Source: Bacteroidia bacterium (lineage in GTDB: Bacteria > Bacteroidota > Bacteroidia > UKL13-3). Taken from it: a DNA stretch of 64,000 nucleotides. Below the pieces are notes generated by a model. That model did not search any database. It was not told the origin of the DNA and saw only the letters and a list, made by a program, of their open reading frames with translations. Both the position numbers and the translations under genes were made by a program. Position 1 is the stretch's first letter. Each line of letters begins with the position of its first letter. Positions 1-64,000 of the stretch are shown in pieces. The stretch is taken from assembly GCA_025454875.1 (NCBI GenBank), contig JALONP010000008.1:38616-102615 (forward strand). Direction: 5' to 3'.

Positions 1-40
1 CAAAAGGTTCTGTAACAATTTTGGAACGATTATCGTTATA

Positions 41-127
41 TGTTCAGTATTGCATGAAGTAGTAAGTGCAATTGTTTCATAGGCTAGCGATTATCCCCCT
101 GAATAAGGGGGACATCGTTTTGACTGA
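41..127 (+). ncRNA. Candidate small-RNA-like element, copy 1: stem-loop (ATTGCA...TGCAAT), then 'GTTTCATAGGCTAG', then GC hairpin CCCCCTGAATAAGGGGG + T-run.
   Basis: Shares a ~75-nt conserved motif with 221-305. Ends in a terminator-like hairpin at ~103-122 followed by TCGTTTT. Confidence 0.3.
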
Positions 128-220
128 CAAATATCAGCAGTGGGTAGGTAAACTTTAATCTGTCTAAGTTGGGTTAAACATACTTAATCCCGTATCTTTG
201 AAGCAGTTATTTGGTTGACT

Positions 221-305
221 TAAAATATTGCATCTATGAGTAGAGGTGCAATTTGTTTCATAGGCTAGAAGAGCCCCCGCAAGGGGGCTTTTCGTTTGTA
301 TATGC
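221..305 (+). ncRNA. Candidate small-RNA-like element, copy 2: same motif, ending in hairpin GCCCCCGCAAGGGGGC + TTTTCGTTT.
   Basis: Aligns with 41-127. Conserved 'ATTGCA..(loop)..TGCAATT(T)GTTTCATAGGCTAG' followed by a GC hairpin and T-run. Confidence 0.3.
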
Positions 306-377
306 TTTTGCTTTCTATGAGCGGTTGTTGTTTTCAATCGGAATTGGCTTAAGTTTACCCCGTAAAATATTTCCCAA

Positions 378-1952
378 ATGAAAACAAAGCTGCTCCTGAT
401 TGTATCCTTTTCAGTTGCGTTTATAGCAACTGCGCAAAAAAAAGCACCTCAAAATTGGTTTAATCTTGACCCCAAACAACAAAAAACAATGGGCGTAAGC
501 AGTGACCGCGCTTACAAAGAATTGCTTCAAGGAAAAAACCCAAAAACCATAGTTGTTGCTGTAATTGATGGTGGTACTGATAACCTTCATGAAGATTTAA
601 AAGATGTTTTGTGGACCAACACTGATGAGATTCCTGATAACGGAATTGATGATGACAAGAACGGTTATGTAGATGATATACATGGTTGGAACTTTATTGG
701 TGGCCCTAAAGGTGATGTAAATGAAGATAACCTTGAAATTACGCGCTATTACGCTTTGCTCCAAAAACATTATAAGAGCAATACCCTCGATTCGTTAAAC
801 ATACCATACGCAACCTATAATGCAGTAAAAAAAGATTTTGAAACACGATTGGCTACTGCAAAAAACCAATACAACCAATATGTACAAATTGAGAAAGGTA
901 TAGATCAGGTATTGCAAACTTTGGGAACAAACAGCCCAACCACAGAGCAATTAAAGGCCTACAAACCTACAGGTACAGGCGATGCCATTGCTCAACAAGT
1001 ATTGTTAAATACAGCAAAAGCGAAAATGACACCTCAAGAATTAAAGAATGAACTGAAAGAGGCCGTGAACCATTTTAAAGCGCAAGTAGATTTTCATTAC
1101 AATGTATCACTCGACACACGCAGTTTGGTTGGCGACAATTATGATAATCCAAATGAACGTTATTATGGAAACAACCATTACAAAGGACCCGAAGCTGGCC
1201 ATGGAACACATGTTGCAGGGATTATTGCCGCTAACCGAAACAATGGAATTGGCATAGCAGGTGTATCGGCATCGGCCCAAATTATGATTGTGCGGGTTGT
1301 ACCTAACGGTGATGAGCGCGACAAAGATGTAGCCAACGCTATTCGCTATGCAGTAGATAATGGTGCCCAAATTATCAATATGAGTTTTGGTAAATCCATT
1401 TCGCCTCAAAAATCAGTTGTGGATGAAGCCGTAATGTACGCAGTATCGCGTAATGTATTGCTGGTGCATGCTGCAGGTAACGATCATAAAAACAACGACA
1501 GCATTCCAAGTTACCCTAATCGGTATTATCAAAACAGCATTGATTATCCTACTACTTGGGTAGAGGTTGGCGCTTCGGCATGGAAAAATGGAGCAACCCT
1601 ACCTGCCGATTTCTCAAACTATGGCGCTGTAACAGTTGATATTTTTGCACCTGGAGTGGATATTAACTCCACCCTACCAGATAATACCTATGGCGAAAAC
1701 AGTGGAACCAGCATGGCAGCTCCGGTATTTTCAGGTGTGGCTGCATTGGTATGGTCGTATTACCCATCACTCACAGCAGTTGAACTTAAATCGGTTTTGC
1801 TTAACAGTGCCATCCCAATTAAAGGTAAAGTTGTGGTTCCGGGTTCTAAAAAACGAAAAGTAAAAATGAAAGCATTGTGCAATACGGGTGGTGTGGTAAA
1901 TGCTTACTCAGCATTGTTGTATGCTGAAAAACAGTTTGGGGCAAAAAGATAA
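378..1952 (+). CDS. Secreted subtilisin-like serine peptidase (S8 family).
   Basis: N-terminal signal peptide. Catalytic motifs: Asp (VIDGGTD), His (HGTHVAGIIAA), Ser (GTSMAAPVFSG). Confidence 0.9.
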   Translation: MKTKLLLIVSFSVAFIATAQKKAPQNWFNLDPKQQKTMGVSSDRAYKELLQGKNPKTIVVAVIDGGTDNLHEDLKDVLWTNTDEIPDNGIDDDKNGYVDDIHGWNFIGGPKGDVNEDNLEITRYYALLQKHYKSNTLDSLNIPYATYNAVKKDFETRLATAKNQYNQYVQIEKGIDQVLQTLGTNSPTTEQLKAYKPTGTGDAIAQQVLLNTAKAKMTPQELKNELKEAVNHFKAQVDFHYNVSLDTRSLVGDNYDNPNERYYGNNHYKGPEAGHGTHVAGIIAANRNNGIGIAGVSASAQIMIVRVVPNGDERDKDVANAIRYAVDNGAQIINMSFGKSISPQKSVVDEAVMYAVSRNVLLVHAAGNDHKNNDSIPSYPNRYYQNSIDYPTTWVEVGASAWKNGATLPADFSNYGAVTVDIFAPGVDINSTLPDNTYGENSGTSMAAPVFSGVAALVWSYYPSLTAVELKSVLLNSAIPIKGKVVVPGSKKRKVKMKALCNTGGVVNAYSALLYAEKQFGAKR

Positions 1953-1992
1953 ATTTGACTATTTGGTAATATGCTTATGAAAGCTATCAAAC

Positions 1993-2020
1993 AAAAAAGG
2001 CTGCAATTGCAGCCTTTTTT
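1993..2020. terminator. Bidirectional rho-independent terminator between the convergent protease and aconitase genes.
   Basis: AAAAAAGGCTGCAATTGCAGCCTTTTTT: perfect hairpin flanked by an A-run and a T-run. Confidence 0.7.
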
Positions 2021-2038
2021 GTTTGATAAAAAATCACT

Positions 2039-4306
2039 TTAAGCAGAAATACTTGCCCTAATAATATTGAGCGCTCCTCCTGCTTTAAACCATTCGATTT
2101 GTTGTTCATTGTACGTATGGTTTACACTAATTTCATCTGTACTCCCATCCGCATGGTTAAGTACCAATACCAAAGGTTTATTTGGAGTAAATGATGTTAG
2201 TCCTTTGATATCGATTACATCGTCTTCTTTAATTTTATCGTAATCGTTTTTATCAGCAAAGGTGAGTGCAAGCATTCCTTGTTTTTTCAAGTTGGTTTCG
2301 TGAATACGTGCAAATGATTTAACCAATACAGCACGCACACCCAAATGCCTTGGCTCCATTGCGGCATGTTCCCTTGACGAACCTTCACCGTAATTTTCAT
2401 CACCCACTACTATGCTTCCAATTCCTTGTGCTTTGTATTGGCGTTGTACTTTAGGCACCGACTCATACGTTCCAGTTAATTGGTTTTTTACACTGTCGGT
2501 TTTTTCGTTGAAATAATTCACTGCACCAATCAGCATATTGTTGGAGATATTATCTAAGTGGCCACGGTATTTTAACCAAGGGCCTGCCATCGAAATATGA
2601 TCTGTTGTACACTTGCCTTTTGCCTTAATCAATAATTTAAGTCCAGTTAGGTCTGTACCTTCCCAGGCAGCAAATGGGTCTAACAATTGCAAACGATCAG
2701 ATGTTGGAGAAACAGCTACTTGAACCGTGCTACCATCAACAGCAGGTGCAATAAATCCTGCGTCTTCAACAGCAAATCCTTTGGTTGGCAACTCATCACC
2801 TGTTGGTGCATCCAAGGTTACTTGCTCACCTTTTTCGTTGGTAAGGGTATCGGTAAGTGGGTTAAAGGTTAAATCGCCTGCTATTGCCAAAGCTGTTACC
2901 AACTCTGGTGAACCCACAAATGCAAACGTGTTTGGATTGCCATCGGCACGTTTGGCAAAGTTGCGGTTAAATGAGTGTACGATGGTGTTTTTCTCAGCTT
3001 TTTCGGCACCAACACGGGCCCACATTCCAATACATGGACCACAAGCATTGGCAAATACTTTGGCACCAATCTTATCAAATGTTTCTAAAAATCCATCGCG
3101 CTCAATGGTGTACCTTACTTGCTCTGAACCTGGAGTAATGGTGAATTCTGCTTTGGTTTTTAACCCTTTTGCGGCAACTTGTTTGGCCAATGATGCAGCA
3201 CGCGCTATGTCTTCGTATGAAGAGTTGGTACATGAACCAATCAATCCTACTTCAACCTTGGTTGGCCAACCGTTTTTAACAGCTTCCTCTTTCATTTTAG
3301 ATATAGGAGTTGCCAAGTCTGGTGTAAACGGACCATTCAAATGCGGCTCCAACTCACTCAAGTTAATTTCAATAATTTGATCAAAGTATTGCTCAGGGTT
3401 TGCGTATACCTCTGGATCGCCTGTTAAATGTTCTTTAATGGCATTGGCAGCATCAGCCACATCTGCGCGGCCTGTGGCTCTTAGGTAACGCTCCATGCTT
3501 TGGTCGTAACCAAATGTAGAAGTAGTTGCCCCAATTTCAGCACCCATATTGCAAATGGTTCCTTTTCCAGTACAACTCATTGAAGTTGCTCCTTCGCCAA
3601 AGTATTCAACAATGGCACCTGTTCCACCTTTTACCGTAAGGATTCCGGCAACTTTTAAAATCACATCTTTTGGAGATGTCCAGCCGTTTAATTTACCCGT
3701 TAATTTCACCCCAATCAGTTTAGGCCACTTGAGTTCCCAAGGCAAGCCTGCCATTACATCACATGCATCTGCTCCTCCAACACCAATGGCAATCATTCCG
3801 AGTCCCCCGGCATTTACTGTATGCGAATCGGTACCAATCATCAATCCACCTGGGAATGCATAATTTTCGAGCACTACTTGGTGAATAATACCTGCACCTG
3901 CTTTCCAAAATCCAATTCCATACTTGTTTGAAACAGACGCTAAAAAATCGTACACTTCTTTGTTTTCAGTTACCGCTTTGGTTAAGTCGGTAGATGAACC
4001 AACTTGCGCTGTAATCAAGTGATCGCAGTGCACAGTTGAAGGAACTGCTACTTTGGGTCTACCCGCTTGCATAAATTGCAAAAGCGCCATTTGAGCTGTT
4101 GCATCTTGCATGGCTACCCTATCTGGTGCAAAATCAACATAACTTTTACCACGCTCAAATGCTTGAGTAGCTTTACCCGCACTTAAGTGGCTATACAAAA
4201 TTTTCTCAGCTAAGGTTAATGGTTTGTTTGTGGCTTTTCTAGCTGCTTCAATACGCTCCGCCATGCTTGCGTATACAGCCTTAATCATGTCTAAATCAAA
4301 TGTCAT
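2039..4306 (-). CDS. acnA: Aconitate hydratase (755 aa, Bacteroidota/mitochondrial type).
   Basis: Fe-S ligand and active-site motifs ([26 protein letters not shown]). 755-aa length. Confidence 0.9.
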
Positions 4307-4468
4307 ACAAAAATTGAATAGAAGGTTTATGTTAAGCTATTGACCAAAATGCTGAACAATTTACCATTACGTAAAGCGGTTTTGGAAAAAGCACTGCAAG
4401 TATACGGATTATTAGCTTCAAAGGCGATTCCGTTAACGAATTTATTGCAAACTTGATATACTTGTAAT

Positions 4469-6400
4469 ATGAAACAATTGAAATTAGGCACGCTACTCTG
4501 TTTAATTGGCTTTCAGCTTATTACAAATGCCACTCCTCTTACTGATAGTTTAAAACTACAACTTACTGGAAAAGCAGATACCAACCAAGTAAAGCTGTTA
4601 AGCGAGTTGTGTTGGCAGTATTGCACCCTTGCCACAGATACAGCAATTGTTTATGGAAACAAAGCGGTAAGCATGGCATTAACACTTAACGACTCTAACC
4701 ATATTGCACAAGCGTACAACGATTTAGGAATTGCCCATTATTATGCTGGCCATTTTAATGAGGCCATAGCCGCCTATGAACAATCACTTGCAATCCGACT
4801 AAAACTTGGAAATGTTCGGAATGTGGCGGCAGTGTACAACAAACTTGGCATCGTGTACCAAAAGTTATCAAAATTTACTGAAGCACTTTACTACAATTTA
4901 CTCGCGTTAAAATTATTCGAGTCGATAGGCTATAATATGGGCGTTTCGTATGGTTACAACAATATCGCCATTATTAACCAAAATTTAGGTGATTATAAAA
5001 AAGCGTTGTTTTACCACGAACGGAGTTTAGCCATCAAACAAAAAATGAACGACTCTAATGGATTGGCTGGCTCCTATTCGAATATGGCAAATATTTACAG
5101 GCAACTCCACCAATTTGACCAAGCATTGATATACTACAATAAAGCACTGGCCATGTTAACCTATACCAAGGATATGGAATACCTCTCTTCTACGTACAAT
5201 AATTTAGGAGAAACGTATGTGATGATGGAAAAACCCAAACAAGCAATACCCAACTTGCTTAAAGGAATTGCTATCCGCGAAAAAAATACGGATGTAAAAG
5301 CATTGGTGTCTTCGTATATCAATATGGCCGATGCTTATGCACTCTTGAACAATGCCAAAGAAGAGCGATATTATCTTGAAAAAGCAAAGATGCTCAGCAA
5401 GCAACTTCCCGGAATGCGTGAGCAGGCAGTATTGTATCTTAAATTGGCAAATGCTGCTTACCAATTAAAGGATTACCAGTCGGCAAGTAGGTATTACCAA
5501 CAACAAATTGCCCTTAATGATAGCTTGTTAAATGAAGAAGTGGTGCGTAAAGTAGCTGAAATGGAAACCCTTTATGAAACAGAAAAAAAAGAGGCTTTGA
5601 ATACCGTTTTGTTGCAAGAGAATAAAATTCAGCAATTGGCAATTGCTACCAAACGGTTTCAGTTGGGATTGCTTGCGGGTGTGCTTGCCTTGGTTTTGGT
5701 TACAAGTTTTTTGGTTTACAGCCGATACAAGCACAAAAAAGAACAAGAACTCATTACCACCAAAATTTATGCAGAACAGCAACGATTGCAATCCATGATT
5801 GCTACACAAGAAGAAGAACGTAAGCGTATTTCAGGTGAACTGCACGATGGTATTGGACAACTCTTATCGGTGGTGCGCATGAACCTTTCGGTTATCGAAC
5901 AACAAAACGTTTCTACCAATATCAACCAAACCATTCATTTGTTAGATAATGCTTGCAACGAACTCCGAACCATTTCGCACCAATTAATGCCAGCGGTTTT
6001 AATTAACAAAGGAATTGGCGGTGCCCTAGCCGAGTTAATTAGCAACCTAAGCAAAGCAAGCAAGTTGCATATAGATTATTATGCCGACCCTTTGGATGGA
6101 TTAAAACCTGAGCAAGAAATTCATTTGTTTCGAATCATACAAGAGCTGCTAAACAATGCAGTTAAGTATGCCGAAGCCACGGAACTGCATCTAACATTGC
6201 ATATTGAGGGCAATGCACTTAAGGTAATGGTAAGTGATAATGGTAAAGGATTTGACACAAAATTAGTAACCACCGGAACTGGAAATGGTTGGCACAATAT
6301 CAGCACACGCACAAGGCTTTTAAATGGTGTATTGGATATTGAATCAGCACCTAAGCAAGGAACTTCTGTATTTATTGAAATACCAATTACGCCTAATTGA
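4469..6400 (+). CDS. TPR-repeat sensor histidine kinase (HisKA_3/NarL-type DHp + HATPase_c). No cognate RR is adjacent.
   Basis: Signal peptide, about 8 TPR-like repeats, a TM helix, H-box ELHDGIGQLLS and ATPase motifs (DNGKGF). Confidence 0.8.
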   Translation: MKQLKLGTLLCLIGFQLITNATPLTDSLKLQLTGKADTNQVKLLSELCWQYCTLATDTAIVYGNKAVSMALTLNDSNHIAQAYNDLGIAHYYAGHFNEAIAAYEQSLAIRLKLGNVRNVAAVYNKLGIVYQKLSKFTEALYYNLLALKLFESIGYNMGVSYGYNNIAIINQNLGDYKKALFYHERSLAIKQKMNDSNGLAGSYSNMANIYRQLHQFDQALIYYNKALAMLTYTKDMEYLSSTYNNLGETYVMMEKPKQAIPNLLKGIAIREKNTDVKALVSSYINMADAYALLNNAKEERYYLEKAKMLSKQLPGMREQAVLYLKLANAAYQLKDYQSASRYYQQQIALNDSLLNEEVVRKVAEMETLYETEKKEALNTVLLQENKIQQLAIATKRFQLGLLAGVLALVLVTSFLVYSRYKHKKEQELITTKIYAEQQRLQSMIATQEEERKRISGELHDGIGQLLSVVRMNLSVIEQQNVSTNINQTIHLLDNACNELRTISHQLMPAVLINKGIGGALAELISNLSKASKLHIDYYADPLDGLKPEQEIHLFRIIQELLNNAVKYAEATELHLTLHIEGNALKVMVSDNGKGFDTKLVTTGTGNGWHNISTRTRLLNGVLDIESAPKQGTSVFIEIPITPN

Positions 6401-6450
6401 CAATAAACATTTAGATTGCACACAACAAATAACCTTAACAAAAACATCCT

Positions 6451-7422
6451 ATGGAATTAGTAGAAGAACCAAACAACAAACACAACAACCAAATTGAATT
6501 TGACGGACAAGGATTTGATTTATTTGGCATCTTGATTTTAAACTGGCTTTTAACGTTGGTAACATTGGGGTTGTATTACCCTTGGGCAAGGGTAAATTTA
6601 TTGCGTTTTTATTATGGCAATACATCCCTTAACAATACCTCATTTGTATTTGAAGGTAACGGACTCGAGTTGTTTAAAGGATTTATTCGGGTGTTTGCCC
6701 TTTTTGTTGGACTCTATGTATTGTTTATTTATGGAAACCTCACTCAGAATATTCCATTGATGCTCTCAGGTGCGGCATTGTTGGCCATTTGTTTTATTGC
6801 TGCTATACCATTTGCCTTGCATGGTGCAATGAAGTACAGGTTGGGTAGAACTTCGTGGAGGGGCATTTATTTTGGGTATCGTGGCAATCGAAACGAATTG
6901 TTGTACCGCACGTACACTGGATTGTTGCTCACCATTATCACACTTGGTATTTATTTTCCATGGATGGTAAACGACTTAAGGGTATATATAATCAGCAATA
7001 TGCGTTTTGGTAACCTAAGATTACGTTACCATGGCAAAGGATCGGAGTTGTTCATCATCTACTTAAAGGCATTTTTCTTAATGCCAATTACACTTGGGTT
7101 GTATAGTTTTTGGTTTCAAAAAGAATATTACAACTACCTTATCGAGTACACTTCCATTGAACAAGAGGGACAATCGCATTTATTGGGCAGTGAAATTTCG
7201 GGCATTGAATTACTCGAATTGGGATTTACTAATTTTTTCCTCGTAATCATTACCCTAGGTATTGGTGCACCTTGGGCGCAAATACGCAGAATAACCTATT
7301 TGATTAACCGAATTCAAATACCTGAAACGGTTAATTTTGATACCGTGCAACAAACTGAAGATGAATACAAGGATGCCACTGGTGAAGATTTATTAGACTT
7401 CTTAGATATAGGAATTGTTTAA
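6451..7422 (+). CDS. DUF898 (YjgN-like) multi-pass membrane protein.
   Basis: Repeated 'LGLYYPWA / LGIYFPWM / LGIGAPWA' membrane motifs typical of DUF898. Confidence 0.6.
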   Translation: MELVEEPNNKHNNQIEFDGQGFDLFGILILNWLLTLVTLGLYYPWARVNLLRFYYGNTSLNNTSFVFEGNGLELFKGFIRVFALFVGLYVLFIYGNLTQNIPLMLSGAALLAICFIAAIPFALHGAMKYRLGRTSWRGIYFGYRGNRNELLYRTYTGLLLTIITLGIYFPWMVNDLRVYIISNMRFGNLRLRYHGKGSELFIIYLKAFFLMPITLGLYSFWFQKEYYNYLIEYTSIEQEGQSHLLGSEISGIELLELGFTNFFLVIITLGIGAPWAQIRRITYLINRIQIPETVNFDTVQQTEDEYKDATGEDLLDFLDIGIV

Positions 7423-8509
7423 CATGGAACGTGCATACAAGGGTAGGTATTATGATGGGCTACAATCAACAGCCATTGTTGTATCGGTTTTTATTACCAA
7501 CACTACTTTAAACATTCAATACCAAGATGCAGATGAACAAACTGTGTTGATTGAATGGCCCAAAGAGGGCATCCAAAAAGTATCTCTCGCTTCTACACAT
7601 ATTGCACTTAAATACGGCAAAGAATATCCATACCAACAAGTTGAGTTAACCGATATTGATTTTATTGCCGCTTACCAAGATTGGACCGGTGGACAATTGA
7701 TGCAGCGTTGGTTGCAGATGAGTTCCACTACAATGGTATTGGCGCTATTGGCAGGCATTGTGGCCGTAATGGTGGGTTTGTATTTATGGGGTGTACCATG
7801 GATTGCTGATAAGGTCGCCCAACAAGTTCCTGTGGAATATGAAGTTGATTTAGGCAAAAGTATTGCAAGCCAAATTACCACAAACAAAACAATTGATAGT
7901 AACAGAACGGAAGCGATTAACCATTTTTTTGAGCAGCTTAAACTTGAAACAACTTACCCTGTTGCCATCACCGTTATTAAGAGTCCGGTAGTAAATGCAT
8001 TTGCATTGCCCGGTGGACAAATTGTAGTGTACGACTCGATGTTGGTTACCTTGCAAAAACCAGAAGAACTTGCTGCATTGTTGTGCCACGAGTTTGCCCA
8101 TGTGCAACTGAAACATTCAACTCGAAATATTTTTAGAACATTATCAGGATATTTATTTGTATCGGCATTGTTTGGCGATTTCAGCGGAATTTCTGCAGTA
8201 ATTATTGGCAATGCCAACGAGTTGCGCAATTTAAGTTACAGCCGCGAACTTGAGTCGGAAGCCGATGGATTTGCATTGGCACATCTCAAAAAACAACGTA
8301 TCGATATCAAGGGCATGATTGGGTTGTTTGAAAAATTGCAACAATCACAAACGGTAACCGTATCGGAATGGATGAGTACACATCCTGATTTATCAAACCG
8401 TATTCAAAAAGCAACCTATTACCAGCAAAACAATCCGTACACTGTTATTACAAACGACAGTATGCAATTTTATTTTAACCAATTGCAGCAATCCAATGAG
8501 TGGCAATAA
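7415..8509 (+). CDS. M48-family zinc metallopeptidase (membrane-anchored).
   Basis: HEFAH zinc-binding motif (LCHEFAHVQLKHS) and a downstream E; N-terminal TM segment. Overlaps the DUF898 stop by 8 bp. Confidence 0.75.
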   Translation: MFNMERAYKGRYYDGLQSTAIVVSVFITNTTLNIQYQDADEQTVLIEWPKEGIQKVSLASTHIALKYGKEYPYQQVELTDIDFIAAYQDWTGGQLMQRWLQMSSTTMVLALLAGIVAVMVGLYLWGVPWIADKVAQQVPVEYEVDLGKSIASQITTNKTIDSNRTEAINHFFEQLKLETTYPVAITVIKSPVVNAFALPGGQIVVYDSMLVTLQKPEELAALLCHEFAHVQLKHSTRNIFRTLSGYLFVSALFGDFSGISAVIIGNANELRNLSYSRELESEADGFALAHLKKQRIDIKGMIGLFEKLQQSQTVTVSEWMSTHPDLSNRIQKATYYQQNNPYTVITNDSMQFYFNQLQQSNEWQ

Positions 8510-8795
8510 CAAAGTATCTCGTATTGATGAGTTGTTTGAACTTGACGGTGCACACTCGTCCGAAAAACTGCGTGCTGCATTAACGGCTAAAATTGTGTAC
8601 CTCCTGATACATGATCTTGAACGGTTGTTATCCATCCTTTACCGAATTGATGTACGTGAATGTGATATTAAGGCCGCATTTGCGCAATCAAATCCAACAG
8701 CCATTGCTCCCATGCTAGCCGATGCTGTTTTAAAAAGAGAAGCCGAAAAAGAAATTACACGCGCACAATCCAAACAACACCATACTCCTAACTAA
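8496..8795 (+). CDS. Hypothetical 99-aa protein. Its start overlaps the M48 stop (ATGAGTGGCAATAA).
   Basis: Start overlaps the upstream stop, consistent with a co-transcribed small ORF. No recognisable motif. Confidence 0.35.
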   Translation: MSGNNKVSRIDELFELDGAHSSEKLRAALTAKIVYLLIHDLERLLSILYRIDVRECDIKAAFAQSNPTAIAPMLADAVLKREAEKEITRAQSKQHHTPN

Positions 8796-8899
8796 CTTGC
8801 TTACAATACCTAAACACCTTGCCTGTATAATTTGACAAATTTAATTGTCGTTGAAATAGGTGTAAGGCTTACATTTGCTTCTTACCATATCGACAAACG

Positions 8900-9634
8900 A
8901 TGGCTATACTTATTTTTTTTATTCTACACTGGTATTTATCCTTATTCGGACAAACATTTTTCTTACACCGTTATTCAGCTCACAAAATGTTCACCATGAG
9001 TAAAGGTTGGGAGCGTTTCTGGTATATTTTTTCATGGGTGTCTCAAGGTTCTTCTTATTTAAATGCAAGAGCATATGCTATTCTTCACCGCATGCACCAT
9101 GCTTACAGCGATACTGAAAAGGATCCGCACTCTCCTATTTTTTTCAAAGAAGTATTTACCATGATGTTGTACACCCGCAAAATTTACAATGGTGTATTGC
9201 ATGGAACCATGCAAGTTGAAGAAAAATTTGACCGCAATTTCCCGGAGTATGCTAAGATTGACCGCATTGCTGATGCTTGGCCAACACGTATTGGCTTCGG
9301 ACTTGCCTATGTTGCATTTTACGTTGCGTTTGCAACACAATGGTGGATGTACTTGCTGCTTCCCATTCATTTTTTAATGGGACCAGTGCATGGAGCAATC
9401 GTAAACTGGGCAGGACATAAATACGGATACCGTAATTTTGAAGAAGGCGATCATTCTAAAAACACATTGATTATCGACTTTTTGATGCTAGGCGAATTGT
9501 TCCAAAATAACCACCACCATGCAGGTTCACGACCAAATTTTGCTGCCAAATGGTGGGAAGTAGATCCTGTGTATCCAGTGATGCGCTTGTTTCACAAACT
9601 GGGAATCATCCAACTTGCGCCAGCAAAAAGTTAA
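8900..9634 (+). CDS. Acyl-CoA (delta-9-type) fatty-acid desaturase.
   Basis: Three histidine boxes: HRYSAHK, HRMHHAYSD, HNNHH. Confidence 0.8.
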   Translation: MAILIFFILHWYLSLFGQTFFLHRYSAHKMFTMSKGWERFWYIFSWVSQGSSYLNARAYAILHRMHHAYSDTEKDPHSPIFFKEVFTMMLYTRKIYNGVLHGTMQVEEKFDRNFPEYAKIDRIADAWPTRIGFGLAYVAFYVAFATQWWMYLLLPIHFLMGPVHGAIVNWAGHKYGYRNFEEGDHSKNTLIIDFLMLGELFQNNHHHAGSRPNFAAKWWEVDPVYPVMRLFHKLGIIQLAPAKS

Positions 9635-10612
9635 TTATTTATGGTATTGGTATTGGTAAGAGGTTACCAAAACTAATTTATCTTTTTGGTTGTACTGTAA
9701 CGTGCTCAATACAATGTTGGATTGTGCCTCATATTTACGTGCATATGATTTGGTAAACTTCGAACGCTGTTTATCCTTAAACTGATAACGTATAATGTTT
9801 TTAGCATCATCATATTCAAGCGTAGTCAATGATTCCAATTTGCCAGTGTAATCAAATTTTTCCAATTTGGTGAGCAAGCTATCAGCGGTGTAAGATGAAA
9901 CTACACGAACCACTCTGCTCTTTTGATCCCTATTTTCACTTACTACAACAAAACTTCCATCGGGGTATTGGTTGTAAGATTTGCAAATTTGGTGGTTTTC
10001 AACTGTTGATTTTATCTGTTCACCCGCTACGTTGCAAGCATAAGTATATCTTCTATAAAGCTTACTTCTTCTGTTATAATAACGCGATTCGGTTCGGTTT
10101 CCCAGAGAATCATAATCGCTCTCCACTTTAAAACTCGGCTTCCCCTTTGCCGTGATGGTTTCGCTTTTGATCATTTTACCAGCCGCATTGTACGAAAACA
10201 ACTGTGTGTTTAACAGTTTTCCATTTTTGCCCTTACAAACAACAGCCTCTATTTGGCCATTGTTATTGAGTTGGTAAGTATGATCGCGAATGGTATCTCC
10301 CTTTACAATGTAGATCATACGTGTGAGCGTAGAGTCGTTTGTGTATTCATTAATGGTTGTGCGCTGGGGTTTATTGTTTTTATATTGGGTAAATTGGATT
10401 TGTTGACCCACGCGGTTGTAACTGCCCGTACCAATAATAAATTGTTTGCCCTTTTTAGTTTGTGTTTCGGTTATTTCTTTAATCTGGTGTTGTTTAAAGT
10501 AAGTCGAATTGTATTTCCACCAAAAAAATTCATTGGAGCTCATTAAATGACCTTGAGCATACACATTCAAGAGGAAGCTAATCAATAGCAAAAACGAAGA
10601 AATTTTTTTCAT
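9635..10612 (-). CDS. Hypothetical secreted protein/lipoprotein.
   Basis: Signal peptide MKKISSFLLLISFLLNVYAQ. No recognisable catalytic motif. Confidence 0.5.
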   Translation of the reverse strand: MKKISSFLLLISFLLNVYAQGHLMSSNEFFWWKYNSTYFKQHQIKEITETQTKKGKQFIIGTGSYNRVGQQIQFTQYKNNKPQRTTINEYTNDSTLTRMIYIVKGDTIRDHTYQLNNNGQIEAVVCKGKNGKLLNTQLFSYNAAGKMIKSETITAKGKPSFKVESDYDSLGNRTESRYYNRRSKLYRRYTYACNVAGEQIKSTVENHQICKSYNQYPDGSFVVVSENRDQKSRVVRVVSSYTADSLLTKLEKFDYTGKLESLTTLEYDDAKNIIRYQFKDKQRSKFTKSYARKYEAQSNIVLSTLQYNQKDKLVLVTSYQYQYHK

Positions 10613-10689
10613 ATGGGTTAGGATTACATAGTTAAGTAAATTTATATGTATATCAAAGTAAAAATAATTCTTATCCTACCTCATCTATT

Positions 10690-11050
10690 CTTGGGGCTGG
10701 CCGCCCCAAACCGCCTCACTTTTTTTCTGTGAAAGAAGAAGTAAGCGCAACCTTCATGATACAGATACTTTTGTTACAAACTACATCATTTATTTCCCCC
10801 GCAACCCAAGCCACTTCGTTCGTGGGTTGCTTATCTAAGGCCACCGCTAAAATAAACGCTTTGTTTGTCACACAAAACAATCTAAGGCAAAGGAAGTGGT
10901 TAGGATTATTTTTTTTCGAGAGACAAAGTGCCGTTCCGATAGCTATCGGAATCCACCAATTGAGCGAAATCAACCCAAATTGGCCTAAGTAGCATTGGGC
11001 ATAGCATATAATGAGGGTTGATTTGGAATTGGTGGTCTGCTTTAAAAGGT
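10690..11050. repeat. Copy A of a ~360-bp structured non-coding repeat, in inverted orientation relative to copy B at 14465-14835.
   Basis: About 90% identical to the reverse complement of 14465-14835, with a near-identical ~170-bp core. Has a terminal GGGGC-TGGCC-GCCCC hairpin and a long imperfect inner hairpin (CCACCAATTCCAAATCAACCC ... GGGTTGATTTCGCTCAATTGGTGG). The ORFs across it are not conserved as proteins. Confidence 0.6.
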
Positions 11051-11129
11051 AACAAAAAGGACAGTTAAAGAACTTAAGGCTCCCTATTTATCATTTCAGT
11101 GTTACTGGTATTATTGCGGACATTCCTAT

Positions 11130-12803
11130 TTAAAACAGCCCGCTGATATTTCCATCAGCATCCACATCAATTTGCTCTGCCGCAGGATTATTTGGTAGAC
11201 CTGGCATACGCATGATTTCACCTGCCATTGGAATCATAAATCCCGCTCCAGCCGCCAATTCAATTTCACGAATGGTGAGGGTAAACCCAGAGGGCCTGTT
11301 TATCTTTTTTGCATCGTCAGAAAAAGAGTATTGCGTTTTGGCCATGCACACAGCCAAGTTTGCGTAGCCCAACTTTTCAATGCGTTTCATATCGGTAAGT
11401 GCTTTGGGTTGGTATGCTACAGAACCTGCTCCATAAATTTTAGTAGCAATGGCTTCAATTTTTTGTTTAATAGGCCAATCAAGTTCATACACATGGTTTA
11501 AATTCGTTGCATTGGTTTGGTCAAGAATTTGTTTGGCCTTGGTAGCTAAATCAATTGCGCCTTCACCTCCTTTTGCCCAAACCTGGCTGAGCGAAACTTG
11601 AATATTTTTTGCCTTACACAGTTCCAATAAAGCCTCCGTTTCTGCGGCCGTATCTGTTGGAAATTGGTTAATGGCAACCAATGCCTTTAATCCAAATGAT
11701 GCTACATTTTCAAGGTGCTTTTCGAGGTTGGCAAATCCAGCTTTAAGTGCGTCCACATTTTCGGCAGTGAGTTCTTCTTTGGCAACACCACCATGCGATT
11801 TTAATGCACGAATGGTTGCAACCAGTACCACTAATTGTGGCGCAATACCTCCCATTCGGCATTTGATATCCAGGAATTTTTCGCCACCCAAATCAAATGC
11901 AAACCCAGCTTCGGTTACCACGTAATCACTTAAACTCATTGCAGTTTTGGTAGCAATTAAAGTATTGGTTCCTTGTGCAATATTGGCAAACGGTCCACCA
12001 TGAATAATTGCAGGATTGCCTTCGAGTGTTTGCACCAAATTGGGCTTAATAGCATCTTTAAGCAAGGCAGCCATTGCACCATTCGCTTTTAAATCTTTGG
12101 CAAAAACGGCATTGCCATCTTTTGATTTACCAATATAAATATTGCCCAATCGTTCTTTAAGGTCTGTGAGGTTTTTGGATAAACACAAAATGGCCATTAC
12201 CTCTGATGCAACGGTTATATCAAATCCAGTTTCACGAGGAGATCCGTTGCTTTTGCCACCCATTGCAACCATGATGTGACGTAACGAACGGTCGTTCATA
12301 TCCATCACGCGTTTCCAAACAATACTAAGCGGATCAAGTTGTACCAAGGGATTTTTGGCTTGCAGTTGGTTTTCAATTAAAGCTGATAACAGGTTGTGGG
12401 CTTTTTCTACAGCTGCAAAATCACCTGTAAAATGTAGGTTGATATCTTCCATGGGAACCACTTGCGCATACCCACCGCCAGTGGCACCACCTTTCATCCC
12501 AAATACAGGACCTAATGATGGCTCACGCAATACAACCGTTGATTTAAGTCCAATTTTATTAAGCCCTTCATTTAACCCTACCGATGTGGTTGTTTTACCT
12601 TCACCAGCGGGAGTTGGAGTGATTGCAGATACCAAAATCAATTTGCACTGCTTTATTTTATTTTCGTCAATATAATGCAAGGGAAGTTTAGCCTTGTATT
12701 TACCGTAGGGAATTAAATCGTCAGCCGGAATATTGAGTTTGTTTGCAATTTGGGTAATGGGTTGCAACGTGGCTTTTTGTGCAATTTCAATATCTGTTAT
12801 CAT
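11130..12803 (-). CDS. fhs: Formate--tetrahydrofolate ligase.
   Basis: P-loop EGKTTTSVGL, length 557 aa, strong conservation throughout. Confidence 0.95.
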   Translation of the reverse strand: MITDIEIAQKATLQPITQIANKLNIPADDLIPYGKYKAKLPLHYIDENKIKQCKLILVSAITPTPAGEGKTTTSVGLNEGLNKIGLKSTVVLREPSLGPVFGMKGGATGGGYAQVVPMEDINLHFTGDFAAVEKAHNLLSALIENQLQAKNPLVQLDPLSIVWKRVMDMNDRSLRHIMVAMGGKSNGSPRETGFDITVASEVMAILCLSKNLTDLKERLGNIYIGKSKDGNAVFAKDLKANGAMAALLKDAIKPNLVQTLEGNPAIIHGGPFANIAQGTNTLIATKTAMSLSDYVVTEAGFAFDLGGEKFLDIKCRMGGIAPQLVVLVATIRALKSHGGVAKEELTAENVDALKAGFANLEKHLENVASFGLKALVAINQFPTDTAAETEALLELCKAKNIQVSLSQVWAKGGEGAIDLATKAKQILDQTNATNLNHVYELDWPIKQKIEAIATKIYGAGSVAYQPKALTDMKRIEKLGYANLAVCMAKTQYSFSDDAKKINRPSGFTLTIREIELAAGAGFMIPMAGEIMRMPGLPNNPAAEQIDVDADGNISGLF

Positions 12804-12967
12804 ATACTCACGAATGTAGGTAATTTACAGAAAAACGAAAGTGTCGGTTATTGCAGTAATATGCTCATATTACCACACACTTTTACATGATGTAAACGTT
12901 AATGTGACAATTCTCAGAACCAAATTGCAGATAAATTTCCCTATTGTTGTTTTTCTGAATTCAAGAA

Positions 12968-14041
12968 ATGGCTAAAATTAAATTTAACAACAGCAACCCC
13001 GAATTTTTTAACACCCTCAAAAGCCGTGTAAATGCTTACTTCGAAGACAAAAGCATTAAAGAAACTGGAAATTACAAGCTCTACACCAAAACGCTTATTC
13101 TTTCGGCCACGTTGGTTTTATCGTATTTGTGGATGGTATTTTTCACACCTGAATCAAACTTGCTTTCCATTTTGGTATGCATTGTAATGGGTGTAAATGT
13201 AGCCGCAATTGGTTTCAATGTAATGCATGATGGGGCTCACGGAAGTTATTCATCAAAAGAATGGGTAAATAAATTCATGGGCTTTAGCTTAAATATTTTA
13301 GGTGGCAATGTTTACTTGTGGAGCCAAAAACACAATATCAACCACCACTCATATACCAATGTTGAAGGTTTAGATGATGATATTGATATCAAACCGTTTA
13401 TTCGTGTGCACAGCACGCAAAAAAAGTATTGGTTCCACCGTTTCCAACATTATTACAGCTTGTTGCTTTATGGTTTAACGTATTTGTTTTGGGTTTTTAT
13501 GAACGACTTTAACAAATACTTTACCGGTAAAATTGCCTACCATACCAAAATGCGCAAAATGGATTTGCCAGAACATTTTAACTTCTGGATTTCGAAAGTA
13601 TTGTATGTGTTTTTCTTCATGATTTTGCCTTTTTATTTTGTGGGTATTGTACCAACCATTGTTGGGTATTTGGTAATGGCCTTTACCGCAGGTATTGTTA
13701 TTTCTATTGTGTTTCAATTGGCGCATGTGGTTGAAGAAGCAACCTTTGTTACTCCCACAAGTGATACAATGAAAATTGAAACTGAATGGGCCAAACACCA
13801 AATTAATACAACCGTTAATTTTGCTACACGCAGCAAAAGCATGAGTTGGTTATTGGGTGGATTGAACTTTCAAGTTGAACACCATTTGTTCCCACGCATT
13901 TCACATATTCACTATCCAGAAATCAACAAGATTGTGAAACAAACATGTGCTGAGTTTGGCATTATGTATAAAGAATTTCCAACGGTTTTAAGCGCTATTC
14001 GATCACACTTATTGCATTTGCGCTCGGCAGGTATTGCATAA
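12968..14041 (+). CDS. Membrane fatty-acid desaturase (front-end/acyl-lipid type, no cytochrome b5 domain).
   Basis: His boxes HDGAHGSYS, HNINHHSYTN, QVEHHLFP; multiple TM segments. Confidence 0.8.
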   Translation: MAKIKFNNSNPEFFNTLKSRVNAYFEDKSIKETGNYKLYTKTLILSATLVLSYLWMVFFTPESNLLSILVCIVMGVNVAAIGFNVMHDGAHGSYSSKEWVNKFMGFSLNILGGNVYLWSQKHNINHHSYTNVEGLDDDIDIKPFIRVHSTQKKYWFHRFQHYYSLLLYGLTYLFWVFMNDFNKYFTGKIAYHTKMRKMDLPEHFNFWISKVLYVFFFMILPFYFVGIVPTIVGYLVMAFTAGIVISIVFQLAHVVEEATFVTPTSDTMKIETEWAKHQINTTVNFATRSKSMSWLLGGLNFQVEHHLFPRISHIHYPEINKIVKQTCAEFGIMYKEFPTVLSAIRSHLLHLRSAGIA

Positions 14042-14464
14042 ACTACTCTTCGGTAAACTGGTCTGACTTGTTAGTTAAAAGTAGATCTAATCTGATACAT
14101 TCTAACACTTGTAGCATTTGATTTCAAATGATTCGAAAGCTGGAATAGTTAATACTTGTTTTTCTTCATAAGTTGTGATTCAATCTAATTCTTTATGCCG
14201 TCAAAACGCATTTTACTGACGCTTGCTTAAGGACGAAATCAGCCGTTCAACCTTTTACGAATTTGCTTCCAAATTCCGAAGGAGTTCGTTTTCTGGTGTG
14301 TATTAAAAGGATTATACCTTACCACCTGTTACCAAATAGTCAGCATTACAGAAATCTATTAGATGAAGTTGAATATTATATAGTACTCTTAACACTCAAA
14401 TCATATAGAAATGACGTTTTAAGTTCTTTAACTTTTCTTTTGTTACCTTTTGGTTCTGCAAAAG

Positions 14465-14835
14465 GTAACGCCAAAAGCAGACCACCAATTCCAAATCAAC
14501 CCTCATTACATGCTATGCCCAACGCCACTCAGGCCAATTCGGGTTGATTTCGCTCAATTGGTGGACCCCAACCGCACTTTGTCTATCAAAAGAAATAATC
14601 CGAACTAGAACCTTTGCCTTAGATGGTTTTGTGTAACAAACAAAGCGTTTATTTTAGCGGTGGCCTTCGATAAGCAACCCACGAACGAAGTGGCTTGGGT
14701 TGCGGGGGAAATAAATGATGTAGTTTGTAACAAAAGCATCGGTAGCATGAAGGTTGCGCTTACTTTTTCTTTCCCAGAGAAAAAGTAAGGCGGGTTTGGG
14801 GCGGCCAGCCCCAAGAGAACATCAAATACGGTATA
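14465..14835. repeat. Copy B of the ~360-bp structured non-coding repeat (inverted relative to copy A).
   Basis: Same conserved core and terminal GGGGCGGCCAGCCCC hairpin as copy A. Its inner end has a perfect 10-bp palindrome GTTACCTTTT...AAAAGGTAAC (14441-14470). Confidence 0.6.
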
Positions 14836-14909
14836 AATCCATTTTACTAGTAATGTAACGGAATACACATAACTTTAACATCAGAATCACCGTCAACTTA
14901 AAAAACCTA

Positions 14910-16181
14910 TTAAATCATCTCAAATCCAGTATACGGAACCAACGCCTTTGGGATGCGAATGCCTTCGGGTGTTTGGTTGTTTTCAAGTAAGGTCGCTACA
15001 ATACGTGGCAATGCCAAGGCACTTCCATTTAAAGTGTGCACCAATTGATTTTTACCCTCTTTGTTTTTAAACCTGCACTTTAACCTATTGGCTTGAAAGC
15101 TCTCAAAGTTCGAGGTCGAACTCACTTCAAGCCATCTTTTTTGTGCAGCACTGTATGTTTCAAAATCATAGGTCAATGCAGATGCAAAACTCATATCGCC
15201 TCCACACAAATGCAAAATGCGGTAAGGTAATTCCAGTTTTTCCAGTAACTGTTTTACATGCATAACCATTTCATCAAGTATGGCATACGATTGGTCGGGA
15301 TGTGCTATTTGCACAATCTCTACTTTATCAAATTGGTGCAAGCGGTTAAGTCCTCTTACATGTGCACCATAGCTTCCAGCCTCTCTTCTAAAGCAAGGAG
15401 TATAACCTGCGTTTTTAATCGGTAGCTCTTCTTCTTTTAAAATAACATCACGGTACAAGTTGGTAATAGGCACTTCGGCAGTTGGAATCAAGTACAAATC
15501 ATCTACACCAATATGGTACATCTGACCTTCTTTATCGGGCAATTGCCCAGTACCAAATCCACTCTCAGCATTTACAACATGCGGAGGCATTACTTCGTGG
15601 TACCCTGCCTTTATTGCTTCATCTAAAAAGAAGTTAATCAACGCACGTTGTAACCTGGCACCTTTGCCTTTGTACACTGGGAAACCTGCACCTGTAATTT
15701 TATTACCTAACTCAAAATCGATGAGTTGGTATTGAGCGGCCAATTCCCAATGTGGTTTGGCATCATCGGGCAATACAGGGATTGCACCGCTTTCAAAAAC
15801 AGTAATATTCTCTTCGGCAGTGCGTCCTTCGGGAACCGAAGCATGCGGCAAGTTGGGCAACGTAACCAACACGTCATAAACAGATTGTTCTAATTGTGTA
15901 AGTTGCTCCTCGAGTTGTTTGCCTTTTTCTTTTAGTGCTGCAGTTTGCATTTTAAGTTGTTCAGCTCCTGCTTTATCGCCTTTTTTCATCAACTCACCAA
16001 TTTGTTTGGCCAACACATTCCCATCGGCAAGTGTTGTTTCGAGTTGTACCTGTGCAGCACGTTTTTGTTCGTCTAATGCAAGCAGTTCATCAATAACCTG
16101 CGCTGCATTGGCAACATGTTTTTTAGCCAACCGCGTTTTAACATCGGCTGTATTTTCCCTTATGTAATTTAGTTGCAGCAT
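14910..16181 (-). CDS. serS: Seryl-tRNA synthetase.
   Basis: N-terminal coiled coil, class II aaRS core motifs, 423 aa. Confidence 0.95.
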   Translation of the reverse strand: MLQLNYIRENTADVKTRLAKKHVANAAQVIDELLALDEQKRAAQVQLETTLADGNVLAKQIGELMKKGDKAGAEQLKMQTAALKEKGKQLEEQLTQLEQSVYDVLVTLPNLPHASVPEGRTAEENITVFESGAIPVLPDDAKPHWELAAQYQLIDFELGNKITGAGFPVYKGKGARLQRALINFFLDEAIKAGYHEVMPPHVVNAESGFGTGQLPDKEGQMYHIGVDDLYLIPTAEVPITNLYRDVILKEEELPIKNAGYTPCFRREAGSYGAHVRGLNRLHQFDKVEIVQIAHPDQSYAILDEMVMHVKQLLEKLELPYRILHLCGGDMSFASALTYDFETYSAAQKRWLEVSSTSNFESFQANRLKCRFKNKEGKNQLVHTLNGSALALPRIVATLLENNQTPEGIRIPKALVPYTGFEMI

Positions 16182-16187
16182 TGGTTC

Positions 16188-16631
16188 TTAGTTGTTTTCG
16201 TTCACCACCACTTTGGTCATCACATCACCTTGTCTAATTTGGTCAATTACCTCAAGGCCTTCTACCACTTTACCAAACACCGTATGGTTGCGGTCGAGGT
16301 GTTGGGTATTTTGGCGGTTGTGGCAAATAAAAAATTGTGAGCCGCCTGTATTTCTTCCAGCATGTGCCATGCTCAATACCCCACGATCGTGGTATTGGTT
16401 ATCACCTGTAAGTTCGCAATCAATTTTATAACCCGGGCCACCAGCACCTGTTCCGGTTGGGTCGCCACCCTGAATCACAAAATCAGGAATTACACGGTGA
16501 AAACTCACGCCATCGTAAAAACCACTTTTGGCGAGCTTTACAAAATTAGCAACGGTATTGGGTGCATCTTTTTCAAAAAACTGAATTTTCATCACGCCCT
16601 TGGCTGTATGTATTTCGGCTGTTGTACTCAT
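16188..16631 (-). CDS. ppiB: Peptidyl-prolyl cis-trans isomerase, cyclophilin type.
   Basis: [19 protein letters not shown] cyclophilin signature. Confidence 0.9.
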
Positions 16632-16800
16632 ATTCGGTATATTTAGGGCAGCGAAAATACAGAATTCAGTTGATTATTATCAATCCAACACAAAATTGAA
16701 ACCCATTCAAATTCGTACCCTTTTTCAAAATCGTGTTTTGCTGCTAGTACAGTCTAAACTATATTCGCAAAGCTGCAAGAGCGGTTTAAACTTATTGTAA

Positions 16801-19014
16801 ATGAACCACGTTCCACACCTTATTTCTGATTTGGCGCTCATTTTATTGGCGGCTGCGTTTGTAACCTTACTGTTTAAATGGCTTAAGCAGCCGGTAGTGC
16901 TAGGTTATATTATTGCCGGATTGTTAGTGAGTCCGAACTTTACCTTGTTTCCAAGTGTGACCGAACTCAAAAGCATTCAGATTTGGGCCGAGATTGGTGT
17001 TATTTTTATGCTGTTCAGCTTGGGCTTGGAGTTTAGTTTTAAAAAACTACTTAAGGTTGGCAGCACAGCAACCATTACAGGTTTGTTCGAAATTACCTGT
17101 ATGTTGTTACTGGGTTTTGGGGTTGGCCAAGCATTGGCATGGAGCAAAATAGACAGCCTTTTTTTAGGAGGCATCATTGCCATTTCATCTACAACCATCA
17201 TCTTCAGAGCGTTTGACGAACTCAATATCAAAACCAACAAATTTGCAAGTTTGGTAATTGGCGTTTTGGTAATAGAAGACCTTGTTGCAGTATTGTTGTT
17301 GGTGCTTTTGTCAACAGTGGCGGTTAGTCCAACTGTTGAGGGTAGTGAGTTGGTAGGTTCTATTGTAAAGCTGCTTTTCTTTTTGGTGTTGTGGTTTATT
17401 TCAGGAATCTTTTTGTTGCCTACTTTCCTAAAAAAGGCAAGCAGGCTCATGAGTGACGAAACAACCTTAATTGTTGCAATTGGTTTGTGTTTAGGAATGG
17501 TATTGCTTGCAGCGGGTGTTGGTTTTTCAGCAGCATTAGGCGCCTTTATTATGGGCAGCTTGCTTGCCGAAACAACACATGCCGAACGCATTGAGCATGT
17601 ATTTAAACCAGTAAAAGATTTATTCGGGGCCATCTTCTTTGTATCGGTTGGAATGCTCATTAACCCCGAGGTGCTTTATGCCCATATTGGTCCTGTGCTT
17701 GCCATTACATTGGCTGTGGTTTTGGGTAAATTATTGTTTGTTACCATTGGCGCTTTGTTAAGTGGCCAACCTTTAAACCACGCCATACAAGCAGGAACAA
17801 GCATGGCCCAAATTGGCGAATTCTCTTTTATCATTGCTACCCTCGGACTTACCTTGGGTGTTACAGGTTCGTTTTTGTACCCCATCGCAGTTGGTGTTTC
17901 TGTAATTACCACTTTTGCTACACCGTACATGATTAAACTTGCCGATCCTCTTTACAACTGGCTGGTTAAACATTTACCGCAAAGGTGGACCAACTCCTTA
18001 AACCGCTACAGTGCAGGAACCCAACAAATAAAAGCTGAATCGGATTGGAAAGTGGTGTTCACTGCATTTACCCAAGTAATGGTTATAAACAGTGTGCTCA
18101 TTGTTGCCATCATTCTCATTTTTAAAAATGTGATTGAACCCGTATTTTGGATATCGGGGTCGGTTGGCAGTTTTGTAGTTGCCTTGTTAGCACTAGCAGC
18201 CATATCACCTTTTTGGTGGATGCTCACAGCTAAAAAAATCAATAAGCCCTCGTATACCCAATTGTGGCTTAACAAAAACAACCGAGGCCCCATTATCATG
18301 CTCGAAATTTTGCGCGTAAGCATTGGCATCATTCTCATTGGGGTATTGTTTGTACAGTTTTTTTCAACGGCCATTGCGTTTAGTCTTGCTGCAGGCATTA
18401 TGCTCATTGTTGGTTTTGTGTTTTCGCGCAAGCTGCATGCTTTTACCTTGCGCATCGAAAAACGTTTTTACCACAATTTGTATTTGCGCGAGTCGATGCA
18501 ACCCAAATCGGTGGTGTCGCATTTATTGCCTTGGGATGCACATTTGGCTTATGTAGATATTGAACCCAACTCTGATTGGCTTGGCAAACCTTTAGGTGCC
18601 TTGCAACTGCGCGAGCAATACGGTATTAATATTGCCATGATAGAGCGCGGAAACCAAACCTTGATGGTTCCAGGAAAAACGGAGCGCTTGTATCCGTACG
18701 ACCGCATTGCCTTAATTGGAACCGATGAACAAATTACCCAGTTTAAAGAAGCCCTGGCTGCAACTGCAGTGCCTCAAACCCAAACGCTTGCTGTTTCGGC
18801 AGTGGCATTGGTGCAGTTTAAAGTAAATCCGGGTTTTGTGTACTTGGGTAAAAGCATACGCGAAAGTGCCCTACGCGAACGGTCGCAAGGATTGGTTGTG
18901 GGCATTGAGCGCAACGGACAGCGGTATTTAAACCCCGAATCTACTTGGGTATTTGAGTTGGATGATGTGGTGTGGATTGTGGGCGATGAATCTAAAATAA
19001 AAGCGCTGTACTAA
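16801..19014 (+). CDS. CPA2-family monovalent cation:proton antiporter with C-terminal RCK/TrkA-C domains.
   Basis: About 12 TM helices, then two soluble TrkA-C-like domains; 737 aa. Confidence 0.75.
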   Translation: MNHVPHLISDLALILLAAAFVTLLFKWLKQPVVLGYIIAGLLVSPNFTLFPSVTELKSIQIWAEIGVIFMLFSLGLEFSFKKLLKVGSTATITGLFEITCMLLLGFGVGQALAWSKIDSLFLGGIIAISSTTIIFRAFDELNIKTNKFASLVIGVLVIEDLVAVLLLVLLSTVAVSPTVEGSELVGSIVKLLFFLVLWFISGIFLLPTFLKKASRLMSDETTLIVAIGLCLGMVLLAAGVGFSAALGAFIMGSLLAETTHAERIEHVFKPVKDLFGAIFFVSVGMLINPEVLYAHIGPVLAITLAVVLGKLLFVTIGALLSGQPLNHAIQAGTSMAQIGEFSFIIATLGLTLGVTGSFLYPIAVGVSVITTFATPYMIKLADPLYNWLVKHLPQRWTNSLNRYSAGTQQIKAESDWKVVFTAFTQVMVINSVLIVAIILIFKNVIEPVFWISGSVGSFVVALLALAAISPFWWMLTAKKINKPSYTQLWLNKNNRGPIIMLEILRVSIGIILIGVLFVQFFSTAIAFSLAAGIMLIVGFVFSRKLHAFTLRIEKRFYHNLYLRESMQPKSVVSHLLPWDAHLAYVDIEPNSDWLGKPLGALQLREQYGINIAMIERGNQTLMVPGKTERLYPYDRIALIGTDEQITQFKEALAATAVPQTQTLAVSAVALVQFKVNPGFVYLGKSIRESALRERSQGLVVGIERNGQRYLNPESTWVFELDDVVWIVGDESKIKALY

Positions 19015-19838
19015 ACACGGTAAATGCCATCGGGAGCGAGGCGAACCTGCTTGTTTTTGTAAAGCATGCCTATGGTCATCTTAAAGGTTTTTTTGCTCAT
19101 GCCAAATACTTGGTATATGGTTTCGGCATCGGTTTTATCGTGGTAAGGTAAAAAGCCATTTGCTTTTTCGAGCGCGTTTACAATTTTATCAGCTTCGGTT
19201 TCGGTGCGTTTGTAACCTGGCTTGCCCAACATCAAATCTATTTTGTGATCGTCTTTTATCTTTTTCACAAACGCAGTGAACTGCTCCCCTATTTCCAATT
19301 TTTTAAATACCTCATTGTAATGCAAAAGGCCAAGGTGTTTGGTATTGATGATGCACAAATAACCCAAATCTGTTTTGCGTAATACCATTGCCTTTACCAC
19401 TTCCAACTCTTTTACGGTAAGTGTTTCGTTCGAAAAATCATCATCAATTAACTCGGTTGCCGCAATGCGGTCGCTAAGCAAATCGTGTATGATTTTAACA
19501 ACCACGGTATCGCCCACTTCAGTATCAAACAATTGTTGGGGCAAGGGCAAAAACAAATCTTTTTTTAAACCCCAATCTAAAAATGCACCATCTTGGTTCA
19601 CTTCGCGTACTGTTAAGGCAACATAATCGCCCACTTGACCCTTGGGTTTAAGGGTGGTTACCGTACGTTGGCGGTTGGCATCGAGGTATACAAATACTTG
19701 CACATAACTGCCCACTTCGGTTTTGGGAGGGGCAAATTTTTGGTCAATGAGCACACCATCGGCACCATCATCGAGCATCAAATGCATTTTGGTTTTACCA
19801 ATAACTTTGAGGTTGTGAAATTTACCGAGTGCCAACAT
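19011..19838 (-). CDS. S1 RNA-binding domain protein (CvfB/YitL family).
   Basis: Tandem S1-like domains plus a C-terminal winged-helix-like region, about 275 aa as in CvfB. Confidence 0.6.
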   Translation of the reverse strand: MLALGKFHNLKVIGKTKMHLMLDDGADGVLIDQKFAPPKTEVGSYVQVFVYLDANRQRTVTTLKPKGQVGDYVALTVREVNQDGAFLDWGLKKDLFLPLPQQLFDTEVGDTVVVKIIHDLLSDRIAATELIDDDFSNETLTVKELEVVKAMVLRKTDLGYLCIINTKHLGLLHYNEVFKKLEIGEQFTAFVKKIKDDHKIDLMLGKPGYKRTETEADKIVNALEKANGFLPYHDKTDAETIYQVFGMSKKTFKMTIGMLYKNKQVRLAPDGIYRV

Positions 19839-20001
19839 ATTAACTAAAGTGAAGGCGCAATATTACGGAAACAAAAGGAGGATACCGCGGGGGTGGAGGT
19901 ACGGAATGCGACTAACATGAAGTAAAATCGGCTATAGTTTCTGATAATTTGCAAAATAATCACTCTCCAATTCATGGTAAAGTGCCTTAGCTGCTGCATT
20001 G

Positions 20002-20183
20002 TTATTTTATAGATTGTTTAATCAAGCTCATGATATACTCTAGGTCTTTATCTGTATCCACCTGAATTTGATAATCACCATTACCCCAATGCCCCTTCTC
20101 TAAAACATCTTCTGCCAGCTGCTTAGGCAAGTCAAAAGTGAGTATATTGAAAAATAGTTTTTTGTTATTGCATAGCTTTTTAT
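20002..20183 (-). pseudogene. Start-less C-terminal gene fragment (...LEKGHWGNGDYQIQVDTDKDLEYIMSLIKQSIK*) immediately downstream of the DGQHR gene.
   Basis: Open frame of about 60 codons ending in TAA at ~20002, with no in-frame ATG/GTG/TTG start. It sits in the +2 frame relative to the DGQHR stop. The motif HWGNGDYxIxV...DLEY...LIKQS resembles a conserved C-terminal module of DUF5655-like proteins; this is from memory and unverified. Confidence 0.3.
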
Positions 20184-21707
20184 TTAAGCTTGTTCACTTT
20201 CATTCTGAGGTTGTCTTAGTTTATAATAAATTTCCAAACTTTCAATTAATGCATCTTTAAGCTGCAATCCATTGTTAAATCGAAGTTGTTGCCAGTGTCG
20301 AAGATTAAATCCTACACTTGCATCTGTTTTTGCATCTGGCTGATTACGCATTAGTAAAATAAAATTCTCTTGCTCATACCCCTTTGCTCTATTCAGCCCC
20401 ATTAAAAAGCCCACTTCATGATAAACATTTATGTTTTTTGTACTGAGATCAGCAATAAGCAACCCGGTATTATTAATCAATTCGAGTATTTCATCTGATA
20501 TGGTATAGGCATGGCCTTTATTCACCTCATCAATACGAATATGCTTTATTTTCAAATCAAGGTTGTGTCTACGGTTTGCCTCAGCTATTGCTTCCTCAAT
20601 GGCCTGCTTTACTTCTTTAGATGCTTCATCAAACTGCATAGAGATAAATACATTGCGTGACCGTGCCTTTAGAATTGTATCGTATACTACAATTAAGTCA
20701 TTGGCTGTAATATCAGCAATCGTGTAAATGTGGTTATAGAGTACCCAGTTTTTGAACGACTTCCTGAAATCACCATGCTGTAAGTTCAACTCGTAATAAA
20801 CAAATGCACTAAATAAAGCAGGGCTATTACATTCTTTCAAAACAGCATGTTGTTGATAGATTACATTGACATTATTAACAGCCTGCATTACTTTATTTAT
20901 TTCTGCATCATTGTTCTGGATAATCTTCTTTTGCAGCAATAACTTGAACAGTTCCAAAAGCACTGTACGCTTTATAATTACTTCTTCACCATTATCCTTC
21001 CATGTTTTGAACGATTCAGAAATTGCCTGTAATACTTCTAAATCAACTCTGTCCTTTACTTTTCTTGCAAAATAAAAATGAGGGCCAAAAGATGGATTAT
21101 TCTTTAATTTTTCATCAGTGAATATGTCTACTTCATCCAATATCAACCTTAAATTTTCTTCCGATGTAAGCGGTACAGACTTACTATTAATGTTATGGAA
21201 AATCACTCTTTTATACTCTTCACTTTGGGGTGTATCTGGAAAGAGAATTAAACAAAAGGGTGTCATATAATCATTAAACTCTGCCGCTTCAGGAGCTGCA
21301 CTCAGTCGGTGGTTTCCATCTATTCTGAAAAAAGGCTTATTTGTTTTCAACCAACCTTCTGGTATGTCAATAATTACTTTGTGTACCCCAGATTGAGTGG
21401 ATTTAATGCTAAAAGAATCCACATTCGATTTAAATGTTTTTCGGTCAAGAATATTCTTTAGCGGGTCAATGCCGGAAAGCCCTTTTGTAAAATCATATTT
21501 GAGGTTGTATGACAGTATTACCTCAGGAAAGAATAGATACTCTTTATCTTTTAAAAAGTTTACGATTGCTTCCCGTTGTTCGTCAATTAAGTTACGCTGA
21601 TAGCTAAGATCAGCTTCAGAACTTCTTGCTAAATCACCCATTGGGGCAAAGCCCCGAACGCAGGTGAAACCGCCTAAGGATTGTGATAATATGCCTTCTA
21701 ATCTCAT
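20184..21707 (-). CDS. DndB-like DGQHR-domain (ParB/Srx-fold) protein fused to a C-terminal nucleoside-2-deoxyribosyltransferase/SLOG-like Rossmann domain.
   Basis: The N-terminus matches the DGQHR family pattern: QRNLIDEQREAIVNFL...FFPEVILS, then FFRIDGNHRLSAA. The last ~150 aa follow the NDT-like pattern NVFISMQFDEASKE...LLIADLS..NINVYHEVGFLMGL. Confidence 0.6.
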   Translation of the reverse strand: MRLEGILSQSLGGFTCVRGFAPMGDLARSSEADLSYQRNLIDEQREAIVNFLKDKEYLFFPEVILSYNLKYDFTKGLSGIDPLKNILDRKTFKSNVDSFSIKSTQSGVHKVIIDIPEGWLKTNKPFFRIDGNHRLSAAPEAAEFNDYMTPFCLILFPDTPQSEEYKRVIFHNINSKSVPLTSEENLRLILDEVDIFTDEKLKNNPSFGPHFYFARKVKDRVDLEVLQAISESFKTWKDNGEEVIIKRTVLLELFKLLLQKKIIQNNDAEINKVMQAVNNVNVIYQQHAVLKECNSPALFSAFVYYELNLQHGDFRKSFKNWVLYNHIYTIADITANDLIVVYDTILKARSRNVFISMQFDEASKEVKQAIEEAIAEANRRHNLDLKIKHIRIDEVNKGHAYTISDEILELINNTGLLIADLSTKNINVYHEVGFLMGLNRAKGYEQENFILLMRNQPDAKTDASVGFNLRHWQQLRFNNGLQLKDALIESLEIYYKLRQPQNESEQA

Positions 21708-21712
21708 ACTTG

Positions 21713-22549
21713 CTATTTTATGATTTCACTCATTATTTCAAATTTCTCAAGCAATGTTTCTACAAACTGCTGCTTGGTAATGAAATACTTTTTGTATTTA
21801 CTTTCTAATGCTTTGCTGTAAGTAACATTAATGCGATAGTACTCTTTACCATTTGCCTTAACTGTTGTTGACATTTCAATAACTTTTGCCGAAGGCATAA
21901 ACAAAATGTGTTCGCCAATTTCAGCCTTATCAGGATCATAGGCGATGCCTACCAAATAAAAAGCATGATGTGCCCGGAAAGTGTTCTTGCCTATACTTAA
22001 AATAAGCTGGTCTGCTTTTTTTACCTGAAACCTTGATTTTACCTGTAAGTATATTGGGAGAAAAACTCCTTCTTTCAAGATAATTAAATCTATTCCCCTA
22101 GTATCTATGACAGGTCGGTACACATTTAATAACCCCTGGCTATTGAGCAAAATAATTTCTTTCACTCTGTCTTCAGCTATATTGCCTTTGGCCTGACTTG
22201 ACAAACCTGAAATATCTACGAGTGTTTCGTCTTCTTCTTCCTCCGCATCTTCAATTGATGGGGCAGCAGTCTTTGAAATAGTAATCAACTGCTGTGTTAC
22301 ATTTACTGACACTACATCACCCGGCTTTAATTTGTTACGCTTGTAAAATGTAGTAAGGCCAAATATGCGGTAATGATCTGCATTGTAATTTTTTGAAGCT
22401 ACTTGCTTCTCATCATAAAGTTTCACCTGCACCTGTGCAGTTTCATTAGGTAAGAGATCTCGTACCTGAGCCGGTACGTAAATAAACCCAAGACGGGTTT
22501 CTACCTCTATCAACTTTCGCTGGTATGTTATGGTTTGGGTATCTTTCAT
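21713..22549 (-). CDS. Small predicted nuclease: N-terminal B3-like (EcoRII-N/BfiI-like) DNA-binding pseudobarrel plus C-terminal PD-(D/E)xK nuclease core.
   Basis: N-terminal region LGFIYVPAQVRDLLP...YRIFGLTTFYKRNKLKPGDVVSV looks B3-like. C-terminal ...IDTRGIDLIIL...YLQVKSR fits a D-x(n)-(E/Q)xK core. The start overlaps the S-gene stop by ATGA. Confidence 0.5.
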   Translation of the reverse strand: MKDTQTITYQRKLIEVETRLGFIYVPAQVRDLLPNETAQVQVKLYDEKQVASKNYNADHYRIFGLTTFYKRNKLKPGDVVSVNVTQQLITISKTAAPSIEDAEEEEDETLVDISGLSSQAKGNIAEDRVKEIILLNSQGLLNVYRPVIDTRGIDLIILKEGVFLPIYLQVKSRFQVKKADQLILSIGKNTFRAHHAFYLVGIAYDPDKAEIGEHILFMPSAKVIEMSTTVKANGKEYYRINVTYSKALESKYKKYFITKQQFVETLLEKFEIMSEIIK

Positions 22550-23955
22550 GATGCTGTATTTAAAATCAGTTTTTCAATTTCCTTTTTGGCAGCTTCAAAA
22601 TCCATTTTCGCTTGTACCAAAAGTTGATGAGCTTCTTCTGTTCTCACTCTTACTTCCTTGGCAATCATTTGCTGAACCGATAGTGGTGGGGAAGGAATAA
22701 GTAAATGCTTTACATCATCCGGAGACAAATGCCCATTTGTAGCACCGGTTACATTACGTTTGATTTCAATTTGCGATGGTTTGCACCGTAAAAAAGCATA
22801 CACAAAATAAGGATCGAACTTGCTTTTATCGGTTAGAAACTTTACGATATCACCCCCTAAATAATATTTGCCAGGATATGACCAGTAACCCACCTTACCG
22901 ATAGTAGCTCCGGTGATTACTACCAAAATATCATCTTGCTTTAGTTCCTGATAAGCATTGAACACATCTTTTGCAGTTAATAGATTATCAAGGTCAATTG
23001 TGCCATCCATATTAATGGAGTTAATCTGCACAACTTTATTATCTCCTTCTTTTTCCTCCTGCTTTGGTAAATAGCCTTTCACTAAAAGGCCGGATAATAT
23101 TTGCTTCAGAAACACTGCACCATAATTCCCTTTTGCTATTGATTCCTTTACATCGTAGAAATAGGTTTTATTAAAAAATGGATCAAACCTATTACCCGAA
23201 ACTTTGGTAAAGGAGGTATTGAATGTTCGGTTTTCAATTGTATTTGCAGGTTCTGGTGGTAAGGAAATACCCAACTCATTCAAAAGGTAATCATCAATAC
23301 CATCTAACAGCTTTGCCGATTGATGTTCAGTAGACTTTCTTTGTATTCTTGCTTCAGTATAAAGTTTAGCAATTCGCTCTTGTTCATCAATTGGTGGTAC
23401 TGGGATTTTAAGAGCCCTTACTTCCTGTGCATTGACATTAGTCATTCCTGCTATTTGACGACTAACTGCATCAATTTGCATTCTGCCAATACTTGAGTTT
23501 ATAAAAAATGAAACATATTCAGGTAGCAACTTTGAATTATCCAATTCTACTCGAATAAAGTATGAAGCAAAAACCCAATCGCCATCTTCATGAAAAACAG
23601 CACATTTACCAACAAGCTCCTTAGAGTTTGTTCTGTTGAAAAGAATATCTCCTTTTCTGACTTTGTAACGTTTAAATTCTATCTCATCAAACTGAATGTA
23701 TTTCAAATCGTTTAATCTCCATTCCTCATCTTGCAGGTTTAGCATCCGAAGCATCGGATAGCCTCCATTTTCTTTGCTTGCAAGCGAAGAAGAGCCATAT
23801 TGTAGGCGTAAAATTGCTTTGCCTAAACGCTCAATCTTGTAAGGCGATTTCTCAATGGTTTTTAGAAACTTCTCATAAAGTAAATGGTAATTGGGATCCC
23901 ATCTAATAATTCCAAGCTCGCCCCGATTAAGTAAGAAATACTTATCTACACTCAA
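22546..23955 (-). CDS. hsdS: Restriction-modification specificity (S) subunit with two target-recognition domains.
   Basis: Two TRDs, each followed by a conserved helical spacer (IPVPPIDEQERIA / LIPSPPLSVQQMIA); 469 aa. Confidence 0.85.
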   Translation of the reverse strand: MSVDKYFLLNRGELGIIRWDPNYHLLYEKFLKTIEKSPYKIERLGKAILRLQYGSSSLASKENGGYPMLRMLNLQDEEWRLNDLKYIQFDEIEFKRYKVRKGDILFNRTNSKELVGKCAVFHEDGDWVFASYFIRVELDNSKLLPEYVSFFINSSIGRMQIDAVSRQIAGMTNVNAQEVRALKIPVPPIDEQERIAKLYTEARIQRKSTEHQSAKLLDGIDDYLLNELGISLPPEPANTIENRTFNTSFTKVSGNRFDPFFNKTYFYDVKESIAKGNYGAVFLKQILSGLLVKGYLPKQEEKEGDNKVVQINSINMDGTIDLDNLLTAKDVFNAYQELKQDDILVVITGATIGKVGYWSYPGKYYLGGDIVKFLTDKSKFDPYFVYAFLRCKPSQIEIKRNVTGATNGHLSPDDVKHLLIPSPPLSVQQMIAKEVRVRTEEAHQLLVQAKMDFEAAKKEIEKLILNTAS

Positions 23956-23963
23956 ATCGGGGC

Positions 23964-26171
23964 TTAGACGAAAAAACGATCTTGGCCTTGAATTACTTGC
24001 TCGATGAAAACCTTTAACTGGTCCGCAGCAGTTTCCAATTCATTAATGCCTGATTTTCTCCCGACAGCATCATAGCCAATATTCTCAGCAATCACCATCA
24101 GTATTGGGTAATTGGTTACTTCATCGGCTATTAGCTTCAGATATTCATCTTGCAGATTCTCTTTAATTTCATTTATCTGCTCATTGTACAATTGTGTGAT
24201 GTCGGCCTTCCATGCTTTAAACTCTTCCGTTTTCTCTGCTACTTTTTTACCCTTAGCACCCCATTGGGTGGGTGGAGCAGCTCCATCCAATACAGCAACA
24301 TTTTCGGCCAATTCCCAATTAATGGCATTGTAATCAAAACCCTTATGCTCTTTGAGTACCTGTTTCTTTTCTTCATCAAGCCTTTTTATTTCATCGGCAA
24401 ATTGCGGCTGAACAAATAAGCGGTCTTGCAGCTTTTCCTTTGCATCAATGATTTTTTTAGATTCCTTATCAGACAGCTTTCTCAAGAAGAGAACAGAACT
24501 TTTTACACCAGCACCATTTGCAGTGAAAGCGGTTTGGGGCAGAGATACAACCGCTACAATACGGTAGTGCTCTTCTATCCAATCTCTAACATATTGGGAA
24601 CTGCTATTGGTTAGTATTCCATCAGGAATTACTACCGCCAAAAAGCCGCCCGGCTTTAAAAATCTGTGGCATTGCTCAATAAACAACACCTCTGTACTTT
24701 GGCTGGTACGAGTACCCAGCGTGTAGTTACTTTTCTGGCGTTTATCAATCCAGTTTACATCGGTAATACCCAGTTTATAATTTTTGAGGTATGCCTGTTC
24801 AGTTTGCTTGATGCTGCTACCAAAAGGCGGATTGGTAATGATGAAGTCAAAATTATTTCGTTGAAAACCTTTGTTTCCAGTACGTTCAGCAATCACTTCA
24901 GGATCGTACAAACCATCAATCGCCACAACATTCGTATGACCATCATCGTGAATAATCATGTTCATTTTGGCGGTACGTGCTATGCCTTCAGAAATCTCTA
25001 TTCCATAGAGATTGTTTTCAGCAAAGTCGTGCCAGTATTTGTGGTGTTGTACAGAGCCCTTCTTGAAGTAACCTTCTTCTGCTTTTTTATCGGCTTGCTT
25101 TCTTACCTTATCCAATGCATAGAGCAAGAAACCACCAGAGCCGCAGGACGTATCTAATACAAGACTGTCATTTTCTATCGGCAATACCTTCACAATAAAA
25201 TCAACTACTTCCCGAGGAGTAAAATATTGACCAAAATCACCCCTGAAAAATGAACCAAGGAATGTTTCAAAAGCCCGGCCTTTGCTATCGAGGTCTGTAT
25301 CGTGCAGGTTAAGTTCTGCTAAATACCCAACTATTGTTTTTAGTTCATTTGCTGATAACCTGATTGGTTCTTTAAATACTTCGGGATCTTTCTTTTTGCC
25401 CTCCTCATATATTCCCTGAATACGTTTTAACAATTCATCGGGATGTTCACCAGTGTATTCCTGGAAGTCGTATGGCTGTCCTGATTTTCGGGGTTTACGT
25501 TCATCCCAAATTTTACAAAAGATGAGTTTATCAAGTTCGTCAAATGCTTCAGATGGATTACGCTTTCCACCAGCCCAAAGTGCCTGATGGGCTTGTTCAA
25601 AAACTTTGGTCAAATCGCTTTGCTCTACAATCTTTATATCCCTTGCAGGATTTCCAACTTCATCCCTACCACCCTTGTAAAACTTGGCAAGTGTAATGCC
25701 TGTTTGCCCAAATCTGGGAATATCAGCAATGATGTTTTGTACCCGTTCTAATGTCGGATAGTTTTTTACATCATAAGATTTTGTTTTAATGCCAGATGTT
25801 ATCTGAACGAAACGAGCACCCAAAGCAACAGCATTGCCAAAGCCTTGCTCAATTGCCTGATTGAACTCTGCTTCTGATATTTTTTGCTTTTTGCATTCTA
25901 TAACGATGTAAGGCTTCTTCTTTTCATCATCCTCAAAAACGACAATATCCGCCAAATCGCTTGGAGTTCTTTTGGGTACAATAAATTCCAAACTGATTCG
26001 CTGTGGTTTATACCCGTATTCGATTATCAAGGACAGATAAGTCTCTGCTCTCACTTGCTCTTCAGGGTCAGAGAAACGATACCGCTTGCCCTGTGCCTGA
26101 TAGATTATGTATTTGTCATCATCTTCAAACGAAACGTGACCGAGTTCAATGCCTTTACCTATTATATTCAT
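23964..26171 (-). CDS. N6-adenine DNA methyltransferase (gamma class, HsdM-like) with an N-terminal HsdR-N-like PD-(D/E)xK nuclease domain. Architecture is BcgI-A-like (Type IIB) or a Type I M subunit without a separate R.
   Basis: MTase motifs: motif I-like LVLDTSCGSGGFL and motif IV NPPFG. N-terminal ~190 aa match HSDR_N-like: ETYLSLIIEYGY...ADIVVFEDD...YIVIECKK (E...D...ExK). I chose the start at the internal Met (MNIIGKG) to avoid a 44-bp overlap with abiEii; the ORF could extend to 26225. Confidence 0.8.
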   Translation of the reverse strand: MNIIGKGIELGHVSFEDDDKYIIYQAQGKRYRFSDPEEQVRAETYLSLIIEYGYKPQRISLEFIVPKRTPSDLADIVVFEDDEKKKPYIVIECKKQKISEAEFNQAIEQGFGNAVALGARFVQITSGIKTKSYDVKNYPTLERVQNIIADIPRFGQTGITLAKFYKGGRDEVGNPARDIKIVEQSDLTKVFEQAHQALWAGGKRNPSEAFDELDKLIFCKIWDERKPRKSGQPYDFQEYTGEHPDELLKRIQGIYEEGKKKDPEVFKEPIRLSANELKTIVGYLAELNLHDTDLDSKGRAFETFLGSFFRGDFGQYFTPREVVDFIVKVLPIENDSLVLDTSCGSGGFLLYALDKVRKQADKKAEEGYFKKGSVQHHKYWHDFAENNLYGIEISEGIARTAKMNMIIHDDGHTNVVAIDGLYDPEVIAERTGNKGFQRNNFDFIITNPPFGSSIKQTEQAYLKNYKLGITDVNWIDKRQKSNYTLGTRTSQSTEVLFIEQCHRFLKPGGFLAVVIPDGILTNSSSQYVRDWIEEHYRIVAVVSLPQTAFTANGAGVKSSVLFLRKLSDKESKKIIDAKEKLQDRLFVQPQFADEIKRLDEEKKQVLKEHKGFDYNAINWELAENVAVLDGAAPPTQWGAKGKKVAEKTEEFKAWKADITQLYNEQINEIKENLQDEYLKLIADEVTNYPILMVIAENIGYDAVGRKSGINELETAADQLKVFIEQVIQGQDRFFV

Positions 26172-26181
26172 GCCGATATTT

Positions 26182-27012
26182 TTATTGTTTTTTGAATTCT
26201 TTAAAGTCAATGGAAGTTTCCTCAATTTTCTCCAGCAACTCCGTTCGCACTAATTCAAAAGCGGTTGCCTGGTCGTATTTTTCTGTTGGACGTATGAGGG
26301 CTGCTATGTCTCCTATAAATTCATCGTCCTGCATTTTGGCCTCCATGTTTTGCAGATAAACCTTTTGCGTAGGTGGTTCATCTACCACAAAATCCATGTA
26401 GGCATGATAGCATTGCAACAGGGCGTCTTTATCCATGCCTGGCACTTGCACCAGTGCCTTGTACATGTCGTATAAATCACGGCCTTTTCTGCGTTGGTAT
26501 AAGGCCCTGAGTTTTGTACCCAGCAGTTCTTCCAATTGGTAAGTGGTGATGTTGCAGGCACCGGTAAACCATGAGGAATTTACCTGAAAGGGAAATTGCT
26601 GGTAGCCCAATACAGTGAAATGTTCCCGGCAATTGGTTTCTACTTTGAGGCGGAGGTTTTGCACCGGAGGGAACTCAGATTCAAAACGGTAATGCAGGGT
26701 AAAATTGTTTTCTTTCTGCTTGCGGGCAGGGTCACCTAAAAAGGCCAGCCTCTCTCGTAAACGGTCCACCACAGGGCCGAATGGTTCTGCGGTGATTTGA
26801 ACCAAATCAATATCCTCAGAATATCTGGGTTGAGGCTGTAAATACAATTTGTGCAAAGCCGTCCCCCCTCTGAATGCTAAACTTGATGCTAACCATTCAT
26901 CTGAAAAGATTTCTACCAAGGAACGACAAATCACCAGGTCTTGCTCCACCTGTTCGTTGGTTTGCCAGGGTACCTGACTGGCCCATTCTGTTATGTATGC
27001 CTGTGGTATCAT
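26182..27012 (-). CDS. abiEii: AbiEii/AbiGii-family nucleotidyltransferase toxin (type IV TA / abortive infection).
   Basis: Signature FRGGTALHKLYL ... RYSEDIDL (DUF1814 nucleotidyltransferase motif). Confidence 0.85.
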   Translation of the reverse strand: MIPQAYITEWASQVPWQTNEQVEQDLVICRSLVEIFSDEWLASSLAFRGGTALHKLYLQPQPRYSEDIDLVQITAEPFGPVVDRLRERLAFLGDPARKQKENNFTLHYRFESEFPPVQNLRLKVETNCREHFTVLGYQQFPFQVNSSWFTGACNITTYQLEELLGTKLRALYQRRKGRDLYDMYKALVQVPGMDKDALLQCYHAYMDFVVDEPPTQKVYLQNMEAKMQDDEFIGDIAALIRPTEKYDQATAFELVRTELLEKIEETSIDFKEFKKQ

Positions 27013-27064
27013 TCGTCAAGTTATCTCGGTCATTTTTATTTTTTATTGGTCTCGATGAATCGAC

Positions 27065-27979
27065 CTATAGGTCGATTTCAATTGTAGTGTTTACGATTAC
27101 TTTCCATCTTTCGTCTGATGCAAAACCTTTGGCCGGAGCTGAGGCTTTCAGCGGTATCCGAAACAAAGGGGCATTGTTATTTTGTAAGGCCATGTATAAG
27201 GCGTTAGCCAGCGGCTGGTTGTCAAATATTTTATCCAACAGATAGCCCAAACGCTGCAAGGCAGTTACCGGAACATGCTGCAGCAGATTGGCATTAAATG
27301 CGTTGGGTTGAATACTTTCGGCTAATTCAGCCAAAACGGTGGCCACCCTGTTGATGCCACCTACCCGTTTGGCGTACTGTATCAGATCGGTGGCGGTTAA
27401 GGCAGGGTTTGAAATTTTTAAGTATCCGGTCTCGGTTTTCCGGGTGTCTAACAGTGTTGCAGGTATTTCCTTTTTGCTGATGTAGTTCAGCTTCAGCCCT
27501 TTTTTCTGCATAGGTCGCAGCACGGGAAAGCCGGTAACCACAAAAAACTCCTGTGGCTGCTGGTGCGATGCTCCATGATAGGCGGCTGCGTTTAGTAAAG
27601 CCAGGTAATAAGGCCGGTCTAATTCCTTCATAAACGCATCTAAAAACAAGGTGGGGGGAAGGATTCCCTTTGACCTGTATTGGGGCGGTATAATGAGGTA
27701 ATACCCTTTATGGATGGAAATGATCTGCTCTTTATCTACCAGCCTTTTCAAGGCGAACTTATTGGCCGTATCTGACTGCCCGGGAAAATCGGCACGGAAC
27801 TGGTGCAGGGCAAAAGCATATTTACCCTTTGCCAGCAGGTGGTTTACCCAATCTTCTGCACTCTTATATTGCCTTGAATCTTCCAAGAGAGTAATTTTTT
27901 GCGAAAGGTAGTGAAAACTACTACCTTTTGCAAATGTTTTCTCTTTATTTTTTGCTTTGCTTATCATATAGAGTAGCAA
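27065..27979 (-). CDS. abiEi: AbiEi-family antitoxin/transcriptional regulator.
   Basis: Immediately upstream of abiEii on the same strand. About 300 aa with an N-terminal wHTH-like and C-terminal AbiEi-like region. Confidence 0.65.
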   Translation of the reverse strand: MLLYMISKAKNKEKTFAKGSSFHYLSQKITLLEDSRQYKSAEDWVNHLLAKGKYAFALHQFRADFPGQSDTANKFALKRLVDKEQIISIHKGYYLIIPPQYRSKGILPPTLFLDAFMKELDRPYYLALLNAAAYHGASHQQPQEFFVVTGFPVLRPMQKKGLKLNYISKKEIPATLLDTRKTETGYLKISNPALTATDLIQYAKRVGGINRVATVLAELAESIQPNAFNANLLQHVPVTALQRLGYLLDKIFDNQPLANALYMALQNNNAPLFRIPLKASAPAKGFASDERWKVIVNTTIEIDL

Positions 27980-28280
27980 ACAAAGTCTATGAATAAACGT
28001 ATTTTAGCTAAGAACGGTAAAGGCCATTCGCAAATTGTAATTGCCCAAATCGATAGTCAATGTAGTTTAGTTATTGCTTGACTTTAGACACCATTTGGTA
28101 AAGCTATTGCTTGACTGAATTGGCAGAATAATACTAATATACATTTGCTATACAAACAAAAGAAGATAAGATGGTTGCGGTTTTCGGTAGTAGGCGCCTT
28201 TCAGCTTTTCCAAAGCCTTTGTTACTATTCATTTTTGTTGCTTAATCTATGGGCAACAAGAACTAAGAAAAGAAGGATAC

Positions 28281-29657
28281 TTACTTACCGATACAAAACT
28301 TACTAAAGATATTGCCCAACAAATCATCGGTGGTGATTTGCCCTGTGATTTCGCCCAGGTGGAAAATGGCTTTACGGATATCGAGCGCCAGTAACTCGCC
28401 ACTAAACCCATTCTGAATGGCATTAAGTACTTGCGTTAAGGCCTGATACGACAACTGAAACGACTCGTAATGCCGCGTATTGGTTACCACCAAGTTATTG
28501 CTGCTTTGGTTGTATGCAGTAAACTGTTGGAGCGCTTGCAGCAATTGCTCCATGCCTTGTTTATGCAATGATGAAATGGGAATAACCTGCTGCCCGTTTG
28601 CAGCTGCTGTGTTTCCTAAATCAATTTTATTGGCCACCAACAATAAGGTGTAATTGCCTTTAGGCAGTTGGGCCAACTCCTCGTTTAATTGGTTTTGGGT
28701 GGTATTGCTTGCATCAAACACGTACAGCACCAGTGCTGCTTTTTCAATGGCTTCGTACGTACGCTCAATGCCAATGGCCTCAATGGTATCGGCTCCTTTG
28801 CGTATACCTGCTGTATCAATTAACCTAAACACAATGCCATTCACCACAAAGGTTTCTTCGATGGTATCGCGTGTGGTGCCTGCAATATTGCTTACAATGG
28901 CGCGTTCCTCGTTTAACAATGCATTAAGCAAGGTAGATTTACCTGCATTGGGCTTACCTGCAATAACAGTAGGCACTCCATTTTTAACCACATTGCCGTA
29001 CTGAAACGATTGCAACAGCTGTTCTAACAATTGGTGTATTTGGGTTACCAATGCATGCAGTTCGGTTTTACTTGCAAAGGCAACATCTTCTTCGGCAAAA
29101 TCGAGTTCGAGTTCAATAAGCGAAGCAAAGTTAATCAGTTGCTCACGTAGGTGCTCAATTTGTTTAGAGTAACCGCCTCGCATCTGTTGCATGGCTGTTT
29201 GGTGTGCCGCTGCACTCTCGGCAGCAATTACATCGGCAACGGCTTCGGCTTGGGCCAAGTCCATTTTTTTGTTTAAAAATGCACGCAGGGTAAACTCGCC
29301 CGGCTTTGCCAAGCGCATTCCAGAGCGCACTAGCAACTCCAATACTTTTTGCAAAATATAGGTTGATCCGTGGCAACTAATTTCTACCGAATCTTCGCCC
29401 GTAAACGAAGTTGGGTTGCGAAACACACTCACCAATACTTCATCTAACAGAATATTGCCATCTTTAATTTTACCAAAATGAACCGTATGTGATGCGGCTG
29501 CTTCGAGGTTTTTGCCTGCAAACAATTGGTTAACGATGGCAATGGATTGTGGCCCACTGATGCGGATAACACCAATTGCTCCAACACCACTTGGGGTGGC
29601 CAGGGCGCAAATGGTATCCGACAAATCGGTATGAGGAAAATGGTTCATGCGCGGCAA
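28281..29657 (-). CDS. mnmE: tRNA modification GTPase MnmE (TrmE).
   Basis: G-domain motifs GKPNAGKSTLLNAL, DTAG; C-terminal CIGK. Confidence 0.95.
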   Translation of the reverse strand: MPRMNHFPHTDLSDTICALATPSGVGAIGVIRISGPQSIAIVNQLFAGKNLEAAASHTVHFGKIKDGNILLDEVLVSVFRNPTSFTGEDSVEISCHGSTYILQKVLELLVRSGMRLAKPGEFTLRAFLNKKMDLAQAEAVADVIAAESAAAHQTAMQQMRGGYSKQIEHLREQLINFASLIELELDFAEEDVAFASKTELHALVTQIHQLLEQLLQSFQYGNVVKNGVPTVIAGKPNAGKSTLLNALLNEERAIVSNIAGTTRDTIEETFVVNGIVFRLIDTAGIRKGADTIEAIGIERTYEAIEKAALVLYVFDASNTTQNQLNEELAQLPKGNYTLLLVANKIDLGNTAAANGQQVIPISSLHKQGMEQLLQALQQFTAYNQSSNNLVVTNTRHYESFQLSYQALTQVLNAIQNGFSGELLALDIRKAIFHLGEITGQITTDDLLGNIFSKFCIGK

Positions 29658-29680
29658 AAATAGGCAAACCCTATTGAATA

Positions 29681-31024
29681 TTATGCGCGGCCAAGGTGGA
29701 ATTCAATTAAGGGTTTGCGCCAGTTGCGCACGCCAGTTTGCACTTTGGCTTGCAATACATTTAAAATGGAATACAACCCAAAATACGTGCGGTTAATATA
29801 CAAGGCATGTTGCGATCCTCTGCCTTCTTTTGATTTTTTGAGTTCTTCCATTTTACTCACTTCTTCACCCATAGCATAAATAGCATCGATGTATTGGTTG
29901 TTACCAAAATCAAAGTACTCGTAATCAAATGGGGTGCGAAGCAGGTTGGTCATTTTCACAAACGCATCGGTAATATTGGCTTGTGTTTGTGGCGAGTCGC
30001 TGGCATTGATAATTTGTTGCTGCTCCATGATATACCGAATGCGCTCGGGACTGCTCATAATTTCTGGAACAAGCAGGGCAAAATAATTGAGGTAAAAATC
30101 TTCGGGAATTTCCTTAACGCAACCAAAATCAATTACACCCAACACGCCATCGGCACGCATTAAAAAATTGCCCGGATGTGGATCAGCATGTACTGCTTTG
30201 AGTTCATGCACTTGCATATCGTAAAAATCCCACATGGCCTGCCCTATTTTGTTGCGCACCTCTTGCGATGGATTGGTTTTGAGGAAATCATCCAAATGCA
30301 ATCCATCAAGCCAGTCCATGGTTAATACACGTTTAGAGGTAAACTGGCGGTAATATTGGGTAAATGCAAGGTTGGGAATATGCTTGCAGGCTTCGGTGAT
30401 ATGCAAGCTGCGCTCATACTCCAACTCATAGTCTGTTTCTTCAATCAGTTTGCCTTCTACTTCTTTGATGTATTTATCAAGCTCCTTTTCATTCATATCG
30501 AGCAACCTGAATGCAATGGGTTTTACGATTTTTAAATCGCTCTTGATGCTTTCGGCCACACCCGGATACTGAATTTTAACAGCCAGCTGTTGGCCATTGA
30601 GTGTTGCTTTGTGCACTTGGCCAATGCTAGCGGCATTGCTTGCTTTCATTTCAAATGAATCGAACAAGGCTTGAGGTGTTTTGCCAAACGATTTAACAAA
30701 GGTTTGTACAATAAGTGGCCCCGATAACGGAGGTGCACTGTACTGTGCCATTTGAAATTTATTGGTATACTGACGCGGCAATACATTTTTTTCCATGCTT
30801 AGCATTTGGGCAACTTTTAAGGCACTGCCTTTAAGTTCACTTAATGCATTGTACACATCGGTTGCATTGTCTTCGTGCAGTTCATCTTTGCTTAAACTGG
30901 GATCTACAATTTTTTTGGAGTAATGCTTGATGTAGTTGCCACCTATTTGCGCACCTGTTTTAACAAAGCGCATGGCGCGTTCAACTTTAGAACTGGGAAT
31001 TCGGTTTTGTTCCATGTTTAACAA
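29681..31024 (-). CDS. ABC1/UbiB-family atypical protein kinase.
   Basis: ABC1 signature AASIGQVHKA...HADPHPGN...IDFG. Confidence 0.8.
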   Translation of the reverse strand: MLNMEQNRIPSSKVERAMRFVKTGAQIGGNYIKHYSKKIVDPSLSKDELHEDNATDVYNALSELKGSALKVAQMLSMEKNVLPRQYTNKFQMAQYSAPPLSGPLIVQTFVKSFGKTPQALFDSFEMKASNAASIGQVHKATLNGQQLAVKIQYPGVAESIKSDLKIVKPIAFRLLDMNEKELDKYIKEVEGKLIEETDYELEYERSLHITEACKHIPNLAFTQYYRQFTSKRVLTMDWLDGLHLDDFLKTNPSQEVRNKIGQAMWDFYDMQVHELKAVHADPHPGNFLMRADGVLGVIDFGCVKEIPEDFYLNYFALLVPEIMSSPERIRYIMEQQQIINASDSPQTQANITDAFVKMTNLLRTPFDYEYFDFGNNQYIDAIYAMGEEVSKMEELKKSKEGRGSQHALYINRTYFGLYSILNVLQAKVQTGVRNWRKPLIEFHLGRA

Positions 31025-31069
31025 AGGAGATTAACGGAAAGCGAAAGTGAAGGGAAAGAGCGTAACGTA

Positions 31070-31705
31070 TTACGAGCCTGTTTTTTGCTGAAACAAAAAT
31101 TTACCAAAATCAAGTGCTGCATCCAGCGGCCCTTTTCCAATTAAGTCGGTAGCAAGGTTCACTGATTTTTCGATAGCGGCATCGGTTTTTTCAAAGCCCG
31201 CACTTTGGTCGTTAAGCCAAAACGTAAGCACAAACAAAAAGTTGAGCCACAAGCCATCGGCATAACGCTCATCGAGCCATTTGCGCTCGGCAAACTCTTT
31301 GTTCATGATACCCTCTTGCACAATTGGCTTAACCAATTCAATAAAACGCTTATGCAAACCCGATAAATAGGCAGGCCATTTAGGTAACTTTACGGTATCT
31401 CTGTTTTTTAAGAACACAGCGAAGGTGCGGTTGGGTTTCACCGTTTCAATAAACGTGTAAAACAACGACAGCAGTTTTTCGCGCGTTGAGTAACCTTGCC
31501 AAGGTTCGCTTTGGCTGCATTGTTCATACGCTTGGGTAAGCCAGTTTGCATAAATTGCCTTTTCGAGCGCCTCTAAACCTGAGTAATGCTCATAAAAAGC
31601 TTGCTCGGTGGTATTGGCATATTTGGCAAATACATAAACGTTGGCTGGAGCGGCATTGTGCTCTAACGTATAGGTAATATAAGCGTTAATGAGTGTTGGT
31701 TCCAT
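31070..31705 (-). CDS. TetR/AcrR-family transcriptional regulator.
   Basis: N-terminal HTH (NVYVFAKYANTTEQAFYEHYSGLEAL) plus a helical ligand-binding domain. Confidence 0.55.
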   Translation of the reverse strand: MEPTLINAYITYTLEHNAAPANVYVFAKYANTTEQAFYEHYSGLEALEKAIYANWLTQAYEQCSQSEPWQGYSTREKLLSLFYTFIETVKPNRTFAVFLKNRDTVKLPKWPAYLSGLHKRFIELVKPIVQEGIMNKEFAERKWLDERYADGLWLNFLFVLTFWLNDQSAGFEKTDAAIEKSVNLATDLIGKGPLDAALDFGKFLFQQKTGS

Positions 31706-31791
31706 ATACTTTTAAACAGCCCACAGGTGCGAATGTTTTGGTTTGGTTTCACAATTGACACAAGGGCATTATATTTGGAAACGATTATACC

Positions 31792-32937
31792 ATGAGATTA
31801 CGCCTGTTAGGGTTGCACCTGTTCATTTGCTTGAGCCCCATATTTGCTCAAACGTTCGAAATAGCCGAAGGCGATACCATTAACTTTACATCAGCATCTG
31901 GGGTTAAAAGTGGCTTTTGGCGTTACTACTGGCCCAATGGCGATTTAAAATATGAAGTATTCTACGAACAAGGCGAAAAAGATGGATTGGAGATACGGTA
32001 TTATGATGGGCAAGATTGCATTGAGTTTTCGAATACGTACCGCAAGGGAATGCTAGATGGACCCAGTGTTACGTTTCACCCAAATTGCAGTACCAAATGC
32101 GAAGAAATTTACAAAGAGGGCAAGAAACAAGGATACGAAAGGTGTTACGATCAAAACGGACTTATTCAAACTGAAGCCAATTTTGATAAAGGCGATTTGG
32201 TAGGAACCTATTCCCATTTCGACAAAAAAGGATTTGTAACCTACGAGTCGCCTACCAAAGAAACCACCCTTAAGTTTGACAAATTTATTAGTGGAGAATA
32301 CAAGATTAAAGATTCGACCATTTTTAATGTGTTTAAGCGAAACCCACAGTGGAAAAAAACAATGCTGGTGGTGGATATGACGGGGAGCATGTTCCCATAT
32401 ATTGGTCAGTTGCTGGTATGGTACAAAATGAACTTTGAAACCGAAATTGTAAAATACTATACGCTTTTTAATGATGGCGACAATATTCCGGATTCAAAAA
32501 AAGTAATTGGCTTAACGGGAGGCGTGCACACCTTTGACGCCAAGGATTTTAAAAAGTTTAAGAAAGATATTGAAGAGGTGCGTAAGCTTGGCGAGGGTGG
32601 CGATGACCCTGAAAATGACATGGAAGCCATTATCAAATCCATAACCTCACGCAGAGATTTTGGTGACTTAATTTTAATAGCTGACGATAGTGAAGTGCGC
32701 GATATGAAATTGCTGAAGCGCATAAAAAAACCCGTGCACATTATTTTGTGTGGAACCAAAAAAGGGATTAATCCACAGTACTTGCAATTAATGCAAAGCA
32801 CCAAAGGCAGCATTCATACGAGCCAGCACTCAGTTTTTTTTAAGCAGCTCAAAGATGGAGACGAATTTGTACTTGACAACGATGTGTTTGTGTACCGAAA
32901 TGGTGAAATTGTTTGGGTTGAAATGGTAGCTGATTAA
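31792..32937 (+). CDS. Secreted MORN-repeat (YwqK-like) protein with a C-terminal vWA-like domain.
   Basis: Signal peptide. MORN-variant repeats (GFWRYYWPNGDLKYEVFYEQGEKDG...). MIDAS-like VVDMTGSM. Confidence 0.55.
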   Translation: MRLRLLGLHLFICLSPIFAQTFEIAEGDTINFTSASGVKSGFWRYYWPNGDLKYEVFYEQGEKDGLEIRYYDGQDCIEFSNTYRKGMLDGPSVTFHPNCSTKCEEIYKEGKKQGYERCYDQNGLIQTEANFDKGDLVGTYSHFDKKGFVTYESPTKETTLKFDKFISGEYKIKDSTIFNVFKRNPQWKKTMLVVDMTGSMFPYIGQLLVWYKMNFETEIVKYYTLFNDGDNIPDSKKVIGLTGGVHTFDAKDFKKFKKDIEEVRKLGEGGDDPENDMEAIIKSITSRRDFGDLILIADDSEVRDMKLLKRIKKPVHIILCGTKKGINPQYLQLMQSTKGSIHTSQHSVFFKQLKDGDEFVLDNDVFVYRNGEIVWVEMVAD

Positions 32938-32938
32938 G

Positions 32939-33481
32939 TTGGATATAATGGTAAATTGGCAACCCATATTGGCAAACGAATACATTGAATTAACTCCACT
33001 GCAGCAATCGGATTGGGATGTTTTGTATGCTGTTGCCAGCGATCAATTAATTTGGGAACAACACCCCGAATCAAACAGGTACCAAGAAGCAGTATTTGCA
33101 TTGTTTTTTGAAAAAGCCATTGCCGATGGTGCACTGCTTATCATCCACAAACCAAGCGGATCCGTAATTGGCAGTACGCGTTTTTATGACGAAAAACCAA
33201 ACGTATCCATCGCCATTGGTTACACATTTTTAAGCAGAAGTTATTGGGGAAACAGAACCAACTTATGGGTAAAAAAATTGCAGCTGGACTATGCGTTTCA
33301 GTTTGTGCCAAAAGTGGTATTTCATGTTGGCTCAACCAACAGGCGCTCTCAAAAAGCCGTTACCAAATTAGGCGCAGTTCAAGTGCAGCATATTCTTTTT
33401 GAACGGCCTAACGGCTCTCAAACACCATCCATCGAATTTGAATTAACAAAAGAAGTATGGTTAAGCCAGCAAGGGCTTTAA
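32939..33481 (+). CDS. GNAT-family N-acetyltransferase.
   Basis: About 180 aa with a GNAT-like core. Acetyl-CoA-site residues not verified. Confidence 0.5.
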   Translation: MDIMVNWQPILANEYIELTPLQQSDWDVLYAVASDQLIWEQHPESNRYQEAVFALFFEKAIADGALLIIHKPSGSVIGSTRFYDEKPNVSIAIGYTFLSRSYWGNRTNLWVKKLQLDYAFQFVPKVVFHVGSTNRRSQKAVTKLGAVQVQHILFERPNGSQTPSIEFELTKEVWLSQQGL

Positions 33482-34369
33482 GGTAGCTGATTTTGTGGTA
33501 ACCTCTAATTGGTAGGTTGCACCAAACACCAATGGACAATTTTTGGCCTCATGCCCCGCAGGAAACCCCATTGCAACAGGATACGAAAATGCGGCAACAT
33601 GCTCAGCAATAATCGCTTCAGCCGATTTGCCAAACGGAACGGCATTGTCTTTCATATCGCTCATTCCACCAACAATTAATCCTGCCAGTTTGCTTAATTT
33701 TCCGTTGCGTTTGAGGTTTACCACCATTCGGTCTATATGGTAAAGGTATTCGTCTAAATCTTCTACAAACAATATGCAACCTTCGGTATCCATATCAGAG
33801 GCTGATCCGAGCAATGAATACAGTACCGACAAATTTCCACCAACCAATTTGCCCCTTACCAAACCTACGCGGTTAAATGCAGTGGGGGCGGTTTCATTCA
33901 GTGGTAGGTTGCCCAAAACAGCATCTCGCAGCAGTTGTAAACTTTCGGCATGCTGCAAATGCGTTTGCATATTAATGGGCATAGGCGCATGCAAAGTTGC
34001 AATACCACAATGCTTGGCAATATGCGAATGCAATACCGTGATATCGCTGTAACCTATAATCCATTTGGGGTGTTGGGTAAATGTTTCCCAGTTTAATGCA
34101 TCAACCATGCGTACGGTACCATAACCACCTCTTGCACAAAAAATAGCCTTTATGGTTCTATCGTCTAACAACCTCTGAAAACTGGCTGTGCGGTTGGCAT
34201 CTGACCCAGCAAATTGGTTTTGGATACTGTACAACTCAGGCTGAACCACAACCGAAAAACCCCAACTCTGCAACAGATCTATGGCAGGTTGCATTTCTTC
34301 TGGCGACACCTTACGTGCTGTTGCAGCAATTGCCACCGTATCTCCGGGTTGTAAAAAAGGAGGCAACAT
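33461..34369 (-). CDS. ldcA: LD-carboxypeptidase (peptidase S66, LdcA-like).
   Basis: Motif IGYSDITVLH with the nucleophile Ser in GYSD; about 300 aa. Confidence 0.8.
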   Translation of the reverse strand: MLPPFLQPGDTVAIAATARKVSPEEMQPAIDLLQSWGFSVVVQPELYSIQNQFAGSDANRTASFQRLLDDRTIKAIFCARGGYGTVRMVDALNWETFTQHPKWIIGYSDITVLHSHIAKHCGIATLHAPMPINMQTHLQHAESLQLLRDAVLGNLPLNETAPTAFNRVGLVRGKLVGGNLSVLYSLLGSASDMDTEGCILFVEDLDEYLYHIDRMVVNLKRNGKLSKLAGLIVGGMSDMKDNAVPFGKSAEAIIAEHVAAFSYPVAMGFPAGHEAKNCPLVFGATYQLEVTTKSATLKPLLA

Positions 34370-35463
34370 TAGGTGTACTTTTCGTCAAATTTGAGTTTAA
34401 TATCTGTTACAATTTGCTTCACTTCTTGTTCGTGTTGTTTGTCGCAAATCATCAATACATCTGGCGTGTCAACAATGATGAGGTTGTTTGCACTTTTAAC
34501 CACAACCAATCGGCCATCTTTGCCATTGGCGCTTATCATGGAATTGGTTGTATCGTACGCAAAAATATTCTTACCCTTTAGCACATTTCCGTTCGCATCC
34601 TTATCCGAAATTTCGTACAACGATGTCCAAGTACCCAAGTCGCTCCAACCAAAATCACTTGGAATCACAAACACATTTGATGCCTTTTCCATGATTCCAT
34701 AGTCGATTGAAATGCTTCTGCATTGCTCATAAGCCTTTTGCAATTCAGCCAGCTCCGTTGGCGTACCATAGTGCTTTGAAACTTCTTGGAACAACGCATG
34801 CATTTCGGGTAAATGGTTTTTAAACGCACGCCTAATAGCTGAGCCACTCCAAACAAAAATACCTGCATTCCATAAAAAGTCGCCAGACTCAATAAAGGTT
34901 TGCGCTATTTCGAGGGTTGGTTTTTCGGTAAATGTTTTAACCTTGTATATGTTGCTTTCTTGATCGTGTTCGATGTACTGAATATAACCATATCCCGTAT
35001 CAGGCCTATTTGGGCGAATTCCCAACGTAATCAATGCATCATTTTTTTGGGCATAACCTAACGCCTCACGGATATAATCCATAAACTTGTTTTCATCCAA
35101 GATAAGGTGATCCGATGGCGCTACAACGCAAACAGCATGTGTATTGATTTCATGAATTTTACTACTGGCAAAGGCAATGCATGCGGCTGTATTTTTTGCA
35201 GCAGGTTCGCCCAACACGCAGGCTTCATTAATCTCAGGCAATTGTTCTTTAACCAAACCCAAATAGTGCTGGTTGGTTACAATGAAAATATTGTCTTTTT
35301 CAAAGTGTTGTAAAAACCGTTTATATGTAAGCTGTAATAAGCTGCTGCCAATGCCAAGTATATCTAAAAATTGTTTGGGGTAAGTGCTTCTGCTTGATGG
35401 CCAAAAGCGAGTGCCAATTCCACCAGCCATAATGATGGCATAATGATTTTTATTTTTTTCCAT
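34369..35463 (-). CDS. manC: Mannose-1-phosphate guanylyltransferase.
   Basis: N-terminal IMAGGIGTRFWPSSR nucleotidyltransferase motif; 364 aa. Confidence 0.85.
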   Translation of the reverse strand: MEKNKNHYAIIMAGGIGTRFWPSSRSTYPKQFLDILGIGSSLLQLTYKRFLQHFEKDNIFIVTNQHYLGLVKEQLPEINEACVLGEPAAKNTAACIAFASSKIHEINTHAVCVVAPSDHLILDENKFMDYIREALGYAQKNDALITLGIRPNRPDTGYGYIQYIEHDQESNIYKVKTFTEKPTLEIAQTFIESGDFLWNAGIFVWSGSAIRRAFKNHLPEMHALFQEVSKHYGTPTELAELQKAYEQCRSISIDYGIMEKASNVFVIPSDFGWSDLGTWTSLYEISDKDANGNVLKGKNIFAYDTTNSMISANGKDGRLVVVKSANNLIIVDTPDVLMICDKQHEQEVKQIVTDIKLKFDEKYT

Positions 35464-35656
35464 TAACTGTTATCTTCACACCATGTTCACCGCAAATACC
35501 TATTTCCTGCGGCTATGATTTATGTCACAAAGAAAGATTTTATATTCCATATTTTCAAAAAATGGCAGAAGCGTTTAACTTCGTGCCCCTTTTTGTTAAA
35601 AACCAACATAATGCAACTTTAACACCACCGCATTATGCTACTAAAACAACGCAAGT

Positions 35657-37900
35657 ATGAAAGCAGCGAAACCGGCAAAAAAAACTGCAACCAAAGTTCC
35701 CTCTTCAAATGGCTCCAAAAGCTATAACGCTAAACAAAGCCTGCAAGAGTTTTTTGGCTTTGATAGTTTTAAAGATGAGCAAGAGCAAATCATTAACAGC
35801 TTGCTTGACGGCAACGATTTGTTTGTGATTATGCCAACAGGTGGTGGTAAAAGTTTATGCTACCAATTGCCTGCGCTCATGATGCCTGGAACTGCTATTA
35901 TCATTTCTCCGCTCATTGCGTTGATGAAAAATCAAGTAGATCAAATTCGCTCATTTAGCCACGATAATGTTGCTCATTTTTTAAACTCATCGTTAACCAA
36001 AACAGAAATTACCAAGGTTAAAAAAGATGTTACAGATGGCAATACCAAAATGCTTTACATTGCTCCTGAAACGCTCAAAAAGGATGAAACGCTTGACTTT
36101 TTAAAAAGCATCAACATCTCATTTGTAGCAGTAGATGAAGCGCATTGTATTTCGGAATGGGGACATGATTTTAGACCTGAATACAGGCGCATCAAATTGA
36201 TGGTAAAAGAGATTAAGGATGTACCCATGATGGCTTTAACTGCCACTGCAACACCAAAGGTTCAACAAGATATTCAGAAGAACTTGCAAATGAACGATGC
36301 ATTGGTGTTTAAATCGTCCTTTAACCGCAGCAACCTGTACTACGAAGTTCGGCCTAAAGGTAAAAAAGCCGATGTAATGAAAGATTTGGTGAGTTATGTA
36401 AAAACCAAAAAAGGGAAATCAGGTGTTATCTATTGTTTAAGCCGCAAAAAGGTTGAAGAAATTGCCGAGGTGCTTAAAGCAAATGGCATTAAAGCATTAC
36501 CTTACCATGCAGGCTTAGACGCCAAAACACGCGCTGCACACCAAGATGCCTTTTTGATGGAAGATACCGATGTGATTGTGGCTACTATCGCATTCGGGAT
36601 GGGAATTGATAAACCAGATGTACGCTTTGTTATTCATTACGATGTTCCAAAGAGCATTGAAGGGTATTACCAAGAAACGGGTAGGGCTGGACGAGATGGA
36701 ATAGATGGCGACTGTATTTTGTATTACAACCCAGCTGATATTGACAAGTTAGAAAAGTTTATGAAAGACAAGCCAGTTGCTGAACGCGAAATTGGCGAGT
36801 TATTGATTTTTGAAACACAAGCTTTTGCTGAAACCGCAGCATGCCGCAGAAAATTCTTACTCCATTATTTTGGTGAAGAGTTTAATGATCAACATTGCGA
36901 CAAAATGTGCGACAACTGCCGCCACCCTAAGCAAAAAGAAGACGCAAAAGCATCGGCTGTAATGGCCCTTGAACTGATCAAAACCATTTCTGAAAAACAC
37001 GTACTCAAGCATGTTGTGGATGTTTTGGTTGGAAACAAAACACATGAGGTTACATTAAACGACCACCATAAATCGCCCTTTTTTGGCAAAGGCAAAAAGC
37101 ATGACGAAAACTACTGGAAATCCTTGATAAGGGTATTGTTGCTGCAAGGGTATGTAAATAAGAATATTGAAAATTATGGTTTGTTAAGCATCAGTGCCAA
37201 AGGTGAAGCCTACCTTAAAAAACCAACTAAGCTTGAAATTGCCATAGACCAAACATTTGAACGTGTGCTCGACTCTGATGAAGACTCGAATGTAGAAACG
37301 GAGAATGTGTATGACGAAGTATTGTTTGGCATGCTCAAAGACCTTACAAAAAAGGTAGGTAAACAATTAAACTTGCCACCCTATGTAATTTTTCAAGAAC
37401 CATCACTTGAAGAAATGGCATTTAAATTTCCGATTACCATTGATGAGTTGAGTAAAATTTCGGGAGTAAATAAAGGCAAGGCCACCAAGTACGGCAAACC
37501 ATTTATTGACCTAATTGGCAAGTATGTTGAAGACAACCAAATTGAGCGATCAGAAGATGTGGTTGTAAAATCAGTTGTAAATAAATCCGCTAAAAAAATT
37601 GCCATCATCACCAATATTGACAAAAAGCAAAGCCTCGAAGACATTGCACGCAGCATTGGAATGAATATGCAAGAATTGTTAGATGAGATTCAGAACATTG
37701 TGTACTCAGGTACCAAGCTTAATTTAAAAACCTATATCAACGACATAGCTGATGAAGACATTCAAGATGAAGTGATGGACTTTTTTAGAAAAAGCCAAAA
37801 CGATTCGCTTGAAGAAGCATTGGCCGAATATGGAACCGAATTTTCAAAAGAAGATTTGCAACTGCTACGCATTCATTTTATTTCGGAAGTTGCATATTAA
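35657..37900 (+). CDS. recQ: ATP-dependent DNA helicase RecQ.
   Basis: Helicase motifs (MPTGGGKSLCYQLPA, DEAHCISEWGHDFRPEY), Zn-binding Cys cluster, HRDC-like C-terminus. Confidence 0.95.
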   Translation: MKAAKPAKKTATKVPSSNGSKSYNAKQSLQEFFGFDSFKDEQEQIINSLLDGNDLFVIMPTGGGKSLCYQLPALMMPGTAIIISPLIALMKNQVDQIRSFSHDNVAHFLNSSLTKTEITKVKKDVTDGNTKMLYIAPETLKKDETLDFLKSINISFVAVDEAHCISEWGHDFRPEYRRIKLMVKEIKDVPMMALTATATPKVQQDIQKNLQMNDALVFKSSFNRSNLYYEVRPKGKKADVMKDLVSYVKTKKGKSGVIYCLSRKKVEEIAEVLKANGIKALPYHAGLDAKTRAAHQDAFLMEDTDVIVATIAFGMGIDKPDVRFVIHYDVPKSIEGYYQETGRAGRDGIDGDCILYYNPADIDKLEKFMKDKPVAEREIGELLIFETQAFAETAACRRKFLLHYFGEEFNDQHCDKMCDNCRHPKQKEDAKASAVMALELIKTISEKHVLKHVVDVLVGNKTHEVTLNDHHKSPFFGKGKKHDENYWKSLIRVLLLQGYVNKNIENYGLLSISAKGEAYLKKPTKLEIAIDQTFERVLDSDEDSNVETENVYDEVLFGMLKDLTKKVGKQLNLPPYVIFQEPSLEEMAFKFPITIDELSKISGVNKGKATKYGKPFIDLIGKYVEDNQIERSEDVVVKSVVNKSAKKIAIITNIDKKQSLEDIARSIGMNMQELLDEIQNIVYSGTKLNLKTYINDIADEDIQDEVMDFFRKSQNDSLEEALAEYGTEFSKEDLQLLRIHFISEVAY

Positions 37901-37950
37901 AAATACATTTGCTTAACAAAACAAACCTACTTACCTAACCAACCAAAACC

Positions 37951-39897
37951 GTGCAAGACCATCACAATAGCCACCTGTCGAAACTGAGTTTTGCAGGATT
38001 ATTGATAACCCTCGGAATTATTTATGGAGATATTGGAACTTCGCCACTTTACGTGATGAAGGCCATTGTAGCCGATAAGATTATTACTAAAGATTTGGTG
38101 CTAGGTGGTCTCTCTTGTGTGTTTTGGACCCTGACTTTACAAACAACTTTAAAATATGTAATTATTACCCTGCGCGCTGATAACAATGGTGAGGGTGGAA
38201 TTTTTTCATTGTATGCGCTTATTCGCAGACGCAGACCTAAGTTGATTTTACCGGCTATTATTGGCGGTTGTGCGTTGTTGGCTGATGGGATTATTACTCC
38301 ACCCATTTCTGTATCGTCTGCCATTGAAGGGTTACGCATGCTAAACCCAGATATCCCAACAGTTCCAATTGTATTGGCAATTATCACCACCATTTTTATC
38401 ATTCAACGTGTTGGTACCAGCATTGTGGGTAAGGCCTTTGGCCCTATCATGTTTATTTGGTTTGGTATGTTGGCTGTTTTAGGTGTGAATTCCATCATGT
38501 TGAATCCAGCCATTATTGAGGCACTCAACCCATACTATGCTTACAATTTATTGGTGAATTATCCGCATGGATTTTGGATATTAGGTGCTGTATTTCTTTG
38601 TACAACAGGAGCCGAGGCACTTTATTCGGACTTAGGCCATTGCGGCAAAAAGAATATACGGGTAAGCTGGATTTTTGTTAAAATCGCATTGGTTCTTAAC
38701 TACCTCGGACAAGGTGCATATATCCTGCAATTTGAAGGGCAAGATATCACTGCCATGAATCCCTTCTTCTCTTTAATGCCTGATTGGTTCTTGCTTTCGG
38801 GAATTGTGATTGCAACTTCGGCAGCTATTATTGCGAGTCAAGCCCTGATTAGCGGATCATTTACGTTAATATCAGAGGCACTGCGGTTAAATGTATGGCC
38901 TAAAGTTACCATTAAATACCCATCAGAAGCCAAAGGACAATTGTATGTGCCAAGTGCTAACTGGATGCTGTGGGCAGGATGCGTGGGTGTTGTATTGTAT
39001 TTTAAAGAATCGTCAAACATGGAGGGAGCATATGGTTTGGCCATTACCATTGCCATGCTCATGACCACCATTTTGCTTGCCAACTACCTACGTAAAATTC
39101 ACATCCCACGTTGGGCAGCAGGCTCTATTTTATTAGTATATTTTGCTATTGAAGGCTCTTTCTTGATAGCGAACTTGAGCAAGTTTAAACATGGCGGTTG
39201 GGTTTCGCTTGTTATTGGATTGGCATTTATTGCCGTAATGTGGGTATGGTTTAAAGGCCGTAAAATTAAAAACAGGCTTACAGAGTTTGTAAATCTAAAA
39301 AAGTACTTACCTATTTTGCATGAACTTAGCCACGACCAATCTGTTCCGAAGTTTGCAACCCACTTAGTGTTTCTAACAAGTGCCGATCATTTAATGGAAG
39401 TAGAAAACAAAGTGATTTACTCTATTTTACAAAAACAACCGAAACGTGCGGATATTTATTGGTTCCTTCACATTCATGTAGATGACCAGCCTTACACCAT
39501 GCAATACAAAGTAGATATTGTGGTGCCTCAAGATGTAATTAAAGTTGAGTTTAGACTTGGATTTAAAGTTGAGCAAAAAATCAATTTTTACTTTCGCAAA
39601 GTGGTTGAAGAGTTAATGAAAAATAAAGAAGTGGATGTGACTTCACGCTACGCTTCATTAAACAAACAAAATATTACTGGTGATTTCCGTTTTGTAGTAC
39701 TCAAACGCCATTTGTCAAATGAGAATGAACTCTCGTTATATGAGCGCTTAATTATGGATGCTTACTTTATGTTAGATAAATTAAGTTTAAGCGAAGAGAA
39801 AGCATTTGGACTTGATACGAGTTCGGTAATTGTAGAAAAAGTGCCAATGGTGATAGCTCCTTTAAAAGATTTTAAATTGAAGCGCGTGTATAAGTAA
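37951..39897 (+). CDS. kup: KUP/HAK/KT potassium uptake transporter.
   Basis: GDIGTSPLYV signature; 12 TM helices plus a cytosolic C-terminal domain. Confidence 0.9.
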   Translation: MQDHHNSHLSKLSFAGLLITLGIIYGDIGTSPLYVMKAIVADKIITKDLVLGGLSCVFWTLTLQTTLKYVIITLRADNNGEGGIFSLYALIRRRRPKLILPAIIGGCALLADGIITPPISVSSAIEGLRMLNPDIPTVPIVLAIITTIFIIQRVGTSIVGKAFGPIMFIWFGMLAVLGVNSIMLNPAIIEALNPYYAYNLLVNYPHGFWILGAVFLCTTGAEALYSDLGHCGKKNIRVSWIFVKIALVLNYLGQGAYILQFEGQDITAMNPFFSLMPDWFLLSGIVIATSAAIIASQALISGSFTLISEALRLNVWPKVTIKYPSEAKGQLYVPSANWMLWAGCVGVVLYFKESSNMEGAYGLAITIAMLMTTILLANYLRKIHIPRWAAGSILLVYFAIEGSFLIANLSKFKHGGWVSLVIGLAFIAVMWVWFKGRKIKNRLTEFVNLKKYLPILHELSHDQSVPKFATHLVFLTSADHLMEVENKVIYSILQKQPKRADIYWFLHIHVDDQPYTMQYKVDIVVPQDVIKVEFRLGFKVEQKINFYFRKVVEELMKNKEVDVTSRYASLNKQNITGDFRFVVLKRHLSNENELSLYERLIMDAYFMLDKLSLSEEKAFGLDTSSVIVEKVPMVIAPLKDFKLKRVYK

Positions 39898-39926
39898 GTT
39901 CTCTCTTATATAAATAGACACCCGAA

Positions 39927-40619
39927 ATGAAAATAAGCAAGATAACCAATAAAGAAATTCAGAAGGGTGAAGAGGTAAAAGGACAAGACATAAGAGAAGG
40001 CATCTTTAATCTTATAAAAAACGACTTTCCAGACTTTGAAAAGCATCACTTTATATCAATAGCTGAACTTAACAAATACAGGCGGCTTTACCTTACATCA
40101 CTAATAATTCAAGAGAAAGGCGAAATAGCAGCGATTGACAGAGACGTAATAGAAGCTATCAAAAACAACTCCATATTATCTGAAAACATTCAAGACGAAA
40201 TTGAAGCCGAACTCACTTTTGGACAAAAACTTGCCGACAAAGTTGCCGCCTTTGGTGGTAGTTGGACTTTTATCATCACATTTTTTTCATTCATCTTAAT
40301 TTGGATGTTGATTAATATTTGGTTTCTCACAACAAAACCTTTTGACCCCTTCCCTTTTATCTTATTAAATCTCATACTTTCTTGTTTAGCCGCTATTCAA
40401 GCGCCTATTATTATGATGAGCCAAAATAGACTGGAACAAAAAGACAGACTACGGGGTGAACACGATTATAAAATCAACTTAAAAGCAGAACTCGAAATAA
40501 AATTATTAAGTGAAAAAATAGACCACCTTTTGGTTCATCAAAATAAAAAACTTCTCGAAATTCAAGAGGTCCAAACTGACTATCTTGAAGACTTAATGAA
40601 AGAGATGAAAAAGAAATGA
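39927..40619 (+). CDS. DUF1003-family membrane protein.
   Basis: FGGSWTFII...FDPFPFILLNLILSCLAAIQAPIIMMSQNRLEQKDR matches DUF1003. Confidence 0.6.
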   Translation: MKISKITNKEIQKGEEVKGQDIREGIFNLIKNDFPDFEKHHFISIAELNKYRRLYLTSLIIQEKGEIAAIDRDVIEAIKNNSILSENIQDEIEAELTFGQKLADKVAAFGGSWTFIITFFSFILIWMLINIWFLTTKPFDPFPFILLNLILSCLAAIQAPIIMMSQNRLEQKDRLRGEHDYKINLKAELEIKLLSEKIDHLLVHQNKKLLEIQEVQTDYLEDLMKEMKKK

Positions 40620-40836
40620 AATTAGAAGGAAGTTATTGAAAATTAGGTGCAGCCTAGTGAAGCGGAACGGCAACTGGTATTGCGTTTATGCTACCAGTGA
40701 TTGACTATCAAAAACAATCGATTAGATTGTCATCATTGTAAGCTAAGATAGCATCCAACCCACAACCAAACACCTCGTACATTCTTTACAACTTCTTTAT
40801 ACTGTAATATCTACTTTTGTACCAAACAGCAACCGA

Positions 40837-41913
40837 ATGCTTTCTTCATTTCATTTTCGGCATTTTAAACCAATCACACAGTATATAATTAGTTTAGGCT
40901 TAGTAATGCTCATTACTAGCTTATGCTTTATCGCTTCAGATTATATTGGCTATCGAATTGTAGCACTTGTATTATTGGTTGTGGTTTCATTGCTTTCGCT
41001 TTTATTTGATATGATACCTGTTATTTCAGCTGCAACCTTAAGCGCCTTAATATGGAACTTCTTTTTTATTCCGCCATTGTTCACGTTTCACATTTCGAAT
41101 GCCGAAGATTTATTAATGTTTTTACTCTATTTTGTGATTGCACTAGTGCATGCGGTATTAAGTGCAAACATTAAGCGAGCAGAAGAGAAAATTAGGGAAA
41201 AAGAAGAGCAAGCAAGAACGTTGATGTTATACGATTCGTTACTTAACTCCTTATCACACGAACTTAGAACACCACTTGCTGCTATTATTAGTGCCGTTGA
41301 TGTGTTAAAAGAAAATCAAGATAAACTCTCTACAGAAAGTCATGAAGAATTACTCCAACAAATAGATACTGCTGCAATGCGATTGAACAGGCAAGTAGAA
41401 AACTTGTTAAATATGAGTAGACTTGAAAGTGGTCAGTTGGCATTGCATTTAGATTGGTGTGATGTAAACGAACTAATTCACAATGTTTTGCAAAAGCTTG
41501 AAACTACCGGACACTCTACCCAATTTAAACACAACGATGAATTGCCTTTGTTTTTGGTTGATTCTGGTCTTTTACAACAAGCTATTTACAATATTGTACA
41601 CAATGCGGTATTATATACACCACCAAAATCAGTTATAGAAATAGAAACCACTCAAACTAAAAAGGGATTAAAAATTACAATCAGCGATAATGGCGAGGGA
41701 TTGTCACCGGAAGCACTTGCTAAAGTATTTGATAAATTTTACCGCGCTAATCAATCTAAAACGGGAGGTAGTGGTTTGGGTCTGTCTATTGTTAAAGGAT
41801 TTATTGAAGCCCATCATGGAAGTATTGACGTTGTGCAAAACTCAAAGGGTGGACTTCAATTTACCATTCAAATTCCATCACCCGTAATGAGCGTAGCATA
41901 TGAACAAAACTGA
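40837..41913 (+). CDS. Sensor histidine kinase, KdpD C-terminal-like (4-TM + HisKA + HATPase_c).
   Basis: N-terminal 4-TM module, H-box LSHELRTPLAAI, G-boxes. Confidence 0.8.
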   Translation: MLSSFHFRHFKPITQYIISLGLVMLITSLCFIASDYIGYRIVALVLLVVVSLLSLLFDMIPVISAATLSALIWNFFFIPPLFTFHISNAEDLLMFLLYFVIALVHAVLSANIKRAEEKIREKEEQARTLMLYDSLLNSLSHELRTPLAAIISAVDVLKENQDKLSTESHEELLQQIDTAAMRLNRQVENLLNMSRLESGQLALHLDWCDVNELIHNVLQKLETTGHSTQFKHNDELPLFLVDSGLLQQAIYNIVHNAVLYTPPKSVIEIETTQTKKGLKITISDNGEGLSPEALAKVFDKFYRANQSKTGGSGLGLSIVKGFIEAHHGSIDVVQNSKGGLQFTIQIPSPVMSVAYEQN

Positions 41914-42586
41914 GGTATTGGTCATTGATGATGAACCACAAATTCAAAAATTGCTTCAAATTACTTTGGAGAGCAATGATTACAAAGTGCGTTTGGCAAG
42001 TAATGGTAAAGAGGGAATTGCATTGGCGGCAAACCATACTCCAGACTTAATTTTACTCGATATTGGATTACCAGATATTAACGGACAAGAAGTACTAAAA
42101 ACACTCAGAACTTGGTATACCAAAGGAATTGTGGTTTTATCTGTTCAAAATACAGAATCGGCAATTGTAACTGCACTTGATAATGGTGCAACGGATTATT
42201 TAACCAAACCATTTCGCAACGCAGAGCTATTAGCACGTATTCGGGTTGCCCTCAGAAACCATCAGACTGTTGCTATTTCGAGTAAACTTGTATTAGGTGA
42301 ATTGCAACTTGATATTGCTGGAAGAACGGTAATAAAAAATGGAGAACTGCTTAAATTAACTGCAACAGAATTTAATTTGTTGGCTTTGTTTGCCAAAAAT
42401 GAAGGAAGGGTTTTAACACATCAATACATTTTAAAAGAGGTTTGGGGTGTAGGGTATCAAAGCGAAACACAATACTTGAGAGTATTTATCGGAAGCCTTC
42501 GGAAAAAGATTGAAGCAAATCCAAATCAACCTAAATACTTGATTACAGAGAGTGGAGTAGGTTACCGTTTGATGGCGTCTTTATAA
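41900..42586 (+). CDS. OmpR/KdpE-family response regulator.
   Basis: Receiver domain (DDEP...D in LLDIGLPD) plus a winged-helix C-terminus. Overlaps the HK stop. Confidence 0.85.
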   Translation: MNKTEVLVIDDEPQIQKLLQITLESNDYKVRLASNGKEGIALAANHTPDLILLDIGLPDINGQEVLKTLRTWYTKGIVVLSVQNTESAIVTALDNGATDYLTKPFRNAELLARIRVALRNHQTVAISSKLVLGELQLDIAGRTVIKNGELLKLTATEFNLLALFAKNEGRVLTHQYILKEVWGVGYQSETQYLRVFIGSLRKKIEANPNQPKYLITESGVGYRLMASL

Positions 42587-42669
42587 TTTCTTTATGTAAA
42601 CGCGTATTCATTTTAGTTCTTGCCTATAGCATTGTAGCGAATTTTGCATGCGAAAAATTAAACCAATCC

Positions 42670-44043
42670 ATGCAATTACATTTTCAATCAAACCTTAAAT
42701 CGCTGTTCGTATTTCTTGTACTTTCTTACCATACCTTATTGGTTGCCCAACAAGTTGGAGAACCTTTTGAAGGCATTGATCAAACATGGCAAAATGGTAG
42801 CGACCGGAGAGATTCATCTGTATTTAAAAACTTACCTCATTTTACACCTACCATCTTGATCGATGCAAACTATACCTATTCGTTTAACAACCCAAACGAC
42901 AATACCGTTGTAGGTTCTACAGCTTTGGCCCGCAACAATGAGGTGCAACTTTCGGCAATCCATTTTGGTGGCGATTTTTTTTACAACAACACACGGGCAC
43001 GTATAATGACTCAATTTGGAACCCGCTCAACTGTAGTACCTCGCAACGACTTTAGTCCATACAGAGGCCAACATGATTTGGCCAGTGTATACCGTTATTT
43101 AAGTGAAGCATACGCAGGTTACCATATCAATAAGTGGCATGGCATTAACGTAGATGCTGGTTTATTTATGAGTTATATTGGACTCAACTCATTTTACCAA
43201 GCCGAAAATTGGGAATACCAAGCATCTTTTACTTCTGACAATACCCCGTGGTTTTTTAATGGCATTCGCATTCAGATTTTCCCAAATAAAAACTGGAAAA
43301 TCGAACCTTGGATTATTAATGGCTGGCAAAGCTATGGTAAATTTAACAGCATGCCCGGAATAGGAGGAAATATTACCTACATGAGCAGCAATAGCAAGTT
43401 CAAGGCACTTACCAACAACTATTACGGAACAGATGCTGCTGGCATTCCCAACAGGGTACGTTTTCACTCCGACAACAGTATCTTATTCAAATATTTTACA
43501 AACCCTGTTAAAAAAGGCATTACCAAAGCTGCGTTTTCGCTTACAGGCGATATAGGTTTTGAACGCGGTGGAGGCGTAAATGGTTTTAATACCGATGCCA
43601 ACAAAGGTCCTGCACAATATTTTGCAAGCATTATGTTTTACAACCGTATTTGGTTTGCCAAAAACAAAATGGCTTGGACGATTGGCGGAGGTTATATGGA
43701 AAACCCAGGAAGGTATTTGGTGTTATTGCCAACAGGCCAAGCGAGTGCATTACCCAATCCAAACAATCCAACACAAACAGCAGGTGCTTTCCCATTTACT
43801 GCCAACCCTGGTGATGCATTTAGTGGTTGGGATATTTCAACAAACATTGATTTTATGCCAAGCGATAACTTTACCATTCGCTGTGAACTTGTTCACCGAA
43901 ACTCGAGTGTTCCATACTTTGCTGGTAAAGGAGGAGTGACCTCACAAACTGGATTTACCACTACCCCGCTAGACCCTAACTGGCGACCCGACTTGGTTAA
44001 ACAAGAAACACGTGTGATTTTAGCAATGCTATTTCGATTGTAG
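42670..44043 (+). CDS. Outer-membrane porin (beta-barrel).
   Basis: Signal peptide, alternating beta-strand pattern, C-terminal aromatic residue (ends ...MLFRL). Confidence 0.5.
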   Translation: MQLHFQSNLKSLFVFLVLSYHTLLVAQQVGEPFEGIDQTWQNGSDRRDSSVFKNLPHFTPTILIDANYTYSFNNPNDNTVVGSTALARNNEVQLSAIHFGGDFFYNNTRARIMTQFGTRSTVVPRNDFSPYRGQHDLASVYRYLSEAYAGYHINKWHGINVDAGLFMSYIGLNSFYQAENWEYQASFTSDNTPWFFNGIRIQIFPNKNWKIEPWIINGWQSYGKFNSMPGIGGNITYMSSNSKFKALTNNYYGTDAAGIPNRVRFHSDNSILFKYFTNPVKKGITKAAFSLTGDIGFERGGGVNGFNTDANKGPAQYFASIMFYNRIWFAKNKMAWTIGGGYMENPGRYLVLLPTGQASALPNPNNPTQTAGAFPFTANPGDAFSGWDISTNIDFMPSDNFTIRCELVHRNSSVPYFAGKGGVTSQTGFTTTPLDPNWRPDLVKQETRVILAMLFRL

Positions 44044-44256
44044 TATTAAGTTCAGCCCTTGGGCGGTAATCAGGCAAGAGATAAATTTGTCGGTACATTC
44101 ACTTTGTATTATCCGGGCTAAATGACCATACAAACTAAAACTGATTGAAAATCAGGAGCTGATTAAAAAGCTAAAACCAACTGCAAAAAAATTTGTCAAT
44201 TCTGTAGTATCACATTTGCATGTATGTTTCCTTTTCATACATTTGCAGCCCAAGAT

Positions 44257-44329
44257 TGTCCGATGGTGTAACTGGCAACACGTCTGATTTTGGTTCAGAA
44301 GAGTCTAGGTTCGAGCCCTAGTCGGACAA
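44257..44329 (+). tRNA. tRNA-Gln (anticodon TTG).
   Basis: Cloverleaf: acceptor TGTCCGA/TCGGACA, D-arm GTGT-AACTGGCA-ACAC, anticodon stem TCTGA/TCAGA with loop TTTTGGT, T-arm CTAGG-TTCGAGC-CCTAG. CCA not encoded. Confidence 0.8.
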
Positions 44330-44340
44330 CAGAAAGGTAA

Positions 44341-44376
44341 GTGTCGGGTTTTTTATCAAAATCCGACATTTTTTTT
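44341..44376 (+). terminator. Rho-independent terminator after the tRNA-Gln.
   Basis: GTGTCGGGTTTTTTATCAAAATCCGACA followed by TTTTTTTT. Confidence 0.6.
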
Positions 44377-44408
44377 ACTACCATGTGAAACCATAAAAAA
44401 ACAGAGCC

Positions 44409-45350
44409 ATGCCAACGCCACGCAATGAAGTAAAACTGTTCTCGGGACGCAACTCCCTTTATTTAGCCGAAAAAATTGCTGCTTCGTATGGCCAGCCATT
44501 AGGCGATATCACCGTTTCACAATTTAGCGATGGCGAAATCCAGCCCAGCATTAACGAATCGGTAAGGGGCTCAGATGTGTTTTTAATTCAAAGCACCTTC
44601 CCGAGTGCCGACAACTTATTGGAACTGTTGCTCATGATTGATGCCGCCAAACGCGCATCTGCACATTATATTACAGCTGTTATCCCTTATTTTGGGATGG
44701 CTCGCCAAGATCGTAAAGACCGTCCGCGGGTGTCGATTGGCTCCAAAGTAGCAGCTGATTTGCTCAAAGCAGTTGGTGTGAGCCGCGTAATGACCATGGA
44801 TTTGCATGCCCCACAGATTCAGGGATTTTTTGAAGTACCCGTTGACCATTTAGACTCATCGGTGATTTTTATCCCTTATATCCGTGGTTTAAAGGAAGAT
44901 AATTTAATTTTAGCTTCTCCAGATATGGGAAGTTCGAATAGAACCCGTACATTTGCCCGCTCTTTGAACTTGGATATGGTTATCTGTGACAAAGAGCGTA
45001 AGCGTGCCAACGAAATTGCATCGATGACATTGATTGGGGATGTGGCAGGAAAAGATGTGATTTTGATTGACGATATTATCGATACAGGAAACACCTTAGC
45101 TAAATCGGCCCAAATGCTTAAAGATAAAGGAGCATTGAGCGTGAGAGCCATGTGTACACATCCGGTACTATCGGGCAAAGCCTACGAAACGTTGGAAGCT
45201 TCGGTGATAGACGAGTTGGTGGTATGTGATACCATTCCGTTAAAACACCAAAGCCCTAAGATAAAGGTATTAAGTGTTGCAGATTTGTTTGCAAATGCAA
45301 TTAAAAATGTAACCGAGTTTGGATCGATTAGCTCGCTGTTCAGCGTTTAA
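44409..45350 (+). CDS. prs: Ribose-phosphate pyrophosphokinase.
   Basis: PRPP-binding motif DLHA...DDIIDTGNT; 313 aa. Confidence 0.95.
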   Translation: MPTPRNEVKLFSGRNSLYLAEKIAASYGQPLGDITVSQFSDGEIQPSINESVRGSDVFLIQSTFPSADNLLELLLMIDAAKRASAHYITAVIPYFGMARQDRKDRPRVSIGSKVAADLLKAVGVSRVMTMDLHAPQIQGFFEVPVDHLDSSVIFIPYIRGLKEDNLILASPDMGSSNRTRTFARSLNLDMVICDKERKRANEIASMTLIGDVAGKDVILIDDIIDTGNTLAKSAQMLKDKGALSVRAMCTHPVLSGKAYETLEASVIDELVVCDTIPLKHQSPKIKVLSVADLFANAIKNVTEFGSISSLFSV

Positions 45351-45447
45351 CCAACCAAATAAAGATTTATCCGCATTTATAAATCAACAATGCGAAACCA
45401 AGGTGATGCGGATGCACTGAGGTAGCGCAACAAAAAAAAACAACACA

Positions 45448-46029
45448 ATGAAATCAATAGCCATGTTTGGTTACTTGCGGGACGGAGTGGGAAAAGCTTC
45501 TGCTAAATCGCTTCGAAACGAGGGTAAAGTGCCGTGCGTATTGTATGGTGGTAACGAGAACATCAACTTTTCAATGTACTCGGCTGACTTTAAAAAATTG
45601 GTGTACACACCTGACACCTACAAAGTAAAATTGGATTTGGATGGCAAAACGTACAAAGCCATTTTAAAAGACATCCAGTTTCATCCAGTTAACGATTCTA
45701 TTCTTCATGCTGATTTCCAAGAAATTCATGACGATAAGGAAATCGTATTGCAAGTACCTGTTAAAATGGTAGGAAACTCGGTAGGTGTGCGTGCGGGTGG
45801 TAAATTAATTATCAAGTCGCATAAGCTAAAAGCAAAAGGTTTACCTGCTAACTTCCCTGATCATATTGAGGTGAACATCGAAAACCTAGAGATTGGAAAA
45901 GCAATTAAAGTAGGTGAAGTTGCAGTATCAAACTTAACATTGTTGGATTCACCAAACAACCCAGTTGTAACGGTTAAAACAACACGTGCTGCCGCAGCTG
46001 CTGCTCAAGCAGACGAGAAAAAGAAATAA
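45448..46029 (+). CDS. rplY: 50S ribosomal protein L25/general stress protein Ctc.
   Basis: L25 N-domain plus beta-barrel C-domain; usual prs-rplY neighbourhood. Confidence 0.9.
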   Translation: MKSIAMFGYLRDGVGKASAKSLRNEGKVPCVLYGGNENINFSMYSADFKKLVYTPDTYKVKLDLDGKTYKAILKDIQFHPVNDSILHADFQEIHDDKEIVLQVPVKMVGNSVGVRAGGKLIIKSHKLKAKGLPANFPDHIEVNIENLEIGKAIKVGEVAVSNLTLLDSPNNPVVTVKTTRAAAAAAQADEKKK

Positions 46030-46048
46030 GTATATTTCTGTGATACCC

Positions 46049-46084
46049 AAAAGCCCGAAACTAAGGTGTTTCGGGCTTTTTTTA
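46049..46084. terminator. Bidirectional terminator between rplY and the convergent protease gene.
   Basis: AAAAGCCCGAAACTAAGGTGTTTCGGGCTTTTTTT. Confidence 0.7.
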
Positions 46085-47626
46085 TTGGTTACGGTAATCG
46101 ATATTCATTAACTGAATAGCTTTATAGGCAGGAATGGCGAAACCTAAGCCTTCTAGTCCCCTACCCGAAATCTTCATAGCTACAATGCCTACAACTTCTC
46201 CCTGCTCATTTAAAAGCGGCCCACCACTGTTTCCAGGATTAATACTGACATCTGTTTGTATCAACTCTCTAAGTTCAATTTTTCTAACACCACTAATAAT
46301 GCCTTTTGATACCGTTTGACCTAAATCCTTTGAAGCTGGTGTACCAATGGCAACAACCGACTCTCCAACCTCATAGTTACTTTCATTGCTTAGTTGTAGA
46401 TAAGGGGTATTGTATTTGGGGATCTGAATAAGTGCTAAGTCATTGAAGATATCGTATCGCACAAGTTCGGCTATAAAAGAGGTGGTATCTTTACCAACAC
46501 GCACCTTGATTTCGTTTGCATCTTCAATAACGTGGTAATTGGTGAGAATATAACCTGAGTCGTTGATTAAAAAACCACTTCCAAAACTATTTTCAGCTCC
46601 ATCTATTGTTACAACCGATTGGATGTTTCTTCGTATTTGTTCCTTAAGTTCGATTCCCTTTACTGCAGGCAATGTTTTAATTGGTAAACGATACTGTTCA
46701 TATTCCAATTTGTAGGCATCATTGGCTGCATTAATCTTCCTGATTAAAGAAGAGTCGCTAATACAAATACTTGCATTATCAAAAATTGCTTTGTTAAACA
46801 ATACATTGGGTTCACTTGCATTGTAAAAACCATAATTTACAATATCAACAGACTCTGACTTTCCATTACCAAAATCAAAAACATACCGCATACGCAGATT
46901 GTAAAATCCATATTTGTAGTAATCCGATTTAAAGAGGTAATAAAATGTTTTAAAGACAAAATCTTCAATAACAGGTTTTACGGTTACAAACTGCCTATGC
47001 CTTGTTTTTGGTCCGTAGTCTTTAGAAATTAAACCATCACAGTTAACGATGAGTATGTTGTTTACCCCTAATAAATTACACATTTGCTTTCTTAAGTTTC
47101 GGTTTGCACCAAAAATTGGATCATATGCCATTCCTTCTGCAACCGTGCTAAATGTTTGCCCAGATTGATCTTTCCCAATCAACGTTCCGTTTTTGATGCG
47201 ATTTTCAATCGGCAACAGAATAAGCTTAAGTGGATCTTGTAATGATTCCGAGGCCTTAGGCAACATAAATACATCACAAACTGTAGGTTTAATAGTTGAA
47301 ATACCCGAATATGGAATAAAACGTTCAGCGGCAATTTTGGCCTTATGTACCTCGAATACATTAATTTCAAGCACTTCTTTGGTAGGAAGCACAATGGTTA
47401 AATCAAGAAGCCCTTCTCCCTTTAACGTAATCCTTACTTCCTTTAAAGTCGATTTTGTAAATGTGATTGGAAGGGTTCCAATCAATTCTTCCGTTTCTGT
47501 ATTGTAGGCCTCAATTTTCTTTTCAGAAAATGCTTGAACAACCAGTTTCTTGGTGTCTTTATTTTGGGCATTTGCGGTTAACGTAAAAATGCAAAAACAA
47601 ATTAAGGTTGTTAGGGTAAATTTCAT
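46082..47626 (-). CDS. Secreted protein with a C-terminal trypsin-like (S1/S1C) serine peptidase domain and an uncharacterised ~330-aa N-terminal region.
   Basis: Signal peptide. C-terminal ...TNYHVIEDA...DLALIQI...INPGNSGGPLLN catalytic triad context. Confidence 0.7.
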   Translation of the reverse strand: MKFTLTTLICFCIFTLTANAQNKDTKKLVVQAFSEKKIEAYNTETEELIGTLPITFTKSTLKEVRITLKGEGLLDLTIVLPTKEVLEINVFEVHKAKIAAERFIPYSGISTIKPTVCDVFMLPKASESLQDPLKLILLPIENRIKNGTLIGKDQSGQTFSTVAEGMAYDPIFGANRNLRKQMCNLLGVNNILIVNCDGLISKDYGPKTRHRQFVTVKPVIEDFVFKTFYYLFKSDYYKYGFYNLRMRYVFDFGNGKSESVDIVNYGFYNASEPNVLFNKAIFDNASICISDSSLIRKINAANDAYKLEYEQYRLPIKTLPAVKGIELKEQIRRNIQSVVTIDGAENSFGSGFLINDSGYILTNYHVIEDANEIKVRVGKDTTSFIAELVRYDIFNDLALIQIPKYNTPYLQLSNESNYEVGESVVAIGTPASKDLGQTVSKGIISGVRKIELRELIQTDVSINPGNSGGPLLNEQGEVVGIVAMKISGRGLEGLGFAIPAYKAIQLMNIDYRNQ

Positions 47627-47674
47627 TTGGATTGTTGGTTACGAATCAAGTTGTTTGCAATAAAATACAACCTT

Positions 47675-49243
47675 ATGAAAAATAAAATACTTAACACTTT
47701 AATTTTAGTCTTTTTCTTCACAACTACTTATGCTCAAGAAGTTGATTTCAAATGGGGTAAATCTGATAAAATTAGCAAAACAAGTGCTTCACCTGAAATA
47801 CTTGGTATACGTGAAGGCAAAACTTATATCCTTAAATCAGATAAGCCGAAAGACTTAGGTACTTATTACATTTCAGCCATTGAACTTGATGATTTAAATT
47901 CAGAAAAGAAGATTGAACTCGGTAAAATTCTTCCAAAAGATGTTGCCTCAAACAATATTTATGGAGCATACATCATCAAAGACAATATCATTGTAGTGAG
48001 CACCACAAAGAACAAGGAACTCATCGGTAGCATTTTAGACTTAAATGGCAAAGTGATTAAGGGCAAAATTAATATTGACAGAGCAGATGCGAAAGACAAA
48101 GAATTTGATGGTTTTAGTGTAGAACTATCTTCTGATGAGTCAGTGATATTAGGCTATCGAAAAACAAAAGGTAAAGACAAAAAATCAACTGGGTTTGTAT
48201 TTTCAACCTTTAATCCTGAATTGAAACGATTAAACAGTGCAAAAGTTGAACTCCCGTATGATGAAGATAATATCGACATAGGTAAAGTTAGAATAGATAA
48301 CTCGAGCAACGTTTACATTGTAGCAAACTTAACAATTGAAGGTAAGCGCAAAAAATTTGATGTTATAAAGTCTGTACTGTTGCATTTACCAATGGATAAG
48401 CAAAAACCTGAATTGAATGAAGTTGCCCTTCCTTTAGAAAAAAGACTCGCAACCTCTATGTCCTTTTTAGTACTGAACGATAAGATTGTGATTACTGGGA
48501 TGTATGCATCAAACGCTGATGCCGAATTCTTGGAAGGTGTTTTTTATACAGAACTTTCAAAGGGTTCATTAGAGGTCGTAAATTCGTCATATCAAAAATT
48601 TAAACCTGGTTTACAAACCAGAAAGGCCGCTTCAAATAAGTTTGAGAACAAACCTGGGTTTGGTTATAAGCTGCAAGAGATCATCCTAGAAGATTCTAAA
48701 GAAAAGTTGCTAATCTTCGAAAACAGATACGCAACATTTTCAACTGACAATCAAGGTAACGTATCCAAATATACTTATGCACTCGATTTTATTGTAGTTA
48801 AACTTGATGCTGAAAACAAAATTGAATGGAACACTATGATTTATAAAAACCAGGCTCTTAGGGTTCCATACTCTTCTGTAGCTGGTATTGGCCCATTAGC
48901 TATTAGCACAAATGTGTACCGTTATTATAGAAAGTTTGAAAGTGTTGTAGGTTATTGTTCAATTTATAAAAACGGTAAACTGTATTTGGTGTTTAATGAT
49001 CATAACGATAATATGAAGAGTAAAAACGCTGATGAGGTTTACAACAATTCAAAAAAGTCATACTCTGCGATGGTTGCCTTGGATGCAAAAACAGGTAAGT
49101 GGGAAAAGAAACCTTTGTTTAAATCAAAAGAATCACAGCGTATACTAGCTCCTGATAATTCAATGGTTATTTCTCAAAATAAGATTCTCTTGTTTAGTTT
49201 TGAAAAGAAAGGGATGCCAGTTGGTATTTTTTCAATTGAATAA
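47675..49243 (+). CDS. Hypothetical secreted protein. The ORF extends upstream to 47627; the signal-peptide start MKNKILNTLILVFFFTTTYAQ is preferred.
   Basis: Clear signal peptide at the internal Met. No recognisable motif. Confidence 0.5.
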   Translation: MKNKILNTLILVFFFTTTYAQEVDFKWGKSDKISKTSASPEILGIREGKTYILKSDKPKDLGTYYISAIELDDLNSEKKIELGKILPKDVASNNIYGAYIIKDNIIVVSTTKNKELIGSILDLNGKVIKGKINIDRADAKDKEFDGFSVELSSDESVILGYRKTKGKDKKSTGFVFSTFNPELKRLNSAKVELPYDEDNIDIGKVRIDNSSNVYIVANLTIEGKRKKFDVIKSVLLHLPMDKQKPELNEVALPLEKRLATSMSFLVLNDKIVITGMYASNADAEFLEGVFYTELSKGSLEVVNSSYQKFKPGLQTRKAASNKFENKPGFGYKLQEIILEDSKEKLLIFENRYATFSTDNQGNVSKYTYALDFIVVKLDAENKIEWNTMIYKNQALRVPYSSVAGIGPLAISTNVYRYYRKFESVVGYCSIYKNGKLYLVFNDHNDNMKSKNADEVYNNSKKSYSAMVALDAKTGKWEKKPLFKSKESQRILAPDNSMVISQNKILLFSFEKKGMPVGIFSIE

Positions 49244-49267
49244 TGCATAAATCTAAAGCTATCGAAC

Positions 49268-49302
49268 AAAAAAAGCCGCTTCTTCGAAGCGGCTTTTTTT
49301 TA
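49268..49302. terminator. Bidirectional terminator between convergent genes.
   Basis: AAAAAAAGCCGCTTCTTCGAAGCGGCTTTTTTTT. Confidence 0.75.
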
Positions 49303-49313
49303 ACTTATTCCTG

Positions 49314-49841
49314 TTAGTTTACAGTCATCATCCCTGATGCTGTTTTAGTAATTGATTGGTCAGTAATTAAACGGAAGGTTGCGTTATTAAAGGATACACG
49401 CACCTTATTGTTCACCAAGGTACATTTTACACTTCCCGTAATACCAACGTATATCGCTCCATCTAACGTAAGTAATACTTGAGCAGAACCATCATTAATG
49501 GTTCCATCTATTGGAAAGGTAGAGTTGTTTTCAGGTGCTGTTGTTCCTAGAAGATTCACCGCTAAAATTTTTGTAAAGTCAACACTTGAACCTTGCACCG
49601 AATAACGACTTTGACCTATTGTTAGAATAGTGCCGGTTACAGTTTGTAAGTTAATGGTATCGCCATCAACAATCATTGTATTGTTAGCTATAACGGGGTT
49701 CGTGGTAGTAGAATCAGTTGGTTTAGGACTTGGGGTTTCTATTTTGGGTGTTGAATCTGGTGTTTCTTCTTTTGAGCACGAAAAAAGAACCAATGTGATA
49801 CTGCTTAGTAGCAAAATTACAAGTGCGTTACGGGTATTCAT
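49314..49841 (-). CDS. Hypothetical lipoprotein.
   Basis: Lipobox ...LVLFSC after the signal peptide; Thr/Pro-rich linker. Confidence 0.5.
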   Translation of the reverse strand: MNTRNALVILLLSSITLVLFSCSKEETPDSTPKIETPSPKPTDSTTTNPVIANNTMIVDGDTINLQTVTGTILTIGQSRYSVQGSSVDFTKILAVNLLGTTAPENNSTFPIDGTINDGSAQVLLTLDGAIYVGITGSVKCTLVNNKVRVSFNNATFRLITDQSITKTASGMMTVN

Positions 49842-49960
49842 ATGTTATTATTTTGGTTCAATAATAACCTATGCAAACACGCTGTGGCAATACGTTAATT
49901 AACGTAATTATATGTTATTATGAGACTCTTGTAAATTAAAAATTAGATGACTCCATCAAC

Positions 49961-49993
49961 AAAAAAAGCCCGAAACATTCCTGTTTCGGGCTT
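49961..49993 (-). terminator. Terminator downstream of the acyl-CoA dehydrogenase gene.
   Basis: AAAAAAAGCCCGAAACATTCCTGTTTCGGGCTTT hairpin. Confidence 0.6.
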
Positions 49994-50017
49994 TAACATT
50001 TTTATTTAATACGTTTC

Positions 50018-51157
50018 CTATTTTAACACTTCACGCGAAATGACAATACGCTGTACCTCTGAAGTTCCTTCGTAAATTTGGGTGATTTTGGCATCGCGCA
50101 TCAAGCGCTCTACATGGTACTCTTTTACGTATCCGTAACCACCGTGTATTTGCACGGCTTCGGTTGTTACCCACATGGCTGTTTCTGATGCGTATACTTT
50201 TGCCATGGCACTGGCCATATCATAGTTTTGTCCTGCATCTTTGAGCGCGGCTGCTTTTAAACACAATAACCTTGCTGCTTCAATTTGTGTTGCCATATCG
50301 GCTAACTTAAACTGAATGGCTTGGTGGTGCATAATTTCTTTGCCAAATGCTTTACGCTCTTTCGAATATTTAAGTGCCAACTCATATGCTCCGCTAGCTA
50401 TACCCAATGCTTGGGCTGCAATACCAATACGGCCTCCTGACAATACTTTCATAGCAAACTTAAACCCAAATCCATCTTCACCAATGCGGTTTGCTTTAGG
50501 CACTTTTACATCTTGAAACATGATGGAATGTGTATCGCTACCGCGTATTCCCATTTTATCTTCTTTTTTGCCAACGGTTACGCCTGGCCAACTTTTTTCA
50601 ACAATAAATGCATTGATTCCTTTGTGTTTTTTATCAACATCGGTTTGAGCAATTACCAAATAATAGGTTGCTGAGTTGCCGTTGGTAATCCAGTTTTTGG
50701 TTCCATTTAAGATATAGTGATCGCCTGCATCAATTGCAGTTGTTTTTTGTGAAGTGGCATCGCTGCCCGCTTCCGGCTCACTTAACAAAAATGCACCATG
50801 CACTTGGCCACTTGCCATGGGTACAAGGTATTTTTGTTTTTGCTCTTCGGTACCATAGGTTTCAAGTCCCCAACATACCAATGAGTTATTAACCGATACC
50901 ACCACAGAAGCAGAGGCATCTACTTTCGACAATTCTTCCATTGCCAATACGTATGAAATCGAATCCATACCCGAGCCTCCATATTTTGGGTCCACCATCA
51001 TACCCATAAATCCAAGCTCGCCTAATTTTTTAATTTGTTCGGCTGGAAATTTTTGATGTTCGTCACGTTCAATTACGCCCGGTAGCAATTCGGTTTGGGC
51101 AAAATCGCGCGCTGCTTGTTGCACATTTAAATGCTCTTCTGTTAGTTCAAAATTCAT
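50018..51157 (-). CDS. Acyl-CoA dehydrogenase (short/medium-chain type).
   Basis: The start is placed at the internal Met MNFELTEEHL (380 aa) rather than the 478-aa ORF start. ACAD motifs present (catalytic E near YEGTSEVQ). Confidence 0.85.
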   Translation of the reverse strand: MNFELTEEHLNVQQAARDFAQTELLPGVIERDEHQKFPAEQIKKLGELGFMGMMVDPKYGGSGMDSISYVLAMEELSKVDASASVVVSVNNSLVCWGLETYGTEEQKQKYLVPMASGQVHGAFLLSEPEAGSDATSQKTTAIDAGDHYILNGTKNWITNGNSATYYLVIAQTDVDKKHKGINAFIVEKSWPGVTVGKKEDKMGIRGSDTHSIMFQDVKVPKANRIGEDGFGFKFAMKVLSGGRIGIAAQALGIASGAYELALKYSKERKAFGKEIMHHQAIQFKLADMATQIEAARLLCLKAAALKDAGQNYDMASAMAKVYASETAMWVTTEAVQIHGGYGYVKEYHVERLMRDAKITQIYEGTSEVQRIVISREVLK

Positions 51158-51310
51158 AGGTTTATACTTTTTAAAAAATGAAGCGGGTGTGCGAAAATAC
51201 CGATATGCGGGTGAATTCCAAACCAATGATTGTAAAAGAAAAATGGGCCTTGCAGATGGGGTGCGCCAGGGATTGAAACGACATCCTTTTGTGCAACAAA
51301 AGATAAAGTA

Positions 51311-51420
51311 CTTTGCTTCGCTGAAGCTTCGCGAAAGTGAGCTTTGCTCTGCTGAAGCTACGCGAAAGCGAGCTTTGCTCTGCTGAAGCTTCGCGAAAGT
51401 GAGCTTTGCTCTGCTGAAGG
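51311..51420. repeat. 31-bp direct tandem repeat x3.5 (CTTTGCTCTGCTGAAGCTTCGCGAAAGTGAG), followed by hairpin CCCGCCATAGGCGGG.
   Basis: Units at 51311-41, 51342-72, 51373-403 and a partial unit at 51404-20. Each unit contains an AAGCTT/TCGCGA palindrome and a CGCGAAAGCG (GNRA-like) mini-hairpin. Confidence 0.7.
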
Positions 51421-51444
51421 CCCGCCATAGGCGGGAGGCGCCCA

Positions 51445-52341
51445 CTATAACCACCCTTTGCGTTTAAACCAACTCCAAACCACAATGGTAATACCCAGCA
51501 TTAAACCAAGCACTCCCGGATAGCCCCAGGGATATTGGAGTTCGGGCATAAATGCGAAGTTCATCCCATATACGCCAACAATGAAGGTTAGGGGTAAAAA
51601 AAATGCAGTGAATACCGTGAGTGTACGCATAACCTCGTTGGTGCGTTGTGACGAAACCGAAATGTAAATGTTCATAAGTGATACAATGCTATCGTATACT
51701 TCTTCTATTTGGGTGTCGGTTTTGATATAATAATCTTTCAGGTCTTGCGAAAACGGACTGCCTTTGCTATTGGTTTCAGTGGTTTTTTCGATGATTTCTT
51801 TGGTTAGGTTCACTACCTTGCGCACCACATACACCTGACGCTTAATGCGGTAGAGGCTTTTAAGCAAATCGGGGATGCGTTTTTTGAGAAAGATTCGCGA
51901 TTCGTAGAAGGCAATTTCATCATCTAACTTGGCCACGGGAGCCTCAAATGTGGCAAGACATGACTTAACAAGTTGGCAAACAACATCAATTGGGTTGGGG
52001 TGGTTTTGGTATTTTTGAACCACCTCATTAAACAATAGCAGTTCTTTGCGGTGAATGGTAATGAGTACGTTTTTATTGTAAAAAATGGCAAGCTTAGAAG
52101 TAAGCGCCCTGATGGAGTCGGCTTGCTTATCGCAATGCTCATCGTATGCCCTGCAAATAATGAAATGAAATTTTTCGAGTTGTTCGTATTTGGGTAAATG
52201 TTCGGGCTGAAGGCAATCTTGAATGGCCGAGGGGTGAATATTGAACTGCTCGCCAATTTGTTCGAGTTCGGCAGCATCAGGATTGATAACATCAATCCAC
52301 TCAAAATGGGCATCTTTTTTAGACCTAAAAGGATTAATCAT
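51445..52341 (-). CDS. corA: Magnesium/cobalt transporter CorA.
   Basis: YGMNF (GMN) motif before the two C-terminal TM helices. Confidence 0.9.
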   Translation of the reverse strand: MINPFRSKKDAHFEWIDVINPDAAELEQIGEQFNIHPSAIQDCLQPEHLPKYEQLEKFHFIICRAYDEHCDKQADSIRALTSKLAIFYNKNVLITIHRKELLLFNEVVQKYQNHPNPIDVVCQLVKSCLATFEAPVAKLDDEIAFYESRIFLKKRIPDLLKSLYRIKRQVYVVRKVVNLTKEIIEKTTETNSKGSPFSQDLKDYYIKTDTQIEEVYDSIVSLMNIYISVSSQRTNEVMRTLTVFTAFFLPLTFIVGVYGMNFAFMPELQYPWGYPGVLGLMLGITIVVWSWFKRKGWL

Positions 52342-52625
52342 ACCTCAAATATACCGTTCGAAATGAATGATTTGATTCAATTTAGTCTAAGTATTTGAGG
52401 AAGCAATTGTCATATTTTGATGACACAAAAACTTTTGGGGAACTTTATTCGTCTTTATGTTTGAGTAAATATTTCATAATTGTGGGTATTGGTTTGCAAA
52501 AACCAAGGAGAAGCCCCGGGGGAGCCCGGGGTTTTCTTTCAAATCCTTTTGATAGAAAACACAGTTTGCCACCCCTATTTTGGTAAGGGTAAAAGTTAAA
52601 AGAGTCACGACATTTAAGCAGAAAC

Positions 52626-53246
52626 CTAGTGAATATGGTAGGTTAATGACAAGCCGTTACCATTTGGTCGAAAACTAATGGATTTATTGGTTTTACGCTG
52701 GGCTTGTATCATTTCGGATTGGGCCACAAGCATAAAAACTGAGCCTAACCCTATGGAAGTAATTGCTCCTGCAACTATTAACTTTTGAGAGTATTCGTAA
52801 GATTCTAATTCTGCTTGATACATTATTTGATCTAAGGCATAGTTCCCGTAAACGGATTCAAAGGTAGGAGGTTCATTGAATGCATAAACTCCAGCTAAGG
52901 TTATACCTCCCAGAAGAAAAACTCCTGATACCAATTGGAATGCCCTTGCAGTTTGTAAATGCGCTTCAGGAGTAATAACTACTGGCGTGTGCTTTAACAA
53001 AGGGGGCTTTAGCGTGTCTTTTAAATATTGGTTACTCCTCTTACTTGGCTCTTGGTTGTACATTATCTGCTCTACCTTATTAACATTGATGGTAACATCG
53101 CTGCCTTGGTGTCGGTAAGTCATTAAGGAATCCTTAACTTGGATTATTTTAACATTCAGTTCTTTTCCATCAGTAAGTTTCAAGTAATCTTGGCTATGCA
53201 CTAAATAGGTAATGTGAGCCAAAAGGAGCAATGTTATTGTTTTCAT
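52626..53246 (-). CDS. Hypothetical secreted/membrane-anchored protein.
   Basis: Signal peptide plus hydrophobic stretches in the C-terminal half. Confidence 0.4.
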   Translation of the reverse strand: MKTITLLLLAHITYLVHSQDYLKLTDGKELNVKIIQVKDSLMTYRHQGSDVTINVNKVEQIMYNQEPSKRSNQYLKDTLKPPLLKHTPVVITPEAHLQTARAFQLVSGVFLLGGITLAGVYAFNEPPTFESVYGNYALDQIMYQAELESYEYSQKLIVAGAITSIGLGSVFMLVAQSEMIQAQRKTNKSISFRPNGNGLSLTYHIH

Positions 53247-53283
53247 AGGGGAACATTTTTATGTGAAGCTACACTTTTTTATT

Positions 53284-53323
53284 AAAAAAGCCACTTTTTT
53301 TGGAAGTGGCTTTTGTTTTTTTT
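53284..53323 (-). terminator. Terminator downstream of typA.
   Basis: AAAAAAGCCACTTTTTTTGGAAGTGGCTTTTGTTTTTTTT. Confidence 0.6.
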
Positions 53324-53341
53324 CAGAAATAAATCAAACTT

Positions 53342-55153
53342 TTATGCAGATGCCATCATGTTCTTTTGGCGCTTACGCTCGTTTTCATCGAGGTAAATTT
53401 TACGTAAACGAAGGGATTGAGGTGTAATTTCAACGTACTCATCTCCTTGAATATACTCCATGCATTCTTCTAAACTCATATTGATTTTAGGGGCAATACG
53501 TGTTTTATCATCTGATCCTGATGCACGCATATTGGTTAATTTTTTCTCTTTGGTAATGTTCACCACCAAATCATCTTGGCGGTTATTCTCGCCAATTACC
53601 TGCCCCATGTATACTTGTTCACCTGCTTCTACAAAAAAGCTACCGCGGTCTTGCAATTTATCAATCGAGTAAGCAATGGCCGTTCCTTGTTCACCGCTAA
53701 TCATTACTCCCGCCAAACGACCCGGGATTGGTCCGCGCCATGGTTCAAAGGCTTTAAAGCGATGCGCCATAATAGCTTCACCAGCAGTAGCTGTAAGTAC
53801 GTTGTTACGCAAACCAATAATACCTCTTGAAGGAATTTCGAACTCTAAGTGAATCAAATCGCCTTTAGGTTCCATCACCAACATATCGCCTTTGCGTTGG
53901 CTAACCAACTCGATTACTTTACCCGAAACATGCTCCGGCACATCAACAGTAAGTATTTCGATTGGCTCACATTTTTGCCCGTCAATTTCTTTTACAATTA
54001 CCTGCGGTTGCCCAACTTGCAACTCGTACCCTTCACGCCTCATGGTTTCGATAAGCACGGATAAATGCAAGATACCTCTTCCAAAAACCAAGTACGAATC
54101 TGCTGCATCTGTTTCTTCAACCCTTAACGCCAAGTTTTTTTCTAACTCTTTATACAACCTGTCGCGCAAATGCCTTGAGGTTACAAATTTTCCTTCTTTA
54201 CCAAAAAATGGAGAGTTGTTAATGCAGAACAACATGTTCATGGTTGGCTCATCAATGGTGATTGGCGTTAATCCTTCTGGATTTTCAAAATCGGCAATGG
54301 TATCACCAATTTCAAAACCTTCAATACCCATTACCGCGCATATATCACCTGCATGCATTTCTTCCACTTTAGCTTTACCCAATCCTTCAAACGTGTACAA
54401 TTCTTTCACACGTGATTTTTGGATGCTGCCATCTCGTTTAACCAAACTAATAGGTTGGTTCACTTTAATACTACCGCGCAAAATACGGCCAATGGCAATA
54501 CGACCTGTAAATGAAGAGTAGTCGAGTGAAGTAATTTGCATTTGCAACGTACCTTCTTCTACATGAGGTGCCGGAATTTCGGAAATAATATCATCGAGCA
54601 ATGAAGTGAAATCTTCGGTTGGGGTTTTCCAATCGCGCCCCATCCAACCTTGCTTCGAACTACCATAAATGGTATGGAAATTTAATTGCTCTTCTGTTGC
54701 ATCGAGGTTAAAAAACAAATCAAATACTTGGTCGTGAATTTCATCAGGACGGCAATTGGGTTTATCTACTTTATTAATAACCACAATTGGCTTTTTTCCC
54801 AATGCCAATGCCTTTTGCAATACAAAACGGGTTTGAGGCATTGGCCCTTCAAACGCATCAACCAACAATAGTACACCATCAGCCATGTTTAATACACGCT
54901 CTACCTCGCCACCAAAATCAGCGTGACCAGGTGTGTCGATAATATTGATTTTGGTACCTTTATATTGTACTGAAATGTTTTTGGCTAAAATGGTAATGCC
55001 ACGTTCACGCTCTAAGTCGTTGTTATCCAAAATGAGTTCACCAGTTTGTTGGTTTTCTCTGAACAATTGGGTTTGGTGAATAATTTTATCAACTAGCGTT
55101 GTTTTGCCGTGGTCAACGTGAGCGATAATGGCGATGTTGCGAATGTTTTGCAT
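53342..55153 (-). CDS. typA: Translational GTPase TypA/BipA.
   Basis: NIRNIAIIAHVDHGKTTLVD G-domain; EF-G-like domains. The ORF extends to 55189, but MQNIRN is the likely start. Confidence 0.95.
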   Translation of the reverse strand: MQNIRNIAIIAHVDHGKTTLVDKIIHQTQLFRENQQTGELILDNNDLERERGITILAKNISVQYKGTKINIIDTPGHADFGGEVERVLNMADGVLLLVDAFEGPMPQTRFVLQKALALGKKPIVVINKVDKPNCRPDEIHDQVFDLFFNLDATEEQLNFHTIYGSSKQGWMGRDWKTPTEDFTSLLDDIISEIPAPHVEEGTLQMQITSLDYSSFTGRIAIGRILRGSIKVNQPISLVKRDGSIQKSRVKELYTFEGLGKAKVEEMHAGDICAVMGIEGFEIGDTIADFENPEGLTPITIDEPTMNMLFCINNSPFFGKEGKFVTSRHLRDRLYKELEKNLALRVEETDAADSYLVFGRGILHLSVLIETMRREGYELQVGQPQVIVKEIDGQKCEPIEILTVDVPEHVSGKVIELVSQRKGDMLVMEPKGDLIHLEFEIPSRGIIGLRNNVLTATAGEAIMAHRFKAFEPWRGPIPGRLAGVMISGEQGTAIAYSIDKLQDRGSFFVEAGEQVYMGQVIGENNRQDDLVVNITKEKKLTNMRASGSDDKTRIAPKINMSLEECMEYIQGDEYVEITPQSLRLRKIYLDENERKRQKNMMASA

Positions 55154-55319
55154 GGTGCCTTGTAAAAATTGAGGCGCGAAAATAGGCATTAATCCTTATA
55201 CATCTATAAAAGAATGGTGATGAAGTTGTTAAAACCTGCTGATAAAAATCAGCAAGCTACCCCATTTCCTCTATCCAAACACCCTTGATTATCAATTTCA
55301 TTGTTGTATTTTCGAAACT

Positions 55320-55694
55320 GTGATTCGGTCAATTATATCCTTTTGCCTTGCATTTGTGTACCTGCTTCTGAGTTTAGGAGCTGTTGCACAAATACATTAT
55401 TGCGGAAGCAAGGTGTCGCGTATTGGATTGTTTGAAACAGCTGCTACTGCTTGTTCTTGTGCAGTATTGGCCAAATCTGATTGTTGCCATGAAGCAACGG
55501 TTGATTTTTCCTTCGAAACACAATCAACCATAACAACCAGCACTGAAACGCCAAACCCAATTGCCATTCTTCCGCTGGGCTTATATTTGGCAAATCATCA
55601 ACTGCCATTGTTTAACGAAACAAGTAAACCTACAAGTCAATGGCATCCTCCACAATATTTGCGACTCCCCTTATTGGCTACTTGGCGAATTTGA
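55320..55694 (+). CDS. Hypothetical small secreted Cys-rich protein.
   Basis: Signal peptide; multiple Cys (HYCGSK, CSCAVLAKSDCCHE). Confidence 0.35.
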   Translation: MIRSIISFCLAFVYLLLSLGAVAQIHYCGSKVSRIGLFETAATACSCAVLAKSDCCHEATVDFSFETQSTITTSTETPNPIAILPLGLYLANHQLPLFNETSKPTSQWHPPQYLRLPLLATWRI

Positions 55695-55748
55695 TTTGAA
55701 AGTGTTCTCCACTTTTTTTTAATCAATCATTTTTAACCAAGTAACAAC

Positions 55749-56114
55749 ATGAAAAATATTTTTATTGCAATGCTAATGTGTTGCGCAACCTTGAGCGTAA
55801 TGGCTCAACAAACGACCCCTCAAAACAAAAAAGTTGAAACGCTCACAATGAAAGTATTGGGTAACTGCACCCAATGCAAAAACCGAATCGAAACCGCTTG
55901 CGAAGTAAAAGGTATCAAAGAGGCTGTATGGGATATTGATACCAAAATGTTAAAAGTAGTATATGTGCCCGGTAAAATTACGCCTGAAGCCATACACAAA
56001 TTGGTATCGGGAGTTGGCCACGATACTGAATTAATGCGTGCGAGCGACAGTGCCTACTATGCGATGCCTGATTGTTGCTTGTACAGGCAAAATCCGAATA
56101 CCCACCACGATTAA
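55749..56114 (+). CDS. Heavy-metal-associated (HMA) domain protein.
   Basis: Signal peptide; GNCTQCKNRIE (MxCxxC-like) metal-binding motif; C-terminal Cys/His-rich tail. Confidence 0.6.
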   Translation: MKNIFIAMLMCCATLSVMAQQTTPQNKKVETLTMKVLGNCTQCKNRIETACEVKGIKEAVWDIDTKMLKVVYVPGKITPEAIHKLVSGVGHDTELMRASDSAYYAMPDCCLYRQNPNTHHD

Positions 56115-56123
56115 GTTTTACAA

Positions 56124-58382
56124 ATGATGTACAAACGAATCGCCATTACTGCATGGTTGATTGTTTTTTGCATGCACTTTATTGCTGCGCAACAACCAAC
56201 CATGCTCACTGGGCTCGTGCTCGAAACAAACGCCAAAGGAACCATTGAACCCGTTCAAGGTGCGTTGGTGCATTGGGCTGGAACAAGCATAGGTACTGCC
56301 ACCGACTCTGCTGGTGTATTCACCATTGCTACGCATCCAACTGCTCGTTTGTTGGTGATACAGGCTATCGGGTACCAAACCGACACCATAGTAGTTGCTG
56401 CAAAAAACTTTGTTAAAGTGATGCTAATTAACAAAACCAAACTTGGTGAGGTTACCATTGCTTATGAGCGCAAAGCCACCGAAATCAATTACCTAGACCC
56501 ATGGAAAACGCAAGTAATGAATGAACAAGAATTGTTTAAAGCTGCATGTTGCAATTTGAGTGAAAGTTTTGAAACCAATCCATCAGTAGATGTAAGTTAT
56601 ACCGATGCGCTCACCGGAACCAAACAAATTCAGCTATTGGGATTGGCAACCCAATACACACAAGTTACACAAGAAGCCATTCAAGGCATTAGAGGACTGG
56701 CAAGTGTAAGTGGATTTGTATACACACCGGGTACGTGGGTTAAACAAATACAACTTACCAAAGGCGTGGGTTCGGTGGTAAATGGATACGAAAGTATTGC
56801 AGGGCAAATTAATGTTGACCTGCATGCGCCAACAGAATCAGAAAAACTATACCTGAATGGTTATGCAAGTGAAGGTGGCCGGTTTGAAACCAATATTGTG
56901 TTGAACAATAAAGTCAATTCTAAATTTAGCCAAGGTGTATTAATGCATGCAAGTGGGTATACCTTGCGCATGGATCGTAACGAAGATGGGTATTTGGATA
57001 ATCCGTTAGGCTCTCAATACAATTTACTTTACCGTTTCGGATACAACAACCAAAAAGGTTGGGTACTCATGGGAGGCGCACGTGTATTAAGTGATAGCAA
57101 AATAGGCGGACAAGAGCAAATTACCCAATCGGTATTCGACAACCCTGCGCCCACACTTTACGGAACCCAAATTGTAGCCAATAGAAAGGAAGCTTGGCTT
57201 AAAACCGGTTATGTGTTTCCGAAGAAAAAATACAAAAGCATTGGTGTGCAACTGCAAACGGTGAACCAAACCTACCGCTCTATTTTTGGCTTAAATAGGT
57301 ATAATGGCAACCAGCAATCAGGTTATTCAAACCTTATTTACCAAACCATTATTGGATCAACCAATCATAAAATTAGAACGGGTATTAGTAATTTATATGA
57401 TTATTACGATGAACGGTTTTTGAACCAACAAATACCATACACTTTTAACCGTACAGAGTGGGTAACGGGCGCATACCTAGAATATACCTATAGTTACCTT
57501 GCCTTATTTACGTTGGTTGCTGGGTGGCGCAGTGATTACCACTCCTTATTTGGATGGCAACATGTTCCGCGTTTGCATGTACGGTATGCCTTATCTGAAA
57601 AAACGGTACTACGCGGTTCAGCAGGTAAAGGTTGGAGAACACCTAATGTATTAGCCGAAAATACTGGATTGATGATTAGTTCACGTACATGGAATTTTAC
57701 AACCACCCACCTAAACAATCCGCTCACCCTTTCGCCCGAGATTGCATGGAACTATGGTTTAAACCTTACCCATACATTCAAACTTAATTACCGCCCTGGA
57801 ACATTGAGCGTGGATTACTACTATACCGATTTTACTAAACAATTTGTGATTGACCGTGATGCCAATGCACAACAAGTAAATGTATATGCACTAAACGGAG
57901 CATCGTATTCAAACAGCTTGCAGGCCCAACTTGATTACCAACCTATACGCAGGTTTGATGTGCGCATGGCATACAGGTGGTTTGATGTACGACAACAACT
58001 CAACCAAGGTGCTTTGCAAATGCCATTGATTGCAACACACCGTGCGTTTGGAAATTTGGAATACAAAACCAAAACCAAGTGGAGTTTTGATGCAACGGTG
58101 CAATGGACAGGTGCTAAAAGATTACCCAATACCCAATCGAACCCTGAAGGTAAAAGACTCAACGATTATTCGCAACCATTTTGGATTGTAAATACACAAG
58201 TTACAAAGGGTTTTGCTTCGCGTTGGGATGTGTACCTAGGCATTGAAAATGTGTTCAACTTTAAACAACCCAATGCCATTGTGGATAGCGCCAATCCATT
58301 TGGGCCTTACTTTGATGCAAGTATGATTTGGGGACCTGTATTTGGCCGAATGGTGTATGTTGGGTTTAGGTTTAAGAGGTAA
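56124..58382 (+). CDS. TonB-dependent outer-membrane receptor with an N-terminal carboxypeptidase-regulatory-like domain.
   Basis: Signal peptide, plug plus 22-strand barrel pattern, C-terminal ...GFRFKR. Confidence 0.8.
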   Translation: MMYKRIAITAWLIVFCMHFIAAQQPTMLTGLVLETNAKGTIEPVQGALVHWAGTSIGTATDSAGVFTIATHPTARLLVIQAIGYQTDTIVVAAKNFVKVMLINKTKLGEVTIAYERKATEINYLDPWKTQVMNEQELFKAACCNLSESFETNPSVDVSYTDALTGTKQIQLLGLATQYTQVTQEAIQGIRGLASVSGFVYTPGTWVKQIQLTKGVGSVVNGYESIAGQINVDLHAPTESEKLYLNGYASEGGRFETNIVLNNKVNSKFSQGVLMHASGYTLRMDRNEDGYLDNPLGSQYNLLYRFGYNNQKGWVLMGGARVLSDSKIGGQEQITQSVFDNPAPTLYGTQIVANRKEAWLKTGYVFPKKKYKSIGVQLQTVNQTYRSIFGLNRYNGNQQSGYSNLIYQTIIGSTNHKIRTGISNLYDYYDERFLNQQIPYTFNRTEWVTGAYLEYTYSYLALFTLVAGWRSDYHSLFGWQHVPRLHVRYALSEKTVLRGSAGKGWRTPNVLAENTGLMISSRTWNFTTTHLNNPLTLSPEIAWNYGLNLTHTFKLNYRPGTLSVDYYYTDFTKQFVIDRDANAQQVNVYALNGASYSNSLQAQLDYQPIRRFDVRMAYRWFDVRQQLNQGALQMPLIATHRAFGNLEYKTKTKWSFDATVQWTGAKRLPNTQSNPEGKRLNDYSQPFWIVNTQVTKGFASRWDVYLGIENVFNFKQPNAIVDSANPFGPYFDASMIWGPVFGRMVYVGFRFKR

Positions 58383-58388
58383 ATGCGC

Positions 58389-59807
58389 TTAATGCGAAAT
58401 GGATTGTGTACTCATTGAAACGCCTTGTTTCGTGAGCACATTTTTCACCCTCACTGCAAAATAAACCAAGTAACCAAAACAAGGAATGGTAACAATGTAT
58501 GAAAGGTGGATGCCAATACTTGGTGAGTCGCCTAGCAAGCCTTGTAATGGTGGTATAATGGCTCCACCTAAAATCATCATGATTAAAAATGCTGAACCTT
58601 GAGAGGTATGTTTGCCTAAACCTTGAATGGAAAGGCTAAAAATACAAGGCCATAGTACCGAACATGCCAATCCTCCACTTATTAAACTCAAGATAGCTAT
58701 TTGCCCAGTGGTTGCCAAACCTATAACCATGCAAACCAATCCAAATGCCGAAAACAAATACATGCCACGTTGCTGGTTATCGCCAGCCAAATAAGCAAGC
58801 AACGCCATTAACCCAACAGGAATGGTATAAGCCAAAAAGGTTTGCACATTGCTCCCATTGAGTGCATTTACCCCAAGTACCAATGCAAAGCCAACCAACG
58901 GAACAGCTATATGCGCTGCCTGCTTTTGGGTTGTAGTTAAGTTAAACATTCCGATGGCACCTGTCCACCTGCCCACTAACAAACTACCCCAAAAAAGGGA
59001 AATAAACGGAGCCAATTGCGACTCTTGGTAACCGCCAAATTCGGGAAGCTGGAGCAGTGCACCCAAATTGCTCTGAATGGTTACTTCAACCCCTACGTAT
59101 AACAAAATGGCAAGCATGCCCAACCGCAATTGCGGAAATTGAAGGGCACCCATTCCGGGTTCAATTGTTTCGGTATTGGTAATATTGGGTAGCGCAGATG
59201 CGCCAAAAAAAAGAGCCATCAACACAAACAAACATGCCACACCAATATACAATCCGATAATGGCTTGTAATGAAGTCGAACTTACAGAGGCATGCACACT
59301 TCCAAACAAAACATAACTTACAACCAAAGGCCCAATGGTGGTTCCAAATGAATTAACTCCACCAGCTAAGTTAAGCCGCGTAGCTCCTGTTTCGGGCGAA
59401 CCCAACGCAATTACATAAGGTTGTGCGCAGGTTTGTTGGAGTGAAAAACCAAGTGCAAGTAAAAAATAAGAGGCTAAAATACTCGCATAAGAACCCATTT
59501 GTACTGATGGAATGATGGCCAAAGCTCCGAATGCTGATAACAATAATCCATAAACAATGCCCTTTTTATAGCCAATTCGATTTAGCAAGTCGGCTCCAGA
59601 AAGTTTCGCATACAAAAACAACAGCAGCGAACCAATAAAATAACCACCATAAAAAGTTAAGTCGATTAATTGGGATTGAAACTGGCTTAACGAAAAATAA
59701 CTTTTGCAAAAAGGAATAAAGATGCCATTGGATGCGGCTATAAAGCCCCAAAAGAAAAATACAACTACAAGAGAGTACAACTGAGATTTTTGTGTGGCTG
59801 TTTGCAT
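58389..59807 (-). CDS. MFS transporter (FucP/GluP-like sugar:H+ symporter).
   Basis: 12 TM helices; MFS-like topology. Confidence 0.65.
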   Translation of the reverse strand: MQTATQKSQLYSLVVVFFFWGFIAASNGIFIPFCKSYFSLSQFQSQLIDLTFYGGYFIGSLLLFLYAKLSGADLLNRIGYKKGIVYGLLLSAFGALAIIPSVQMGSYASILASYFLLALGFSLQQTCAQPYVIALGSPETGATRLNLAGGVNSFGTTIGPLVVSYVLFGSVHASVSSTSLQAIIGLYIGVACLFVLMALFFGASALPNITNTETIEPGMGALQFPQLRLGMLAILLYVGVEVTIQSNLGALLQLPEFGGYQESQLAPFISLFWGSLLVGRWTGAIGMFNLTTTQKQAAHIAVPLVGFALVLGVNALNGSNVQTFLAYTIPVGLMALLAYLAGDNQQRGMYLFSAFGLVCMVIGLATTGQIAILSLISGGLACSVLWPCIFSLSIQGLGKHTSQGSAFLIMMILGGAIIPPLQGLLGDSPSIGIHLSYIVTIPCFGYLVYFAVRVKNVLTKQGVSMSTQSISH

Positions 59808-60119
59808 AAAATGCGAATTGTTTGTTCAATGTTCGTTTTTTATACCTGTATTCCCAATCTGCATTACCCACATTTGGTTTAGGCTGACCAATTAACCATT
59901 CAGTGCAATTTTCCGCTCAACCTGCTATTTTTCCATTGGTGGAATCATGTATGGTATTTTCAGTCAATTCCATTTACATTCGAATGGTAACCAGTGTAAT
60001 GACATGAAAACAACCACACTTATTTTATTATTGGGTTTTGGCTCATTGATACCCACTAAATGCAGCATTGCCAAAAAAGAACCTAAACCAGTTGAAAAGC
60101 CGACCTCTGCGGTATTGGA

Positions 60120-61235
60120 TTGCAATGCAAAACAACAACTAGCCTTGGGTGGAATGCCCTTTGTATTGGTAAATGCAAGAGGCAAAGCTGCAGCATGATC
60201 AATGCAATTAAAAAAGAAAAGCTGTATTGGATTTGCCAAGTTGGTGGTTGGTTCTTATTTACCATCCTCGAACTTTCGACCTATATAGATATCGATGGCT
60301 TAACCCCAAAACTGATTAACAATGCAATTGCATTTTATTTTTTAGGCATATCGGTTACGCATTTCTATCGCCTACTCCTTATCAAACTGGGATGGTTGCA
60401 ACTGCCATTATACAAAATTATTCCAAGAGGATTGATAGGTGTATTGCTCATGTCTGTTCTTTTAAGCATAATCAATATCCAACTCGATCAATACACTTAC
60501 AGTCGACTTGAATCGATGGTTATAACTGTTCCCATTTTTTTAGGGTACTTTTTTAACCTTAGCAAATACATTTTATTATGGTCGCTCACCTATCATTTGT
60601 TCCAATACTGGGAACGGTCACTCAAAGCCGAAAGAGATAGGTATCAACTCGAAGCGGTGCTCAAAGACAATCAATACCAAAATTTAAAGACCCAATTAAA
60701 CCCACACTTTTTATTCAACTCGTTAAACAGCATTCGTACATTAATTGATATGGATCCTGAGTTGAGTAAAACGGCCATTACCAAATTGTCGGGTTTATTA
60801 AGAAGCTCGCTGCAAGCAGGTAAACACAAAACGGTAACATTGGAGCAAGAGTTGCAAACTGTAACCGATTACCTTGCAATTGAAAAGATTCGGTTTGACG
60901 AACGTTTACAGATTGAGTTTGATATTGCACCTGAAACGAATAACCTTCAAGTGCCACCATTAATGATTCAAACCTTGGTTGAAAATGCAGTAAAACACGG
61001 AATTTCAACGTTGAAACAAGGGGGTGCCATTCGTATTAAATCAATGGTTGTAAATGAACGGCTTGTGATTTCAATCACTAACTCTGGACAATATATACCT
61101 AAAATAAACCACGATGGTTTAGGAATTGAAAACACCAAACAACGGCTTGCTATTTTGTTCGATGAACAAGCAAGCTTTACCATCGAAAATATTGACCCAA
61201 CAAATGTAAAAGCGACTTTATCTATTCCAATATGA
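60120..61235 (+). CDS. LytS/YehU-family sensor histidine kinase (His_kinase PF06580-like).
   Basis: KTQLNPHFLFNSLNSI H-region plus HATPase_c. The start may be the internal Met at ~60196. Confidence 0.8.
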   Translation: MQCKTTTSLGWNALCIGKCKRQSCSMINAIKKEKLYWICQVGGWFLFTILELSTYIDIDGLTPKLINNAIAFYFLGISVTHFYRLLLIKLGWLQLPLYKIIPRGLIGVLLMSVLLSIINIQLDQYTYSRLESMVITVPIFLGYFFNLSKYILLWSLTYHLFQYWERSLKAERDRYQLEAVLKDNQYQNLKTQLNPHFLFNSLNSIRTLIDMDPELSKTAITKLSGLLRSSLQAGKHKTVTLEQELQTVTDYLAIEKIRFDERLQIEFDIAPETNNLQVPPLMIQTLVENAVKHGISTLKQGGAIRIKSMVVNERLVISITNSGQYIPKINHDGLGIENTKQRLAILFDEQASFTIENIDPTNVKATLSIPI

Positions 61236-61960
61236 ACCAAACCATAAAAGCAGTTATCGTTGATGATGAAAAACTAGCTCGTGAAGGGCTCAAGTCATTG
61301 CTCAAATCTTTTCCGGAAATTGAATTGGTGGGCGAAGCAAGCAATGTTGATGAAGCATTGGATGTAATTGATGAAAACAAACCTGAATTGCTTTTTTTAG
61401 ATATTGAAATGCCAGAAAAGTCAGGCTTTGATTTATTGGAAGAACTCATTGAAACTCCTTGTGTAATCTTTACAACGGCCTACAACGAATTTGCTATCAA
61501 AGCATTTGAAGTGAACGCGCTTGATTATTTGCTAAAGCCAATACAACCACAACGGTTAAGTGAAGCCATTGCCAAGGTAAAAAAACAACTAATTGATATT
61601 GGCAGCGAAAAAACCAAGAACACTTTAGGTGAGAGCGACCAAGTATTTATTAGAGATGGCGATAGGTGTTGGTTTGTTAAATTAACAGATATTCGGCTTA
61701 TCGAGAGTGCTGGCAATTATGCTAAGTTGCACTTTGAAAACAACCAGCCACTTATTCACAAAACACTCAACGCACTCGATGAGCGCTTAAGTCCCGGTTT
61801 GTTCTTTAGGGCTAACAGACAACAAATCATCAACCTCAAATACATTGATAAAATAGAACCCTTCTTTAATTCAGGATTTCTGATTTACATGAAAGATGGC
61901 AAGAAAGTAGAAGTGAGCAGAAGACAATCGGTTAAGTTTAAAGAGATGATGAGTTTGTAA
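61232..61960 (+). CDS. LytTR-family response regulator.
   Basis: Receiver domain (VDDE...D in FLDIEMP) plus a C-terminal LytTR DNA-binding domain. Confidence 0.85.
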   Translation: MNQTIKAVIVDDEKLAREGLKSLLKSFPEIELVGEASNVDEALDVIDENKPELLFLDIEMPEKSGFDLLEELIETPCVIFTTAYNEFAIKAFEVNALDYLLKPIQPQRLSEAIAKVKKQLIDIGSEKTKNTLGESDQVFIRDGDRCWFVKLTDIRLIESAGNYAKLHFENNQPLIHKTLNALDERLSPGLFFRANRQQIINLKYIDKIEPFFNSGFLIYMKDGKKVEVSRRQSVKFKEMMSL

Positions 61961-61974
61961 CAACTACAACCTCA

Positions 61975-63006
61975 TTATGGTGTTAACGGAAATACAATTT
62001 CGGTTAACCACTTATTGGTATCAGGCTCCAACTCTGGGTCGGTTATATAATATTCAATAGGTGATGCTTGCGATTTTAATTGTTTCGACTCAAGATAGAT
62101 ATAGGTTGTTTCATACACAGCTTCCATGTTTCCATAACCTCCTTTGTGCTTTACAACAAAAGCTTTAAAGCCACCAAACTCTCTAAAAGCAACATTACCA
62201 GTTTTACTGCCTGCCTTTTCAACAGGAATAGCCGTTTCCAAAGTTACCCTGCTTGGTTCATATTCATGATAAATGGCCATTGGCACTCCAGCAGGTTTTA
62301 ATTTTTGTGAAGAAATGGCTTGGGCAATTTGTCCAAACCATTTGGCAAATGAATTGCTACTCAATTCGGCTGGTTTTAATGTAGAAGTAATGGAAGCAAT
62401 TTGTGTGATTGGGAAATCACGCATCTCTGTTTCAAAACTCATAATACGATCTGATGGCTCAGTCGACTCACTAATTTCTTTCAGTTTCGCAAGCCCCTTC
62501 TCATAATCTTTACCAATCATTTTATCCATCATCAGGTTAAAATATTTGCCTGGTATTTTCCAAAACCACGGCATACCTTCACCATTGCCTTCAAGCGTCC
62601 AAGTAACTTTTGTTCCTCCCTCAACTGGTTCAAATAGGTATTTAGCAGTTGAAACACCCATGCCATCGAACTCGAGTTTGTTTTCTATAAATTCATTAGC
62701 CGACATATTTACTATGGTTACCTTTCCTTTACCAGCGTCTGGATTCTTACTATCCCAAGTATAATAAGAACCAACCTCGCCTTGCACCTCACTATAGGTT
62801 TTAACCATTGCAGTATCTATTTCATGCCAAGGCGACCATCGATCCCAAGCCCTGAAATCTTTTGCTAATCCAAACGGAACTGCAACATCTGACTGAATTA
62901 CAATTGAACGTTCAACATAAAAGCCACTTGGCAAGAAGAACGAAATAAGCACTGCAAGCAATAACAAGCTCGCAATTACCAATCCAATGGTTTTAATCAC
63001 TTTCAT
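61975..63006 (-). CDS. Hypothetical membrane-anchored protein, possibly of the SRPBCC/GyrI-like ligand-binding fold.
   Basis: N-terminal TM anchor (MKVIKTIGLVIASLLLLAVLISFFL). The fold assignment is a guess from length and composition. Confidence 0.35.
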   Translation of the reverse strand: MKVIKTIGLVIASLLLLAVLISFFLPSGFYVERSIVIQSDVAVPFGLAKDFRAWDRWSPWHEIDTAMVKTYSEVQGEVGSYYTWDSKNPDAGKGKVTIVNMSANEFIENKLEFDGMGVSTAKYLFEPVEGGTKVTWTLEGNGEGMPWFWKIPGKYFNLMMDKMIGKDYEKGLAKLKEISESTEPSDRIMSFETEMRDFPITQIASITSTLKPAELSSNSFAKWFGQIAQAISSQKLKPAGVPMAIYHEYEPSRVTLETAIPVEKAGSKTGNVAFREFGGFKAFVVKHKGGYGNMEAVYETTYIYLESKQLKSQASPIEYYITDPELEPDTNKWLTEIVFPLTP

Positions 63007-63068
63007 AATGGATATTGATTTGTTATAACCAAAACTAAGCATAAAAATGAACTTCTAAAAATGGGTTA

Positions 63069-64000
63069 TCTTTGCTCCATGCAAAAAAAGCGGGTTGTAT
63101 TATCCTTTATTCTTTTATCAGTTGGTTTCATTGTATCGTTGCTATTTACCCAATCAACTCCTACCGATGAACACAAAGCTGCAAATGAGTTTAAAGAATA
63201 TTACAGAATATACTCCTTAAAACAACCAGACAAATTATGGTTTGCAGGCGAACCTGTACCAATGCAAGAATGGGAAATTGCTGAACGGTATGATCGTGAA
63301 ATGCTTACCAACGTATATTGGCAATCGCAAACAATTTTATTAATTAAACGCGCCAATCGCTTTTTCCCAATTATTGAACCTATTCTAAAACAACACGGCA
63401 TTCCTGATGATTTTAAATATTTAGCAGTTGCTGAAAGCGGTCTGCAAAATGTAACATCACCTGCGGGAGCAAATGGTTATTGGCAATTTTTAGACAAAAC
63501 AGGGCAACGATATGGGCTTGAAATTACAGAAGAAGTAGACGAACGTTTGCATCTTGAAAAAGCAACGCATGCAGCATGCGCTTACTTTAAAGAAGCCTAT
63601 AGAGAATTGCAAAATTGGGCATTGGTAGCTGCCTCATATAATATGGGAATAGAGGGCATTAAAAAACAATTACAACAACAACAAGTAAACTCTTACTATG
63701 ATTTGTATTTAAATTCTGAAACATCTAGGTATGTGTTAAGGGCTATTGCACTTAAAAGAATCATACAACACCCACAATCTTTTGGATTTTACTTACCTAA
63801 AAGTCACCTCTATCAACCCATTCAATCCAAATCAATCACTATTGAAACAAGTATTACCGACTTAGCAATTTTTGCTAAATCATTAGGTGTAAGTTACAAA
63901 ATGCTGAAAGTTTTTAATCCGTGGCTTCGTAAAAATACGCTAACCGTTACTGCTTCTAAATCTTATAAACTCGCTATCCCGTTAGATACTCTCAAAGCAG
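63069..64000 (+). CDS. Lytic transglycosylase (MltD-like; SLT domain, then start of LysM repeats). Partial: it runs off the window end.
   Basis: Open frame from the ATG at 63069 to the window end. AESGLQNVTSPAGANGYWQF SLT catalytic motif; LysM-like GVSYKMLKVFNPWL near the end. It is not in the ORF track because there is no stop codon inside the window. Confidence 0.7.

Follow-up and report, generated by a model that had tools for sequence, protein, structure and literature searches.

A predicted motor-less, BsaXI-type restriction-modification enzyme with a near-obligate third gene in a Bacteroidia defence island

Introduction

Type IIB restriction-modification enzymes are defined by their cutting of both DNA strands at set distances to either side of the recognition site. 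In BsaXI, described as a two-gene enzyme, a single RM chain of 916 residues carries a PD-(D/E)xK nuclease at its N-terminus, a connector made of helices, an m6A methylase of the gamma class, and a knob region. A separate specificity subunit (S) contributes two target-recognition domains (TRDs), and the enzyme has no motor. The RM and S chains are sufficient in vitro and form an (RM)2S complex (PMC11997821; PMC9159934). Cleavage by BsaXI depends on residues E73, D90, E105, and K107 and also on D816 and E823 of its paddle, although relatives shorter than 800 residues possess the knob only (PMC11997821). According to models of the BcgI group, the methylase of these enzymes resembles that of EcoKI and bears a helical tail at its C-terminus in place of the knob (PMC11997821). 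In Zymomonas mobilis ZM4, HsdMSc (ZMO1934/ZMO1933) comprises an HsdR_N-HsdM fusion and an S subunit, methylates CAGN4CTG, and lowers plasmid uptake independently of the only HsdR of the cell, which is plasmid-borne (PMC8432527). Engineered fusions of the HsdR nuclease to HsdM have been shown to methylate DNA but not to restrict it (PMC6158711).

Other systems associate DNA modification with additional proteins. MADS includes the methylase MAD2 and the S subunit MAD5, and defence requires five further genes (bioRxiv 10.1101/2023.03.30.534895). ParB-like DUF262/DGQHR domains fused to effectors are known to partner DNA-modification systems (PMC3632139), and the DGQHR domain is recognized by a QR pair, a DGQHR pentapeptide, and an FxxxN motif (PMC4619093). 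Here, we report the analysis of a 64-kb stretch of a Bacteroidia genome, referred to as the window, containing a fused nuclease-methyltransferase gene (M), an S gene, and two downstream genes (X and Y).

Organization of the locus

The first-pass annotation had assigned positions 22546-26171 to a nuclease-methyltransferase and its S subunit, and two minus-strand genes were confirmed there. The M (RM) gene (23964..26171, minus strand) starts at an ATG at position 26171, 8 nt past the abiEii stop codon, and encodes 735 residues; an alternative TTG start further upstream, overlapping abiEii, extends the protein to 753 residues. Motifs and catalytic residues of M are numbered below according to the 753-residue form. 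The S gene (22546..23955, minus strand) encodes a 469-residue subunit. It is followed on the same strand by X (21713..22549), encoding a stand-alone nuclease of 278 residues that in this lineage is inserted between the other two genes, and by Y (20184..21707), encoding 507 residues. The start of X overlaps the end of S by 4 bp, and Y starts 5 bp past X. The M-S-X-Y region is a low-GC stretch with mnmE and cvfB on either side, and an AbiEi/AbiEii pair is located upstream from M. The genes flanking M and S are those of AbiEi, AbiEii, X, Y, CvfB, and MnmE, and M, S, X, and Y sit in a defence island with AbiE. A scan of the operon for promoters and terminators, based on a consensus unsuited to Bacteroidota, detected fewer promoter-like sites than shuffled sequences.

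Two Methylase_S stretches were detected in S (Pfam, E 2.1e-22), in agreement with the two TRDs previously attributed to it, and the PADLOC Specificity_I model matched the protein with 242 bits. Comparison with a near-identical strain (locus L004), whose M, X, Y, and AbiE are 94-96% identical to those of the window, revealed a different pattern in S: identity was 21-38% in TRD1 (residues ~30-200) and 80-100% in the C-terminal half. Since only TRD1 is divergent, this domain has been swapped between the two strains, which is consistent with diversifying selection on S.

The M chain and its relation to BsaXI

M contains an N-terminal PD-(D/E)xK nuclease domain (25755..26066, minus strand; Pfam HSDR_N_2, residues 54-157, E 1.1e-14) followed by an N6-adenine methyltransferase core (24417..25289, minus strand; Pfam N6_Mtase, residues 313-603, E 3.4e-37). 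The nuclease motifs on which the fusion had been proposed are present (ADIVVF at 92 and IECKK at 109). In the methylase, motif I (DTSCGSGGF at 358) comes before motif IV (NPPFG at 465), which assigns the enzyme to the gamma class, as anticipated. The PADLOC model PDLC03030 MTase_I matched the whole length of M (584 bits). The TIGR00497 hsdM model gave 55 bits, below the curated family cut-off of 243. Homologues of M are designated 'type I restriction enzyme M protein' or 'N-6 DNA methylase' in the source databases.

The best solved relative of M was RM.BsaXI (PDB 8w0p, E 9.3e-35), with residues 53-589 of M aligned to residues 46-627 of the chain. The homology spans the nuclease, the connector, and the methylase, and includes a beta-strand following the knob (YPILMVIAENIGYD in M versus YPIFMAEAENVGYK in BsaXI). 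The solved Type I HsdM chains matched the methylase core only, with E-values of 7e-14 or weaker. Candidate catalytic residues of the M nuclease domain are E55/E56, E80, D93, E110, and K112. A lack of catalytic residues on alignment, which would have counted against the first-pass reading, was not observed: D93, E110, and K112 occupy the positions of D90, E105, and K107 in BsaXI. Among 60 family members, these three residues were 97-98% conserved, as were E55/E56, E120, and Q127, whereas E80, the counterpart of BsaXI E73, was conserved in 62% only. The M-S pair was initially likened to BcgI (A and B subunits), a comparison based on description and on the same general layout, namely a nuclease-methylase A chain and an S-like B chain. 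The Type IIB reading was supported in part, both by the layout (nuclease and methylase in one chain, two TRDs on a distinct S subunit, and no HsdR in the window) and by homology, since RM.BsaXI is the best solved relative and D93, E110, and K112 are kept; however, the relevant relative appears to be BsaXI rather than BcgI. HsdMSc of Z. mobilis, compared on the basis of its published architecture, likewise has HsdR_N and HsdM in one chain, its S subunit is a distinct protein, and it lacks a cognate HsdR.

M (735 residues) differs from BsaXI by its size, and identity between the two chains is low. The post-knob strand YPILMVIAENIGYD is located at residue 706 of 753. Because only about 35 residues follow this strand, M does not possess the long antiparallel two-helix C-terminal paddle of BsaXI, and on its sequence it is assigned to the short class of BsaXI relatives. 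Low identity to BsaXI, the missing paddle, and the partial conservation of E80 were counted against a BsaXI-type assignment.

Absence of an HsdR motor

Classical Type I enzymes (HsdM2S1 plus HsdR, as in EcoKI) share with M-S an S subunit bearing two TRDs that can be swapped, an N6_Mtase core of the gamma class, and the logic of a bipartite site. They differ in that the nuclease is here fused to M and no HsdR is present in the window or in related loci, nor any SF2 motor other than RecQ in the window. The statement that the window is devoid of HsdR was borne out for its ORFs of at least 500 codons, and the only SF2 helicase of the 64 kb was RecQ (35657..37900). HsdR was also absent within about 8 kb in all 84 loci of Y-linked relatives.

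A fused nuclease domain may also occur in MADS. The NCBIfam MAD2 model (positions 12-578) aligned to residues 46-595 of M with 325 bits, for a cut-off of 720, and the MAD5 model matched S with 88 bits, for a cut-off of 400. M resembles MAD2 over its N-terminal and methylase regions, S resembles MAD5, and the target of MADS is a bipartite m6A site, as predicted for M-S. MAD3, 4, 6, 7, and 8 are missing at the locus, neither X nor Y was matched by any MADS model, and MAD6, MAD7, and MAD8 are mandatory in the detection model of the MADS authors. Membership of M-S in MADS is ruled out by scores far below the cut-offs and by the absence of the other mad genes. The comparison nonetheless indicates that a fused HsdR-N domain cannot be taken as proof that no nuclease other than the RM chain is involved, since MADS requires five more genes although MAD2 appears to share the N-terminal region of M.

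The conserved partner Y

Y is predicted to consist of an N-terminal DGQHR-like domain of the ParB/Srx fold, a helical middle region, and a C-terminal NDT/TIR-like domain of the flavodoxin fold. The N-terminal domain harbors QR (37-38), DGNHR (130-134), and FHNIN (170-174), and in 35 sequences Q37-R38, D130-G-N-H-R134, and F170...N174 were invariant. The C-terminal domain harbors FISMQF at 354, NVYHEVG at 427, and the invariant residue E431. The TIGR03187 model gave 32.5 bits for a cut-off of 58.85, and the pentapeptide of Y reads DGNHR rather than DGQHR. GmrSD, SspE, and DndB resemble the predicted organization of Y by a ParB/Srx-fold N-terminal domain with the QR, DG(Q/N)HR, and FxxxN motifs, a fused effector domain, and adjoining modification genes. 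They differ by their effectors (HNH, PD-(D/E)xK, or HEPN instead of NDT/TIR-like), and matches of Y to models of this group were under every curated cut-off.

Linkage of Y to M was assessed in the 47 Y loci for which 4.5 kb or more of sequence was available upstream. A nuclease-methylase gene was located upstream from Y on the same strand in 45 of them, mostly in the order M-S-Y. The S stop codon overlaps the Y start in several M-S-Y loci, and Y lies between M and S in one locus (L016). In a search conducted from the M side, Y was directly past S in two of three cultured-genome loci. M and S occur without Y in L141 and, among the X loci, in L019. The Y family comprises 282 clusters at 50% identity (E 1e-30 or better), occurs in many phyla, and carries no annotation. 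A phage or plasmid origin of Y is disfavoured, as 2.9 million viral contigs contained only five matches and the plasmid collection a single decayed remnant. These results indicate that Y is a near-obligate, dedicated partner of this methylase clade across phyla. The two downstream genes, which the first-pass annotation had treated as an aside, are real and tightly packed, but Y deserves more than this status.

A plain Type IIB model does not account for the near-obligate presence of Y, and the M-S clade is for this reason more than a simple two-gene Type IIB system; BsaXI, by contrast, has been described with two genes. The neighbouring genes of BsaXI are unmentioned in its cloning paper (PMC9159934), as is the gene adjoining ZMO1933 in the Zymomonas paper (PMC8432527). 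No description of an M-S-Y cassette was found in the literature, within a coverage that left out most subscription journals.

Proposed mechanism and alternatives

We propose, with a probability of about 0.65, that M and S constitute a BsaXI-type restriction-modification enzyme that operates without a motor, with Y as a dedicated accessory. By analogy with BsaXI, two RM chains would probably assemble on one S subunit, whose two TRDs would read a bipartite site. Each RM chain would methylate one adenine (m6A) of this site on host DNA. Unmethylated incoming DNA would be cut near the site by the N-terminal PD-(D/E)xK domains, with no ATP-driven translocation and no HsdR. We take Y, with its ParB/DGQHR-like and NDT/TIR-like N-glycosidase-type domains, to be a dedicated accessory of this enzyme, most likely acting as a second-line effector or as a guard, a role that may be compared with that of PrrC with EcoprrI or of the ParB-like sensor-effectors GmrSD and SspE.

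A tentative proposal that gives more weight to Y is that M-S-Y forms an undescribed three-component defence system, in which a Type I-like M2S core would have absorbed the HsdR nuclease domain and Y would stand in place of the motor subunit. Y might then be an effector triggered by unmethylated sites, or a guard firing when anti-restriction proteins block the enzyme, and it might act by depleting NAD+ or nucleotides or by excising bases from DNA. A Type IV-like nuclease (Mrr, or X at this locus) would provide a further layer in about a quarter of the loci.

It is less likely, and in our opinion doubtful, that Y is the real executioner of a three-component M-S-Y system or that restriction cannot proceed in its absence. 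In that case, M and S would write and read m6A, as SspBCD or Dnd proteins write phosphorothioate, the HsdR-N domain of M would be auxiliary, and the ParB-like sensor with its NDT/TIR-like N-glycosidase would act on unmarked DNA or on the nucleotide/NAD+ pool. The near-obligate linkage of Y to M across phyla and the position of Y between M and S in L016 agree with such a role, as do the invariance of all three DGQHR signatures and of E431 in the NDT/TIR-type NVYHExG motif. The known association of ParB-like DUF262/DGQHR effector fusions with modification systems (PMC3632139), the need for extra genes in MADS, which has a related methylase, and the missing paddle of M point in the same direction. 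However, nuclease residues conserved at 97-98% are hard to reconcile with an idle domain, RM and S are, or seem to be, enough for BsaXI and for the Zymomonas system (PMC11997821, PMC8432527), and M-S pairs without Y exist (L141 and L019).

Borrowing of an HsdR encoded elsewhere in the genome by an ordinary Type I methyltransferase pair is very improbable. The database names and the PADLOC class MTase_I would be compatible with it, one HsdR common to several M/S pairs is known (PMC8432527), and the absence of HsdR was established for 64 kb of the genome only. Against this, M already contains a nuclease domain whose catalytic residues are conserved, none of the 84 related loci has a nearby HsdR, the Zymomonas system of the same architecture restricts without the HsdR of the cell, and the closest solved relative is Type IIB (E 9e-35) rather than a Type I HsdM. 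We give equally little credence to an orphan, purely epigenetic and non-restricting methyltransferase with a decayed nuclease domain, for which the variability of E80 and the methylation-only phenotype of engineered fusions of this kind (PMC6158711) might be invoked, since D93, E110, and K112 are intact and highly conserved, M and S are part of a defence island that also contains AbiE, X, and Y, and turnover of defence specificity typically shows itself in such a TRD swap between near-identical strains.

Judged from homology, the evidence says that the widespread M family should be regarded as putative BsaXI-like, self-contained restriction enzymes. Because databases designate its members as Type I M proteins or N-6 DNA methylases, genome surveys undercount motor-less restriction-modification systems and misreport 'incomplete Type I' loci. 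2b-RAD genotyping rests on Type IIB enzymes, and enzymes of the M-S kind with swappable S subunits would be useful reagents. The conserved partner Y is the less expected result. Should restriction depend on Y, or should Y act as a guard of the enzyme, it would represent a new effector class (ParB-like plus NDT/TIR-like) in restriction-modification biology and might explain how short, paddle-less relatives of BsaXI work.

The downstream nuclease X

X was considered as the missing restriction subunit of M/S. This was rejected because X elsewhere trails classical Type I operons (with HsdR), Type III operons, and other, unrelated defence genes, and because its B3 domain is constant while the S subunits vary. 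A two-gene X-Y module independent of M/S was also rejected, since Y follows M-S in every sampled phylum and X was present in none of the loci fetched through Y. We judge X to be an unrelated hitch-hiking nuclease rather than a core part of M-S-Y. Among the 45 sister loci in which a same-strand gene comes directly past Y, this gene is Mrr-like in 13, and X takes the position occupied by these Mrr-like Type IV enzymes.

In X, a B3-type DNA-binding domain at the N-terminus is followed by a PD-QxK nuclease domain at the C-terminus. The fusion of a DNA-binding domain to a PD-(D/E)xK nuclease is reminiscent of EcoKMrr, MspJI, and EcoRII-type enzymes. The active site of Mrr-cat reads D...QxK (PMC12707154), which the D...QxK site of X resembles, and the B3 domain resembles those of EcoRII-N, BfiI-C, and UbaLAI. 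X differs from EcoKMrr, MspJI, and EcoRII in having no family match at the sequence level and in its domain order, B3 followed by nuclease. The nearest fold to the nuclease domain of X is that of the homing endonuclease I-Ssp6803I.

Organization of the locus

Six tightly packed genes occupy the minus strand between mnmE (29657 to 28281) and cvfB (19838 to 19011). They encode the antitoxin AbiEi (27979 to 27065), the nucleotidyltransferase toxin AbiEii (27012 to 26182), the nuclease-methyltransferase fusion M (26171 to 23964), the specificity subunit S (23955 to 22546), the predicted nuclease X (22549 to 21713), and a third partner, Y (21707 to 20184). GC content is 0.34–0.38 across 20–24 kb and approximately 0.42 in the flanks. 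Eight nucleotides separate the abiEii stop codon from the ATG of M, the genes for S and X share 4 bp, and the X–Y gap is 5 bp. The AbiEi/AbiEii pair (26182–27979, minus strand) lies directly upstream of M here and in L004, a locus of a near-identical strain (Chitinophagaceae MAG), but not in the other M-S-X-Y loci, and is therefore a separate module.

The first-pass annotation had described region 22546–26171 as a nuclease-methyltransferase fusion followed by a two-TRD S subunit, with no HsdR in the window. These coordinates match M and S exactly. In the 753-residue ORF numbering, M carries the Pfam domains HSDR_N_2 (residues 54–157, E = 1.1e-14) and N6_Mtase (residues 313–603, E = 3.4e-37) in a single chain, and S shows two Methylase_S stretches. 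The motifs that had been quoted are present in M, with motif I (residue 358) ahead of NPPFG (residue 465), which is the gamma-class order. RecQ was the sole SF2 helicase among all long ORFs, a result valid for these 64 kb only. Together, these results confirm the observation.

Relationship of M and S to BsaXI

The best solved relative of M was RM.BsaXI (8w0p; E = 9.3e-35), with an alignment that covers the nuclease domain, the helical connector, and the methylase and resumes at the post-knob strand. Solved Type I HsdM chains matched the methylase core of M only (E no better than 7e-14). The Type IIB enzyme BsaXI pairs an RM fusion with a separate S subunit and assembles as (RM)2S; alanine substitution of E73, D90, E105, or K107 in its nuclease domain abolishes cleavage (PMC11997821). 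When BsaXI was aligned with 60 M-type proteins of related loci, D93, E110, and K112 of M corresponded to D90, E105, and K107 and were 97–98% conserved, so these three candidate catalytic residues of the N-terminal domain are retained. E55/E56, E120, and Q127 were equally conserved. E80, the counterpart of E73, was conserved in only 62% of the proteins. BsaXI additionally requires D816 and E823 of a C-terminal paddle, D816A retaining low partial activity (PMC11997821). In contrast, M cannot have a paddle since only about 35 residues extend beyond its post-knob strand. According to the BsaXI authors, relatives of less than 800 residues possess the knob only (PMC11997821).

Comparison with L004 revealed 94–96% identity for AbiEi, AbiEii, M, X, and Y, but only 62% for S. 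This difference is due to TRD1 (residues ~30–200), which is 21–38% identical, the C-terminal half being 80–100% identical. In this respect, S resembles a functional specificity subunit.

We conclude that M and S probably form a BsaXI-like motor-less restriction-modification enzyme (probability of about 0.65), and the pair alone adds a new member to an already known kind of enzyme. HsdMSc of Z. mobilis has the same architecture; it methylates CAGN4CTG and lowers plasmid uptake without need of the cell's only HsdR (PMC8432527). Bower et al. regarded nuclease-methylase fusions as Type I enzymes that lack a motor, although the versions they engineered did not cut (PMC6158711).

Association of Y with the M-S pair

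Y is a member of a large family that lacks any annotation; it matched no fewer than 1471 clusters at 90% identity and, at 50% identity, 282 clusters with E ≤ 1e-30 and 542 with E ≤ 1e-10. No named match was found in PADLOC, NCBIfam, Pfam, or PHROGs. The N-domain harbors the three DGQHR/DndB-type ParB-fold signatures (as defined in PMC4619093), Q37-R38, D130-G-N-H-R134, and F170...N174, all invariant. It matched TIGR03187 below the cut-off (E = 7e-8), and GmrSD_N (E = 0.018) and ParB-CDP (Foldseek probability 0.9) at sub-threshold levels. The fold matches being weak, an N-glycosidase activity of Y is proposed as a lead only.

Four distant Y homologues from different phyla all displayed the order [HSDR_N_2 + N6_Mtase]-S-Y, and in each the stop codon of S overlapped the start of Y. 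Among the 84 Y loci, 47 had at least 4.5 kb of upstream sequence, and in 45 of these Y was preceded by a nuclease-methylase gene in the same orientation. M and S were fused into a single chain of 836–977 residues in some Y loci, and others had a gene of 236–252 codons between S and Y. Y was located between M and S in L016 and directly 3' of S in L022. It directly followed S in two of three loci that were reached via M homologues from cultured organisms, namely those of Pannonibacter and of a genome labelled Microvirga sp. The third, from Larkinella punicea (L141, 10821–12443), had the same M-S pair without Y, followed instead by genes for an XRE-type HTH protein, an ImmA/IrrE-like M78 peptidase, and a 178-residue protein, which may be an alternative accessory module. 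A Mrr-like gene followed Y in 13 of the 45 loci having a same-strand downstream gene, in the slot held by X in the window, the gene order differing.

The BsaXI-like (Type IIB) assignment is supported by homology and by D93, E110, and K112, but the tight coupling of Y implies that the M-S-Y clade differs from a simple Type IIB system of two genes. The downstream genes had been placed outside described Type IIB systems, and our literature search found no published M-S-Y cassette; as far as our searches show, it is undescribed. Y may act as a guard or as a second-line effector. DNA-modification systems are known to be accompanied by proteins in which a ParB-like domain is fused to one of various effector domains (PMC3632139), and guards of restriction-modification systems, such as PrrC, are established (PMC12707154). 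It is less likely, at perhaps one chance in four, that Y is integral to restriction; this reading is plausible because M has no paddle, E80 is variable, and in MADS a related methylase needs five further genes. HsdR was present in the available sequence of none of the 84 Y loci. It is very improbable that M and S are an ordinary Type I pair relying on an HsdR encoded elsewhere, and equally so that they are an orphan methylase.

In one subgroup (L111–L118, L123, and L124), M was shorter (602 residues) or fused to S (836 residues), the extra 236–252-residue gene product was encoded between S and Y, and a 337-residue Mrr-like protein was mostly encoded after Y. A 747-residue 'N-6 DNA methylase' of a Leisingera thetidis plasmid (NZ_CP109788.1; L138, 5891–8134), whose 3' part matches Y residues 113–497, looks like a deletion remnant fusing M to Y. 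In L055 (4711–8004), Y and a Mrr-like gene lie beside a truncated S (171 residues), M is missing, and two small genes separate S from an upstream integrase on the opposite strand. Y can therefore outlast the loss of M.

X as a predicted hitch-hiking nuclease

X had no family match in Pfam, NCBIfam, or PADLOC; its family is conserved (175 database clusters). The predicted structure comprises two domains (pLDDT 83), and D154...Q169-x-K171 is invariant, corresponding to the PD-QxK form found in Mrr-type enzymes (PMC12707154). X was absent from the available sequence of all 84 Y loci. In about 50 genome loci, it was the same-strand 3'-terminal member of operons of many types, including classical Type I with HsdR, nuclease-methylase, and Type III Mod-Res systems, and it also trailed genes for deaminases, KAP NTPases, and SMC-like proteins. 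What lies 3' of X varied (pAgo, a Schlafen-like protein, and others). X is therefore a predicted nuclease that hitch-hikes independently of any one system.

A conserved gene of about 144 codons without family match, not found in the window, was located between S and X in Bacteroidota M-S-X-Y loci (L001, 8807–9241; L005; L007) and, in L022, between Y and X. A long prokaryotic Argonaute (Piwi domain, ~690 residues) directly followed X in L019 and L021; in L001 (12373–15914), L006, and L017, a pAgo was encoded one to three genes beyond X. A DEAD/ResIII helicase came next after pAgo in L001. In L017, L019, and L021, a protein of 377–382 residues, related to the product of the post-X gene of L003, was encoded two to three genes past pAgo.
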